Shown here: positions 1 to 64,000 of the stretch, one piece after another
Numbering within the stretch: the stretch's first letter is position 1
Layout of the letters: each line of letters starts with the position of its first letter
DNA from: Mustelus asterias
Lineage: Eukaryota
Assembly: GCF_964213995.1 (NCBI RefSeq)
Contig: NC_135825.1
Location: 24,118,001 to 24,182,000, forward strand
Length of the DNA stretch: 64,000 nt
Reading direction: 5' to 3'
The notes under the pieces: generated by a model
Databases searched by the model: none
The model's input: the letters and a program-made list of their open reading frames with translations, nothing else
What the model was told of the DNA's origin: nothing
Made by a program: the position numbers and the translations under genes

Positions 1-508
1 TTGACAAAGGTGCACAAGAGAGGCAGATAGTCAGAGGACCCACCCCCATGGATCAGGTTGGAATTAGTATGACACTTTTTTAAAAACTCCATCCTTAATG
101 TTGCAAAGCCAACGCTCAGAATGGACCAAGCAATCCCAAATCCATTCCTTGCTTGCTCCAAAAACCAAATTCAAATTCCAATTGAATTCAATTTATGGTC
201 CCCACAAGAGAGGCAAACAAGATCCAAGCTGACGAGATAAGGCATTGCACCCCACCTTGGACTTGATCCAATGCTTGATCATAGCCAAAAGGCCGAGAAG
301 GAATTAGTATTACACTGTCCCAAAATAGAAAGGCTGCAATTTGGCATTCAGTCCTGAACAACATCAAATTTCCTTGGGATAGGTTTTTATGTAACCACTT
401 TGAATGGACAGTAGGTGAACAGAGTGAGAACACCACTCAGGCACTGGACAGTGTTGGAGGCCTGACCAATTTTCAGGATTGGGTCTGATTGTCATTCTGT
501 CAGTGAAT

Positions 509-1560
509 GATTTGATTTGATTTATTCTAATCACATGTATTAGTATACAATGAAAAGTATTGTTTCTTGCGCATTATGCAGACAAAGCATACTGTTCATA
601 GAGAAGAAAGGAGAGGGTGCAGAATGTAATGTTACAATCGTAGCTAGGGTATAGAGAAAGATCAATTTAATACGTGGTAGGTCCATTCAAAAGTCTGATG
701 GCAGCAGGGAAGAAGCTGTTCTTGAGTCAGTTGGTACATGTTGTCAGACTTTTGTATCTTTTTCCCAACAGAAAAAGGTGGAAGAGAGTATGTCCAGGGT
801 GCGTGGCTACTTTTCCGAGGCAGTGGGAAGTGTAGACAGAGTCAATGGATGGGAGGCTGGTTTGCATGATGAACTGGGCTTTGTTCATGACTCTTTGGCA
901 TTTTCTTTGCAGTCTTGGACAGAGCAGGAGCCATAGCAAGCTGTGATACAAGCAGAAAAAATGTTTTCTATGGTACATCTGTAAAAGTTGGTGAGAGTCA
1001 TAGCGGGAATGCCAAACTTCCTTAGTCTCCTGAGAAAGTAGAGGCATTGGTGGGTGTTCTGAACTATAGCATAGGTGTGAAGGGACCAGGACAGGTTGTT
1101 GGTGATCTGGATGCCTAGAAACTTAAAGCTCTCAACCTTTTCCACTGCGTCCCTATTGCTGTAGATGGGGGCATATCCTCCACTGCGCTTCCTGAAGTCG
1201 ATGACTATCTCTTTCATTTTGTTGACATTGAGGGAGAGATTGTTGTCATCGCATCAGTTCATCAGATTCTCTATCTCTTTCCTGTACTCCGTCTCATCAT
1301 TGTTTGAGATCTGACCCACTACGGTGGTGTCATCAGCAAACTTGAAAATTCTGTTGGAGGGGAATTTGCCCATACAGTCTTAGGCATATAAGGAGTATAG
1401 TAAAGGGTTGAGCACACAGCCATGTGGGACACCAGTGTTGAGGATGAACTTGGAGAAGGCATTGTTGCCTATCCTTACTGATTGTGGTCTGTAGGTTAGG
1501 AAGTCTAGGATCCAGTCGCAGAGGGAGGAGCCGAACCTCAGGCCACGGAGTTTGGAGCTG
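509..1560 (-). mobile_element. Rex1/Babar-type LINE, 5'-truncated and frameshifted
   Basis: RT motifs TGVPHGCVLNPLLYSLY, KEIVIDFRK, FKFLGIQI, LYFLRRLRKF. 3' end AATAAA(TCAAA)n. Confidence 0.85.
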
Positions 1561-1679
1561 ACTTTTGTAATAATAATGGATGCAGAAAGCAGCACATATG
1601 GTGCCCTCAGTCCCCCATAATCTAAGCACTAAGAAAGCAATTAGTTCCATCACTTTTAATTTCCTTCAAGCCCTTTCTA

Positions 1680-1862
1680 TAGTGAATGTATTCAAGAGGC
1701 GGCTAGATATGGCACTTGGAGTGAACGGGATCAAAGGTTGTGGGGAGAAAGCAGGATTAGGCTATTGAGTTGGATGATCAATCATGACCGTGATGAATGG
1801 AGGAGCAGGCTTGAAGGGACGAATGGCTTCCTCCTGCTCCTATCTTCTATGCTTCTATGTTT
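1680..1862 (+). mobile_element. CR1 LINE 3' end
   Basis: FKRRLD..GIKG C-terminus, 3'UTR and ctatgctt/ctatgttt tail. Confidence 0.75.
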
Positions 1863-2761
1863 CTTCTCCCTCCATAAAAATATTTGGGTTCCTCCCAATA
1901 CATTTTCACTTTAAAAGCCTCTCTGTGTGACTGTTCCGTGTGACTCTTACTCCTAATATGTCCCCTCTTTCCCTCCTTCTGTCTCATTCCTCCTGTCTCA
2001 CACTCAGCAAACCGTGGCAAGTTTGTGAAGCAATGAAACAGCCTCAGAGAAATTTTGTGCTTTAACTTCAGGGGTCGAGAGCGAACAGCTGCAGCTGCTC
2101 AACTGCTTTTAAAATTTTTCACCGCAAGATAAACAGTTCTGCAGGCTCCAAAGGTTTAGTCTAGCGATATGATTGTGAGACAGAGATGGCATCTTTCGAT
2201 CGTTAAATATGTTTTAGTGACATTTAGCTTTTTCTAAAGCATCTTTTTAAGATTTAACATCTTTCATGATAGAATGGAGATCATGTTCAGTAAAAGCAAA
2301 ACTGACCAATTCAATAAAGAATGAAGTTCAGTCTACAAACAGCAGTGCAGTAAAATATTTGGATTTGACAGGTATGGCATTTGGTTCTGGTGAATATCCT
2401 GTTAGGGAAATAGATTAAATAAGCATTATGACATGTGCCATTATCAGCACACTGTCTAAAGTTCAAGTTGAAACGTTGATGAATAGAGTGTTCTATTTGA
2501 GCAAAGTACCATTCGACACTGGGAAATCTGAAATAAAAGCAGAACATGCTGGAAATATTCAACAGGCCTGACCTCATCCTGGTCATCTTTCTTGTCAGTG
2601 ACCTTTCATCAGTTTCAACTATCTGTTATAATGTAGTATTCTCATTGTCAAGTGCAGTTTTAACATTCTGATCATAGTGCATTAATTATTGCAGTGTTGG
2701 CATCACTTGCTCAAAAATGGTAGTTGGGGGCTTTATTGTGATACTACAAGCTCCCACCCAC

Positions 2762-3310
2762 TTGGAATGCACTGCCAGAGGAGCTGGTGGAAGCAGGCAC
2801 ATTAGCAACATTTAAGAGGCATCTGGATGGGTAGATGAATAGGGAGGGAATAGAGGGATACGGACCGAGTAAGGGCAGAAGGGCTTTTCTTTAGTTTAGT
2901 TAGGGCAGCATGACTGGCACAGGCTTGGAATCATAGAATACTTAACAGTGCAGGAGGAGGCCATTTGGCCCATCGAGCCTGCACCGACAACAGTCCCACC
3001 CAGGCCCTATCCCCGTAACCCCACATGTTTACCCTAGTAATCCCCCTGACACTAAGGAGCAATTTAGCATGGCCAATCAACCTAACCCCCACATTTTTGG
3101 ACTGTGGGAGGAAACCGGAGCACCCGGAAGAAACCCACGTAGACAGGGGGAGAATGTGCAAACTCCACATAGACAGTCACCCAAGCTGGGAATCGAACCC
3201 AGGTCCCTGGCGCTATGAGGCAGCAGTGCTAACCACTGTGCCACCATGCCACCCTTTTGGCTTGGAGGGCCGAAAGACCTGTTCCTGTGCTGTACTTTTC
3301 TTTGTTCTTT
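2762..3310 (+). mobile_element. CR1 3' end interrupted by an HE1 SINE
   Basis: WNALP..FKRHLD coding remnant. The 3'UTR resumes at 3259 with ggcttgga duplicated around the SINE. Confidence 0.8.
2929..3255 (-). mobile_element. HE1-type V-SINE (CR1-type tail)
   Basis: tRNA-like head (tggcacagtggttagc..ggttcgattcc), V-domain, ctatgatt tail. Confidence 0.9.
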
Positions 3311-4244
3311 GTTCACTTTGGATGATAGTGAACGCTCTACAGTTGAAATAAGTTCATGGCTGGTCCAAAGCAAAGTAATTGGTCTATGCTGAGTTGGCTA
3401 ACATTAACCAAGGTAACGAACTGCGTTTTAATTGTTGGCAATTCTTGAGTTTCGAAGAGCTAAAAATTGATGAAACGTTTGCTCTTGGCCACTCTGTAGT
3501 GGCATCATTCCGGATGCATGTGTGCACATCGATATTAAATGAGGCTAAGATTAAGTTTAACAGTAGAGCGTCCTCCTCCAACCCATCTTAGTTTCATAGT
3601 CCACCACCCTTGGAACTGTTTTCCCGTATGAATTATATTAAGAAGTCTCATAACATCAGGTTAAAATCCAACAGGTTTATTTGGAATCACGAGCTTTCAG
3701 AGCACTGCTCCTTCAACAGGTCAGAGGTGTGAATTATGTGCTCAGTTGAAAGAATTGGAGAAAATGGGGCTTTAATTGAAGTTTTTAAAAGATTGAGCAA
3801 TAAGTGGCAGGATAGAACAGTCATTTCTTTGTAATCAAACAGCATCAGGGATTACCAAAGCTTTAAATCAAATAGGATTTGTATTGGCAGAAGTTATCAT
3901 GGATCCTACAAACCTAACTTATGAAAAAAAGACAGGGCAAATTAATTGAAGTCAAAGTTTCCCACCTCCTATTTGTTTGTCACGGAACTGGAATGGTTAA
4001 GAAATGGTTAATCTTGCTTGCCTGCACTCTCAGTTAGATTCTGTGCTGACAAATTAGTTAAAGGGAAGTGAAGGGGAAGATCTTCTTTATAATAGAGTTA
4101 GTCAAGTGTATAAGGAACAAATTAGGTCTGAATTTAAATAAAACAATTAAATCTTATGCTAGGAAGTTTCATGGAACCATGTCTGACCTTCCACACTTAT
4201 CCAGGAGTGTGGCAGAAACCTTGGACCTGAACTTCCGTGGATTT

Positions 4245-4552
4245 TTTATTACTATTCATTCATGGGACATGGGCATCACTGGCTGGCCAGCATTTATTGC
4301 CCATCCCTAGTTGCCCGAGGGCAGTTGAGAGTCAACCACATTGCTGTGGCTCTGGAGTCACATGTAGGCCAGACCAGGTAAGGATGGCAGATTTCCTTCC
4401 CTGAAGGACATTAGTGAACCAGATGGGTTTTTCTGACAATCTGACAATGGTTTCACGGTCATCAGTAGATTCTTAATTCCAGATATTTTTTATTGAATTC
4501 AAATTCTGCCGTGGTGGGATTTGAACCCGGGTCCCCAGAACATTAGCTGAGT
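4245..4552 (-). mobile_element. tRNA-derived SINE, second family (tail shared with LINE at 21510-21910)
   Basis: Matches copies at 43396-43787, 53830-54175 and 58700-59405. Confidence 0.8.
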
Positions 4553-5024
4553 ATGCTATACTTGACTAAGATCCTCCCCTTCACTTCCCTTTAACTCTTT
4601 TGTCAGCACAAGCAGAGTCAGATTGTCACGACACTCCTACTTTCTTACTAGAGATTTATTTTATTCTATCTCACCTGCCCTAATGACTCAGCCCAAGTTT
4701 CCTGACGTCTTCAGTTGAACACTGCAGACTTGAATGTGAGGAGAACAAGACCCCTTTTTTGCGGCACTAGCTGCCATTAATTAGGAGGCTTATAGGTCCA
4801 ACAACTAAGTTTAAAATTACTTCACAGGTTAGGGAGAAGGTAAGATCTAAGGTAAGAGGGTAGGATTTGCGGGGACGAGGAGATGATGGTGGTGGCATTT
4901 TACGTAAGGGGTGTTGAGTTGGGTCGGGGCCTGAGGGGAATGGGAGGGTCAGGTTGGGTCTTGGAGTGGTTGGGAGGGTGTGGAATCAGGTTAGGCCTCT
5001 GATGGGTCAAAGCTGGTGAGTGTT

Positions 5025-5320
5025 TTTTTTAAGTTTATTTATGAGTGTCACAAGTAGGCTTACATGAACACTGCAATGAAGTTACTGTGAAAATCCCCTA
5101 GTCGCTACACTCTGGCACCTGTTCGGGTACACAGAGGGAGAATTTACCATGGCCAATGCATCTAATCAGCACATCTTTCAAGCCGTGGGAGGAAACCGGA
5201 GCACCCAGAGAAAACCCACACTGGGAGAATGTGCAGACTCCACACAGACAGTGACCCAAGCCGGGAATCGAACCCGGGTCCCTGGCGCTGTGAGGTAGCA
5301 GTGCTAACCACTGTGCCGCA
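5025..5320 (-). mobile_element. V-SINE variant with alternative (non-CR1) tail
   Basis: Same head and V-domain as HE1, but the 3' part reads ..ttcacagtaacttcattgcagtg..cctacttgtgac..ataaataaactt. Confidence 0.85.
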
Positions 5321-6247
5321 AGGAGTCAGGTCAAGACTCGGTAGGGGAGACTGGTCAGGGTGTATCAGGGCAGGCCTTGGGGTGGGGGTGAGAGTCAGAA
5401 GTTGGGAAGGGTCTGGCCACAGTGAGGCGGGGGGGGGGAAGGAGTCCCCGGGTGGTGGGGGAGGTGGGGTGGGGGGGTTTCTTTGAGGAAATCCTGTGGG
5501 GTGAGGAATCGCCTTGGAGGGTATTGTTGGGCGGGGGGATGGTTAGGGGATTTCCATGGGAGATGTGGGTATTTGGGGAGAGGAGCGGGTTCCCTCACCC
5601 ATCTTTATGGTAGCCCCCAGTTACATTGCCGTAGAGCTCAGCTTCCCATTGAGGCAGAGTTTCCCACATTCTGGCAAAGTAACACTGAGAATGAGAGAAC
5701 AAATCCAAACAATCTTCTAACCTTAATTACATACCCATACTTAGAGCTGAATTGAAATGCAACAGCTCAAAGAAAATGTTAAACATATTCAAGTAAATAC
5801 AGCCAACAGAAAAAATGTTCTCCTCACCTCATTATTATCCAATGGGTAACATCCTTGTGGCATTGAAGCAAATCGTTTCGTGGAAATTTGCTTAGGAAAG
5901 AAGAACTGAAAAATTTCCATTACTCCACTAAGCAATTTCCATTCAATTTCATTCAAAGCCAAAGGTATGTATATATTATACAGACAGAATAAAATATAAA
6001 TTGTTACCAAATCACGGAATCTTTCTCCTGTAGCAAACGCTGGAATAATCAATCCTTGTTACAAATCGTATTCAATGCCATCTGAAAAAGATATCATTCT
6101 GCTAACAATTCAGTTAACAAGTAGTCATTGTGTTTGTTTGATATAGTAACTTTTTGAATTGGGGATTTAAAACAAAAGATTTGAACAGAATAACCTTCTC
6201 CAATTTGAATCCCTGTAAACGATTTCATTATCATCAAATCATAATAA

Positions 6248-6800
6248 ATGCACTCGGAATATAGTGTTCAATTCTGGTCGCCACACTACCAGAAAGATGT
6301 AGAGGCTTTGGAGAGGGTGCAGAAAAGATTTATCAGGACGTTGCCTGGGATGGAGGGCATTAGCTATGAGGAGAGGTTGGAGAAACTTGGTTTGTTCTCA
6401 CTGGAACGATGGAGGTTGAGGGGCGACCTGATAGAAGTCTACAAGATTATGGGGGGCATGGACAGAGTGGATAGTCAGAAACTTTTTCCCAGGGTGGAAG
6501 AGTCAACTACTAGGGGGTACAGGTTTAAGGTGCGAGGAGCAAGGTTTAAAGGAGATGTACAAAGCAAGTTTTTTTACACAGAGAGTGGTGGGTGCCTGGA
6601 ACTCGCTGCCGGGGGAGGTAGTGGAAGCAAATACAGTGGGGGCTTTTAAGGGGTGTCTGGACAAATACATGAATAGGATGGGAATGGAGGGATATGGTCC
6701 CCGGAAAGGTAGAGGGGTTTTAGTTCAGTCGGGCAGCATGGTCTGTGCAGGCTTGGAGGGCCAAGGGCCTGTTCTTGTGCTTTAATTTTCTTTGTTCTTT
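6248..6800 (+). mobile_element. CR1 LINE 3' fragment
   Basis: EYSVQFWSPH..LERVQKRF..RLRGDLIEVYKI..WNSLP and CR1 3'UTR. Confidence 0.92.
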
Positions 6801-8503
6801 ATAACAGAAATCCAAATGGAAGGGATTTAGCTGATTTTGTAATGTCATCTATAAAGGAAAGGACAGTGTTTTCAACCATTTGATGGCCCAGGGTAGCCCT
6901 GCAATATTTTGCATTACAGAATAATCTATACATCCATCATTGGAGAGGATTTTATATGCACTTATACTGGGAATGTGTAAAATGTAAGGAAAATAACTTT
7001 AGTAAAGTACGATTGTTTTACAAGTATAATAAGATAACATTCATCAACATTATACATAGAGGAAAGTATTCTCCAATTATCAATGATTATAATGATATGC
7101 AGTGAAGACAAATGCTAACATTAGAAGTAATACTTGCATTGATGCAGCCTCTTGTGTTTTCAGCGTGGCTCAAAGCACTTCACAGCTACTGTAACCAATG
7201 TGTAATGTCGGAAAATATATGATAAGAGGGACTAAACATGTTATTCTTCAAGCTGAACACAGCCATTTATATGCAAAGTTTTATCATTCAACTGGTTAAT
7301 GAGTAAGACTTAATTAATTATTTTGTGCGACCTTATGCCTTGTAAGAAATTTAGGTAGTCTTTTTTCCTCCAATTTCTTCCTCTTGCCTCCTGAATGCAG
7401 TGACTCAGTCTAGGTATAGTTTCATAATCTAAGTCTAATGTGGCTAAAATGACGCATGTTACAGACTTGGTCTGGAACACAAAGAGTATTTATTAACAAG
7501 GAAAAACTGTACAGAGGCCCGCAGCCCTACAGCTGCCCTACTACAACCCTTTCGTTGCCCCAGTCCTTACATGACTTGTATGGGTGCGATTTTCCAGCCG
7601 CACGGACTCCAAGACCAGAAATTCCCACCCAAGCTCAACAGACCTGTAAATGGTCTGTCTAATTTTCTGTTCCACCTGCTACGATTCCCACAGTGAGCGG
7701 GATGGGAAATTTCTGGCCTATCTGTCTTCAGACTGTCTTCTGCCTAAGGTAGGACTCCATCCCCTGGGGTGATTACCCACACTCAGTCCCAATTGGTCCG
7801 TTAAGCCAGATGACCCTCTTCTGCTGTGTTGCCCTGAAAGGAACAATCATCACAATAGTTTGAGAGTCAGTGGTTTAACAGTGGGTATTCGTCAATAGCC
7901 TATCCCAAGACTTGGAGATAAAGACATTGAGGAGCAAACAGGAAGATTTGGAAATGAGTTCTGTGAAAGTGAAGGAAAGGTGGGAAGTGGAAGCAAATTT
8001 AAGGAAATTTTCCAATTCAGGGCAAGAGCATGATTCACGCCAATACAATTAGTGTATTAAAACTCAACAAATGTGACAAAGGATAGAAGTGTGGGGCCTG
8101 GTCTTTATGCATTGACAAGGAGGAGGTGCCAGAGAGTTGCCATTCAGCTTCCAAACTATAAAGGTATTTTTGCCAAGCAATAGAAGTGTTACCTTTGTCA
8201 CCAACTTTAACGACACTGATAGGGCTGGAGCTGAGAGAACTGAGTTCCAGAGAGACGTAGGCTAACGTAGTACAGTTGAGATGGCTGATTTAATGCCAGG
8301 AGTTTTAAATGGAAAGATCCAGAGAGGATAGGAGACCAAAAGGAGGGATCCATGTAGAATGAGAATTCTAAAATTATGAGAAAGAATCCATTGTGTTGGG
8401 GAATGGGCATGGAGATGAAAGGTTAGTGATGTGCTGAGCTCAAAATTCATTGAGTAAGAGGTGAAGCTGAGACCTTTGCTGTGGACAATATAGAAAATAT
8501 GAT

Positions 8504-8661
8504 GAGGAGAATTTTCTGTGCCCCCTGCTCTGTGTTTTGCAGTGGTGGAGGTGACCCACCATTAGCCAGCAGCAGGATCTTCTGGGTTTCCCCATGGTGA
8601 GGGTGCGCCGTGAGTGGGATCGGAAGATCCCACCAACATGAACAACCAGAAAATTTCACCT
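8504..8661. mobile_element. PIF/Harbinger-type MITE
   Basis: Imperfect TIRs gaggagaattttc / gaaaatttcacct. 3-bp TSD GAT. Confidence 0.6.
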
Positions 8662-8817
8662 GATATTGCTATCTGGAACATTGTCCCAGGAATTTCACAG
8701 TGTGGTCTTTGCAAAATACATCAGTGCTGTCAATCTTTCACCTGATATTGCTATCTGGAACATTGTCCCAGGAATTTCACAATGTGGTCTTTGCAAAATA
8801 CATCAGTGCTGACAATC
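8654..8817 (+). repeat. 82-bp tandem duplication
   Basis: tttcacctgatattgct...cagtgctg(t/a)caatct starts at both 8654 and 8736. Confidence 0.95.
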
Positions 8818-9088
8818 TTACCTGCAGTGCTTCAGTGTTTATGTCCACTTTGAACTTAATGAATATCAATCACAAAAGATTTAGTTATTGGACATTCAAC
8901 TAAAAAGAGCAAATGTATCTCCTTACACTACGGAATCCTTATAATGTATTGCTTACTGATGAAATATTCCGTATATTTGGTTGATCTTCAATGGTGTTGC
9001 CGATGGTCAGAATATAATCACTCTCTTAACTCTATCTATTCCACATTACTATTTTCTGTGATTTTCCTTTTCCGCTTCTGTGACTGTT

Positions 9089-11039
9089 TGTGGTGAACCA
9101 TAGATGGTTACCACTATGGGTACTGAACCATAGATGGTTACCACTATGGGTACTTGTACATATGTTACTCTTGTTACTGTTGGGGTTAGGGTTGGGGTGT
9201 TCCACCTGTTAGCATTGTTCTGTGGTACACTCCGTTTGGCTCCGCCTTCCTATAGGAGTATAAAGGTCACTGCACTTCCTAGTGACCCTTTAGTCTGGGA
9301 TAGTATTGTTAAGCAGTGTGCTCTATTCTTGTTGCGAATAAAAGCCTTTATTTCCCGAGTACGATCTAGCCTCTCGAGTGAATTAATCGCGCATCAATTT
9401 TATTCGCAACAAATTTTGTTTTGAAAAGAAAAAATGGAGCAGATGCTGAAACCCGATCGGCTAACCTTAGATCCGCGTGCCGCTGGAGCGTCGAACACTT
9501 TCGACCATTGGTTGAAGTGTTTCCAGGATTATATCGACGCCTCAACAGCAGTCCAAAATGAAGCCGACAGATTGCGGGTCCTCCACGCAAGGGTAAGCGA
9601 CACTGTGTATGCAACAATCCGTGATTCCCAAGATTACAAACCGCCAAACGAAATCCATGCTCGTCACTTATTAGCCACTCGACGGCGGCAGCCCGGCGAA
9701 ACGACGGCACAGTACCTGCGCGAACTTCAGCAGCTAGCCAGAGCCTGCAATTGCAAGCCAGTGTCGGCTACTCAGTACACTAACGATCTGATCCGAGATG
9801 CGTTCGTGGCGGGAATCGGCTCATCCTATATCCACCTGCGGCTGTTAGAGCAAGGTAACTTGGACCTAGCTAAGACGGTAGAATTGGCTGATGCGATGGA
9901 AACAGCCTCCAGAAGTCTTGAAACTTACCCCACCGACCACGTGGGAACATCGTGGCAAGTACAGCCACCGACTCAGCTGTACCCGGCGGCTCCTAGGAAC
10001 TGCGCGATCGTGCTTTCAACCTCGGACCTGACGGCAGCGGCAGCTCCAGGAGGCCCATGGTGCTATTTCTGTGGATTGGCGAAGCACCCTCGCCAGAGAT
10101 GTCCAGCCAGGACGGTATTTTGCTCTGCTTGTGGGAAGAAAGGGCACTATGCAAAAGTGTGCCGAGCAAAGCCCCCTTTGAAGCCAAGCAGTGCTGCGTG
10201 TGACTCCCCAGGATCCGTCTCCTCGTCTCCAGCTTCGTCGATGTCTTCAACCACGTGCGATTCACGGGCGCCGCCATTCCTGATGACGACGACGCAAGAC
10301 ACGTGCGACCTGCGGGTGCCGCCACTTTCAACGCCATCGACCACGTGCGATCCATGGGCGCAGCCATTTTGGTCGGCACTGGCCGCAGATGACCAGCAGG
10401 GGTCCTCGTCGTCGACCATCTCAGCTGCCTGCAGTTGCACTCGGGATCCAACAGTGGCGTCAATCATCCTGGACCAGGCCAAGCCTCACAGACTCGACAA
10501 GTCCATGATGGACATAGAGCTTGCCTGAGTCCAGGAGATTGTCGCCACCTCGAGGTCCACCCGTGTGTGAGGAACTGGAGGAGTCACTGGACACCACCTT
10601 GGAGAGAGGGACACCACGGTCACCAGAACCGGCACTACCGCCAGTGCTGCAGAGGTCGCAGAGATGGTGCGGACCTCCGATACGACTGAACTTGTGAATA
10701 TATGGACAGTTCGTACTGTTCTTTTTGCCCCACCGGCCTTTGTTTTTAAAGGAGGGGTGAGTGTGGTGAACCATAGATAGTTATCACTATGGGTACTTGT
10801 ACATATGTTACTCTTGTTACTGTTGGGGTTCGGGTTGGGGTGTTCCACCTGTTAGCATTGTTCTGTGGTACACTCCGTTTGGCTCCGCCTTCCTGTAGGA
10901 GTATAAAGGTCACTGCACTTCCTAGTGACCCTTTAGTCTGGGATAGTATTGTTAAGCAGTGTGCTCTATTCTTGTTGCGAATAAAAGCCTTTATTTCCCG
11001 AGTACAATCTAGCCTCTCGAGTGAATTAATCGCGCATCA
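9089..11039 (+). mobile_element. Internally deleted Gypsy LTR retrotransposon (gag only) with both LTRs
   Basis: LTRs 9089-9396 and 10762-11039 (TG...CA; 5 substitutions plus one 30-bp duplication by manual comparison). 5-bp TSD CTGTT at 9084-9088 and 11040-11044. Polypurine tract aaaggaggggtgag at 10748-10761. TATAAA and AATAAA in the LTR. Confidence 0.96.
9434..10528 (+). CDS. gag: Gypsy Gag with two zinc-knuckle-like motifs, truncated at the start of protease
   Basis: 364-aa ORF with ARHLLATRRRQPGET, IRDAFVAG, CYFCGLAKHPRQRC and CSACGKKGHYAKVC. Ends LDQAKPHRLDKSMMDIE before any protease active site. Followed by an integrase C-terminal tail remnant (LQRSQR..PPIRLNL*). Confidence 0.9.
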   Translation: MEQMLKPDRLTLDPRAAGASNTFDHWLKCFQDYIDASTAVQNEADRLRVLHARVSDTVYATIRDSQDYKPPNEIHARHLLATRRRQPGETTAQYLRELQQLARACNCKPVSATQYTNDLIRDAFVAGIGSSYIHLRLLEQGNLDLAKTVELADAMETASRSLETYPTDHVGTSWQVQPPTQLYPAAPRNCAIVLSTSDLTAAAAPGGPWCYFCGLAKHPRQRCPARTVFCSACGKKGHYAKVCRAKPPLKPSSAACDSPGSVSSSPASSMSSTTCDSRAPPFLMTTTQDTCDLRVPPLSTPSTTCDPWAQPFWSALAADDQQGSSSSTISAACSCTRDPTVASIILDQAKPHRLDKSMMDIELA

Positions 11040-11857
11040 CTGTTTCCATTTTTTTTTCTGTTTCCCATCTCTTAACTCTTTTCAGTTTTCTCTCTGCCCC
11101 TTTTTGCCTCTTTCTATGTTGGAGGGGGGAGGTAGGTGGTAGTAAGGTGCAGTGTCATGGACAATCTCTGACGTGGGAAATGTGGTCCTCAGATATTCCC
11201 TCAGCATCCTCTTCCTCAGTCAAATGCTTCCCCCCACCTTGCCTCCTTCCTCTTTGCTTCCGAAGTTACTCCTTCTTTCGAACACTCCCTCACTCTCATC
11301 CTCACTACCCTTACCTTCCTCCCCTTTAAAGAAGCACTCAAACGCTAGCCTCTTGTTCAATTAACATTCATCTCACTTGACCCTCCATTCACCTCCCCGT
11401 CCATACTTACTTACTGCCCCTTGCTCTCAATGTGTCCTTTTTCCCCCTGTGCGTCTGATGCACTCTGTCTTCCACCTTTGCCTCATAGGTCTTTTAAATT
11501 AGAATCGTTGTCTCACAGGTATAATCCATTATCATTGACCTTTGCTAACTGTTAACCAAAAACAGGTAGAGAATTGAAAAACAAACTGGTTGTGAATGCT
11601 GGGTATAGGAAATACTGAAAATATGGCCAAATCAGTCAGTAACTGTTGTAAGAGTGGGCAGGTTAACACTAAGGTGCCCCTGTCCCCAGAATACAATTAG
11701 TCAGTTACAAAATTCAATAGTCATTAACAGAGTAAACATTACCTCTCCTTATAAGAGATTTTCTTTGAATGTGTGGAAGGCCACAGTATAGTATCAAAAC
11801 AATTATAATAATGTAGTTACAATTTGGAGGTTTTGTCGCATGATTGACAGTCTCTCT

Positions 11858-11984
11858 GTGCAGAATTTTCCTGTCCCAGCCGCCACGGAAATCATAGCGG
11901 GCGGGGGGCGGACCATGCAAAGGTCCATTGATCCCGGGCAGGATTTACCGGTTTGGGGGCGAGCATGGCTGGAAAATCCCACCC
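11858..11984. mobile_element. PIF/Harbinger-type MITE
   Basis: TIRs gtgcagaattttcc / ggaaaatcccaccc. TSD TCT. Similar copies near 7581-7718 and 37240-37330. Confidence 0.65.
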
Positions 11985-12179
11985 TCTGAGTCTGATCCAG
12001 AAGCTCTGGGTTGGATTCCCACTTCAGTACTTGATGACCAAGAAAGGTGCATTCATAATGTAGCCAAATAGATTGATTATTGACCTATAAATCCTCCCAA
12101 TGTGCTTATGGTAGGAAGTAAAAGTGGGAGAGACTTCTAGTCAGCCATATTTGATGCAGAGTGTCACCCTTCAAGCTAT

Positions 12180-12975
12180 AAACATAAGAACATAAGAAAT
12201 AGGAGCAGGAGTAGGCCATCTAGCCCCTCGAGCCTGCCCCGCCATTCAATAAGATCATGGCTGATCTGACGTGGATCAGTACCACTTACCCGCCTGATCC
12301 CCATAACCCTTAATTCCCTTACCGCTCAGGAATCCATCCATCCGCGCTTTAAACATATTCAGCGAGGTAGCCTCCACCACCTCAGTGGGCAGAGAATTCC
12401 AGAGATTCACCACCCTCTGGGAGAAGAAGTTCCTCCTCAACTCTGTCTTAAACCGACCCCCCTTTATTTTGAGGCTGTGTCCTCTAGTTTTAACTTCCTT
12501 ACTAAGTGGAAAGAATCTCTCCGCCTCCACCCTATCCAGCCCCCGCATTATCTTATAAGTCTCCATAAGATCCCCCCTCCTCCTTCTAAACTCCAACGAG
12601 TACAAACCCAATCTCCTCAGCCTCTCCTCGTAATCCAAACCCCTCATCTCCGGTATCAACCTGGTGAACCTTCTCTGCACTCCCTCCAATGCCAATATAT
12701 CCTTCCTCATATAAGGGGACCAATACTGCACACAGTATTCCAGCTGCGGCCTCACCAATGCCCTGTACAGGTGCATCAAGACATCCCTGCTTTTATATTC
12801 TATCCCCCTCGCAATATAGGCCAACATCCCATTTGCCTTCTTGATCACCTGTTGTACCTGCAGACTGGGCTTTTGCGTCTCATGCACAAGGACCCCCAGG
12901 TCCCTTTGCACGGTAGCATGTTTTAATTTGTTTCCATTGAGATAGTAATCCCATTTGTTATTATTTCCTCCAAAG
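12180..12975 (-). mobile_element. Young CR1 LINE, 5'-truncated, uninterrupted ORF2 C-terminus
   Basis: ORF 12276-13004 (QRDLGVLV..LEYCVQYWSPY..WNSLP). Tail (ttcttatg)n. Confidence 0.95.
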
Positions 12976-13065
12976 TGTATCGACATACTAGCAACATGTT
13001 CCATGAAAATCCAGCTATGGAAACAGATGTAAGCATGTGTTTTGTCTGCCTCTCCTTTCTACTGT

Positions 13066-13326
13066 ATCCCAGGCTGCAGTGGGAGGCACGGGAGGAGATT
13101 GCAGCAGCTCTGACAACAGTTTTCAAATCTTCTCTAGCCACAGGAGAGGTGCCAGAGCTAATATGGTACCATTATTCAAGAGGGGAAAAATTGGAAATTA
13201 CAGGCTAATGAGTCTACCTTCAGCGGTAGGGAAACTACTGGAAAAATTCTGAGGGACTGAATTAATCTCCACTTAGGGAGGCGAGGATTAATCAAGAATA
13301 GTCAGCATGGTTTTGTCAAAGGGAAA
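13066..13326 (+). mobile_element. CR1 RT N-terminal fragment
   Basis: YPRLQWEAREEIA..SLATGEVP..NYRLMSL..QHGF. Confidence 0.85.
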
Positions 13327-14390
13327 CAGGCCTTTCGGCCCAACTTGGCCATGCTGCCGAAGTTTTTACCATGAAGCTTGTCCCAATTGTCCCCATTTGG
13401 CCCATATCCCTCTATACCATATAACTGTCTAAATGCTTTTTAAAAGACAAAATTGTATCTGCCTCTACTACTACCTGTGGCAGCTCATTCCAGACACTTA
13501 CAACCCTCTGTGAAATAATTGGCCCACTGGACCCTTTTGTATCTCTCCCCTCTCACCTTAATCCTATGCCCTCTAGTTTTAGACTCCCCTACCTTTGGGA
13601 AAATATGTTGACTATCTAGCTGATCTATGCCCCTCATTATTTTATAGACCTCTATAAGATCACCCCTCAGCCTCCTACTCTCCAGGGAAAAATATCCCAG
13701 TCTATCCAGCCTGTCCTTATAACTCAAACTATCAAGTCCTGGTAGCATCCTAGTAAATCTTTTCTAACTCTTTCTAGTTTAATAATATCCTTTCTATAAT
13801 AGGTTGACCAGAACTGTACATAATATTACAAGCGTGGCCTTACCAATGTCTTGTACAACTTCAACAGGATGTCTAATCTTCTGTATTCAATGTTCTGACC
13901 AATGAAACTAAGCTTGCCAAATGCCTTCTACACCACCCTGTCCACCTGTGACTCCACTTTCTCAGAGCTATGAACCTGTATCCCTAGATCTCTTTGTTCT
14001 ATAACTTTCCCCAAAGCCCTACCATTAACTGAGTAAGCCCTACGTCACCTCGCATTTATCTAAATTAAACTCCATCTGCCATTCATCAGCCCACTGGCCC
14101 AATTGATCAAGATTCTGTTGCAATCCTAGATAACCTTCTTCACTGTCCACTATGCCACCAATCTTGGTGTCATCTGCAAACTTACCAACCATTCCTACTA
14201 AATTCTCATCCAAATCATTAATATAAATGACAAATAACAGTGGACCCAGCACCGATCCCTGAGTCACACCGCTGGTCACAGACCTCCAGTTTGAAAAACA
14301 ACCCTCCACGACCACCCTCTGTCTTCTGTCATCAAGCCAATTTTGTATCCAATTGGCTACCTTGACCTGAATCTCATGAGATTTAACATT
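13327..14390 (-). mobile_element. CR1 LINE fragment (RT through 3'UTR)
   Basis: SGVTQGSVLGPLLFVIYIND, KFADDTK. Same subfamily as 50259-51840. Confidence 0.92.
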
Positions 14391-14450
14391 ACACAACAAT
14401 CTTTGTGCACTCAATATTTCTAAAGCTGCAAATACACATCTTAATATAAA

Positions 14451-15164
14451 AAGAAGTCTCAAAACACCAAGTTAAAGTTCAACAGGTTTATTTGGAATCA
14501 CGAGCTTTCGGAGCACTGCTCCTTCATCAGGTGAGTGGAGCAGTAGGTTTCATAAACACAGCATATATAGACAAAGACAAAATTGCAAGATAAAGGTTGG
14601 AATGCGAGTCTTTACAGGTAATCAAGTCTTTATAAGTACAGACAGTTCGAGTGGAGAGAGGGATAATCACAGGTTAAAGAGGTGTGAATTGTCTCAAGCC
14701 AGGACAGTTAGTAGGATTTTGCAAGCCCAGGCCAAAGTGTGACATGAATCCAAGATCCCGGTAGAGGCCATCCTCATTCCTGTGGAACTTGGCTATCAGT
14801 TTCTGCTCGGCGATTTTGTGTTGTCATGTGTCTTGAAGGCCGCCTTGGAGAACGCTTACCCGAAGGTCGGAGGCTGAATGCCCTTGACTGCTGAAGTGTT
14901 CTCTGACTGGAAGGGAACACTCCTGCCTGGCAATTGTCGCGCGGTGTCCGTTTATCTGTTGCCGTGGCGTCTGCATAGTCTCGCCTCGTGCATGGTACAT
15001 TGGCAAGACCATGCAGACGCTATGATAACGCTACCTCTCCACTCACCTGATGAAGGAGCAGCGCTCCAAAAGTTCATGAGTCCAAATAAACCTGTTAGAC
15101 ATTAACCTGGCATTGTGAGACTTCTTACTGTGCCCACCCCAGTCCAACACCGGCATCTCCACAT
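14451..15164. mobile_element. Penelope-like element with inverted termini and GIY-YIG endonuclease remnant
   Basis: GET.QT.RQ.INGHR..PVREHF on the minus strand. Inverted terminal segments. Fold-back junction near 14968-15021. 14-bp TSD catcttaa(t/c)ataaa at 14437-14450 and 15165-15178. Confidence 0.88.
14498..14534 (-). ncRNA. Minimal type I hammerhead ribozyme motif (Penelope-associated)
   Basis: TCAC-CTGATGA-a-GGAGC-agt-GCTCC-GAA-AGCT-C-GTGA: stem I, catalytic core, stem II, palindromic minimal stem III, UC cleavage site. Confidence 0.8.
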
Positions 15165-15792
15165 CATCTTAACATAAATTTTAATATTGAATTATTTTAT
15201 CCCACACATCAGTAACTTTGGCAGAAGTACAGCAGAAACCCTGTTTACCTGCAAAAATTGGGTAAGCGATGAACAACCACCATCAAACATCAGGATTTTG
15301 AAGAGGGAGAAGTTCCAAAGATATTGGCATTTAGAAGCAATGGATTATGCAAGATTGTAAAAGGGTTTTGTGTCAGGCATTAAGAATCACTCCATTGTTT
15401 AATATTCATTCCGCTTTTCATGACTGTTGATGTAAGGAGTCTCAAAGGACTTTACTTGATGGCATCTGTTCTGGTGTGTGTGCATTCATTCTAATTCCCC
15501 AGCACACTGATCCCTGGAGCACAATCCCAGAACACAGAATTCTCTTTAGGCATAAATTCATTCTTAAAAAGATTCATTCATCCACTAAGGATTGCTTTTC
15601 TTCTTCACAAAACAGTTGTGATTTTTCTGTACACGTTTGCGATTTAGGATTTGTACTGGGTTATAGACAGTTTGTAAAGCCGTTCTCGGGATGTGAACAT
15701 TAACATAGCCAGAATTTATTATCATTTGCTGGTTGCCCCCAGATGCACTTTTTACTTGAACCGCCATAGTGGCCTGTATCTTACGCTCGTCA

Positions 15793-16118
15793 GGCATGGT
15801 GGCACAGTGGTTAGCACTGCTGCCTCACAGCGCCAGGGACCCGGGTTCAATTCCAACCTGAATGAATGTCTGTGTGGGGTTTGCACATTCTCCCTGTGTC
15901 CGCGTGGATTTCTTCGAGGTGCTCTGGTTTCCTTCCACAGTCCAAAGATGTGCAGGTTAGGTGAATTGGCCATGCTAAATTGCCCTTTCGTGTCAGGGGG
16001 ATCAGAAGGGTAAATACATGGGGTTATGGAGATTAGGCATGGGTGGGATTGTTGTCAGTGCAGGTTCGATGGGCTGAATGGCCTCCTTCAGCACTGTAGG
16101 GATTCTATGATTCTATGA
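15793..16118 (+). mobile_element. HE1-type V-SINE
   Basis: Full head, V-domain and gattctat tail. Further copies at about 17507-17850(+), 18590-18865(-), 19264-19606(-), 23184-23472(-), 44460-44803(+), 54700-54915(+), 59823-60140(+), 60652-60945(-). Confidence 0.92.
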
Positions 16119-18239
16119 TATGTACACAAGTGGACCCCAGCCACTATTTCATGCTGGCTGGCCAATTTATCGACAGCCAGCGTTAAATGTGTACTGAGAA
16201 AGGCTCAGCACTGCTCGGGGGGATGGTGGCAGGACGTATGATGGTGCTGAGTGAAGTGAGATTGAGGGTGGGCATTTCCAGAGAGCTTCTTGAAGGCTGA
16301 CAGCTGCTGTGAAGCTGCCTGCGGCAGCTGCAGTGCTGTATAAATGAAATGAACTCAAAGAAAGTCTGTAAACTGTGTCTACACTGCAAACTCAAGCACC
16401 TGACAGCAGACCTCATAGCACCTCAGCCTTCAAATTTCCTCTTTTATGTTACATCACCCCACACCTTTTATCCCACACTGGAACATACTTGCTGCAAAAT
16501 CGTAAAGCCCACCTGGTCGATTGGCCTGTACGGCAACCATAAAAGTGGACAGTCTACATAAAATCGCCACCAATTGTCCACTTAATTGTAGGCTTCAGAC
16601 TCCCGCTTGCGGCTGCTGACCTTAATGTTGTGCATCAGCACAATGATGCGCACTCAATATTTCCTCAGGTAATTACACACACTTCCAGGTCTGGCACGCG
16701 GCCATTCAATCAACAATCAAAATTCTGGTCTGTGATTTTGATACAACCAAAAGACTTGCCTGGTCACTTCAAAGAGTGGTTAAGTGGTCAACCACATTGA
16801 CTTAGAACTAGTTACATATAGGCAATAAAGAATGTTAAGGTGTGAATTGATTGAAGTTATCAGGATTTTGACAAGAATCGATGAGGTGGATGAAGATTTT
16901 TATTTCCTCGTCACTCCTGGAGTCTGGGATAAGGGGACATAATGTTAAAAAGTCAGAACCCAGCCACTCAGAAGAGGGGTTTTCAGCCAAAAGCTGTTAG
17001 AAGTGTGGATCGCCGTCCCACAAGAAGCAGGAGATGCTTGCTTAATTAATCATTTTAAATCTGAAATTAACACAGAAATCTGAGTTTGTAGATTACTCAA
17101 GAAAACCTTATCGCCAGAGCTCTAAAATTCAAATTCTCAAACTGCCAAACTGAGATTTGAACTCATGTTGACGAGTTTAATATTCAGGGCCTCTCGATTC
17201 CTGGCTAGTCCAGTAACACAGCTACTATTCTACTGTACCAATCTGATTAATTTGCATAGAAACAAAAAGAACAAAGAAGAAAGAAAATTACAGCACAGGA
17301 ACAGGCCCTTCGGCCCTCCAAGCCTGCACCGACCATGCTGCCCGTCTGAACTAAGACCCCGGGAACCATATCCCTCTATTCCCATCCTATTCATGTATTT
17401 GATTACTTGTTTTATTTACTTTTGTTGAGATTGCAAAACTAAGATGTAATCTCTGTTCAACTATGAACTATCATCTGGATTATCTTACTTGTATCAAGAA
17501 AACATGGGTGCCATGATGGCACAGTGGTTAGCACTGCTGCCTCACAGTGCCAGAGACTTGGGTTTGATTCCAGCCTTGGATGCCTGTCTGTGCAGAGTTT
17601 GCACATTCTCCCAGTGTTCGTGTGGTTTCCTCTGGGTGCTCAGGTATCCTCCCACAGTCCAAAGATATGCAGGTTAGGTGGATTTGTCTTGCTAAATTGC
17701 CCTTAGTGTCCCAAGATGTGTAGGTTAGGGGGATTAGTGGGATAAATATGTGGGGTTACAGGGATAGGGCCTGGTTAAGATGTTCTGTCGGAGAATCGGT
17801 GCAGACTCGAGGGGCCAAATGACCTCCTTCTGCACTGTGGAGTTTCCGTGAAGGACAGGCCTTCACTTTAGCCATTCACATTAAACAATGCACCAGCACA
17901 AAACAATCTGAACCAAGTGTTTGTTCAATCGCAGTATCCTTTATTACAAATGTGAAGAGTTCTCTTCATTTTTTCTTGCCAAGAAATAGCCACTCAGCCA
18001 AACTGGAATGGTTGCATTTGGAAATTTATAAGCAATTTATTTTTAAAAACACCAAGAATAAAAAAGAATATTCAGAAATGGTATTACCACCAACGGGGCT
18101 TCTGGAACAATGTGCACAAGTGGAACACGCTGGTGAAATGCTTCAGCAAAAACTTTTATTGGTAAGAACCAGTAACACATTGATCACATTTTTAACAAAT
18201 CATGACAATGAACTTATAAAATTATAGTGACAGATTTTG

Positions 18240-19250
18240 GGTCCCCCGATGCAGGTGAACATGGAGATACCGATTGTGGATGGTCCATTTGGATCATTGC
18301 ACGGCTCTTTGTAGCTGCATCAGCCTTTGTTCTAGTGCACTACCAATACCAAGGGTACTTTCTGCCACATGCCTTGTAGAATTGATGAAAAGCTGGGAAA
18401 TTCCTTGGTGCAGCCCACACCTGCCACAGCTCTTGCTTGGTTTGGGTGGTCTGGTGAGTGAGTCAACAATTGAGGTTGTTTTTGATACCTGTAAACTTTG
18501 TCAACCTGCGAGGATTGCTTTATACTCATATCCGTCCTTGACTGGATCTTTGATGCTATAATTTTGGGCTTGTCCAGCAGATCTTTCTGGAATCACAGAA
18601 TCCCTACAGTACAGGAGGAGGCCATTCGGCCCATCGAGTCTGTACTAACCACTATCCCACCCAGGCCCTATTCCTGTAACCACACACTAGGGCCAATTTA
18701 GCGTGACCAGTCAACCTAACCTGCACATCTTTGGATTGTGGGAGGAAACTGGAGCACCTGGAGGAAACCCACGCAGACACAGGAGGGAAAGTGCAAACTT
18801 CACACAGGCAGTGACCGAGGCCAGAATTGAACCTGAGTCCCTAGTGCTGTGGGGCAGCAGTGCTATTCCATAGGGTTGGATGTAATCACCAACTCAACAA
18901 TTCTGTCTGCTAGCTAACTGCATTTGAAAAATCACACCGCCTTTTTTCTGCATCTGCTGATGAAGTGATCTATGGATGCTGTAGCCTGTTGTCAAAATGA
19001 CATGAACACTAACCTATGAATGTGGAAGTTTAACCTGATCCTGAACCAACCTTCCAGTGCGGTCCATATCTTTTGGGGATCCTTTGGTTCTTCTACTGTT
19101 ATTCCTGACATGTTCAGGAGTGTGTACGTTCATTCCCAATTGCTATGTGAATTTTTATGGTTTTCTTGTCCAGTTCAGATGCACCTAAATTGTACACTGT
19201 TTAAACATTTTGAATTTGGATAGTAATGTCAGCTGCATCCCAATTCAAAA
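18240..19250 (-). mobile_element. Degenerate Gypsy gag, interrupted by an HE1 SINE
   Basis: Frameshifted segments KDPQKIWTALE, LNFHIHRL, SIDHFISRCRKK, ADRIVELVI, QKDLLDKPK, SCGRCGL. Confidence 0.65.
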
Positions 19251-19609
19251 TGGGGAATTTTCAATAGAATCCCTACAGTGCAGAAGGAGGCCATTCGGCC
19301 CATCAAGTCTGCACCGACTCCCTGAAAGAGCATCTTACTGAAACCAACCCCTGCCCTATTCCTTAACCTTGTACATTTACCATGCCTACTCCACCTAACC
19401 GACACATCTTTTGGTCACTAAGGAGCAAGTTAGCATGGCCAATCCACCTAACCTACACATCTTTGCACTATGGTAGGAAACAGGAGCACCCAGAGGAAAC
19501 CCACACAGACCCAGGGAGAAGGTACAAACTCCACCCAAACAGTTACCCGAGGCTGGAATTGAACCTGGGTCCCTGGCGCTGTGAGTCAGCAGTGCTAACC
19601 GTTGCACGT

Positions 19610-20060
19610 TCTGACAATATCCCTTTGATCTTCTTCCTTCTGTAGCAACTTTCATGCACTTTTCGAAGCTCCACCCACAAAGAAGAATTGTGGTGGGAAC
19701 GTACCACAGAATAATGTCGTCTTTGCTTTTCATTCAATTTATTGTTCAGCAACTCCTGAAGCCACCAATTCCCACCCATTATAATCACAGCCTTCTCCGT
19801 CCCGATTTTCTGACTTATGTTCCCCTTGACTCTCCTGTGCTCACTATTGAGCTGGCCCACAGGTTGTCCATCTTTCCCGACTGAGATAACATGTTGTTGG
19901 TCCTTTTGATGTGTTATTCCACTCATGGAGCTGACAGACTATATTCTGCAATCTCACCACCAGGGATCCATCTGCTTACCAGCTCTTTACTCGAGCACTA
20001 GCTCGGCACTTTGGCTCCAAAGCTTTTCTTCACAGTCACCATTGCGGCATTTTCAACATT
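19610..20060 (-). mobile_element. Possible ancient I/Nimb-clade LINE ORF1 remnant
   Basis: Scattered motifs DGSLVV, VKGNIS and WYVPTTILLC resemble Nimb ORF1. Heavily decayed. Confidence 0.3.
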
Positions 20061-21509
20061 CTCCAATGCTGTGACATTGTTTGCATTATGACCAAAATAT
20101 CAAAGGTCTCCACATGACGTGTCGCACGATCTAAAGCTGTTCACCATATTGTATCTATATTCAATCTTATTGCTCCCCAGCTTACCACCACTGACCACCA
20201 TGTCATTTTTTTAATGATGTAAGTCATTGAGCTTATTTGCTGTGCAAGACACAAGGCACCAATCACTTATAATGGATTGGGTAAACATGTTGTGGGTTCA
20301 CTTATTAAAACTTAGTACATGAGAACAGTTCCATATAGATATTAGATATCAGACTGGTGTACCTGTGCTCTGCTCAAAGCAAAAGTGGAATTAAGACTTC
20401 TTCGCATGGCACATTTCCCTTCCAGTGATGTCATGCTGACATTTCTTAAAGGTATATTACAACACTATTACCCCTCCAGCTTCAAGGCTGCCATCCTTAC
20501 TTGGACAGAGAGCCCACCCTCCAGTCACAATTGGCCAATTTGGGGGAGGTCACTGCTAGGTGACTGTTGCCCCCAAAGTGCAAGATTCTGACCCCCACTT
20601 AACACTGACATTGGGCTCCTGAAGCCTGCAGAGAATATCCTGCCCATAGGTTCAGGGAACAGCACAGTACCAAAGGGCTTCAGCCCAATGAGTCTGCAAT
20701 GTTTCTTTTGACGAGCAATCCACTTAGTCCTATTCATTTCAGCTTTCCAGCATCGAGAGTATTTCACCCTTGTCTCGCTCCCTGCTCTTTCTCTATATCC
20801 CTCCATTTTCTTCAACTTTAACTTATTATCCAATTCCTTTTGAAGATGAGTAGTGAATCTACCACCACCAGCGTACCAGACAGTGCATTTCAAATCTTAA
20901 TCATCCTTTGCATAAAGAAAACGTTGTGTCGCCTCTGGCTGTCTTTCTAATTACCTTCAATCTGTTCTCTCTGGATATGCACTCCCCACCCCCCCACCAC
21001 CCCCCCTCCCTCCGCCATCACCACCAGTCATTGAAACCAGTTTTTCTTTATTTACTCAACTAAACTGTTTATGATTTGAAACACTAATAATATAACCTTA
21101 CAACCTTCTTTTGATAGAGTCTTCATTCCAGTCTTGTGCAGCATAAATAACGTGGCTGTAAATCAGTGCACATTATGTGTGATTTGCTATGTTATGGTGT
21201 TGCAGTTTAACATTAGGTACCTTGGCTAGTTCAGTGCTCTGTGCACAAGATTTGAATGGAAATTGAGTTCTGAGATCAATTAAAATGTAATGGAAAATAG
21301 CTCTAAGGAAATCTTATTTTACTCAAATTGCAGTACATAATTTAGGGCTTATAAATGCAGGATTCATGTGGCAGATGTCCGCATATATTAAAAAATTAAG
21401 AAGCTGTAAATGATCCAAATACGTACCTATGATACTGTCACACCGAAGACTGTCTGTGGTGAGAAGGCAAAGAGGTACTGGGTGAAATTAGATAAAGGTT
21501 TGAGGTCTG

Positions 21510-21910
21510 GCACCACACCTACAAACATTCAATCCCTCCACCACCGACCTCAGTGGCAGCAGTGTGTACTATCTACAAGATGCACTGCAGCAATTCACCA
21601 AAGGCCCTTAGACAGCACCTTCCAAACCCATGACCACTTCCGTCAAGAAGGACAAGGGCAACAGATACATGGGAACACCACCACCTGCAAGTTCCCCTTC
21701 AAGCCACTCACCATCCTAACTTGGAAATATATTGCCATTCCTTCGCAGTCGCTGGGTCAAAATCCTGGAATTCCCTCCCTAACGGCATTGTGGATCAACC
21801 CACAGCACATGGACTGCAGCGATTCAAGAAGGCAGCTCACCACCACCTTCTCAAGGGCAGCTAAGGATGGGCAATAAATGCTGGCGCCCATGTCCCACGT
21901 ATGAATTTTT
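21510..21910 (+). mobile_element. 3' end of a CR1-group LINE of a second lineage
   Basis: NIQSLHHR.SVAAV..SKSWNSLP..FKKAAHHHLLKG, then a short 3'UTR. Confidence 0.8.
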
Positions 21911-22221
21911 AAAAATCGAAAGAAGTTATTTGACTCATAAAACTATTTTTTAAATGTAGTTCTTATATTATATCAATTTGATAAAAAATAATACAGATAT
22001 AATATTTTTCTTTTCATTAGAAGTTAGTCAGAGCTCATCTGGAATAATGACCAATCTTCCAAGCAGTGGCAATTCCAGAGTGTCATTCCACTCCTACCTT
22101 TCTCTGCCACGCCACTGTTCCGCATTTATGACTGGGACATCCAATCCTGGCTTCTCTAAAAATGAGGAGTCTACACTTCCAAAAGGAACTTAATTGTAAC
22201 ACTGGAGCATTGAGTGAAGAC

Positions 22222-23100
22222 ATGCCAGATTCACTCTTTAGGGCACTAGCTGGCCTATTTTGTAAGTAAAGATCTTAAATGTTACCAAGTGGAAGTATTT
22301 ATTAATCTGCCCATCCTCTTTGCTTCTGTTCATATTGGTTGTTCTGATCGTAAGTCGCTGACAGTAGATGTGATCCTATCTGATATGAGCTTTGTGAATC
22401 TGATGCTTGTACTTACTCGTGGTGGTGCACAAACCCTCACTACTCCTGAATTGAAAAATATGTTGGATGATAGGCTGCAGAATTGTAATCTACACTTACA
22501 GAATAGCGTATGTGTTAAATATGTTTTATGGACACTATAACTTCTAAATGTGCAATATAACTTTGGGCTCCCTTTGATGCTGTCTGGACTTTGAAAATGA
22601 CAATTTACATTGCTGGACCCACCTACATTTCATTGAGCCACACAGATACAGTCAGCAGTGAAAAGAAATCCAGAGTTTGGGGGAAACCAGAAAACTGCGG
22701 CTGAAAACAGAGCTTCTGAGGGACAAAAATAGAAAATGCTGGAAAATTTCAGCAAGTCTGACAGCATCTGTGGAGAGAGGATAAAGCCAGCGTTTCGAGT
22801 CTGGATGACCCTTTGTTCGAAACATTGGCTCTATTCTCTCTCCACAGATGCTGTCAGACCTGCTGAGGTTTTCCAGCATTTTCTGTTTTTGTTTCAGATT
22901 CCAGCATCTGCAGTATTTTGTCCAAAGCTTCTAAGGGTGTTGTCTCCTCAGTCGCATTGGATATTTCCGTTGTAATCAATCGGAGTACTTGGATTTACGT
23001 GCTGATTTTTCCTGATTGCAGGTTTGTAGGTTTCTTTCTCCCATTGCAATGCCCCGTTCACCCATTATTCATCATTTCATCCAGTAAAATGAATGCACTA
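22222..23100 (+). pseudogene. ora1: ORA1/V1R-type vomeronasal receptor pseudogene
   Basis: Collinear segments across frameshifts: INLPILFASVHIGCSDRKSLTVDVILSDMSFVNLMLVLTRGGAQTLTT..KNMLDD / GCRIVIYTYRIA / PFDAVWTLKMTIYIAGP / HRYSQQ*K..AAENRAS / KGVVSSVAL..INRSTWIYVL..HPLFIISSSK. These follow teleost ORA1 motifs as recalled (TRGVPQT, GCKVVIYTYRIA, FAALW..NMAVCIAAP, ETRAA, IWIYML, SPFLIISSN). Stops, deletions and an insertion are present. Confidence 0.85.
22723..22920. mobile_element. Fold-back element (probably Penelope-derived) inserted in the ORA1 pseudogene
   Basis: ~76-bp inverted arms (about 22723-22798 and 22817-22893). TSD agcttct(g/a)aggg at 22711-22722 and 22926-22937. Related pieces near 2520, 35170 and 40780. 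Confidence 0.75.
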
Positions 23101-25005
23101 CACAAGAGAAAGAGACTTGCTATCCAACCACAGAAATTTCACACAGGCATGAATATATTGCTGAATGGTCGCATCCCAGATAAAATCATAGAATCCCTAC
23201 AGTGCAGAAGGAGGCCATTTGGCCCATCGAGTCTGCACCGACCACAATCCCACCCAGGCCCTATTCCCGTAACCCCACATATTTACCCTGCTAATCCCCT
23301 GACACTAGGGTCAATTTAGCATGGCCAATCAACCTAACCTGCACATCTTTGGAGTGTGGGAGGAAACCAGAGCAGGCATGGGGAGAATGTGCAAACTCCA
23401 GTGACCCAAGGCCGGAATTGAACCCGTGTCGCTGGCGCTGTGAGGCAGCAGTGCTAACCATTGTGTCACCCCACAGTGCCTCAATCTATCTGAGATTTTC
23501 TGAGTATGGGATTGGCAGCCAGAAATTCATACTGTGGGGTTTTCCGGCCCTTTCTGCCAGTGGGACTTTTCTGCCCCATCAAAGGGAATCCTCAACGATG
23601 GGTTCCCCAATGGCAGAGCAGGCAAGCCGGACAAAACACCATGGATCTCGGCTGGGCTAGTCGATCCCGCCAGAAGCCAATAGTGTGATGAAATCTAAAT
23701 AAACCACAGTCCTAGTCAGAAACTAGAGAAGCAGCTTCTATTCTCCTCTATATCAACATGGGGGCAGGAGTAAGCTATTCAGCTTTTTGTGCCGTTCGGT
23801 TAGATCTGTACCTCAACTTGATCCAGAATGGGGAATGTGGCATTGTGGCCTTCCAGCAGAGAAGATTAAGAGGAGATTTGATAGATGTGTTTAAAAATCA
23901 GCAAGGGTTTAAATAGAGAAACTATTTCTTGTGGCTGATATCTCAAAGACAAAGGGGCACAGGTGACTTGCAAAAGAGGTGAAGCATGTTTTAGACAATG
24001 AGCAGGTAGGATTTAGCTTGCACTGCTGGGCAAGCTTATCCTGTTTCCTTGTGTTATTATGTCATCCTTCGAAAAGGATTTGAAAATGTAAGTTCTTAAA
24101 GGAGAAATTTCCTCAAAGTGAGTTATGTTAGAGGTGGGTATATAGAATTGCTTTTCACTGTGCATAATCCCCAGCTCTGCACTGCTCATGTTGGCACTGT
24201 TACACAGGTCCAGTTTAAAATCAATCCAGCCACTCAGTCAGTCATATTCCAATTCAGTTTTGGAAATTGTACTCAGTGGGGATCACCTTATGATTATCTC
24301 CTCTCAACTCAGAGTCTCAGAACATGAAACAAAAATTCAGCTGCATGTTTCTGAACCTACGTGTTCCAGGCAGGGCTTCACAAGGTAGAAATTCATGTAC
24401 AGAAGAGGCCATTCAGGTAATCATGTCTCTGCTAGCTCTTGGCAAGAGTAATCTAAAACCAATCTGCTGCAGGAATTCTGGAATTCAGTCAGAAGGTGGT
24501 GACCGATGGAGGGTCATTGTCTGAGGTTGGTGAGTTGTTTTCCCCAGAACAAGGTCGTTGAAAGGTTAACCCTACTTTCCCTTCTCCGTCAATGCTGCTT
24601 GACCTAAAAAGTTAAAGTTAAAGTTTATTTATTAGTCACAAGTAGGCTTACATTAACACTGCAATGAAGTTACTGTGAAATTCCCCTAGTCGCTACAGTC
24701 CGGCGCCTGTTCAGGTACACTGAGCAGGAACTTATCATGACCAATTCACCTAACCTGCACGTCTTTGGACTGACCTTCTGATTGTTCCCAGCAATTCCTG
24801 TTTTAGTTTAAAACTCTCTGTGACTTTATCTGCTTCAAATATTTGTACAACTTTCCCTTAAAAGATACAGCAGTGTTTTCTTCAGTGTAAAGCTGTCTAT
24901 ACTCCAACAGACCAATTATTAAGACATTTCTCCTCACTTCTCTTCAAGACCTAAATAGCAATTTTATATGATGATCTCTTTTCACTGCTTATTCAATTAA
25001 AACAC

Positions 25006-25272
25006 TGAAATAACCTCCAGGATTTACATGAGGAATTCTTGATTGACCTCCCAATGGAACTCATAGAATACGAATTCCATGGTGATTGGTAATTACCTTA
25101 CTAAGAGGAACTTGTATCCCGAATCCTTTATAAAGCAGGCCCCCGAGTGGATCCATTGTTATATCATCCTGGTTGGGGCTGTATGCGTTCCCCACAGGCT
25201 TGTGGTTTTGTTTTAATTCTACTTTGTGCAATAAAGCACCGTTCCTTTACAACTGACTCCTGAGTTATTACA
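25006..25272 (+). mobile_element. Probable solo LTR
   Basis: tgaaataac...gttattaca inverted termini, TATAAA then AATAAA. No clean TSD. Confidence 0.5.
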
Positions 25273-25735
25273 CTCTTTGTAAGTTTGAAAATGTGCATCA
25301 AATCTCCCCTCAACCTCCCTAGAGTAGAAATAATCTTAGTGTCTCAAGTATTTCCTTATAATTGTTGTTGAATGTACTAGGTTGGGATTATGACAAGGAA
25401 GAGTTGTATCTGTATCAGGGCATCAACTTAAAACTTATTTATTTACACTATTTCCATTACGTACCTAGTGAGTTACAGGGAATGCACAGCTCCCCTCGTG
25501 GATACCTGTTTGCTTCCCACAGCACCCAGCACATCACTGCCTGATTCATCACCACATCATGTGCCCCATTCTGTTAAACCGTTATACTACACCTCCCTCC
25601 AACGCTGTCTCTCCCCTCCCCCCGCCCCCGCCCCCACCCCCCCCACCCCCCCCCCCCCACCCCACCCTACCCCACCCCACCCCACACACACACCAATGTA
25701 GATTTAGCTTCTTTGTAAGAACAAAATGAAACTAA

Positions 25736-25921
25736 GGGTGGGAATTTCCAGCTCTTCTCATCATTGGGATCTTGCAGTCCCACCGAAAGCTACCCCATGC
25801 ATCAGGTTCCCTGGGACGGGTGGGTGAATCAAGCAAAATGCCAGAAGATCCTGCCAGCGGCCAATAGTGAGCCACCTCCGTCACTGAAAAACGTGTCGCA
25901 GTGGGCCGGAAAATCCTGCTC
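25736..25921. mobile_element. PIF/Harbinger-type MITE
   Basis: TIRs gggtgggaatttcc / ggaaaatcctgctc. TAA TSD on both sides. Confidence 0.75.
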
Positions 25922-26015
25922 TAAATTTAACTGTCTACATGCGTTCTCACGTTACAGATTGAATCTCTGGGGAGCTTCCAGCAACTCTTCTTAAGAGTGT
26001 CCTGGTGAGCTCCAT

Positions 26016-26500
26016 AGCCCCTTCTTCAGGTGAGTGGGAATTCTGTTCACAAACAGGGCATATAAAGACACAAACTCAATTTACATGAATAATGGTTGGA
26101 ATGCGAATACTTACAGCTAATCAAGTCTTTAAGATACAAACAACGTGAGTGGAGAGAGCATCAAGACAGGCTAAAGAGATGTGTATTGTCTCCAGACAGG
26201 ACAGCCAGTGAAACTCACATCTCTTTAGCCTGTCTTGATGCTCTCTCCACTCACATTGTTTGTATCTTAAAGACTTGATTAGTTGTAAGTATTCGCATTC
26301 CAACCATTATTCATGTAAATTGAGTTTGTGTCTTTATATGCCCTGTTTGTGAACAGAATTCCCACTCACCTGAAGAAGGGGCTTGGGGCTCCGAAAGCTT
26401 GTGTGACTTTTGCTACCAAATAAACCTGTTGGACTTTAACCCGGTGTTGTTAAACTTCTTACTGTGTTTACCCCAGTCCAACGCCGGCATCTCCACACCA
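26016..26500 (+). mobile_element. Penelope-like terminal-repeat insertion with a long palindrome
   Basis: Arms 26016-26183 and 26216-26383. Hammerhead-like motif at about 26366-26403. TSD tgagctccatag at 26006-26017 and 26501-26512. Confidence 0.88.
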
Positions 26501-26512
26501 TGAGCTCCATAG

Positions 26513-29500
26513 GGTCAGAGGTCTGGGAGTGGGTCAACATGCCTTGGAGCTTCTGGAGTATTTTGAGGATTTTTGGTCCAGGGTCCGTGTTATTGAAACC
26601 AGGCGGTCTGGTTGGGATGACTGTGATGAGGCTGTTCTGTTTCTTTGGATAGTACCAAACGGCATCTGGACCAAATACGAACGGGTGTGCTCCATACTAG
26701 TGTGCATGAGGCGTTTGGCTTTTCAGTCCCAGATCCACACTCACTGGCCCAACGTCAAAGTCATTGGCATTAGTTTTCTCAGAGGTCCAGTTCCTTCACT
26801 TGGCCTATATTAGGATCAGCGAGGATAATATAAGGCTGAAGGATTGTAGGTATAAGGGGAGGCTGCCTTTTTAAACAATGACCAAGAAGGAGGTCAGCTT
26901 GAGAGAATCCACTGTTAAGACATGTGGCCCGATACTGCCTAAGAGCTCACACCCATCCAAATTCTTGGATGTCAGATTGTTACAGGTCCACATTGTTCAC
27001 TCAACTTCACTATTGGCTTTCAGGTGAAGAGGAGAACTGGTGACATGGGAGATCCCATTATTAACAGTGAACTGTTGAAAATGGCCATCTTCAAACTGGG
27101 GCTCATTATTTGAAATAATTTGCTCCAGGAATCCATGCACCTTGAAGATGAAATCCAGTGTGGTTGTTTGAAGCCTGATTATCTCTAACCATTGAGAATA
27201 ATGATCAATAACCATGAGGTATGTCTTGTTGAGGATATGAAAGAGGTCGAGGCCTAACTTCTACCACAGGCAGTGAGGAAAGACAGATGGCACTAGGGGT
27301 TCCATTGGTGTCGGAGTGGTACTGCAGATGTTGCGGCAGAACAGCACAAAATCCTGGATTATGTGTGTGATGCCAGCCAACATACCAATTTCAGGGCTCT
27401 CACTCTGCATTTAGGGACACCAAGGTGGCCTCCATGGAGGCTGTGATGAATATCTTGTTGCATTGGACATGGAATGATCAAATGATAAACAAGGAGGTCG
27501 TCCAAAATGGTCAAATGAGCTCGTTCCTCTGCATTTGTGGATATGATAATGGGTAGGCTTATATTTGGACCACCCGTGGAGACAGAGCTCCTGTACTTGA
27601 ACACATTTGCTATCCTCCTTTTGGGCACGTACAACATCCAGGAGCTTTGTGGTGGATATGGGCAGTGGGCTCAAGGTGGTGGAAGAAAGGGCTTCTACTT
27701 CTGACAACAATGTAGAACCAAGGGCAACAGCGTAGTCTACTAGGGCTGTGGAGAGAGCCATGCTTTGTGATTTGCCTGGGACATAGACAACTGTATATTG
27801 GTACCGCATCAACCGACTGTGAATGTTGAACAGAGGAGTGATATGAGGGACTTGTGGCCTGTTTCCACTTGAAAGGGAGACCCATCGGGTAATCAGAAAA
27901 GCACTCGACAGCCCATGTAACCACTAGGGCCTCTTTCTCAATTATGGCATACCTTTGTTCAGTTTCCATGAAGGCTTTCACATCAAAATAAACAGGTTTT
28001 CTAGCACTGTTCTTTGTTCAGCGGGATGAGAACCCCACTGAGGCCAGTGGAGGATGTGTTTGGAGTGATGGCCATAGGCAAAGTGGATGATGTTTATTGG
28101 ATTGATTTGGTTCACCCCCCTGAACCATTATTGGCCCTTCTGCAGGAGGTCCACTAAGGGTTATATATGTGTGACCAATGCTGGGATAAACTTCTCAACT
28201 GGTTTACCATCCCCAGGAGGTGTTGAATATCAATGTTGGATGTTGTTGACGAAACTCAGTAATAGTTTTCTGGATTGATCGTAACGCCATGCCATTGGAT
28301 GAAGTGTCCTAGGAATTGTAAGTTGGTCCTGGTGAACTTACATTGTTGTTCAGCGTGAGGCTCTCTTCCTGGAGTGTGTTGAGGACCTCCCTTACTCTGT
28401 AATCATGCTCAGCTTTTGTAGAAGCATGTGTGAGGATATCTTCCATGCAGCAGATCACACCTTGTTGGCCCAGAAGGATTTTGGATGTGGCAAGACGGAA
28501 TGTCTCAGGGGCAGACAAAATGTCAAAGTGGAGGTGGTTAAAACAAGATCAGTCAAAGGACACGATAAAAGTCATCAGCAGCCAAGATTCCTTGTTGAGG
28601 AACCCCTTGTTTCCAACAGGTGGAGTGTGACCTTTGTGTTCGATGGAGAAGGGCATCTTTCTGCATGGTACCTAACTGTACACACGATTCCTGCTAAACA
28701 GGGAGCAGCTTTGGTTGTGAATGACATAAAGGATCTCTGTTGCCCCTTGTGGCATAGTGTGGTGGTAACCTAACCCTTAGCATGCAGGTTCGTTTATCCC
28801 AACCCCGGAACTTCATATTGGAAGATTGAAGAGGAATTGTACAGAGCCACATGAGGTCATAGAGGTTTACACCATGGGAACAGGCCCTTTGACCCAACTT
28901 GTCCATGCCGCCTTTTTTTTTAACCACTAAGCTAATCCCAATTGCCCGCATTTGGCCCATATCCCTCTATACCGATCTTACCCATGTAACTATCTAAATG
29001 CTTTTTAAAAGACAAAATTGTACCCGCCTCGACTACTACATCTGGCAGCTTGTTCCCGACAGGCACCACCCTCTTTGTGAAAAAATTGCCCCTCTGGACC
29101 TTTTTGTATCTCTCCCCTCCCACCTTAAACCCTCTAGTTTTAGACTTCCCTACCTTTGGGCAAGGATTTTGACTGTCTAACTGATCTATGCCCCTCATTA
29201 TTTTATAGACCTCTATAAGATCACCCCTCAGCCTCCTACGCTCCAGGGAAAAAAGTCCCAGTCTATCCAGCCTCTCCTTATAACTCAAACAATCAAGCCC
29301 CGGTAGCATCCTAGTAAATCTCTTCTGCACTCTTTCTAGTTTAATAATATCCTTTCTAGTACAGATACCCCCGTGCCTGTGTCAAGCTTGAACCCTCTGA
29401 CCTCTAAGCATTTGGATCAGAAGTCCTGGGAATGCTGCGACGAACATTGCCTGGGAAGTGTGAGATATGCACTATTTTCCAGGGGTGGCATCATTTTCCC

Positions 29501-29620
29501 TGTTTGAGCAGAAGTGCTGGAAATGATTCCGTCCTGCCACACCCGAAACACTCAACTGGACAATCCTGCGTTTGTGCTATCGTCTGGTCCACAGCATAGA
29601 CAGTTCAAAATGGCGGCAGA
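26513..29620 (-). mobile_element. Degenerate Gypsy gag-pol (PR-RT-RH-IN order)
   Basis: FKLDTG (protease, ~29375), GVICCMED (RT), ETEQRYAIIEKEAL (RNase H), LHGGHLGV.KC (integrase Zn), IISNNEPQF (integrase core). Many stops. Confidence 0.88.
28855..29358 (-). mobile_element. CR1 3' fragment nested in the Gypsy element
   Basis: ORF 28932-29330 with RRRLRGDLIEVYKI, then CR1 3'UTR. Confidence 0.9.
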
Positions 29621-31472
29621 CGCATTAGCTGACTTATGTGCGTTTTGCAGGTTTGGGTGCTGACAATTACCGAAGCTTGAGTCCGGAATGTTCAGGAGTG
29701 AGTGGGCCATCCCCCCATCAGGTTGGGGAGACGTGGTGATTATTGATGATCCGAGTCAAGTCAGGCCCCACAGAAAAGGGGAAAAAACTGACCTGGATTG
29801 GTTGTAGAAATTTATCTTTGAGGTTTGAAAGCAAGTGGGGTAGGGGCAGTGACTCTTCTTGCTCTGCTGCCATCACCACCCGTCTACCATGAGAGCTGTC
29901 CGGGAAGTTTGAACTTCCAATGTGCAATACTCTGAGCTCCCCAGCACCATTCAATAAAGCCTCCAATTCCAAGTTACCACATGAATGATCCAATGGTGCA
30001 AGTTGAAACACAGCAGGGTTGTTCCACCCCCCAGGTATCCTGGCCAATATTTATCCCTCAACCACCTTCATTAACACAGATTATCCCCTCATCAACTCAT
30101 TTGCTGGGTGCAAATTGGTTGCTGCGTTTCCCTACTTTACAACAGTGACTACATTTCAAAAATAGTCACTGGGTTGACTTGAGAGTATGAAGGATGACTC
30201 GGCTGCAGTTATTCAGCTGACGTGCTACTTATGAATGCAAATCCTTTACTTTCCTTCACTTATCACCCACTGGAAGAAACGTTTTGAATATTTATCCCTT
30301 TCTCACTGTGATTCAGATATCACCAGTTAGATAGGAAATCTTACATTCAGCATCGGCAACTGAGGATATGAAGTAATACTCACCCAATGTACAAGACCAG
30401 TGTTAGGTGGCGTACCTGCAGGGACAGCATATTTCCAGCAGAGGGTGATCTTTACCAATTAAATACTAAGTTCTTATCAAAATGGCACAGAAGCCAAAAC
30501 AATTACTTTGCATTTGCAATGAAAATACAGATCAATATTACTTCAGATTGTATAATCTAATATCGCCTCACACCATAACAGTGAAAGTGCGCAGGTTTTC
30601 AGTACTATTCTTTGGCTGAAAGGTGGCAAGAAGGGAGAATGTGTGACTGAGCACCATTTTGCCAATGAATAGTTAGATCTTTATGATTCACTGGATAGGA
30701 AGGGCCGAATGGCCTACTCCTGCTTCTATTTTCTATCTTTCTATACCTTGGCTATCTTAGGTTATTTGGATTCATACAAACATACAAAATAGGAGCAGAA
30801 GTAGGCCATTCAGCCCCTTGGGCCTGTTTCACCATTCAAAAAAACTGTGGTTGATCTGTTTGTGTTTCGACTGCTTCATTCTCATTGACCCCTGATAACC
30901 TTTGGTTCTCCTTTCCAACAAGAATCTATCTACCTCTGCTTCGGCATCGCCACTTCCATCACCTTCTGAGAATTCCAAAGTCACACAAACCTCTGAGAGA
31001 TGAAGAATTTTTCCTCATCGCTGTCCAATAAGGCCAACCTCTAAATTTTAAAACAGTGGCCCCCCCATTTCTAGATTTACTCACAAGGGAGAACAACCTT
31101 TCCACCTCCACCTTATCAAGACTGTTCAGAATCTTAAATACTTCCATCAAGTCTCTCCTCACTCCAGTGGAAACAAGCCCAACCTAGCCTCATAAGACAA
31201 CACGCTCATTCCAGGTCACACATATATAAATAGTTATTTCGGTAATTTATCTTCAGTCATTGTGAATTGTACAAGATTAGGCCTTCGAAGAATGGTGATT
31301 TGTTTAGTGTCGAATTTGGGTCAGTTTATCGTACCCCACCAGAGAGCAGATCTCACACAGATAATAGCAACTCATTAGCTGGGGTGTAACTACAGCCAGT
31401 GCAACCAGCGGTTTACAGTTTAAAAGGAACTGAATCCACCCAATGTCCTGTCTTCCCCTGTTTAATAATAAA

Positions 31473-32180
31473 GGGTGGAATTCTCCATGCCCCCGCCAGC
31501 AGGTTTAACAGCCGGCAGGAGTGGGAGAATTCGGTGGGAGGCCCAAGGATCGGTTTTACGCCCACGGGATCTCTCACTGGTGCCACCATGGCGGATTGGG
31601 AAACCCGCTGGAGGCCAACATAAAATTGATTTGCATCCTGCTAATGGGTTGCAGATGAAGGAAAGACTACCCACACCCGATTCTCCGCAACGCCAATGGA
31701 AAAACACACTTGTGCAGGGCAAGTCTGGAACAACATGGCGCGTAGATTTCAGAACTCACTTAAACAATGCCTGGGGCTGCCTCTGGAGTTCAGGATGGAG
31801 GTCGATGGCAACCCTGGAGCACCACAGCAGTGGGTGGGGGGGAAGCATCTACAAGTGGACCTTCCAGATTCGGTATCCTGGAGGAGGTTCATCTTCTAAC
31901 CTCGGAATGCTCCCGAAGATCCATCTTCATTTTCAGGATTCTTCAAATAGCGGGTCTGTGATGTTGGGCTTATTTTCAATATGGCAACCAGATAGGATGG
32001 CGGACTTAGCGCCATCAGGCCCACCGCACCACAGAATACAGCGCAAAACAGCCGGGTGCATCGTTAATAAGACTGGGGCTGGAAGATATGTTGTGCCTTC
32101 TCATCAGCCTCCGCAGTGGGAAGACGTCCACGTTCCTGCCCTCACCATTGCACTTAGTCCCCGATGGGAGAATTCCATCC
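31473..32180. mobile_element. Non-autonomous TIR element (Harbinger-type)
   Basis: gggtggaattctcc / ggagaattccatcc termini with AAA on both flanks. Confidence 0.6.
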
Positions 32181-33239
32181 AAAGAAGTACACAATTGCCT
32201 CTAATCTCACTTCAGGAATTCCACTGGCACTCTGACGTGGACAAGTTGGGCCGAAGGGCCTGTTTCCATGCTGTAAACCTCTATGACTTCTATGAGGTTG
32301 GTGAGCGGTACACATCTGGATAAGCGCTGACTCTAAGTCAATGGCAGTGCAGCTGATTGTACACGGGAGGCTTCACCATCAAAACCTATTTCAAAAATAA
32401 TTCAAATCTTGCATTTTGAATGCCGCAGTTTTACAGATTTGTAAAATGGGGATGTTTGAGTTGCCTGAATCCCTACAATGAATTGTTAGCCTGCTTTTCA
32501 GCCAACAGGTAAGAACACTTCTTGTAGCAAATATAGCAATTAGTCGTTGGACACCACTGTACTATGGCATTCAGATTAGACTTTATCCATGAGATGGCGT
32601 ACCAGTAAAGAGAATTTGCACTTAAGCTTCCAAGATTCCATATCTCTCAATGGTCACGTGACTCTAATTATATACCTCTCCTAATTTAATTTTTTTAATA
32701 CAATGATCATTAATCAGTTTGTTAAGGAGAATTATATTTTGCACGTCAAATGATTTCTTTCCCCTCATCAGACCCCGGATCTCGCCATAGATTCAATTTT
32801 CATTCTTCAGTTTCTGCAGCTCTTGAAGAAGTTGGGGGAATTCCTGGTGGAATGCGACTTCTTTTCACAAGTATCTATAAACCTGTTTGATGCTGGGTCA
32901 CATTAGCTCCGCTTACCTTCATGTTGGTTGAAGAGGAAACATTTTCAAACTAGCATTGCAGGAATGGGGAAATATAAAAAGAAGGAACCTTCATTTATAC
33001 TGGGCAGGATTTTCCACCTCTCCCCCCCCCCCCCCCCCCCCCCCGCCCCGCCCCCCTTCCCCTCCAGCGGCATGTTTGTGGTGGCGGTGGTTGTCTGCCA
33101 TTAGTCAGTGGTGGGATCCTCCAGTTCCACTACTGTTAACAGGTTTATCTGTTGTTCGCACACCCTACCACCAGGGGACCCATGGTGGTGGGTGCAGGGG
33201 AGGGGGGCGAGGGGGGGAGGCTAACAAGATCTTTTTTTT

Positions 33240-33541
33240 TCAGTTTATTTATTAGTGTCAAAAGTAGGCTTACATTAACACTGCAATGAAGTTTCTGTGA
33301 AAATCTCCTAGTCGCTACACTCTGGCACCTGTTCAGGTCCACTGAGGGAGAATTTAGCATGGCCAATGCACCTAACCAGCACATCTTTCAGACTGTGGGA
33401 GGAAACCGGAGCACCTGGAGGAAACCCAGGGAGACACGGAGAGAATGTGCAAACTCCACACAGACAGTGACCCAAGCTGGGAATCGAACCCGGGTCCCTG
33501 GCGCTGTGAATCAGCAGTGCTAACCACTGTGCTACCGTGCC
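33240..33541 (-). mobile_element. V-SINE variant with alternative tail
   Basis: As 5025-5320. Other pieces at 24608-24772, 33700-33885 and 40126-40715. Confidence 0.85.
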
Positions 33542-36486
33542 ATAGATGGGCTCTGGTTCGCATCTAAACCACCAGCTGAAGTATTCACATTGGCAGTGCT
33601 AACTCACAGTGACACTAACAGTCGCAATCAGTAGCGCTGCTTTGCGGATAGACTCATCATCACTGGTGAGGACACTGACTGGCTCACACAGGGACACTGG
33701 CACCTAAACAGCACGTCTTTCAGACTGCGGGAGGAAACCAGAGCAACCGGAGGAAACCCACGCAGACACAGGGAGAATGTGCAAACTCCACACAGACAGT
33801 GACCCAATTCCGGCATATAAGTTTGGTTTATTTATTAGTGTCACAAGTAGGCTTACATTAACAGTACAATGAATTTACTGTGAAAATAACAACTCACTGA
33901 GTGAAAACAAAATTCTGTCATCTCTCCCCTCTGGTCCATTTACCATTATCTTCAATCTTCAGGTGCCCTCTCACCAGAGGAGTTGCCCAAAAGGAAGTTT
34001 CATCTCATGGAAATGTAGCCCTTTTGTGAGAATGGAGATTACTGAGAAAAAAAATACACTCTAAATGAAACAACTACCACTGATACGTCACTGGGTTATT
34101 TGTGTTAGTCATACTGGTCACATCAGGCCTGGCAAGTTCCCAATAATCACATGCAAAACATATTGAAGAAATATTCAAATGACTTACCTGTCTTCCCGCC
34201 AGTTTCCAGCGTGGTCTGATCTCCGACTATTCTCTGGCTCTGGGAGATGCGCATGCATTCCCAGCGCATGCGCAAATCCCGGGAAAAGGCCAATGACGCG
34301 ATTCGACCAGACCCGCCAGAAAAGTTGCAGTTCGCGATGGGAGAATTGGGCCCATAGTTCTTGAGAAAATGAATGGTTATGGGAAACTTTGACCTAAAAT
34401 CTGCAGGCAACGATGGCGACAGGAGTGTGTGTGTGCGCGCGTGCGTGTGTGTGTATATACGGAGGGGGTGGGTGGGTGTGGTGTGGGGGGTTGTTGATGT
34501 AAGCTGTTAACATTCACCATCATCACACATCTGGAACTGTGTACAACATCAGGATATTGGCCATGCACTGGTTAACCCCGATACAAGCTGCGCTGTGGTT
34601 GAGTGCTAGAATCAGTGAGAGCTTTAACCCCAAATCACTGTCAGAAAAAACCCATAAATAGTTACACCTTATTTAATTAGATTAACTGGGCTTTTAACAG
34701 TGATCTGAGCAATTCTGCTGAAAAACAGATCTGGACATGAATTTCTTTTATATAGCTGGGAGTCCTGTTTGACGATTAATTAGTAGATATTTTAAAGCTA
34801 AATATTCCAGCTTTTTCAGAATATTGTGACCTCTAGCTTGGTCACAGGTGAATATGCCAATCTTTAATCTGCTCTGTGCAAGATTTTACTTCTTTTAATT
34901 CCCTGTTTGGGGGGGCAATGGAGTTGATGGGGCGCCGGGACTGAGGGGGGGTTGTGTGGTGGTCTGAAAAGCCTGCAATGTAATTGGCTGCTTGAGAGCC
35001 TGACATCACTTCCAGGTCCACACTGAGCATGCCCAGTGTGGAACACTGCAATCAGTTGCATGGGATCACTGCACAGCAAAGGAGATTAATTTCTCGATAA
35101 CAAGCACTAGTGATCTCTCAGTGGCGACTGCCCTTGCTTCATCGCTGGATGCAAAATCCATTAACTCTGTCTGTCTCTCTCTCTCTCTCCACAGATGCTG
35201 CCACGCCTGCTGAGTATTTTCAACAGTTTCTGTTTTTATTTCCACTGAGTTGTGCCCAAGATTAGAACCTTGGATGTGAAGTAAAAGTTTAAGTTCTATC
35301 AAACCAGGATACCTGAATGCAGGTCCAATTCTATGTTCTATTAAGAGCTGTAGGGACAATATCAAGGTTTTTCTTTTCAAAGCTAACCTCCATGACCTCC
35401 CATTATCGGAGTTTTTCTCGAGCTACTTTTAATTTCCCTGCCTTTTGTGAGTCGGCAGTATTTGTTCCTTTGTAAGGCTGCAGGATAACAGCAGTCAAAT
35501 CCTATCCACAATGGGCACCAGCTAAGTATTGGGAGCTTTCTTCTGAATTGCATTCAGCACATTGTCAAACATCTAAAAATAGGTTAACATTTGCAACAAA
35601 ACTGAGGCGTCTCTTTTGTAAGTTCTTGGCGATGAGATTCTGCTTCAGCCACTCAAAAGGGGCACGAATCCAACAATGGGGCCTTGATAAAATCTCCCGT
35701 GGATGCTTCAGAATCTAATTTCAAGCCAGATATTAAAAGATTTAGGGGTGAAAAGTCATATTCATCTGTGGAGGAGAGAACTTTGCGACTGGAAGCAGAG
35801 AGATGAAAAACCTGTCAGGTAGATTGAAGGATCAAAAGGAACAAGGGATGGTAAAAATAAATAAATATTGTTTGGAATCCCTGAAGGGCAGAAGGAATTT
35901 TTAATGTCAGATTTTTTTTTAAAGCTTACGCACTTTGTTGTTGATTCATGAGAAAGGAACCCTGTCTAACTTGCATTTGAAGGAAGAAGCGAGTTGAAGA
36001 AGAAACCTGCTCAACTCCTTGCGTGTCCTAATTAATGGATTACAGAGCGAGAGGAAACATCTACAGTGTGAAGACAGACACAAGAGAGACTGCTTCAGAA
36101 GAGGAGCCATTTTTATTAACTCTCTGATCTCTCAGTTCAAACTCAGAAGAATTGTAAACAATATGATCGAACGAAGAAGCAATACCGCAACCTGGATTGA
36201 TCTCTAAGTTGTCTCTCCTGTCGGATTCTGAGTGCTCTGCAGGTTTTTAACATGCACCAACACGGATGTCAGATGTTAAAAACTTGTTGTGGGTTTTAAG
36301 GCAATATGATATGGTTCAGACCTTTCACGGATTTTAAAGTTTAAACGATCAAACATTTTATTTCTTTAGTGCATAGCGCAAGAGCAAGTTAATACAGCAG
36401 CAGAACAATTCAGCAAAAAAACATTTCTTTACCTGGCAGGCATTAATGAGGATCTTAGAATCCTAGAATCTATTTTAGCATGAGTA

Positions 36487-37165
36487 TAGAATCATAGAAT
36501 CCCTACATTGCAGAAGGAAGCCATCAGTCCATTGAGTGTGCAATGACTCTCTGACAGAGTATCTCACCCAGGCTCAGTGCCCTGCCCTATCCCCGTAACC
36601 TCATGCATTTACCATGGCTAATTATTCTAACTTACACATCTTGGGACACTAAAGAGCAATTTAGCATGACCAATCCACCTAACCTGCACATCTTTGGACT
36701 GTGGGAGAAAACCAGAGCACCCGGAGGAAACCCATGCAGGTGTGCATGGGGAGAACCCGCAAGCCCCAAACAGGCACCCAAATTGAACCTGGGTCCCTGG
36801 AAGAAGGGTGGCATGGTGGCGCAGTGGTTAGCACTGCTGCCTCACAGTGCTAGGAACCCAGGTTCGATTCCAGCCTTGGTCACTGTCTGCCTGGAGTTTA
36901 CACATCCTCCCCGTGTCTGCATGGGTTTCCTCCGGGTGCTCCGGTTTCCTTCCACAGTACAAAGATGTGTGCGTTTGGTTGATTGGCCATGCTAAATTGA
37001 TCCGAATGTCAGGGGGATTCGCAGGGTAAATGAGGGTTACAGGAGTAGGAGCTGGGTGGGGTTGTGATTGGTACATACTCAATGGGCCAAATCGTCTCCT
37101 TCTGTACTGTAGGGATTCTATGATTGTGAGGCAGCAGTGCTAACCACTGTGCCACCAGGCCGCCC
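36487..37165. mobile_element. Nested HE1 SINEs (plus copy ~36806-37124 inside a minus copy)
   Basis: The minus copy breaks at gggtccctgg and resumes at tgtgaggcagcagtgctaacc after a full plus copy. Confidence 0.85.
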
Positions 37166-38059
37166 ATAACAAGAGTATTTAATTTTGCTGGAATGTTGGC
37201 TATTAGGTGTATAGAAAGACTTTATAAGACTGATATATGCGCCGGAATTCTACCGCCCCGCCTGTCATGGAATCGTAACGGGCGAGGAGCAGTTAATGGA
37301 AACGTCCCTTGATTTTCTGGCCTTGGCTCGAGCGAGGTTGTAAAGACTCGCTCATGAGGTTCAATCCAATGGCCCCTTCTCTCCATGATTTGGGTCTTTG
37401 AACATGCTGGCTTCTTCATAGACCTTTAAATACAACAACTATCTGTGCTCTATAAAAGAATCAATTATTCCGAATAGAAATAGTAGTCATATGACAAAAT
37501 GTGGGTTGATTACGAAGAGCCAGCATAGATTTTTAATGGGAAAATAATGTTTAATTCACTTGCTGGAGTTTTCTTGAGGAGGTAACAGAAAGGATTGATG
37601 AGGGTAATGCTGTTGATGTGGTGGACCTGGACTTTCAAAGGGCATTCAATTAGGTGTCACACAACAGACTTGTGAAAAAAAATATAGCTCATGGAATAAA
37701 AGGTTAAGGGATAAATATTGGCCAAGAGGCTGGAGAGAACTGCCTGGTTCTCTTTTGAAAAGTACCAATGGAAACCTGTACATCCAGCTGACTGGGCAAA
37801 TAATTCCAATTCCAAATTTCTTCCTGCACCTAGCGGTGCACTAAGGCAGACTTTTGTCTGTTTCCATAGCTAGCTATTCCTGGAAAAGGTTACTAGTCTG
37901 TTGCCTGGAGTTTATAACTTGAGGGGTGCCACTCAACATCGAGCGTGGCTGACCAGGAGTCTCTCCCTCTCTTACCACCAATCATTGACATTTTGGAAGA
38001 ATTTGCAGTTGGAATTCAACCTGTTTAACCGCGTTATGAATGCACCTTCCTTGGCCACA

Positions 38060-38600
38060 GAAACATAGTAGCACAGAAAAAGAATCAGAAGTAGTCCATT
38101 CAACCCTTCAAGCCTGCTCTACCATTCATTTTGATTATGGCTGATCATCAAATTCAATATCCTGATCCTCCTTCCTCTCATACCTCTTGGTCCCCAAGAG
38201 CTATATCTAATTTCTTTGTGAAATCACACAATATTTTGGCCTCAACTACTTTCTGTGGTAGTGAATTCTATAGATTCACCCTCTGTGGGTGAAGAAATTT
38301 CTCCTCACCTCAGTCCTAAAAGGTTTAGCCCTTATCCTCAAACTATGACTCCTACTTCTGACTCTCCCACCATCAAGAGCATTCTTTCTGAATCTACCCT
38401 GTCTAATCCCATTAAAATTCTATGTTTCTATTAGCTCCCCTCTCACTCTTGAAAACCCAAATGAATGTAATTCTAACTGACTTAGTCTGTCCTCCTATGA
38501 CAGACCTCTCCTCATATGACAGTGAAGGTTTACCAGGAATCAGCCTGTAAGTCTTCGCTGCACTCTCTCTATAGCAAGGACATCCTTCTCAGATAAGGAC
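38060..38600 (-). mobile_element. Old CR1 3' fragment
   Basis: Similar to 12180-12975. Other CR1 pieces at about 20650-21110, 30690-31215, 37480-37705, 39170-39527, 48905-49245, 54230-54610 and 57205-57700. Confidence 0.8.
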
Positions 38601-40125
38601 ACCGTAAGGACACTATAAGGCCATCAAGTCCTGGGGTGGAACTTGCATCTGGAGCTTCTGGCTCAGAGGCAGGGATGCTACCAACTGTACAGGACCTCCC
38701 TGGGCAGATAAAACCTCAGTGTAATGTTTCTTCCAAAGGACAGCACCTCCTGAAGTCTCAGCCTAGATTTTATGCCCAAGTCACATCTCATGGCAAACTA
38801 ATGCTGAACATTAAAATATCGGTTTTCCATATGTGAAGCCTGACGACTTTGCTGTGTGGTAGCCAGCCACAACTGGCATGAAACCCACTGTTATCATCAT
38901 ATTCTGAACACCAGATGGGAAGATAAAATTCTGGCACCAAAACTTTTGAGGAAGCTAAGTGTCAATTCTAAAAATGTTACTCAAACATAGTCTCTATTGA
39001 TCTGGTTGGCTATATCAGACAGAAGGTGGGAAAATGTGAAACGAGCTCTTACGTAAAGGACTTATAGATGCTTCAAAGCCAATGCATAAATGTAAACTCA
39101 GGCTGAAAGAGGTTTGCAGGAGGGTCTTCCATTTTTGGTACTGCAACCTTTGAAGAATACTGAAAGCCTTGAACAGAGTGGGTGTGAGGAAGATGTTTCA
39201 TTAGTAGGAGAGACAAGGATCCGAGAGCACAGCCTCTGAATAAAGGCACGAGCCTTTAGAACCGAGATAAGGAGGAATTTCTTCAGCCAGAGGGTGGCGA
39301 ATGTATGGAATTCATTGCCACAGAAGGCTGTGGAGGCCAGGTCATTGAGTGTATTGAAGACAGAGATAAATGGGTTCTTGATTGGTAAGGGGATCAAAGG
39401 TTATGGGGAAAAGGTGGGAGAATGTGGTTGAGAAACTTATCAGCCAGGATCGAATTGCAGCGGAGCAGACTTGATGGGCCCAATGGCCTAATTCTTTCTG
39501 CTCCTTTAACTTATGGTCTTATGGTCTAAGACGTAACTAACAACAGGCTATAGTGTAGTGTTGCGTTGCACCAAGGAGCGAAAGAAGCTGGAGATAGGAC
39601 AGAGAAGATGGCAAGATAGAAAGTGGATCAGGTCTTGATTTGACACCATGCATGCTTCGTGAATCAACCCTATGACCAGGAATGAGCAGCGGAGCATTAG
39701 ATTCTTCAGGGACGCACAATGTTGTACAATGGAGAGGTAATTGAGCTGCTTTGGCATTTGTACCAACCTCTATTGAGATGACAGCTGCTGTGTTCTAAAT
39801 TTTTAGGGATAAATATTGGCCGGAATGCCAGAACTCACCTGCCTTTCTTCAGATATTGCTTCTAGGTCTTTTACACCCACCTGAGGGAGCAGATGGGCCT
39901 CGATTTAATTTATCATCCAAATGATATCATCTCCTACTGTGCTGATCTCCCTGAGCACTGAATGGAAGTATTATCTGAGATTAAGTGATCAAGTCTAGTG
40001 GGGGATTGCTAATCTTGCAAAAATCATCTTTTTTTTACTATAAATTCTTTGCATCAGAAAGTGTGAAACACAGAATAAGAAGTTTTAAGTGTTCAACGTT
40101 GTTATCAGTCATCACCATAATGGAA

Positions 40126-40715
40126 AAGTTAAAGTTCAAAGTTTTTATTTATTAGTGTCACAAGTAGGCTTACATTAGTTCTGCAATTAAGTTACTGGAC
40201 GGCAGGGTGGCACAGTGGTTAGCACTGCTGCCTCACAGTGCCAGGGACCTGGATTCAATTCCGGCCTCGAGTCACTGTCTGTGTGGAGTTTGTACGTTCT
40301 CCCCGTGGCTGTGTGGGTTTCCTCCGTGTGCCCCGGTTTCCTCCCACAGTCCAAGGATGTGCAGATTAGGTGGATTAGCTATGCTAAATTGCCCCTTAGT
40401 GTTGGGGGACTAGCAAGGGTAAATGCATGGGGTTATGGGAAGATAGGATCTGGGTGGGATTGTGGTTGGCGCAAACTCGATGGGCTAAATGGTCTCCTTC
40501 TGCACTGTAGGGATTCTATACTGTGAACATCCCCTAGTCGCCACACTCCGGCGCCAGTTCGGATACACTGAGGGAGAATATAGCATGGCCAATACACCTA
40601 ACCTGCATGTCTTTTGGACGGTGGGAAGAAACTGGAGCACCCAGAGGAAACCCATACAGACACGAGGAGAACGTGTAGACTCCACACAGATAATGATCCA
40701 AGCTGGGAATCAGAA
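40126..40715. mobile_element. HE1 SINE (~40198-40520, +) inserted into an alternative-tail V-SINE (-)
   Basis: Host tail sequence is split, with tactg duplicated at the junctions. Confidence 0.8.
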
Positions 40716-41932
40716 TGTTACAGCTCAAATACAAAATGATTTTGTAAAATAAAGGCATTAATCAGCAAAATATCTCCACCTAGTTTGTCTTCATCCTTCC
40801 CAGATGCCAATAATCCTGCTGCGTATTTCCACCATTTTCTATTTTAATTTCATATTGTCTGTATTTGATTTGCTTTCATCCTCTCAGCCTCAACAGTTCT
40901 GTTATCTTGTCAGATTTATTTAAAACTTCTGGCTTCAGGACACCATAGAGACTGAATCAATATTTATAGAATTTACCAAAGTAATTTTGCTGTCTGACTA
41001 GTCCAGGGCATTTCAACAATTGTATATTGCTACAAATTCAATTCCTCCGGCTGGATGGATTTCCTGTATTGACATTTCTAATATCCACAATTTCCCGACT
41101 ATCAATCAACAGCTGAAAGTGCAAATTGCCAATGTTGCCTGTGACCGTGAGCCTTCGCAGCGGAACAGTGTATTCTCAGCCGCAGCCTCGGAAGGCCTCA
41201 ATCGTGGAAGGCCTCGGCTGAAGCCTAAATTTTTGTCAAAGACTTGAGCTGCAATTTTATCATTGCATTGCGCCCGCTTTCGGTCAAGCGGTGCATAAAG
41301 CGATTAGCGTGATTGGTGCCGGTTTTCGTGACCGGCGCCATTTTACAAGCGCCTGATTTCCGGCGCGGTCAGTCTCTCGCCGGAAATGGGCGAGAGGCAG
41401 GTTAATGTATTTAGATTTATTTAAATACTGTTTAACATCTGCTTAGCGAACTCGGCGCTCAATCGTCCGGGTTCAACCCCCTTTATGACTTCGCCGGGAA
41501 AGGTTCTCATGAACGGTGGAACCGGAGGCCATTGATGTTTCCACCGGGAGCCCAAGGGCAAGGGCGAAGGTGCCCCTTGGGACGTGCTAGACTGGCAGTG
41601 CCACCTTGGCACCTGGGCAATGCCCACCAGGCACCTGGACAATGCCCACTGGGCAATGCCAGAGGGCAGGGCTGGTGGGGGATGGGGCCAGTGGGGTGGG
41701 AACAAATGGGGACAGTGGGGGTGGGACTAATGGGGGAGGAGCCTGTGGGGATGGGGCCAGTGGGGTGGGGCTAATAGGGGAGTAGCTAATGGGGGGAAGG
41801 GGCCTGCGATCGGTCTGGGTGGCGGGGGGGTGGTCAGTGGGGGCTGTATCTTGGACTGCTGGCCCCCACTATTGCAGGGGGGGAGCTGCTTCAGGCTGCC
41901 TGCACTAGCAGGGGCCTGACAGCTCTCTCTTT

Positions 41933-42190
41933 AAATTGTCTTTAAATTCACATTGTCTGTATCTTTAAGACTTGATTAGCTGTAAAGATTCGCATTCTAA
42001 TCAGTATTCTGTAAATTGATTTTGTGTCTCTGTATGCCCTGTTTGAGAGCAGATATCCACTCCGTCTGATGAAGGAGCAGGGCTCCGAAAGCTAATGGCA
42101 TTTGCTACCAAATAAACCTGTTGGACTTTAAGCTGGTGTTGTTAAAACTCTTACTGTGTTTATCCCAGTCCAACGCCGGCATCTCCACAT
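41933..42190 (+). mobile_element. Penelope-like terminal-repeat insertion with hammerhead motif
   Basis: 13-bp TSD cagctctctcttt at 41920-41932 and 42191-42203. CCGT-CTGATGA-a-GGAGC-agg-GCTCC-GAA-AGCT-A-ATGG at 42062-42098. Confidence 0.85.
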
Positions 42191-42360
42191 CAGCTCTCTC
42201 TTTGTCAGACCCTTGCTACCGCTAATGTGCATGTGCAGCATCAGAAGCCTGCACATGCGCACCACCTCCCTCTGCAGGCTTTCAGGAGCATTAAGCCCCG
42301 CCCACAGGCTAATGCAGTGAGCAACAGGCTCACTCAGAATTTTGCAGGCAGAGTGCGTAT

Positions 42361-42506
42361 GGGGGGGCGGGGGGGCGGGGGGGCGGGTGGGGGGATGGAG
42401 GGGGCGGGGGTGGGGGATGGGGGGGGGCGGGTGGGGGGATGGAGGGGGCGGGGGTGGGGGATGGAGGGGGTGGGGGATGGGGGGGAGGGGGGAGGCGGGG
42501 GGGGTG
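42361..42506 (+). repeat. G-rich minisatellite (G-quadruplex potential)
   Basis: Repeats of ggggtgggggatggagggggc. Confidence 0.85.
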
Positions 42507-43395
42507 GCTGCAGGGGCTGAAAACACACCCAAAAGAAGGATGTGAAACTCTCCCAGTTTGAACTCCGCCCAGCACTTAGACAAAAAATGGTAAAATCTCC
42601 CACTTACCTGCCATTCACGCCATGCTCCCACTGCAGCGAAGTCGGAGAATTTGGCGACCAGCCAAATCTCCGTTCACTGCGGGCAGGGTGGAAAACTCCC
42701 GCCGGTGTGAACGGCGGTAAGATGGCGGCCATAACATTTGAAACTAAAATACAAAATGGCGGATTATGCAGTAGGATTTTTGGAATCCGAGAAGGATGAA
42801 GACAAGTTAGGCCGACGCACACCACTGATTGGTGCCTTTAGTCTACAGAATCATCTGAGATTTCGGTCGCAACTTTAATTCCCAATGTTTGTTTTCTTTT
42901 CAAGATTTCAATTATTACGATGGCTGATCACAGCATTAAGCGCATGGGATTTCCTATTTTGTGGTTGTATTCTGTGTGATGCAAAGGATTTGTTTTAAGA
43001 AAAGATGGTTTTGCAAGTTCAGCAGCTCTCAACCATTTAATTGAAGCTGACACTTCTATTTAATACTGAGGGAGTCCTGCACTGTGGGAGACGCTGTGTT
43101 TTGGATGAAAAATTAATTTCAGGCTCCATCTCTCTCAGGTGGTTGTAAAAGATTCCCTGTCACTGTTTGAAGATGTTTGGAGTGCTTTGATTTGAACTGA
43201 TGCTGAGTTTCGTTTCAGTGTATAGCATGTTTAAATAATATGCAGTCATTCACGACACATAAGAATGTTGAAATCCTATTCATGCCTGATAGATTCTGGT
43301 CGGAGGTTTTCATTCTGTGCACAGAGTGTTGGCAGAGGCAAGAAAACCTGCGTGTAGCTCACAGGCTGTCACAGCTAACTTTTCCCTCCAGATAA

Positions 43396-43787
43396 GGGGA
43401 GGCAATGGCCTAGTGGTATTATCGCTAGGCTATTAATCCAAATACTCAGCTAATGTTTTGAGGACTGGGCTTCGAATCCCGCCTTGGCTGGTGGTGGAAT
43501 TTGAATTCAATATAAAAAAAATCTGGAATTTAGGAATCTCCTGATGACCCCCCATGAAACCATTGTCAATTGTTGGAAAAACCCATCCGGTTCACTAATG
43601 TCCCTTTAGGGAAACAAATCTGCCAAAATCTGGTCCGGTCTACATGTGACTCCAGAGCCGCAGCAACGTGGTTGACTCTCAACTGCCCTCCGAAATGGCC
43701 TAGCGAGCCACTCAGTTCAAGGGCAACTAGGAATGGGCCGTAAATGCTGGCCAGCCAGCGATGCCCACGTCCCGCTAATGAATAAAA
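43396..43787 (+). mobile_element. Full-length tRNA-derived SINE, second family
   Basis: A-box tggcctagtgg, B-box-like ttcgaatccc, LINE-matching tail, agataa on both flanks. Another head begins at about 63940. Confidence 0.85.
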
Positions 43788-44820
43788 GATAATCCAGCAC
43801 TCTGTGTGGGAAAAACCTTGAGGCGTGACCCAGGCCGTCATGGTGGCAGTGTGGGGTGGGGCAGAGAAAGTCAGCAGGCGTAGATCCTGAGGATGCCTCT
43901 TTAAAGGGCACCTCAATCTCTGATAGACAACGCAGGAGCCCCCCCCCACCACATGTGGAACCCCCCCACCGCACCCCAACATGGATAGTGCCAGGGTGCT
44001 GGAAGCACTGTCAGAATATTAGGGTTAATGCCAGGGTGCCGGGGGCAGCACCAGGGTGCTGGGGGCAATGCCAGGGTGCTGCCCAGGCATATCCCTCATC
44101 GCCCAGGGCTGTACTTATCTCTGAAGCCCCCAGCAGGTAGCCTTTGTCCGGTTCCCATTTTAACAAAAACCAGTTGTCAACCTTGCGGACGTGATGTTAC
44201 ATCAGCCCGGGGGGGATTTCCAAATGTCGGGGGGGGGGGTGGAGCAAAACGATATGGCAGGGAAACCCACTGATTATATTGAAATGTAATTAAATAAGGT
44301 TCCTGACCTTCCTGGGAGGGAACCTTATTACATCACTGGAGGAGGAATCGGAAAATACGATCTCGCCAGCAAGATTCTCATTTTCTAAGTCTCGCCATAA
44401 TTTGCACCCACATCACCGCTTGTCGCGGCCATCTGTGGGAAACTTCGGAGATTTATGGACGGGACGGTGACACAGTGGGGCAGCACAGTGACACAGTGGT
44501 TAACGCTGATGACTCACAGCGCCAGGGTTCCGGGTTCGAATCCCGCCTTGGGTCACTGTCTGTTTGGAGTTTGCACATTCTCCCCGTGTCTGTGTGGGTT
44601 TCCTCCGGGTGCTCCAGTTTCCTCCCACAGTCCAAAGATGTGCAGGTTAGGTGGATTGGCCATGCTAAATTGCCCCTTAGTGTCGGGGGGGCTAGCTAGG
44701 GTAAATGCATGGGGTTATGGGAATAGCGCCTGGGTGGGATTGTGGTCGGTGCCGACTCGATGGGCCAAATGGTCTCCTTCTGCATTGTAGGGATTCTATG
44801 ATATCAATACCCCCATGACT

Positions 44821-47078
44821 GGGCCCAATTTTACCATTTTGATTCTAAGTGCTGAATCTGGGCGTGATTCAGATCCGATTTGGAAACCTGTCCCCAGGCG
44901 CCCCCATACGCACTCAGCCTGAAAAAAAAGTCATGAATCTGAATCATGCTGTGGGCGGGGCTTAGCGCTCAGGACCGATGCCTCCATAGACATCGCCCCA
45001 CCCCCACAACATAACTGTCCCCCTTGTCCACCCACCCCCCCCCCCCCATTACCCAGACCGATCGCGACCCCCTGCCTCACTTCCTCCTCACCGATCATCC
45101 ACAGAATGGCAGCGGACCCCCCCTGCCCCTGTCCCCCCCACACCCCCCCCCCCCCCCACCACCCCCCAGAGATCCATCTGGTCCACCTCCCTCCTCCTAC
45201 TCCCCCCCCTCCCTCCCACCCAGCACCAGAGAACAATTGGGCTTCCTTACCTCCCCCCCCCCCCCACCAGAGATCCATCTGGCCCTTCTTCTCCACCCCC
45301 CTACCCCCCACCAGAGATACACCTGGCCCTCCTCATCCTCCCTCCCCCCCACCAGAGATACATCTGACCCGCCTCCTCCTCTCCCCCCTCCCCCCACCAG
45401 AGAACGATCTGGCCCTCCTCTTTCGCCCCCCTCCTACCAGAGAATGATTGGGCCCTCCTCCTCCCACCCTCTCACCAGAGAGTGATCTGGCCCACCTTCC
45501 TCCCCCCGCCACCACCGATCTGAGTCAGAGAGCTGTTGGAACCTCTGAACTTACCTCTTCAGAAGCTGGAGCACCCGAAACAGACCTTTACCGAGCAAGT
45601 GAGAGATATTGCACTTTGGAAGGACAAACCAAAGAAGAACGTACTGTCCCCCTTGTCCACCCACCCCCCCCCCCATTACCCAGACCGATCGCGACCCCCT
45701 GCCTCACTTCCTCCTCACCGATCATCCACAAGTGGGGGGGGCCGCGACAAGCGATTCTGTGGATTCTGTGGTAATGGGGGGGGGGGGTGGGGGGGGACAG
45801 GGGCAGGGGGGGTCCGCTGCCATTCTGTGGATGATCGGTGAGGAGGAAGTGAGGCAGGGGGTCGCGATCGGTCTGGGTAATGGGGGGGGGGGGTGGGTGG
45901 ACAAGGGGGACAGTTATGTTGTGGGGGTGGGGCGATGTCTATGGAGGCATCGGTCCTGAGCGCTAAGCCCCGCCCACAGCATGATTCAGATTCATGACTT
46001 TTTTTTCAGGCTGAGTGCGTATGGGATGAGCGAATGTTTCTATGTTTCTAAATGGTAGGACTCTGAAGAGTCCAGTTGAACAGAGGGATCTGGGAATACA
46101 GGTACAGAATTCCCTAAAAGTGACGTCACAGGTGGATAGGGTCGTAAAGAGTGCCTTTGGTACATTGGCCTTTATAAATCGGAGTATCGAGTATAAAAGT
46201 TGGAGTGTTATGGTAAGGTTATATAAGGCATTGGTGAGGTGGATTTAAAGTATTGTGTACAGTTTTGGTCACCTAGTTACAGGAAGGATGTAAATAAGGT
46301 TGAAAGAGTGCAGAGAAGGTTCACAAGGATGTTGGCGGGACTTGAGAAGCTGAATTACAGAGAGAGATTGAATAGGTTGGGACTTTATTCCCTGGAGCGT
46401 AGAAGAATGAGGGAAGATTTGATAGAGGTGTATAAGATTTTGATGGGTATAGATAGAGTGAATGCAAGCAGGCTTTTTCCACTGAGGCTAGGGGAGAAAA
46501 AAACCAGAGGGCATGGGTTAAGGGTGAAAGGAGAAAAGTTTAAAGGGAATATTAGGGGGGGCTTCTTCACGCAGAGAGTGGTGGGAGTGTGGAATGAGCT
46601 ACCGGATAAAGTGGTAAATGTGGGGTCACTTTTAACATTTAAGAAAAACTTGGACGGGTTCATGGATGAGAGGGGTGTGGAGGGATATGGTCCAAGTGCA
46701 GGTCAGTGGGACTAGGCAAAAAATGGTTCGGCACAGACAAGAAGGGCCAAAAGGCCTGTTTCTGAGCTGTAATTTTCTATGGTTCTATGGTTCTATGTTT
46801 GTTTCGCGCCGAATCTGGACGGGTGAACGCGATGGTAAAGGGGTAAGTGCCGCTAAGTTTGAGCGTCCACCCCATTAAGTCAATTTAAATGCATACAAAT
46901 GCATTTAAATTGACATCGCGTCCGTTTCAGACGCGCTGCTGATCACGGCCATTTTCGGGCCTTGGTAAAGGGGGAATCGGTGCAGACGCGGATGCAGATC
47001 GCGCTATTCGCCTCACACCTGACTTTACCAAGATTTTGCGCCCAAAAATAGGCACAACGCAATGATAAAATAGGGCCC
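44821..47078. mobile_element. GC-rich non-autonomous TIR element with internal C-rich minisatellite; carries a CR1 and a templated insertion
   Basis: Termini gggcccaattttacca / tgataaaatagggccc. Homologous to 52297-53226. Confidence 0.75.
45598..46798 (+). mobile_element. CR1 LINE fragment split by a ~400-bp templated insertion
   Basis: LHFGRTNQRRTY (45609-45644) continues as NGRTLKSPVEQRDLG from about 46050. Tail (ttctatgg)n. Confidence 0.9.
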
Positions 47079-47307
47079 AATGTGTTTTCCAATGGCAGAG
47101 GCAGCCTGCCATTGGCCAGTGGCAGGATCTTCCAGTCCTGTTGATATCTAAGGTGTTTTGCATGGCCCACACTCTTCAACAAAAGAGAAACCACCGCAGG
47201 GCGTCACCGTTGGTGGGACCAGAAGATCCTCCTGGCAGGAAGGGCCGGAAAACTCCACCTGATATATTTGATCTTCAGAAAACTTTGAACTGATGCATTT
47301 TCAAATT

Positions 47308-47815
47308 TTGATTTGATTTATTGTTTTCACATGTATTAGTATACAGTGAAAAATATTGTTTCTTGCACACTATACAGACAAAGCATACTGTTCATAGAGA
47401 AGGAAACGAGAGAGTGCCGAATGTAGTGTTACAGTAATAGCTCAGGTGTAGAGAAAGATCAACTTAATGCAAGGTAGGTCCATTCAAAAGTCTGATGGCA
47501 GCAGGGAAGAAGCTGTCCTTGAGTCGGATGGTAGGTGACCTCAGACTTTTGTACCTTTTTCCCGATGGAAGATGGAGGAAGAGAGTATGTCGGGGTGCGT
47601 GGGGTCCTTAATTATGCTCACTACTTTTCTGAGGCAGTGTAGACAGAGTTAATTGATGGGAAGCTGGTTTGCATGATGGATGGGTTACATTCACGACCTT
47701 TTGTTGTTCCTTGTGGTCTTGGGCAGAGCAGAAGCCATACCAAGCTCTGATACAACCAGAAAGAATACTGTAAAAGTTGTAGCTGACATGCCAAATTTCC
47801 TTCGTCTACTGAGTA
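47308..47815 (-). mobile_element. Rex1/Babar-type LINE 3' fragment
   Basis: Clearly similar to 509-1030, including the tail. Confidence 0.85.
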
Positions 47816-49714
47816 GAAGCATTGTAATACAGATTTGTAATACAGATAGAATCAGACAGAAAATATTGTCAGGCATTGTCAGTTATTTGTGCTCAGGATT
47901 GGGCAGTGCTGACAAGGCCACATTTGCAGGCCATCACTGAAGGGCAGTAAAATACTGTTTTATCTGATGTTAAAGTTCGCCACAATCTGCATATGGTGTG
48001 TGAATATTTTATCCATGCTTTTAAAATCAACTCTCAATGTCTGACATATCAGCTGATGTGATCGTTAATTCACGCTGAGTATTCAGCAGTGACACTATCA
48101 TTCTTTTCAGCTTCATGACTTTTATTTTCTTGAGGGATTCTTTTTTTCTCAATGGGCTGAATAGCTTCTTGTGCTGTGACCTTTCTATGACTCTGTGACT
48201 GGGATACCCATTGACAACTCTGCCATACTTTCTTGGTTGAGTTATAGCTTTCTTGTCGTTTTTTAGATTTACTATCGCCAGAAACTAAACTTGTTCAACA
48301 AGTGTTTCACATTTAGTCTGCAAGGCGAGATAAAAGGATTCAGATAATTTCATCAATCTTGACAACAAATGTTTAAGTTATCGCCAGCACCAAACAACTG
48401 CACAAGAGTGCCAAAAGAATGGGTCTTCTGTTCAGTGCACTATTCAGACACATCGAACGCTAAGTGCATTTTAGTGTCCTCAACAGACCAACAACATTTG
48501 TATTTGTCGCTTTCTCAGTCGCAGAAGTATGAAAATGCAACAGTTTAGTAAGAATTGAAAAACGCATTGTGAATTTTTGGACAATAATGCTGTTAATATT
48601 TAATGCAAAGGTTTCCAAACTGTGGGGTTGTGTGATGATCATTTGGGATCGCGAGCTGCAATCAGCAATTGCCAATGTTGAGTGGAGACTCTGGCTGGGC
48701 TTTGAATTTATTTTCCCCAGAAAATTCATCAATGGGCAGCTTCTACTGCCCTGATAGATTGCTCGTTAAATGCTCTGATTGGCCGTTCAGTTCAGTGCTA
48801 CAATTAGCTAATCGAGGACTTCCACGGATGTGTTCATAATGGAGGAAGTACTTTGAACTCACGCTTAGAGGTAGTTTGATTGGTTGTGAAGTACATTGAC
48901 ACATAGAGTGGACCATGGAGAGGATGTTTCCATTGGTAGGAAAAACTAGAACCAGAGGGCACAACCTTAGACTAAAGGGACGATCCTTTAAAACAGCGAT
49001 GAGGAGGAATTCCTTCAGCCAGAGAGTGGTGAATCTGTGGAACTCTTTGCCGCAGAAGGCTGTGGAGGCCAGGTCATTGAGTGTCTTTAAGACAGAGATA
49101 GATAGATTCTTGATTAATAAGAGGATATGGGGTTATGGGGAAAAGACAGGAAAATGGGGATGAGAAAAATATCAGCCATGATTGAATGGCGGAGCAGACT
49201 CGATGGGCCGAGTGGCCTAATTCTGTTCCTATGTCTTATGGTCTTATCCTCAGGTTTTGAAGAATGAAATATGAATGCAGGTTTTCTTTCCTCTCCCCTT
49301 TACAGACGTTAGGAGGCCTGATGTCTCACTAGAGTGAAGGTTTTCCATCTGTACTGCAGACAGGAAATTGCTTCACTTAAAAATTTATAAGAGATGAGCA
49401 GTCATGAGATGAATCAGTTTATTTTCATCCATAACTTCTATTTAAACATTACAGTTAAGCTATTTGTAGCGTAGGCATTTTGCAGCTCAAATCAGTGACA
49501 ATTAGTTCTTCCATTTGTCCCATTGAGTTAAACGTTGAGTCTACATTTACTCGTTTCCTTTTATTTAACTTCTAAAAGTGAAGGTGTTTTTTTTCTGAAA
49601 TCATTGTTTTCTACAATTATATTCTAAAGTAACGTCATGTCAACTGTTAATCTATAAGAGTATCAAAATAGATTTGTCTCTAAGTTGAAGGTTCTAAGAT
49701 CAATCGCCAACATT

Positions 49715-50258
49715 CCCAGCCTTGACTCAGTGATAGCACACTTACCTCTGAGTCAGAAAGTTATGGATTTGTGCCCTATTCCAGCCACTTGCGCACCTAA
49801 ACTAGGCTGACTTTTCAGTGCGATGCAGAGTGGGCGCTGCACTGTCACAGTTGCCATCTTTCAAATGAGATGTTAAAGCAAGTTATTGCCTGCACTCTCG
49901 TGGCTCTATACAAAGGACAGCACAAGAGTTCTCGGGCGCGATCTCACCTGCCATTCACGCCACGCTCCCGCTGCAGCGAGGTCAGAGAATTTGACGGCCA
50001 GTCAAATCTCTGTTCACTGTGGCACGATGGGAAAACCCCACCGGTGTGAACGGTGGTAAGATTCCAGCCCCAGTGCTAATATTTATTCCTCAACCAATAT
50101 CAGTAAAAAGAAAATTATCTGGTAATTAGGTTATTGTCTCATTGTCATTATGGGACCTTTCTGTGTGCAAAATGGTTGCTCTGTTTTCCTACATTGCAAC
50201 AATGACTACTCTTCAAAAATACTCAATCAGTGGTAAAGTGATTTAAAACATTCTGAAG
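49715..50258 (+). mobile_element. Deu-domain SINE (SacSINE1/AmnSINE1-like) with an inserted MITE (49934-50070)
   Basis: Head ctctgagtcagaa, Deu-like core, aatatttat.cctcaacc and tttcctacattgcaac..tgactac motifs. Other remnants near 30020-30240, 39790-40000, 43060-43170, 56460-56650, 60490-60640 and 63530-63630. Confidence 0.65.
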
Positions 50259-51840
50259 TCAAGGTAGATAAATCCCCGGGACCTGATGAAGTGTATCCCA
50301 GGACATTGTGGGAGGCTGGGGAGGAAATTGCGGGTCCCCTAGCCGAGATATTTGAATCATCGATAGTCACAGGTGAGGTGCCTGAAGATTGGAGAGTGGC
50401 AAATGTTGTGCCTTTGTTTAAAAAGGGCTGCAGGGAAAAACCTGGGAACTACAGGCCAGTGAGCCTCACATCTGTGGTGGATAAACTATTGGAAGGTATT
50501 TTGAGAGACCTACAGGCATTTAGAGACGCAAGGACTGAATAGGGACAGTCAGCATGGCTTTGTGAGTGGAAAATCATGTCTCACAAATTTGATTGAGTTT
50601 TTTGAAGGGGTAACCAAGAAAGTAGATGAAAACAGTGCAGTTGATGTTGTTTACATGGACTTTAGCAAGGCCTTTGACAAGGTACCACATGGTAGGTTGT
50701 TGCATAAGGTTAAATCTCACAGGATCCAAGGTGAGGTATCTAAATGGATACAAAATTGGCTTCTTGACAGAAACCAGAGGGTGGTTGTAGAGGGTTGTTT
50801 TTCAAACTGGAGGCCTGTGACCAGCGGTGTGCCTCAGGAATCAGTGCTGGGTCCACTGTTATTTGTCATTTATATTAATGATTTGGATGAAAATATAGGA
50901 AGCATGGTTAGTAAGTTTGCAGATGACACTAAGATTGGTGGCATAGTGGACAGTGAAGAAAGTTATCTCCAATTGCAATGGGATCATGATCAATTGGGCC
51001 AGTGGGCTGACGAATGGCAGATGGAGTTTAATTTAGACAAATGCGAGGTGATGCATTTTGTAGATTGAACCAGGGCTGGACTTACTCAGTTAATGGTAGG
51101 GCGTTAGGGAGAGTTACAGAACAAAGAGATCTAGGAGTACATGTTCATAGCTCCTCAAAAATGGAGTCACAGGTGGACAGAGTGGTGAAGAAGGCATTCG
51201 GCATGCTTGGTTTCATCGATCAGAACATTGAATACAGGAGTTGGGACGTCTTGTTGAAGTTGTACAAGACATTGGTAAGGCCACACTTGGAATACTGTGT
51301 GCAATTCTGGTCACCCGATTATAGAAAGGATATTATTAAACTAGAAAGAGTGCAGAAAAGATTTACTAGGGTGCTACCGGGACTTGATGGATTGAGTTAT
51401 AAGGAGAGGCTGGATAGACTGGGACTTTTTTCTCTGGAGCGTAGGAGGCTGAGGGATGATCTTATAGAGGTCTATAAAATAATGAGGGGCACAGATCAGT
51501 TAAATAGTCAATATCTTTTCCCAAAGGTAGGGGAGTCTAAAACTAGAGGGCATAGGTTTAAGGTGAGAGGGGAGAGATACAAAAGTGTCCAGAGGGGCAA
51601 TTTTTTCACACAGAGGGTGGTGAGTGTCTGGAACAAGCTGCCCAGAGGTAGTAGTAGAGACGAGTACAATTTTATCTTTTAAAAAGCATTTAGAGAGTTA
51701 CATGGGTACGATGGGTATAGAGGGATATGGGCCAAATGCAGGCGTTTGGGATTAGCTTAGCGGTTTTAAAAAAGAAAGGGCGGCATGGACAAGTTGGACC
51801 GAAGAGCCTGTTTCCATGCTGTAAACCTCTATGACTCTAT
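50259..51840 (+). mobile_element. CR1 LINE, longest copy (whole RT, frameshifted)
   Basis: KSPGPD, NYRPVSLTS, YMDFSKAFDKV, SGVPQ.SVLGP, KFADDTK, WNKLP. Tail ctctatgactctat. Confidence 0.96.
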
Positions 51841-52296
51841 CATGAAATACACTATAGAAATACAGGTCTTTTTCTTCGCTTTGCATCAAGGGGATTGGAA
51901 CATCTTGCATCTATTAATCAAGTGGCAGTATGAAAAACTGCATTATGAACAGTATATAGGGCAGCATTACACTGTGTTATGAGTAACAAAGGCCTGATAT
52001 AGATTAGACCTAAAGCTGCATTTCTTCACAGCGCTATTGTACAACAGCACCCACTCATCTATTCAAAGTACACAGCTCACCAGTATGAACTGTTCCATTC
52101 CAATCAACTTAGGTTCTTAAAATAGGATCATGTAGGTAAATGCTGTGCACTCTGTCAAATGTAAGGTAAATTCAGGAATTCAGAATCATTTTCACTTAGA
52201 ATCCTTGATAACATCAAAGGTAAGATTATCATCCCATTCATCTAGTTAGATTTGAGACCAATGTTCAGAGATGGTGTGGCATTGTTCCAACACGCT

Positions 52297-53226
52297 GGGG
52301 GGAATTTTACCATTTTGAGTCTAAGTGCCAGATTTGGGCATCAAATAGATCCGCGCCTGGAATCCTCTTTGCAGCGCGCCCATACGCGTTTTGTCGGCTC
52401 CGGTCTGGATCGTGCTGTGGGCGGGGCTTAGCGCTGGTGGACCGATCGGAGCTCTGAACTGCGCATTCGCAGTTTGAAAAAAAACTGACAGCGCACCCGG
52501 GCTCGAAAAAAAAAGCAGAAAGCGGCTCTCTGACATTCATCCTCTGGCCGGGGGAAGGGCGGGTGGGGGGGGGAGGGGAGGGGGTGTGACGTCTCATCCC
52601 CTGGGGTGGGGGGAGGAGAGAGGGTGTGACCAATCATCATGTCCACTCCGGCAGGAGGCATCAGCCGCAGACTGGCAGCCGTTCCCCCCCGACCAGAGGA
52701 TGAGACGTCACACCCCCACCCCCCCACCCCCCCCAGGGGCAGAGATGTCACACCCTCTACCCTCCCACCCCTCCCCTCCCATTGGAGGAGACATCATACC
52801 CCCCTTTCCTCCCACCCCCCCCACCAGAGGATGAGACGTCACACCCCCTCACCTCCTCCCACCAACACCCCCCCCCCCCCCCCCTCTCCCCGACCAGAGG
52901 ATGACCTGGGTCAGAGAGTCGTTGCAGTCTCTGACCCCGCTCTTCGGAGGCTGCAGCGGCGACTTCGGACTTTTATTCGGCAGGTCGATTACAGCGCGGA
53001 CGCAAATCGGGCCAGAAGACGGTAAAGTGGGATTTGGCGGTAGAGTTGGGCACACGGTTCATTAAGCCGATGCATTCATTCGTCGGGCCGCCCGATTCAG
53101 ACCCGCGCCCGAATCGGGTGTCGGTAAAGGTGCGATCTGCTCGGATTCCGGTGCAGATCGTGTTAAAGGCCCGACGCCAAACTTTATCGCAATTTTGCGC
53201 CCGGAAGTTTTGGTAAAATCAGGCCC
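52297..53226. mobile_element. GC-rich non-autonomous TIR element (family of 44821-47078)
   Basis: Termini ggaattttacca / tggtaaaatcaggccc. Shared subterminal sequence gtgggcggggcttagcgct. Confidence 0.75.
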
Positions 53227-56012
53227 ACTACATCAGACAGTCTGCTATCCTAAGAGGTTTGATGAGAAGTGAGATCTTGGATATTACTGTATGCCGCATG
53301 GTCATAACATCAAATAAAGGCCAACAGGTTTAAACATATTAAAATAATAAGAAATTAACCATCAAAAAATATATTTTAGGAAAGTCAGTGTACTACGAAA
53401 CATTTTAGATGGAAATTATTTATCTTGCATGTGACTACAGTGTCAGAATTAAAAAGGTCGTTCATCAGTTGAAGAACTCCAAAGGAAACATTATAGCCAA
53501 GTGATCGAAATAGATTTTAGGTCTTAAAAATGTGGTCACATCCATAAAGAGCCCACATTAAACATTTGCTGGAATCTCATTAAAATGATACTGTGTTCTG
53601 CACAATATTGATGTTGAGAACGTAGTGTATGCTTTGAAACAAACCCCCTGCAGCAGAGCAGAGCAGGGAGAAGATGAGGGGCAATGAATCCCTTTGAGAA
53701 AACCAACTCGTGCGTCAAATACATGGGCCAGGATGGGGGGGGTGCTGGTGGTGATTAACCAGCAATTATTTCTCTCATAGTCTGGACAAATTCTTAAACA
53801 TTTAAACATTTTTTTATACACATTTGTAAGACTTGGGCATCACTGGCTGGCCAGCATTCCTTGCCTATCCCTAGTTGCCCTTGTTCAGACAGCAGTTGAG
53901 AGTCAACCAGAGTGCTATGGGTCTGGAGTCACATGCAGGCCAGACCAGGTAAGGATGGCAGATTTCCTTCCCTAAAGGACATTAGTGAACCAGATGGGTC
54001 TTTCTGACAATTGACAATGGTTTCATGGTCATTAGCAGATTCTTAATTCCAGATTTTAAAAATTGAATTCAAATTTCACAATCTGCCGTGGCGGGAATCG
54101 AACCCGTGTCCCCAGAACATTAGCTGAGTTCTGGATTAATAGTCCAGTGATAATACCAATAGACCATCTTCTCCCCACACAACTTTAAACATCGTTCCCT
54201 ATTATTATATGTAGTTAGAGTAACAATGAATTGTTTCCACCATAGCTATGTAACCAGAGGACACAGATCTAAGGGCAATGGTTTGTAACCAAAGTACCAG
54301 AAATGTTATTCTGCTTAATCCTTCAAATTCAAAGTTATTATTCTGTCAGCTGGCAGGTGAGGATGGGAAGATGTGGGGAAGAGCAGGAGGCGGCAAGCAT
54401 TTTATTTATGCAGCAAGTTATATCCAGAATGCACTGCCTGAATGGGTGGTGGAAGCAGACTCAATTGTAACCTTCAAACAGGAATGGAATGTCTACTTGA
54501 AAAGGAAAACCTTCTGGGCTGATGGGGAAAGAGCAACGGCAGACTAAATGGATAGATTTCTGAAAGAACAAGCACAAGCACAAAGTGGTGAAGGGCTGCT
54601 TTCTGTGCTATTTGGTTCTGTGAAGATATTATTTTTAATGCTAACCTTACATGGAAAGTACTGACTGCAATCCTTACATTGTTGAACATGCACTTTTAGT
54701 CCAGAGTCCAAAAATGTTCAGGTTAGGTGGATTGGCCTTAGTAAATTGCCCTTTAGTGTCTAAAGATGTACAGGTTAGGTGGATTAACCATGGTAAATGC
54801 GCAGGGTTACAGGGATAGGTTGGGTGGAAGGTCCTGGATGGGATGCTGTTTTAGAGAGCCGATGCAGAATTGATGGGCTGAATGGCCTCCTTCTGCACTG
54901 CAGCGCTTTTATGGTTACATGAGTGTCTTACGTTCCATGTGAAGTGTGGTGTTTGCTGTGGTGTTTTGCTCCCTTATGTGAATGGGTGAGCCCTTCTTTC
55001 TCACTCTTAAGGGATGACCAATAAAAGAAGTGGGCAAGGAGGAATGCTGAAAAGTTTCCTGAAGACTCGTTTGCTCTTCAGCTGGCCACCTTGCTCGGTG
55101 CGTTTCCAACCCAGAGCCTTAGTTGGGTTGTTCTATTCCACCTGACGGGACCCGCACGTTTTGATGTGCTTCTCCTGTTAATCACCTTGACGTATGTGCT
55201 ATTAGGAAACTGATGTTACCCCGAGTGAAAAATCAGCTGCTTCTATGCCTCCGCACATTCCTCTAATGAAGTTTGAGTTCTGGCTGTTGCCACTGATCTC
55301 AGAAAATTACATTTATGGGAACTATCCCAAAAACCTCAATATTAACTGGCTCGCAAACAGATCAGATTGATTTTGCATATATTTGATGAGTATTCTGTAA
55401 ATCATCACCTATAATAACACCTTATACTTTTGAAACAGTCCTCAGTGAAACAAACGGCAATGAAGAGAGTGAATCGAATATGCAATTCATGTAATAGATA
55501 TTAGGATCGTTGAACAAATCCTTTTTTTATTATAGTTTTTAGAGCAAGACATAAAATCCATCCAAACAGGAAATTAAAATGGAATAATTTGCTTTAACAA
55601 TATTATAATTTCATTATAGCTGAAAGTTAGATGTTAAAGGAGTAAATTTGCAGTTATCCATTATCCTTTACCTTGTGCAATATTGTGCTATATTTCAGAA
55701 AAAACATTCAACAGCACTTACATATTAATGGTCAATTTAAGACGTACAAGATATTTTGAGAAAAATAGCAAGTCATAATAGAATGAATTATTAAATGTAT
55801 TAGCATTAGTTTGAACTGAATATTAAAAATTGCATTTGTTTCATATGCAGAACATGATTGCTTGCAACGACTCACCTAATAATTCAGAATGAATGTCTGC
55901 AATCTTACTTGTATCCACATGAGTGTTTTGATTACAACCATATTAGCAATATTTAGAGACATGTATTGCAATTTTGCACTCACTGGAGTAAAGTAGGTCG
56001 ATGGAGTTGGCT

Positions 56013-56168
56013 TCATGACACATTGGTTGTCTTTATGACTTTAGCAATGCTGTTCGGATCCTTGCAGATACCAAAGTTGGTGTTTGTTATTGAACCAATG
56101 ATGGATTTATCACCGTTACACCTCAGACCATTTTGACAGGGGCATTTGTAATAGACATTATACAGGAG
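56013..56168 (-). CDS. CLPS: Colipase exon 3 (to stop codon)
   Basis: Acceptor ttctcctttcag, then LLYNVYYKCPCQNGLRCNGDKSIIGSITNTNFGICKDPNSIAKVIKTTNVS*. Contains the YYKCPC and GSITNTNFGIC signatures. Spliced protein is 119 aa with 10 Cys in the mature part. Confidence 0.96.
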   Translation of the reverse strand, partial: LLYNVYYKCPCQNGLRCNGDKSIIGSITNTNFGICKDPNSIAKVIKTTNVS

Positions 56169-56972
56169 CTGAAAGGAGAAACACAGTTTCAATATTTCCT
56201 CAATTGCATAAATAGGCTCAGGAAATCAGTGTTTCTAGGATTGGAGTCATTTACTTTTTTTTTAAGTGAATCTGGGATTGCTGCAGGTCAAGATTGCGTA
56301 ACCATAAATCAAATTTAATCATCATTACAGGCAGTGCAATACCATAATAATAGTTGGATTTGTTTGAACAAGGCAAAGATTGGCAGCAAATCTAATCGTA
56401 TCTTTCACCGTGCCCCCACCCCACTATTGCCAAACCAAAGAATGGAATAGTAGGGAAGTTCTCCCTGGTGTACGGGCAATATTTATCCTGAGTCACCAAA
56501 ACTGGTCTTATCGCATTGCTACTTGTGGGATCTGGCTGTTTGTGAACTGAGAGCCGCACTGTGCACATTGCAACACCTCAAAATACTTAATAGGCTCTAA
56601 AGCACTTGGAAGCATCCTGAGGTTAAGGAAAATACTCCACAAATATAAACCTTCCCTTTTTAAAATTGTGAATTTGGAAGAAACTGATGGAGCAAGATTA
56701 CCAATAAAAAAATGTGCTTTACACAAGAACAGATATGGAATTTTTTACATTTATATAATGCATTATCTGTTATTTGCAGAATGAATGATATTTGGAATAT
56801 CGGGATTATTATAATGAAGGTGAATAGCTTTCTGCTGCAATAATAAGCAGCAAAGAGACCTCGGTAATGCAATGATGCAGCGATCGGAATAAATTTTTCC
56901 ATTTATGTTTGGATCCCACCAATGGCTGATAAAATAACTAAAGTGAAGGTCACTTTAAAATTGAGTACTTAC

Positions 56973-57095
56973 ATGATTTGAGCATTGGTTTCCTTCAGCA
57001 CCTTTATCAAAACACCTTGCAAGACTCAGTCCAGTTTCTCTCTGGCAGCACCGACTCTTGCATTGAAAGCTTCCAACACAGAGCTCTCCAGCATT
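56973..57095 (-). CDS. CLPS: Colipase exon 2
   Basis: Acceptor ttatctttttaaaag, 123 nt in phase 0, NAGELCVGSFQCKSRCCQRETGLSLARCFDKGAEGNQCSNH, donor GTAAGT. Colipase GELC..S.QCKS.CC...GL.LARC pattern. Confidence 0.96.
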
Positions 57096-58274
57096 CTTTT
57101 AAAAAGATAACACACATGTTGTGCATGTTACAATCAAACAGCCAAATTACTTGTGTGGTTATGAAATGCAATTTCCAAAAATGTATCCACCAGATTACTC
57201 GTCATACACAAGGAACAGTACAGCACAGGAACAAGCCCTTCAGCCCACCAAGTCTGTGCCGACACAGATGCCTCTCTATTCTAATACATTCTAACCTCTA
57301 CGTGGTCCATATCCCTCTATTCCCTGCCTATTCATGTATCTATCCAGACGCCTCTTGAACGTTGTTATAGAATCTGCTTCCACCACCTCCTCCAGTGGCA
57401 CGTTCCAGGCATTCACCAACCTGTGTGTGAAAAACTTGCCCCTTCCATCTCTTTTAAATTTTCCCCCTCTCACTTTCAACCTAAGCCCCCGAGTAATTGA
57501 CCCCTCAACCCTGGGGAAAAGACTCTGACTATCCACTCTATCCAAGCCTGTCATAATCTTGTAAACCTCTATCAGGTCCCCCCTCATCCTCTGACGCTCC
57601 AATGAAAACAATCCAAATTTGTTCAACCTTTCTTCATAGTCCATATCCTTCAAACCAGGCAACATCCTGATAAGTCTCTTCTGCACTCTTTCTAATGCAC
57701 CTCTCGTATTTTGAGAATACAGCAAGGAAAATAGACTGGTATTATTAACATGAATGATATGGAAAATTTGCAAGTGAAGATCACTAAAACTATTATACAT
57801 TTTTACAGAGCACATAAGTATCAATCTCTTCTGTAGAACAATCAATCATCCAGCTTTCTTTTGAGTTATTTTACTAAACAGATATGTTGTACTTAGGTCT
57901 TTCACTATATTTTTGGTCAAAGCACAGAGCAGTTCTAAGTTCTGACATGTTGATTTATTAAGTAAAGAGAAAACACCCTTGTTACGACAGGTAAAGATCC
58001 CCTAAACATTTCAGTCAATTTAACGGAGTCTTCCCCCGTTCATTTTCATAACTTGAGTGGAAAGGTCATGGAAGCCTAAACAAAAATGACACTACTTTTC
58101 TAGGATTTCAACTGAGGTTGCAATGGTCAAGCAAAGGAAACTTGCCCCTAAAGCACGGTAATGAGTCAATTATAGCATAGGTAACCTCTCTCAGAGTAAC
58201 CTCACCACTGTTTACTGATATTGCAATGCCTTGTATGCATAGTTGGTGTACGAAATGTTTCCACGTAATCTTAC

Positions 58275-58355
58275 CAGGTTCAGAAACAATCCTTTTTCGG
58301 GAGCTGCTATTCCATATGCAATGCAGCATGCTAGGTAGACCAGTATTACCTTCAT
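58275..58355 (-). CDS. CLPS: Colipase exon 1 (signal peptide, propeptide, start of mature chain)
   Basis: Manual translation MKVILVYLACCIAYGIAAPEKGLFLNL (27 codons), then a GTAAG donor. Matches procolipase N-termini (human MEKILILLLVALSVAYAAPGPRGIIINL). TATA box upstream. Confidence 0.95.
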
Positions 58356-58405
58356 ATTGCACAGTGCTGGACAAGGCTAGTGCAATGAGATAATTCCAAT
58401 TCTTT

Positions 58406-58526
58406 CTTTTATAGGCACTCAATAAGTCACATATGCAAGCTAATCGATAAATTTGACCTTCTTAATTGCTGCAATTATTGCAAAATATGATTCATTGTGT
58501 TTACTGGTCTGGGAATTTGACAGATG
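58406..58526 (-). promoter_or_regulatory. Colipase proximal promoter: TATA box, forkhead motif and PTF1-like composite site
   Basis: Minus strand TATAAAAG at about 58406-58413. CATCTG-tcaaa-TTCCCA (E-box plus TC-box) at 58510-58526. TGTTTAC at about 58498-58504. Confidence 0.65.
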
Positions 58527-58699
58527 TACAGTATGTAAGTTGCTAATCGGTAATGACTGTTCCCCTTTCTTATGTTTATTATACCTTCTCTTAACAGATG
58601 TTCTGTAAAACTTTGCTCACTTATTATGTTTATCTTTCAAACTACATTAGTTGGTGTTATCAGCCCTAAAACCAGGACATTTTTAGATGTGGGAAAGCA

Positions 58700-59405
58700 A
58701 ACATTCTTTTACCTCATTCACGGGGTGTGGGCAGCGCTGGCTGGGTCAACATTTTTGCCCATCCTTTATTGCTCTTAAACTGAGTGATTTGCTGGGCCAT
58801 TTCTGGAGTCACATGTAGGCCAGACCAGGTAAGGACAGCAGATTTTCTTCCCTAAAGGACATTAGCGAACCAGGTGGGGTTTTACATCAATTTTTTAAAA
58901 ATTCTTTTTTGGGACATGGGCGTCGCTGGCTGGCCAACATTTATTGCCCATCCCTAGTTGCCCAAGGACAGCTGAGAGTCAAACACATTGTTGTGGCTCT
59001 GGAGTCACATGTAGGCCAGACTGGGTAAGGGCAGCAGATTTCCTTCCCAAAAGGACATTGGTGAATCAAATGGGTTTTTCCAACAATCAACAATGGTTTC
59101 CTGGTCATCAGTAAATTCTTAATTCCAGATAGTCTTTATTGAATTCAAATTCCACCATCTGCCATGGTGGAATTCGAACTCGGGTCCCCAAAACATTAGC
59201 TGAGTTTTTGGATTAATAGTCTAGCAATAATACCACGAGGCCATCGCCTCAGCATCATCATTAGACTTTTTTAGGTCCAGATTTTTATTGAATTCAAATT
59301 TCACCACCTGTCATGAGATTTAATCCTGGGTCCCCAGAGGATTAATTACTCTGGTTCCCTGGGTTACTAGTCTAGTGACAACACAACTACGCTATCACCT
59401 CCCAT
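58700..59405 (-). mobile_element. Two nested copies of the second SINE family
   Basis: Inner copy at about 58900-59250 lies within a split outer copy. Confidence 0.75.
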
Positions 59406-61739
59406 GTAATTAACAAATATGCCTAATGAGTTACTCACGGTAATATATAATGTAGTTGCAGGATTTTTTTAACAATCAAATCACAATTTGAGGTTACTGA
59501 ATGGGTCAAAAGTTAGCTGCGTTGGTGGGAATGTTGGATAGAATGGGGATAATGATCTCTTTCTGTACTTTAACTTCTATAATCTTCTATAATGAGAAAA
59601 CCAAGCGTCCAGGGATCCCATCAATGATTGTGGTCCATTGGTATTTGCTCAAAAGTGTGCATGTAGGAATATCCATTATGATGGTCTCCATGACCAAACA
59701 GTCTAATGATAATCACTATTCAGGCTCAAAGATAAATGGCGCAAGACAACAAACAAAGATCTAGTGACCTTGGCACAATGTCCAAAATTAGTAAACATCT
59801 TCAGAAAACCATCAAACTGAATTGGCATCAGAATGGTGCAGTGGTTAGTACTGCTACCTCACAGTGCCAGGGACCCACATTCAATTCCGGCCTGAGGTGA
59901 CTGTATGGAGTTTGCACAATCTCCCCGTGTCTGCCTGGGTTTCCTCCAGGTACGCCGGTTTCCTCCCACGGTCCAAAGATGTGCAGGTTACATTGATTGG
60001 CTATGCCAAATTGCCCCTTAGTGTCAGGGAGATTTGCAGGGTAAATACATGGGGTTACACAGATAGGGACTGGGTGGGATTGTTTTTGGTGCAGGCTCGA
60101 TGGGCCAAATGGCCTCTTTCCATGCTGTCTATGATTCTAACCCTAACCCATTCAAAGAATCAGAGTTTAACAGAATAGCTTATTATCCCTCTTGCCCTCC
60201 CCCACTTCCACCCATCCACTTACCAAAATGTTTATCCACTAACAAATATCAATAATCATCCTGTAAAACTTGATTACGTTTGTCATCTTTCCGACAAACT
60301 TGAATTCCAATTCCTACATTTACCTTTATCCCCATCTAACCTTTGAACAAGATTAGTTTATTTACAAGTCTCACATGAGATATTGCTGATAAATGCCTGG
60401 GTCTGTTCAAGAATTAGAAAAACTACACTCCAAAGTTGACTCAACTGCTTGCCTCGTTTTAACGTTGACATTAATAGACATGGCATGTCAGCTGTGGCTC
60501 ACTTGGTAGTACTCTTGCCTCTGAAACACAGGATTCTGGATATAAATCCCACTCCAGGACTTTAGCATATGAATAATTAAGCGTGATATCCAGTGCAACA
60601 CAGAGAACATTTTACTCTCTGAGGTAATGGCCTGAATTTTTCGAATGGTTAAATCATAGATCAGCGAATCCCTACAGTACAGAAGGAAGCCATTTGGCTC
60701 ATTGAGCATGCACCAACTCTCCAGCAGAGCATCTTACCCAGGCCCATTCCCTACATATTTCCCCACTAATTTCCCTAACCTATACCTCTTGGCACACGAA
60801 AGGGCAATTTTGCATGGCCAATCCATGGAAGGAAACCCATGCAGACACGGGGAGAACATGCAAACTCCACACAGTCACCCAAGGCCGGAATTGAACCCGG
60901 GTGCCTGGTGCTGTGAGGCAGCAGTGCTGACCACTGTGCCACCCCAAATCTCTCTTCCAGCCATCCGAAGAGTTGATGGATGTGTGTAAAGTGGCTTCAG
61001 GTAGGACTTCCGCCCTTCACCTCGAGAGGAAGTCCCATCTTAGAAAAGTTGCCAGCCAATCTGATTGGCCATCACTTCTCTAGCCCCTGCAGCGAGGGCA
61101 CTGCAGTGGACAGAAGATGAAATGCAAGAGGACATTCATGCCCAAGTCATGGTACCGGACGCTCAATCAGTTCAAAGGGTCTAAGGGAAGGAGGATCAGG
61201 AAGGCATGGAGGAATGCAAAGGAGGTGACTGGGGTCAAGGGAGAGGCTGGGGGTTGGTGGGGTTTGGGTGTAGGGGAGGAAGGGAAGTCAGGGAGCCACT
61301 GAACCTTAAAGGAGATCTCAAGAAGGGGGCTTCTGATGAAGGCGCCCCCTCCCCTCAACTCGCACCTGAGATGTAACTCTGTTGATTTTTGGCCTTCCCC
61401 CATGTGAGGTCAATCCTCCCGCCAGCCTAACAGTTGAAGCTGGGCAGGAAATGGCCCTTAAATAGCCAGTTATTGGTCCTTCAATTTGACGCTACTCCTC
61501 TGCTTAAAAACACGTCAGTGGGGGAAAGCATAAAATTTTGGCCGATGTCTTTCAGATGAGATATTAAATGAAGGCCTTGTTTGCCTGTTTGGATGAATGT
61601 AAAAGATTTCATTGACAATTGAGAGAAGAGCAGCAAAGTTATCCCCATGTCATGCCCAATATTTATCCATCAATCAGAATTATCGAACATGGATTAAGCA
61701 ATTTGCTGACTTTTTTCACAAAGGGTGAGTATTGCAGTT

Positions 61740-63520
61740 AGGCCAGCATTTATTGCTCATGCTTAATTGCCCTCGAGAAGGTGGTGGTGAGCTGGTTTCT
61801 TGAACCGCTCCAGTCCGTGTGGTGTAGGTGCACCCACACTGCTGTTAGGTCAGGGGTTTCAAGATTTTGACTGAGTGGCACTGAAGGAACAGCAACATAG
61901 TTCGAAGTGAGGATGGTGGGTGTCTTGGAAGGGAACTTGCAGGTGGTGGTGTTCCCATGCTGCCCTTGTACATGTAGAGGTCAATGGTTTGGAAGCTGCT
62001 GTCGAAAGAGCTTTGGTGAGTTGTCATAATGCAACTTTTAGATGGTACACACTTCTGCTGTAGTGCATCAGTGTGGAGGGAATGAACGTTTAAGGTGATG
62101 GGAGGGATGCCAATCAAGCGAGCTGCTTTTTCCTGGATGGTGTTGAGCTTCCCGAGTGTTGTTGGAGCCTCACTCCTCCAGGCAAGTGGAGAGTGTTCCA
62201 TCACATACATGACTTGTACCTTGTAGATGGTGGGCAGACTTTGGGGAGTCAGGAGATGAATTATTCACTACAGAATTCCCAGTCAATGATCTGCTCTTGT
62301 AGCCACAGTAATTATATGGCTGGTCCAGTTCATTTTCAGGTCAACGCTAAAGCCCAGGATGTTGACAGTGGGGGAATTCACTGAAGACAAGCTTGAAGAC
62401 AGCCTCATGACAGTGGAACTGCCTGGAAAAGAGAGACAGGGAAAGGCGATGCCACGGTTTTACATTGGCAGGCTCAGCGAACAGGCCCCGAAGCAGGATG
62501 TGGAATGCTGCTTCAAGGACCGCAGAGAAGTCTTGGAGGTGGATATAAAGAACGGGTATGATGTTGCCAAATTTGATGAACTTCGAGATGCAGATGCTGC
62601 TCTTTATAAGCTGAATGGTAAAGGACTTAAAGGGGAATGAGTAATCGTTGAATGTGCTAGAGGTTCTCAAAGGGATAGTGGTTATACTTCTTGGTGCAGT
62701 GGTTATGGTTATAAATGATCTGGAAGAGACGGATTTGGGCCTTCAAGCAGAAATCATTCCCGTATGATCAGTCTGCAGGCAGAGATTGCTTCCCAGGGGG
62801 AGGGTATGTAGTGTCACCAGGGGCTGGTGCTACTCCTGCCATGCCCTCCCATACTCTTCATTGAACCAGGGTTGATCCCTGGCTGGTTACAAATTGTGGT
62901 TGTACCCAATTCTGCTGCTACTGCTGGCCCACAGTGCCTCAAGTGATGCACAGTTTCGAGTTGTTAGATCTGCTCAGTGGAGGGTATCTTCAATGTGAAG
63001 ACAGAACTTTGCCTCCACATGGACTTTGCGGTGATCACTCTTACTACCATGGACAGATTGATCTGCAAAAGGTAGATTGGTGAGGACAAGGTCATGTAAG
63101 TCTTTACCTTTTGTTGGTACCCTTAATATTGCTGCAGTCACAATGTGGCAGCTATTTATGTCCTTTAGGACTTATCCAGCTCAGTCTGTCATGGTACCAC
63201 TGAGCCACTCTTGGTGATGGATCTAAAGTCCCCCGCCCAGAGTACATTCTGCATCCTTGCCACCTTTTGGTATTCAACATGGAGGGTACTGATTCATCTG
63301 CTAAGTGGAGTGGAGGGGGGCAGGTGGGGAGGAGAGGGGGGGGGGTGGGTGCGGAGGAGATCGATGGCAACCTGCAGGAAGTTTCCTTGTCCATGTTTGA
63401 CACAATGCCATGAGACTTCATGAGATCCAGAGTCGATGTTCAGAACTCCAAGGACAACTCCCTCTTGATTGTCTACCACTGTGTTGTCACCTCTGCTGGG
63501 TCCGTCCTGCCAGTGGGATA
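61740..63520 (-). mobile_element. Decayed CR1-group LINE (family of 21510-21910) interrupted by the SRSF4-like retrocopy
   Basis: MEHSPLAW..APTTL.KLNTIQEKAARLIG..NVHSLH. Same 3' end as 21510-21910. Confidence 0.75.
62449..62769 (+). pseudogene. SRSF4: Processed pseudogene fragment of an SR splicing factor (SRSF4-like; RRM1 plus linker)
   Basis: MPRFYIGRLSEQAPKQDVECCFKDRREVLEVDIKNGY..FDELRDADAALYKLNGKGLKGE*VIVECARGSQRDSGYTSWCSGYGYK*SGRDGFGPSSRNHSRMI aligns to the SRSF4 N-terminus. Two in-frame TGA stops at Arg positions. No introns. Confidence 0.9.
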
Positions 63521-64000
63521 TATATTGACTGCCGCACTTCCTACAGTGACTACAATTCTCAAAGTATTTCATGGTCTGTAAAGCACTTCGAGACATCCGA
63601 TGGTTGCATGAAATGCTATATAAATGCAAATCATTATTTTAAGGATTTGAAACAACACAATAATAACCTCATTGATTCGCTCTCCCTTATTTTTATGCTA
63701 CGTTGCATTTAGCTAGTCCTGTGCACAGCACCACGAAAAATTGTCTGGATTGGCAGTAATATGTGTTTGGCTGCAAAATTACTCAACTCAGGCTATTTAA
63801 ATACTTCCAGCTGCAACTATTTTAACTGATAAGGATTTTTTAAAATATTACTCGTATGTCTAGCCAGGTCAATGTGAAGGAATGAGTTGGCTGGGAACTG
63901 TGCACATTTTATTGTTTGATTTTATAGTTCTATGTCTAAGGGGAGGTGATGACCTAGTGGTATTATTGCTAGACTATTAATCCAGAAACTCAGCTAATAT

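What the first reader, a model, noticed from the sequence alone, without database searches (positions are those of the whole stretch)
9329..9412. LTR element whose primer-binding position pairs with its own LTR over the polyA signal
Seen: the sequence after the 5' LTR lacks the TGG of a tRNA primer-binding site. Instead ttttattcgcaacaa (9398-9412) is the exact 15-nt reverse complement of ttgttgcgaataaaa (9329-9343) in the LTR, closing a 54-nt loop and burying AATAAA. This stem can form only at the 5' LTR. Known: Tf1/sushi chromoviruses self-prime by pairing the PBS with the transcript's 5' end. Inference: this element, whose Gag looks Mag-like and whose integrase tail shows no chromodomain, may self-prime. 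The same stem could suppress 5' LTR polyadenylation. The paired segment lies ~65 nt past TATAAA (9259-9264), so it may be internal to R rather than at the cap, unlike Tf1.
Basis: partly seen in the sequence, partly recalled or inferred. Interest (0 to 1): 0.75.

Follow-up and report, generated by a model that had tools for sequence, protein, structure and literature searches.

The report
Self-priming leader in animal Gypsy retrotransposons
This jumping gene and its relatives in sharks, rays, corals and worms carry, where a tRNA primer normally binds, a sequence that matches their own terminal repeat, and dozens of mis-copied relics in the genome indicate that they likely start copying from a roughly 52-letter piece cut off the front of their own RNA, a likely separate invention of the self-priming known from yeast Tf1.

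Summary
Confirmed and extended. The 15-bp pairing is exact, starts one base after the 5' LTR, and is a trait of a whole Gypsy lineage. Arm sequences change between families while pairing is kept (8 of 14 pairs change on both sides, 0/500 shuffles; 30 of 35 distant relatives beat all shuffles). No tRNA-type TGG occurs (0 of 58). A conserved TATA box and initiator put the predicted cap 50-75 nt before the stem end, so the stem is internal, unlike Tf1. A genome search found 68 rearranged insertions that join the LTR end to an antisense copy of the leader. In 9 of 11 snap-back products the first cDNA stops at AAAA|GCC, and 4 of 15 prematurely ended leader copies stop at the predicted cap. Best reading: a capped leader of about 52 nt is cut at the stem edge and primes reverse transcription. 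The lineage has no chromodomain and falls outside chromoviruses (one of two tree tests); markers fit Cigr-1, untested by sequence. Blocking of polyadenylation is untested and not universal. This scan earlier noted one fold-back LTR palindrome in this genome and self-priming candidates in Copia and BEL/Pao elements elsewhere.

The parts
9084..9088 (+). left target-site duplication CTGTT
9089..9396 (+). 5' LTR (TG...CA), with a 30-nt tandem duplication near its 5' end
9259..9264 (+). TATA box, 33 nt before the initiator A; spacing 30-34 nt in 53 of 58 copies
9290..9295 (+). initiator-like TTAGTC (TCAGTY in relatives); predicted cap at A9292
   Evidence: predicted, not mapped on RNA
9292..9343 (+). 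inferred self-primer: 52-nt capped leader
   Evidence: inferred
9329..9343 (+). left arm of the stem, the 3' end of the inferred primer; holds AATAAA at 9337-9342
9343..9344 (+). inferred cut site AAAA|GCC
   Evidence: inferred from where cDNA relics end
9344..9397 (+). 54-nt loop: rest of R, U5, and the 1-nt spacer A9397; template of minus strong-stop DNA; its two ends are predicted to form an inner helix
9398..9412 (+). primer-binding site, complementary to 9329-9343
9434..10528 (+). gag with two CCHC knuckles, ending past the deletion junction before the protease active site
10515..10519 (+). junction of an internal deletion of about 2.6 kb (protease, RT, RNase H, most of integrase)
10520..10697 (+). 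remnant of the integrase tail, no chromodomain
10748..10761 (+). polypurine tract and spacer
10762..11039 (+). 3' LTR, 5 differences in 273 nt from the 5' LTR
11040..11044 (+). right target-site duplication CTGTT

Best explanation
The sequence one base after the 5' LTR pairs with a 15-nt segment of the LTR in this element and across its lineage, and this stem likely serves as the priming site: the RNA, predicted to start about 52 nt upstream of the stem end, is likely cut at AAAA|GCC, and the released capped leader would prime minus-strand synthesis in place of a tRNA. Shown: complementarity, covariation, fixed register, absence of TGG, and integrated by-products in which the LTR end plus one A runs on into an antisense copy of the leader. 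Inferred: the cap site (from TATA, initiator and relic end points), the cut site (from relic end points), that the primer stays attached and is copied by RT, and that the short stretch between the cut and the poly(A) site serves as R for strand transfer. Inferred by analogy only: that the element's own RNase H makes the cut, as in Tf1. Untested: that the stem also hides the poly(A) signal in the 5' LTR.
For: Covariation: 96.7% of cells paired, 8 of 14 pairs changed on both sides, 0/500 shuffles, slid controls 43-49% (13 families of this genome). Cognate versus swapped arms: 0.98 versus 0.50 in 21 distant families, 0.97 versus 0.60 in 13 local families, 0 of 20000 permutations. 30 of 35 testable metagenome loci beat all 60 shuffles. 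In a scan not anchored on gag, 30 of 38 stems after a CA had a 1-nt spacer. TGG in 0 of 58 copies. TATA plus initiator at 30-34 nt in 53 of 58 copies. 71 junction matches against 0 for the reversed pattern; 68 of 72 loci examined are real junctions, 25 of 68 with a perfect 5-bp target duplication. Snap-back class: 9 of 11 antisense U5-R copies end in an interval that includes AAAA|GCC or the next base, three of them no further than one base on; 7 of 10 have exact duplications. Four leader copies jump into internal element sequence at intervals that include the predicted cap. RNase H catalytic motifs are present in 117-119 of 120 homologs. Tf1 precedent: RNase H cut between bases 11 and 12 (PMC7175516, passage) and primer-binding sequence copied onto cDNA ends (PMC11042837, passages).
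Against: No RNA end was mapped: only assembled contigs were available and no polyadenylated copy was found. The 27 full palindromes could also arise from a plus strand that copied the PBS and folded back, whatever the primer. The cap-ending class is small (4 of 15 internal stops, a fifth ambiguous; rough post hoc p 0.001-0.007) and two of the four junctions have 4-7 nt of microhomology. The family with a 74-nt leader gave no junction (4 hits, none with the LTR end before the arm), so the independent check of the cap failed for lack of data. The snap-back register is also favoured by an inner hairpin, so ends at +2 to +4 cannot be excluded case by case; one product ran at least 7 nt further and one folded earlier. 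Four of 35 metagenome loci showed no stem in the search box (one of them has 9 bp further upstream by eye) and one was marginal. No consistent TATA or initiator was seen in the invertebrate relatives, so primer length is supported only in this genome. Covariation among related families overstates independence.
Confidence: 0.85

Rival explanations
1. Tf1-like short primer: transcription for replication starts at the first base of the stem, so the primer is only about 15 nt and the upstream TATA and initiator serve another transcript.
For: Tf1 uses its first 11 bases (PMC7175516, passage), and Tf2 uses alternative start sites (PMC5341516, passages). No conserved upstream promoter was found in invertebrate relatives.
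Against: TATA-initiator spacing is fixed in 53 of 58 copies and lies 35-60 nt upstream of the stem. Four relics carry a 52-55-nt leader copy that stops at that initiator. The junction search required copies longer than the stem, so short-primer relics were not counted.
Confidence: 0.06
2. Tail priming: the copy of the arm in the 3' LTR of the genomic RNA pairs with the PBS, is cut after AAUAAAA, and primes, so the primer carries U3.
For: Most relics, including the snap-back class, continue through U3 to the LTR start without a visible break.
Against: The template at the 5' end would stay uncut, yet antisense U5-R copies end at AAAA|GCC and 7 other loci begin within 6 nt of it. Copies ending at the cap need a template that ends there. 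A jump from the copied leader to the identical 3' leader explains the run into U3.
Confidence: 0.05
3. The stem is a regulatory hairpin that hides the poly(A) signal (or marks RNA for packaging), and priming uses an unknown host RNA.
For: The arm ends in AATAAA or ATTAAA in 54 of 58 local copies, with a compensated AATAAA/ATTAAA switch; the hexamer is predicted fully paired in the 5' transcript.
Against: Only 10 of 21 distant families have a canonical hexamer there, and 3 others have it in the loop. The PBS changes with the LTR, which a host primer cannot follow. The 1-nt register to the LTR end is fixed. Snap-back relics show leader sequence, not host RNA, next to the start of the cDNA. The hexamer is also predicted partly paired in the 3' LTR context.
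Confidence: 0.04

Closest known systems
Tf1 and Tf2 of Schizosaccharomyces pombe, Tj1, Tosmo1-3 and the Tf1/sushi chromoviruses (PMC7175516, PMC10085805, PMC4600332, PMC5341516, PMC11042837; passages read)
   Same: PBS complementary to the element's own LTR; no tRNA; primer made by a cut at the edge of the duplex (inferred here); an inner helix between the sequence after the primer and the U5 end (predicted); primer sequence copied onto cDNA.
   Different: Stem is 12-19 bp and lies 35-60 nt inside the predicted transcript, so the primer is about 52 nt (74 in one family) and not 11; loop only 24-69 nt in most; primer often ends in the poly(A) signal; no chromodomain or GPY/F motif; RT motif mostly YXDN; animal hosts from corals to cartilaginous fish.
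Predicted self-priming in plant Tcn1 (Gypsy) and TAR/Houba/Osr-1 (Copia) lineages (PMC6317226; passages read)
   Same: Defined by the same sequence test: at least 10 bp of complementarity between the LTR and the region 0-5 bp after it; TAR shows that self-priming arose outside chromoviruses.
   Different: Plant elements of other lineages; in the passages read the mechanism is predicted only, with no mapping of primer ends.
Cigr-1 clade of Ty3/Gypsy (Ciona intestinalis; GyDB markers in PMC2774666 supplement file 3, part 2; clade in molluscs in PMC6238403, passages and supplement search)
   Same: Two CCHC knuckles, integrase after RNase H, GPY/F lost, no chromodomain, no env; listed near Mag in one table.
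   Different: No Cigr-1 sequence was available, so identity is untested; the priming of Cigr-1 is not described in what I could read.
Mag lineage (Mag, SURL, Jule; names partly recalled)
   Same: Two CCHC knuckles; nearest neighbours in both trees were rows with a Mag-type integrase tail by my reading.
   Different: Only 27-30% RT-RNase H identity to those rows and a long stem branch; Mag elements use tRNA-type sites (recalled, not checked).

Membership tests
Ty3/Gypsy LTR retrotransposons | LTRs with TG...CA ends, target duplication, polypurine tract | tested here: met
Ty3/Gypsy LTR retrotransposons | Domain order gag-protease-RT-RNase H-integrase | tested here: met
   full-length relatives; best solved match Ty3 RT; the window copy itself lacks pol
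Tf1/sushi chromoviruses | PBS complementary to the element's own 5' LTR, no tRNA site | tested here: met
Tf1/sushi chromoviruses | [quoted passage not shown] | tested here: not met
   by sequence and relics the cap is 50-75 nt before the stem end; not mapped on RNA
Tf1/sushi chromoviruses | Chromodomain and GPY/F module on integrase | tested here: not met
   0 of 30 proteins match a chromo or SH3_Tf2-1 family; GP[YF] in the last 250 aa of 1 of 120
Tf1/sushi chromoviruses | Pol phylogeny within chromoviruses | tested here: not met
   outside in both quick trees; grouping rejected with RT-RH-IN (p-AU 0.002 with two sushi-like rows, 0.025 with three chromovirus rows) but not with RT-RH alone (p-AU 0.33); chromovirus labels are mine, from Pfam and motifs; no named Tf1 or sushi row
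Tf1/sushi chromoviruses | Three-duplex 'pretzel' leader | tested here: inconclusive
   central duplex and one inner helix predicted; a third duplex was not found in that alignment
Tf1/sushi chromoviruses | Primer released by the element's RNase H | not testable with these tools
   catalytic motifs present; cut site inferred from relics
Cigr-1 clade | GyDB marker set: 2 CCHC, integrase after RNase H, GPY/F lost, no chromodomain, no env | tested here: met
   the same marker code is shared with some Osvaldo elements
Cigr-1 clade | Pol groups with Ciona Cigr-1 | not testable with these tools
   no named Cigr-1 protein among the listed hits
Mag lineage | Pol groups with Mag-type elements | tested here: inconclusive
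   sister to unnamed Mag-type rows, SH-aLRT 97 and 87; no named Mag, SURL or Jule row; one row labelled Mag was a different segment of a fused protein, so that clade test is void
tRNA-primed LTR elements | PBS starting with TGG or matching a tRNA fragment | tested here: not met
   0 of 58 with TGG; no tRNA family in Rfam scan of 9089-9460; PBS covaries with the LTR; no host tRNA set was screened directly

The most novel reading that the evidence does not exclude
A pan-animal, non-chromovirus Gypsy lineage invented self-priming independently, using a tRNA-sized capped leader whose 3' end is the poly(A) signal, so that one stem both makes the primer and keeps the 5' LTR from ending the transcript; the genome holds a fossil record that maps both ends of the primer; and this has not been described.
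Probability: 0.5. Interest if true: 0.82.

Novelty: new variant of a known kind. Interest (0 to 1): 0.72.

Why it matters
Self-priming has been shown only for yeast Tf1 and predicted for its relatives and a plant Copia lineage in the papers I could read. A widespread animal lineage outside the chromoviruses that primes with a long internal-cut leader would show that tRNA independence arose again in Gypsy elements and that the cut need not be next to the cap. Such elements would escape control by host tRNA fragments. The relics give exact predictions (cap at the initiator A, cut at AAAA|GCC) that one RNA-end experiment can test, and show a way to read a priming mechanism from a genome assembly alone. 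The long primer also explains a recurring class of head-to-head LTR palindromes.

Tried and rejected
RNA ends: no RNA holder with raw reads was listed; contigs of runs X1, X2 and X5 covered the LTR but cannot show starts or ends. Polyadenylated retrocopies: 0 matches. Junctions in the 74-nt-leader family: none, the 4 hits lacked the LTR end. More junctions in the window's own subfamily: one; a DNA search with it found no second among 40 scored of 811 candidates. IMG/VR held no relative. DUF7083 search for Mag-type reference elements found nothing; SH3_Tf2-1 hits were decayed elements with integrase before RT by my reading. Naming the clade: no named Cigr-1 protein; no YLDN in two supplements (one PDF could not be read). 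Rfam: six weak chance hits, none a tRNA. Assembly artefact as the source of the palindromes was rejected because they end at LTR termini and carry target duplications. Post-insertion inversion between the arms was rejected because it would flip only the loop and leave gag attached. Literature searches listed no paper on self-priming in this lineage; not held: Lin and Levin 1997 and 1998, Levin 1996, Atwood-Moore 2006, Simmen and Bird 2000, and a 2019 review. Repbase and Dfam notes could not be searched and may mention the complementarity. Two scripts stopped on errors; one search repeated the first, and redid the snap-back part of the second.

Full report
Observation. The two 15-mers are exact reverse complements at the stated places, around a 54-nt loop, with AATAAA at 9337-9342. 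They belong to an LTR element: 5' LTR 9089-9396, 3' LTR 10762-11039, duplication CTGTT, 5 differences in 273 nt between the LTRs. The right arm starts after a single A. None of 1000 shuffles gave such a stem. The window copy lacks about 2.6 kb of pol and cannot move by itself.

The family. The genome (3.68 Gb) holds thousands of candidates. The nearest named homologs are from rays and catsharks at 74-81% identity; others are from corals, sea anemones, whipworms and a cockroach at 53-65%. All 30 nearest loci keep the right arm; both arms are unchanged in 20 of the 29 where both were printed, and the rest have one change, five of them giving a U-G pair. Full-length copies are about 4.66 kb with one gag-pol frame, two CCHC knuckles, no chromodomain or SH3_Tf2-1 match in 30 of 30 proteins and GP[YF] near the end in 1 of 120.

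Covariation. In this genome I took 60 loci from three searches with distant gag queries, plus the window; 58 could be anchored on the LTR end and on AAAA|GCC without using pairing (some loci are repeats of each other). Positions 1-13 pair in 90-100% of copies and pairing falls to 38% or less by positions 16-17. In 13 representative families 8 of 14 pairs change on both sides, 0 of 500 shuffles reach this, and slid partners pair at 43-49%. RNAalifold found the same helix unaided, plus an inner helix between GCC and the U5 end. Among 79 metagenome loci (44-67% identity), 37 held the gag start and 35 had enough upstream DNA: 30 beat all 60 shuffles, one was marginal, four showed no stem in the search box. 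Arm sequences differ widely; cognate arms pair at 0.98 and swapped arms at 0.50 in 21 families (these arms were picked as the longest stem, so the unanchored scan is the fairer test). That scan found 38 stems of 10 bp or more after a CA, 30 with a 1-nt spacer. RCC follows the left arm in 18 of 21 families. Stems occur on most branches of the lineage tree. A PBS that changes with the LTR cannot be following a host tRNA; TGG is absent in 58 of 58.

Where the RNA starts. A TATA-like and an initiator-like motif lie 30-34 nt apart in 53 of 58 copies. The initiator A is 50-55 nt before the end of the left arm in 39 and 74-75 nt in 14. This predicts a stem inside the transcript. No such motifs were consistent in invertebrate relatives, and no RNA ends were available.

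Relics of reverse transcription. If the leader is the primer and stays on the cDNA, RT should sometimes copy it, giving LTR end + A + antisense leader. A pattern for this junction gave one hit for the window's subfamily (L192) and a broader one gave 71, against 0 for the reversed pattern. I examined all 72. Four are not junctions (one chance match, three ordinary 5' LTRs); 68 are, two of them sharing flanks. Most run antisense to the LTR's first base; 25 of 68 have a perfect 5-bp duplication by a script that tried several left ends, so they are integrase products. Three groups matter. (a) 27 are a whole LTR followed by the antisense copy. They show that the pairing primes DNA synthesis, but they do not identify the primer. 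(b) 11 begin with antisense U5-R, turn back into sense U5, cross the spacer and go on into antisense leader and U3. This is minus strong-stop DNA that folded on itself and copied its own start and what was attached to it: leader, not tRNA. In 9 of 11 the turning point lies in an interval that includes AAAA|GCC or the next base, in three no further than one base on; one ran at least 7 nt further and one turned earlier; 7 of 10 have exact duplications. Seven further loci begin within 6 nt of the same site, two exactly at it. (c) 15 antisense copies stop inside the LTR. Four of them (L215, L216, L246, L257) jump into internal element sequence at intervals that include the predicted cap, a fifth (L266) is ambiguous, and ten stop elsewhere. 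A rough post hoc chance is 0.001-0.007. These fit a plus strong-stop DNA that copied the whole 52-55-nt primer and then mis-transferred. The 74-nt family gave no junction to test.

Mechanism. Shown: pairing, register, covariation, relics. Inferred: the transcript starts at 9292; 9329-9343 pairs with 9398-9412; a cut at 9343/9344 frees a 3' end in AAAA; RT copies the spacer, U5 and the rest of R; the 15-25 nt between the cut and the poly(A) site act as R; the plus strand copies the retained primer. One spacer base plus the primer's last A would give a 2-nt extension beyond CA, as in retroviruses (recalled). Copying of the primer into the new PBS would also explain how both arms change together. 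That RNase H cuts is by analogy with Tf1 (PMC7175516, passage); its catalytic motifs are kept in 117-119 of 120 homologs. About half of Tf1 cDNA retains PBS sequence (PMC11042837, passages). The poly(A) role is secondary and untested: canonical hexamer at the arm end in 54 of 58 local copies but 10 of 21 distant families.

Placement. The lineage is a long-branched clade with full support. It sits next to unnamed Mag-type rows and apart from chromovirus-type rows in both quick trees (46 of 47 rows; 25 rows; tails read). Forcing it together with sushi-like rows was rejected with RT-RNase H-integrase (p-AU 0.002; 0.025 with three chromovirus rows) but not with RT-RNase H alone under a mixture model (p-AU 0.33). 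Labels are mine. It works like Tf1 but is not a member of the Tf1/sushi group. Its markers equal those listed for Cigr-1 (PMC2774666 supplement); this name is a lead only.

Novelty. Self-priming is described for Tf1/sushi and predicted for plant Tcn1 and TAR (PMC6317226, PMC10085805, PMC4600332, PMC5341516, PMC5006619, PMC3601003, PMC6934838; passages). Ten searches listed nothing on this lineage, but the founding Tf1 papers, the Cigr-1 paper and Repbase notes were not available, and one supplement PDF of PMC6238403 was unreadable. Earlier notes of this scan, read after my analysis, describe one fold-back LTR palindrome in this genome without a parent element and self-priming candidates in Copia and BEL/Pao elements; they are unchecked and are not counted as support. 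Verdict: a real feature and a new variant of a known mechanism; interest 0.72.

Noticed in passing
L031-L040 RT; homologs P0005-P0124: The RT motif reads YXDN in place of YXDD in 95 of 120 homologs and in young copies with near-identical LTRs, so the second catalytic aspartate is naturally asparagine in much of this lineage. A search for YLDN with retrotransposon listed no paper.
   Followed up: partly
L217, L229, L232, L242, L245, L262, L263, L267, L268, L271 and others: Head-to-head LTR palindromes with arms of 170-200 bp around a 54-nt spacer, integrated with 5-bp duplications; possible sites of genome instability or double-stranded RNA.
   Followed up: partly
L045, L046, L047, L049, L058, L078, L090 loops: A small hairpin RCC...GGY directly after the inferred cut site in many invertebrate families; in local families GCC pairs with the U5 end instead.
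   Followed up: partly
window 9094-9153: A 30-nt tandem duplication at the 5' end of the 5' LTR that the 3' LTR of this copy lacks; unit number varies between copies (three units in L192).
   Followed up: no
window 9397-9436: The gag start codon lies only 15-55 nt after the LTR across the lineage, in some families touching the PBS arm.
   Followed up: no
L180-L191: Decayed Gypsy elements with a GPY/F module followed by RT-like sequence (Gmr1-type order, name recalled).
   Followed up: no
window 8654-8817: An 82-nt tandem duplication just upstream of the element.
   Followed up: no
window 5218-5309, 15795-15987, 17512-17704, 18597-19600: Several copies of a tRNA-headed SINE typical of cartilaginous fish (name HE1 recalled).
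   Followed up: no
L060:1-118, L076, L079: Three relatives without a detectable stem before gag; the contigs may lack the LTR, or these branches may prime differently.
   Followed up: partly

What the first reader, a model, noticed from the sequence alone, without database searches (positions are those of the whole stretch)
22222..23100. Fossil ORA1 (V1R1) receptor in a shark-like genome
Seen: collinear decayed 7TM segments with ORA1-type rather than ORA2-type motifs (LTRGxxQT, VIYTYRIA, WIYxL, FIISS). There are frameshifts, deletions in TM3 and ECL2-TM5, and a TSD-flanked insertion before TM6. My unverified recollection is that ora1 is reported missing from chondrichthyan repertoires. If so, this relic would show it was present and later lost, and would mark its locus about 33 kb from CLPS. 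No ORF-track entry reveals the whole gene.
Basis: partly seen in the sequence, partly recalled or inferred. Interest (0 to 1): 0.75.

Follow-up and report, generated by a model that had tools for sequence, protein, structure and literature searches.

The report
Dead ora1 smell-receptor gene in sharks
This is the broken remnant of a smell-receptor gene, most likely ora1 (the fish relative of mammalian pheromone receptors), facing its intact partner ora2 and carrying the same damage in related species, so it likely records one old gene loss that was already inferred but seems not to have been seen as DNA.

Summary
Window 22304-23088 (+) is a decayed, single-copy V1R/ORA gene. It has frameshifts, stops, two large deletions and a 200-bp repeat insertion with a 15-bp target duplication. 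Frameshift-aware scores against ORA1 proteins are 124-191, against a null of 33±4. Two careful trees place it in the ORA1 + tetrapod-V1R clade (100/94, 98/92); grouping with ORA2 is weakly rejected (p-AU 0.04). Intact ora2 lies about 126 kb upstream, head-to-head, and no intact ora1 was found in this genome. All 7 runs of other sources laid on it share the deletions and the insertion at 3-9% divergence, and the changes look neutral.

ora1 is reported in elephant shark, and its loss in catshark was inferred in 2019. What seems new is the physical relic, which falls below the E<1e-10 cut-off of the 2023 survey. That survey's supplement also lists the elephant shark copy as broken and gives the name ORA1 to a non-orthologous catshark gene. 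Verdict: a real unitary pseudogene of modest interest.

The parts
22304..22471 (+). Relic: end of TM1, ICL1, TM2, ECL1 (56 codons, open)
   Evidence: 44-46% identity to ORA1 proteins P0123 and P0129; Pfam V1R E 0.024, 14.3 bits, below the cut-off of 25
22473..22508 (+). Relic: start of TM3 (GCRIVIYTYRIA), after a frameshift at 22472
   Evidence: no indel at 22472 in the 5 other runs whose gaps are fully listed
22509..22569 (+). Garbled remainder of TM3-ICL2, about 19 codons short, with a TAA at 22558-22560; left out of the tree
   Evidence: the short pieces placed out of order
22570..22620 (+). Relic: TM4 up to IAGP, followed by a deletion of about 53 codons (ECL2 and most of TM5)
   Evidence: piece score ORA1 38.8, ORA2 10.4, others 3.3; the missing part was not found within 17-27 kb of the window
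22621..22722 (+). Relic: end of TM5 and ICL3, with two frameshifts and a TGA at 22659-22661; ends in the 5' copy of the target duplication (22708-22722)
22723..22922 (.). 200-bp high-copy repeat insertion with 76-nt inverted arms; possibly a Penelope-like element fragment (not established)
   Evidence: tens of thousands of contigs per run lie on it; left junction shared by 7 of 7 other runs
22923..23088 (+). 3' copy of the target duplication (22923-22937), then TM6, shortened ECL3 and TM7, with a TAG at 23027-23029 and frameshifts
23089..23140 (+). Possible remnant of the C-terminal tail (weak)
   Evidence: extension of the alignments; not used in trees
56013..57095 (-). CLPS (colipase), two coding exons; a neighbour, tail-to-tail with the relic

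Best explanation
This is a broken, single-copy V1R/ORA receptor gene, most likely the shark's own ora1, which likely lost function once in an ancestor of this shark group and has decayed without selection since. Shown: it cannot encode a seven-helix receptor (about half the residues are gone, with three stops, several frameshifts and an insertion); it faces intact ora2 head-to-head about 126 kb away; and related genomes share its large lesions. Inferred: it is the orthologue of ora1 and not of an ora7/8-type paralogue; it is a unitary pseudogene, so this shark has no working ORA1; and the loss is several times older than the deepest split sampled. Which lesion came first is unknown.
For: Scores: ORA1 list n=121, mean 153.5 (124-191); ORA2 list n=120, mean 85 (65-137); other representatives n=153, mean 80, whose best (150, P0165) is a 181-aa paddlefish protein that I did not place in a tree. 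Diagnostic columns: 10 ORA1 state, 3 ORA2 state, 9 neither, of 22. Trees with 156 relic residues: inside the ORA1 + tetrapod V1R clade, 100/94 under LG+G4 and 98/92 under LG+C20. AU test: relic+ORA2 p 0.040, relic+ORA1 p 0.44. Intact ora2 at G000:C25:24013667-24014524 (-), 94% identical to Scyliorhinus torazame ORA2; elephant shark has the same pair 17.6 kb apart on one scaffold. Genome searches with Pfam V1R and with coelacanth ORA1 found ora2, an ora3/ora4-type pair, a fourth distant gene and the relic, but no intact ora1; the relic's DNA is single-copy. All 7 other runs laid (six organism labels, one unlabelled) hold it at 3.4-9.3% difference with the same big deletions and insertion junction, plus private frameshifts. 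Differences to run X9 fall 14/5/9 on codon positions 1/2/3, n=28.
Against: A quick tree with only 108 residues left the relic unplaced outside ORA2, nearest by path to ORA1. AU tests reject the other ORA1/2-clade placements weakly or not at all (p 0.049, 0.081, 0.104, 0.089), and the ORA2 rejection is marginal. The best fragment is below Pfam's cut-off. This genome's own ORA2 scores 0.40 identity over the relic's columns, level with the weakest ORA1 (0.39). Genome searches score only the best candidates, and the assembly may be incomplete. No chondrichthyan ORA1 protein was in the tree.
Confidence: 0.88

Rival explanations
1. The relic is an ora7/ora8-type paralogue. These genes lie between ora1 and ora2 in gar and coelacanth and are reported absent from cartilaginous fish.
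For: PMC4728799 places ora7-8b in this interval. AU tests do not firmly exclude the non-ORA1, non-ORA2 groups (p 0.049-0.104). The 108-residue quick tree left it unplaced.
Against: Both careful trees put it in the ORA1 clade. The TM4 and TM7 pieces score 38.8 and 26.9 against ORA1 versus 3.3 and 10.9 against these groups. The eight highest identities are all to ORA1 proteins. By eye it shares AENRA and IISS.K with the elephant shark ora1-like sequence.
Confidence: 0.06
2. It is a dead duplicate of ora1 and a working copy exists in an unassembled part of the genome.
For: Searches in G000 give lower bounds; the assembly has 5313 contigs.
Against: Two protein-level searches found no intact ora1. 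The relic occupies the expected position facing ora2. No chondrichthyan is among the 120 listed of 205 ORA1 hits; all 36 unnamed ones are at least 83% identical to named teleost proteins. The WIYM codon string occurs once in the 2023 survey's supplement, in the elephant shark pseudogene.
Confidence: 0.03
3. It is a decayed inverted duplicate of the neighbouring ora2.
For: It lies near ora2, and this genome's own ORA2 is the best non-ORA1 match (137, P0001; 0.40 identity).
Against: ORA1-specific motifs are present that occur in 0 of 120 ORA2 proteins; 10 versus 3 diagnostic columns; AU p 0.04. DNA similarity to own ora2 is limited to two short patches.
Confidence: 0.03

Closest known systems
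ORA1 of bony fishes (zebrafish ORA1, receptor for p-hydroxyphenylacetic acid; PMC4594460, passages)
   Same: Same clade, same diagnostic motifs, no sign of introns, head-to-head with ora2.
   Different: Broken beyond function; about 126 kb from ora2, versus about 1-3 kb in teleosts (PMC4853444).
Elephant shark (Callorhinchus milii) ora1
   Same: Beside ora2 on one scaffold (17.6 kb); by eye the closest sequence seen, sharing AENRA and IISS.K.
   Different: Counted as a gene in PMC6368271 and PMC4728799, but listed with a stop and a frameshift in the PMC10116579 supplement. Its 678 listed bases read nearly continuously by eye, so any damage is slight or recent, or is an assembly error.
Catshark gene named 'ORA1' in PMC10116579 (LR744032.1:34570370-34571338)
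   Same: The name only.
   Different: By eye it is the orthologue of L003 here. L003 falls outside the ORA1/ORA2 clade at 100/100 and lies on another contig; the catshark gene is on another chromosome than its ora2.
Other unitary sensory pseudogenes of sharks (catshark opn5m and rgr2 in PMC11979771; white shark ora3-like in the PMC10116579 supplement)
   Same: A single-copy sensory receptor gene left as a relic.
   Different: This one is too decayed for the usual cut-off: best tblastn E 5e-7 at genome scale, 0 of 117 ORA1 queries under 1e-10.

Membership tests
V1R/ORA family (PF03402) | Pfam V1R score over the curated cut-off | tested here: inconclusive
   Best open fragment 14.3 bits, E 0.024, cut-off 25; the two other fragments had no V1R hit. 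The genome search with the family did not list the relic.
V1R/ORA family (PF03402) | Collinear homology to V1R receptors beyond chance | tested here: met
   Score 147 versus null maximum 46; eight pieces in order.
V1R/ORA family (PF03402) | Intact seven-helix reading frame | tested here: not met
   156 of about 310 residues aligned; stops, frameshifts and an insertion. It is a pseudogene of the family, not a receptor.
ORA1 orthologues | Groups with ORA1 in a tree | tested here: met
   100/94 and 98/92 for ORA1 + tetrapod V1R + relic; unplaced in the 108-residue quick tree. The ORA1 labels rest on P0316's name and on by-eye matches to gar and zebrafish ORA1, because NCBI's 'class A-like protein 1' is also used for ORA2.
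ORA1 orthologues | ORA1-specific motifs | tested here: met
   LTRxxxQT, IYTYRI, IAGP and IISS present; 86-115 of 120 ORA1 versus 0-1 of 120 ORA2. Runs X4 and X15 read Met in WIYxL, the ORA1 state.
ORA1 orthologues | Head-to-head with ora2 | tested here: met
   ora2 on the - strand about 126 kb upstream, relic on +; no other V1R relic in 348 tile scans over 174 kb (next best 62, median 42).
ORA1 orthologues | Shared flanking genes (clps) with gar, coelacanth or elephant shark | not testable with these tools
   No vertebrate genomes besides G000; no paper held V1R + clps + synteny.
ORA2 orthologues | Groups with ORA2 and has its motifs | tested here: not met
   p-AU 0.040; 3 of 22 diagnostic columns.
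ORA7/ORA8-type paralogues | Groups with the other ORA1/2-clade genes of coelacanth, lungfish, bowfin and bichir | tested here: inconclusive
   Not the best tree, but p-AU 0.049-0.104; the references were not labelled ORA7/8 by any search.
ancV1R | Lies in a synuclein-gamma intron (recalled) and forms its own clade | tested here: not met
   Synuclein matches are on C1, C16 and C69, not C25. No sequence labelled ancV1R was available for the tree.
Unitary pseudogene | No working copy elsewhere; neutral change | tested here: met
   third positions 9 of 28, below 60% at p 0.003; private frameshifts in relatives.
Penelope-like element (the insertion) | Minimal hammerhead core in its repeat; reverse transcriptase of a parent element | tested here: inconclusive
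   Other copies continue into a CTGA.GA...GAAA string (loose ends), as described for such elements (PMC6155905, passages). Rfam found 0 matches in the window at gathering score. No parent element was sought.

The most novel reading that the evidence does not exclude
True ora1, the fish gene at the root of the mammalian V1R pheromone receptors, is dead in all cartilaginous fishes through two separate inactivations: an ancient one in sharks and rays, recorded by this relic, and a recent one in chimaeras. The published shark 'ORA1' is a different gene.
Probability: 0.35. Interest if true: 0.55.

Novelty: new member of a known kind. Interest (0 to 1): 0.38.

Why it matters
ORA1 is the fish receptor from whose clade tetrapod V1Rs arose, and in zebrafish it detects a putative reproductive pheromone. 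Its status in sharks is muddled in print: lost in catshark (2019), then the name reused for another gene (2023 supplement). A relic at the right place, facing ora2, turns an argument from absence into a datable event. Its shared deletions and insertion can be scored across sharks and rays to find when the gene died. It also shows that standard receptor-mining cut-offs miss old losses. It does not reveal new biology or a new mechanism.

Tried and rejected
1. A protein search with the best 80-aa fragment found nothing at E<=1 among 24 candidates; the fragment is too decayed for a word index.
2. Relics of ora7/8-type genes between ora2 and the window's end: none; the three next-best tiles (60-62) are short, unconvincing matches.
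3. The missing N-terminus and ECL2-TM5 displaced nearby: not found, scores 26-39.
5. L003 as ancV1R: it is not near a synuclein locus. As the shark T2R1: unresolved (Pfam V1R 55.5 versus TAS2R 39.9 bits; Atlas nearest ORA3/4-like; no match in the T2R paper's supplement).
6. ora1-clps synteny in print: 0 papers; a looser search gave nothing relevant; PMC11817882 says the ora1/ora2 flanks are not conserved among three teleosts.
7. Three short pieces (22509-22532, 22537-22557, 22621-22638) were dropped before the careful trees because their best placement was out of order.
8. Earlier findings of this scan: none.
9. No absolute date was attempted, because no rate calibration was at hand.

Full report
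Observation. The six-frame translation shows V1R-type pieces on the + strand between 22304 and 23088. tblastn with ORA2 proteins found TM1-TM3 and TM6-TM7 pieces in order. A frameshift-aware alignment, skipping 22723-22937, scored 147 against coelacanth ORA1; 200 shuffles gave 33±4 (max 46) and 136 other window tiles gave at most 45. The insertion is 200 bp, has 76-nt inverted arms and sits between two 15-nt copies that agree at 13 places. Colipase exons lie about 33 kb downstream on the other strand.

Anatomy. Lesions in this copy: no alignable start or first half of TM1; a frameshift at 22472; a garbled TM3-ICL2 about 19 codons short with a TAA at 22558; about 53 codons missing after 22620; frameshifts near 22640 and 22684 with a TGA at 22659; the insertion just before TM6; a shortened ECL3, a TAG at 23027 and a frameshift near 23060. 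In all, 156 residues could be aligned, about half a receptor.

Which gene. Against all 394 proteins held, the ORA1 list (n=121) scored 124-191, mean 153.5; the ORA2 list (n=120) scored 65-137, mean 85; other representatives (n=153) had a mean of 80. Of 22 columns that separate ORA1 from ORA2, the relic has the ORA1 state in 10, the ORA2 state in 3 and neither in 9. The motifs LTRxxxQT, IYTYRI, IAGP and IISS occur in 86-115 of 120 ORA1 and 0-1 of 120 ORA2 proteins; WIYxL is not diagnostic. In trees of 46 rows the relic falls in the clade of ORA1 plus tetrapod V1Rs at 100/94 (LG+G4) and 98/92 (LG+C20). A quick tree with 108 residues left it unplaced. AU tests: with ORA2 p 0.040, with ORA1 p 0.44, with four other groups p 0.049-0.104. 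The tree evidence favours ORA1 but does not alone exclude an ora7/8-type origin. The 45 reference rows were chosen by me from the 394 proteins and four genes of this genome.

Genomic setting. The window is G000:C25:24118001-24182000. An intact V1R gene lies at C25:24013667-24014524 on the minus strand. It is 94% identical to Scyliorhinus torazame ORA2, 88% to white shark and 83-84% to carpet sharks, which suggests a carcharhiniform shark. It faces the relic head-to-head across about 126 kb whose long ORFs look like retroelements by eye. PMC4728799 (passages) reports this orientation for ora1/ora2 in teleosts, coelacanth and elephant shark. A scan of 174 kb with 15 references found no further V1R relic. 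Genome searches with Pfam V1R (3 matches) and coelacanth ORA1 (7 matches, 2 of them at E>1) found ora2, an ora3/ora4-type pair on C22, L003 on C1 and the relic, but no intact ora1. The relic's DNA is single-copy apart from one weak flank match.

Relatives. Of 21 runs listed, 8 were laid: X1, which may be this DNA's source, and 7 others (six organism labels and one unlabelled). All 7 hold the relic at 3.4-9.3% difference, with no long extra sequence at the large deletions, and all run into the insertion at the same left junction; three (X4, X15, X16) also show the right junction. In the 5 runs whose gaps are fully listed there is no indel at 22472, so that frameshift is shared. X12 and X16 have 4 and 10 unlisted gap letters. 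Private frameshifts occur in X4, X15, X17 and X18, among others. Of 39 listed differences to X9, 28 fall in old reading frames, at 14/5/9 by codon position, as expected without selection. A rough simulation gives about 0.2-0.25 neutral changes per site since loss if a live shark ORA1 were as close to ray-fin ORA1 as coelacanth's is; a more divergent starting point would lower this to roughly 0.12-0.15 (my inference). The deepest split sampled is about 0.05 per lineage, so the loss is likely several times older. This is uncalibrated.

What is known. PMC6368271 (passages): elephant shark has ORA1 and catshark lost it. So presence and later loss was already inferred. PMC10116579 (passages, one section, supplement parts 1, 100, 101, 268 and 269 and term searches) mined 11 genomes with TBLASTN E<1e-10 and lists three ORA pseudogenes. 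By eye these are an elephant shark ora1-like sequence flagged with a stop and a frameshift, 17.6 kb from its ora2; an elephant shark ora4-like one; and a white shark ora3-like one. None is an elasmobranch ora1. The relic would miss that cut-off: 0 of 117 ORA1 queries reach 1e-10, best 5e-7. The same supplement names a catshark gene ORA1 that by eye is the orthologue of L003, outside the ORA1/2 clade. I did not read all complete ORA sequences in that file; a search for six WIYM codon strings hit only the elephant shark pseudogene, and line breaks could hide others. No chondrichthyan is among the 120 listed of 205 ORA1 hits, but a divergent one could rank lower. Literature searches showed no report of a shark ora1 relic. 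The data files of PMC10869828 (passages only), figures, and subscription papers were not seen and may hold one. Also seen as passages: PMC11979771, PMC10691231 (supplement search), PMC12741414, PMC11817882, PMC4853444, PMC4594460 and PMC6155905. The elephant shark genome paper was not read.

Verdict. A real unitary pseudogene, most likely ora1 (0.88). It is a new member of a known kind. It confirms an inferred loss with physical evidence, exposes a naming error, and gives markers to date the loss. Interest 0.38. It would rise to about 0.55 if the elephant shark copy is truly broken and the lesions reach rays.

Noticed in passing
L003:1453-2439 (G000:C1:176095229-176096098): Intact 328-aa receptor, by eye the orthologue of the catshark gene named 'ORA1' in PMC10116579. 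It groups with a frog 'V1R 96-like' protein (P0250) at 100/100, outside ORA1/2 and ORA3/4, and is not near a synuclein gene. Its identity (ORA5/6-type, T2R1 or another old V1R lineage) is open.
   Followed up: partly
PMC10116579 supplement S2, Callorhinchus milii MU249850.1:4050104-4050781: The elephant shark ora1-like sequence is flagged with a premature stop and a frameshift, although earlier papers count ORA1 as present in that species.
   Followed up: partly
window 22036 and about 390 bp upstream of ora2 (L011): CTCATCTG occurs upstream of both the relic and ora2, and TAATTG at window 22191. PMC4853444 names CATCTG, AATT and TAATTG for a conserved element between teleost ora1 and ora2. These are short motifs and may be chance; blastn showed no longer shared element there.
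   Followed up: partly
window 22723-22922; related copies at 35172-35242 and 2525-2578: Very high-copy short repeat with an inverted arrangement; other copies carry a CTGA.GA...GAAA hammerhead-like core, suggesting a Penelope-like element.
   Followed up: partly
window 26370, 42066 (+) and 14530 (-): A second family of short repeats with a CTGA.GA...GAAA core; Rfam gave no match at gathering score.
   Followed up: no
window 56013-57095 (-): Two colipase (CLPS) coding exons, open in the parts scanned; the first exon was not located.
   Followed up: partly
L002 and L007 (G000:C22:23606034 and 23640199): Intact ora4- and ora3-type genes 34 kb apart on the same strand, the head-to-tail order reported for elephant shark and coelacanth.
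   Followed up: no
window 9425-10526 (+): A 367-codon open frame that looks by eye like a gag-type retroelement protein; not examined.
   Followed up: no
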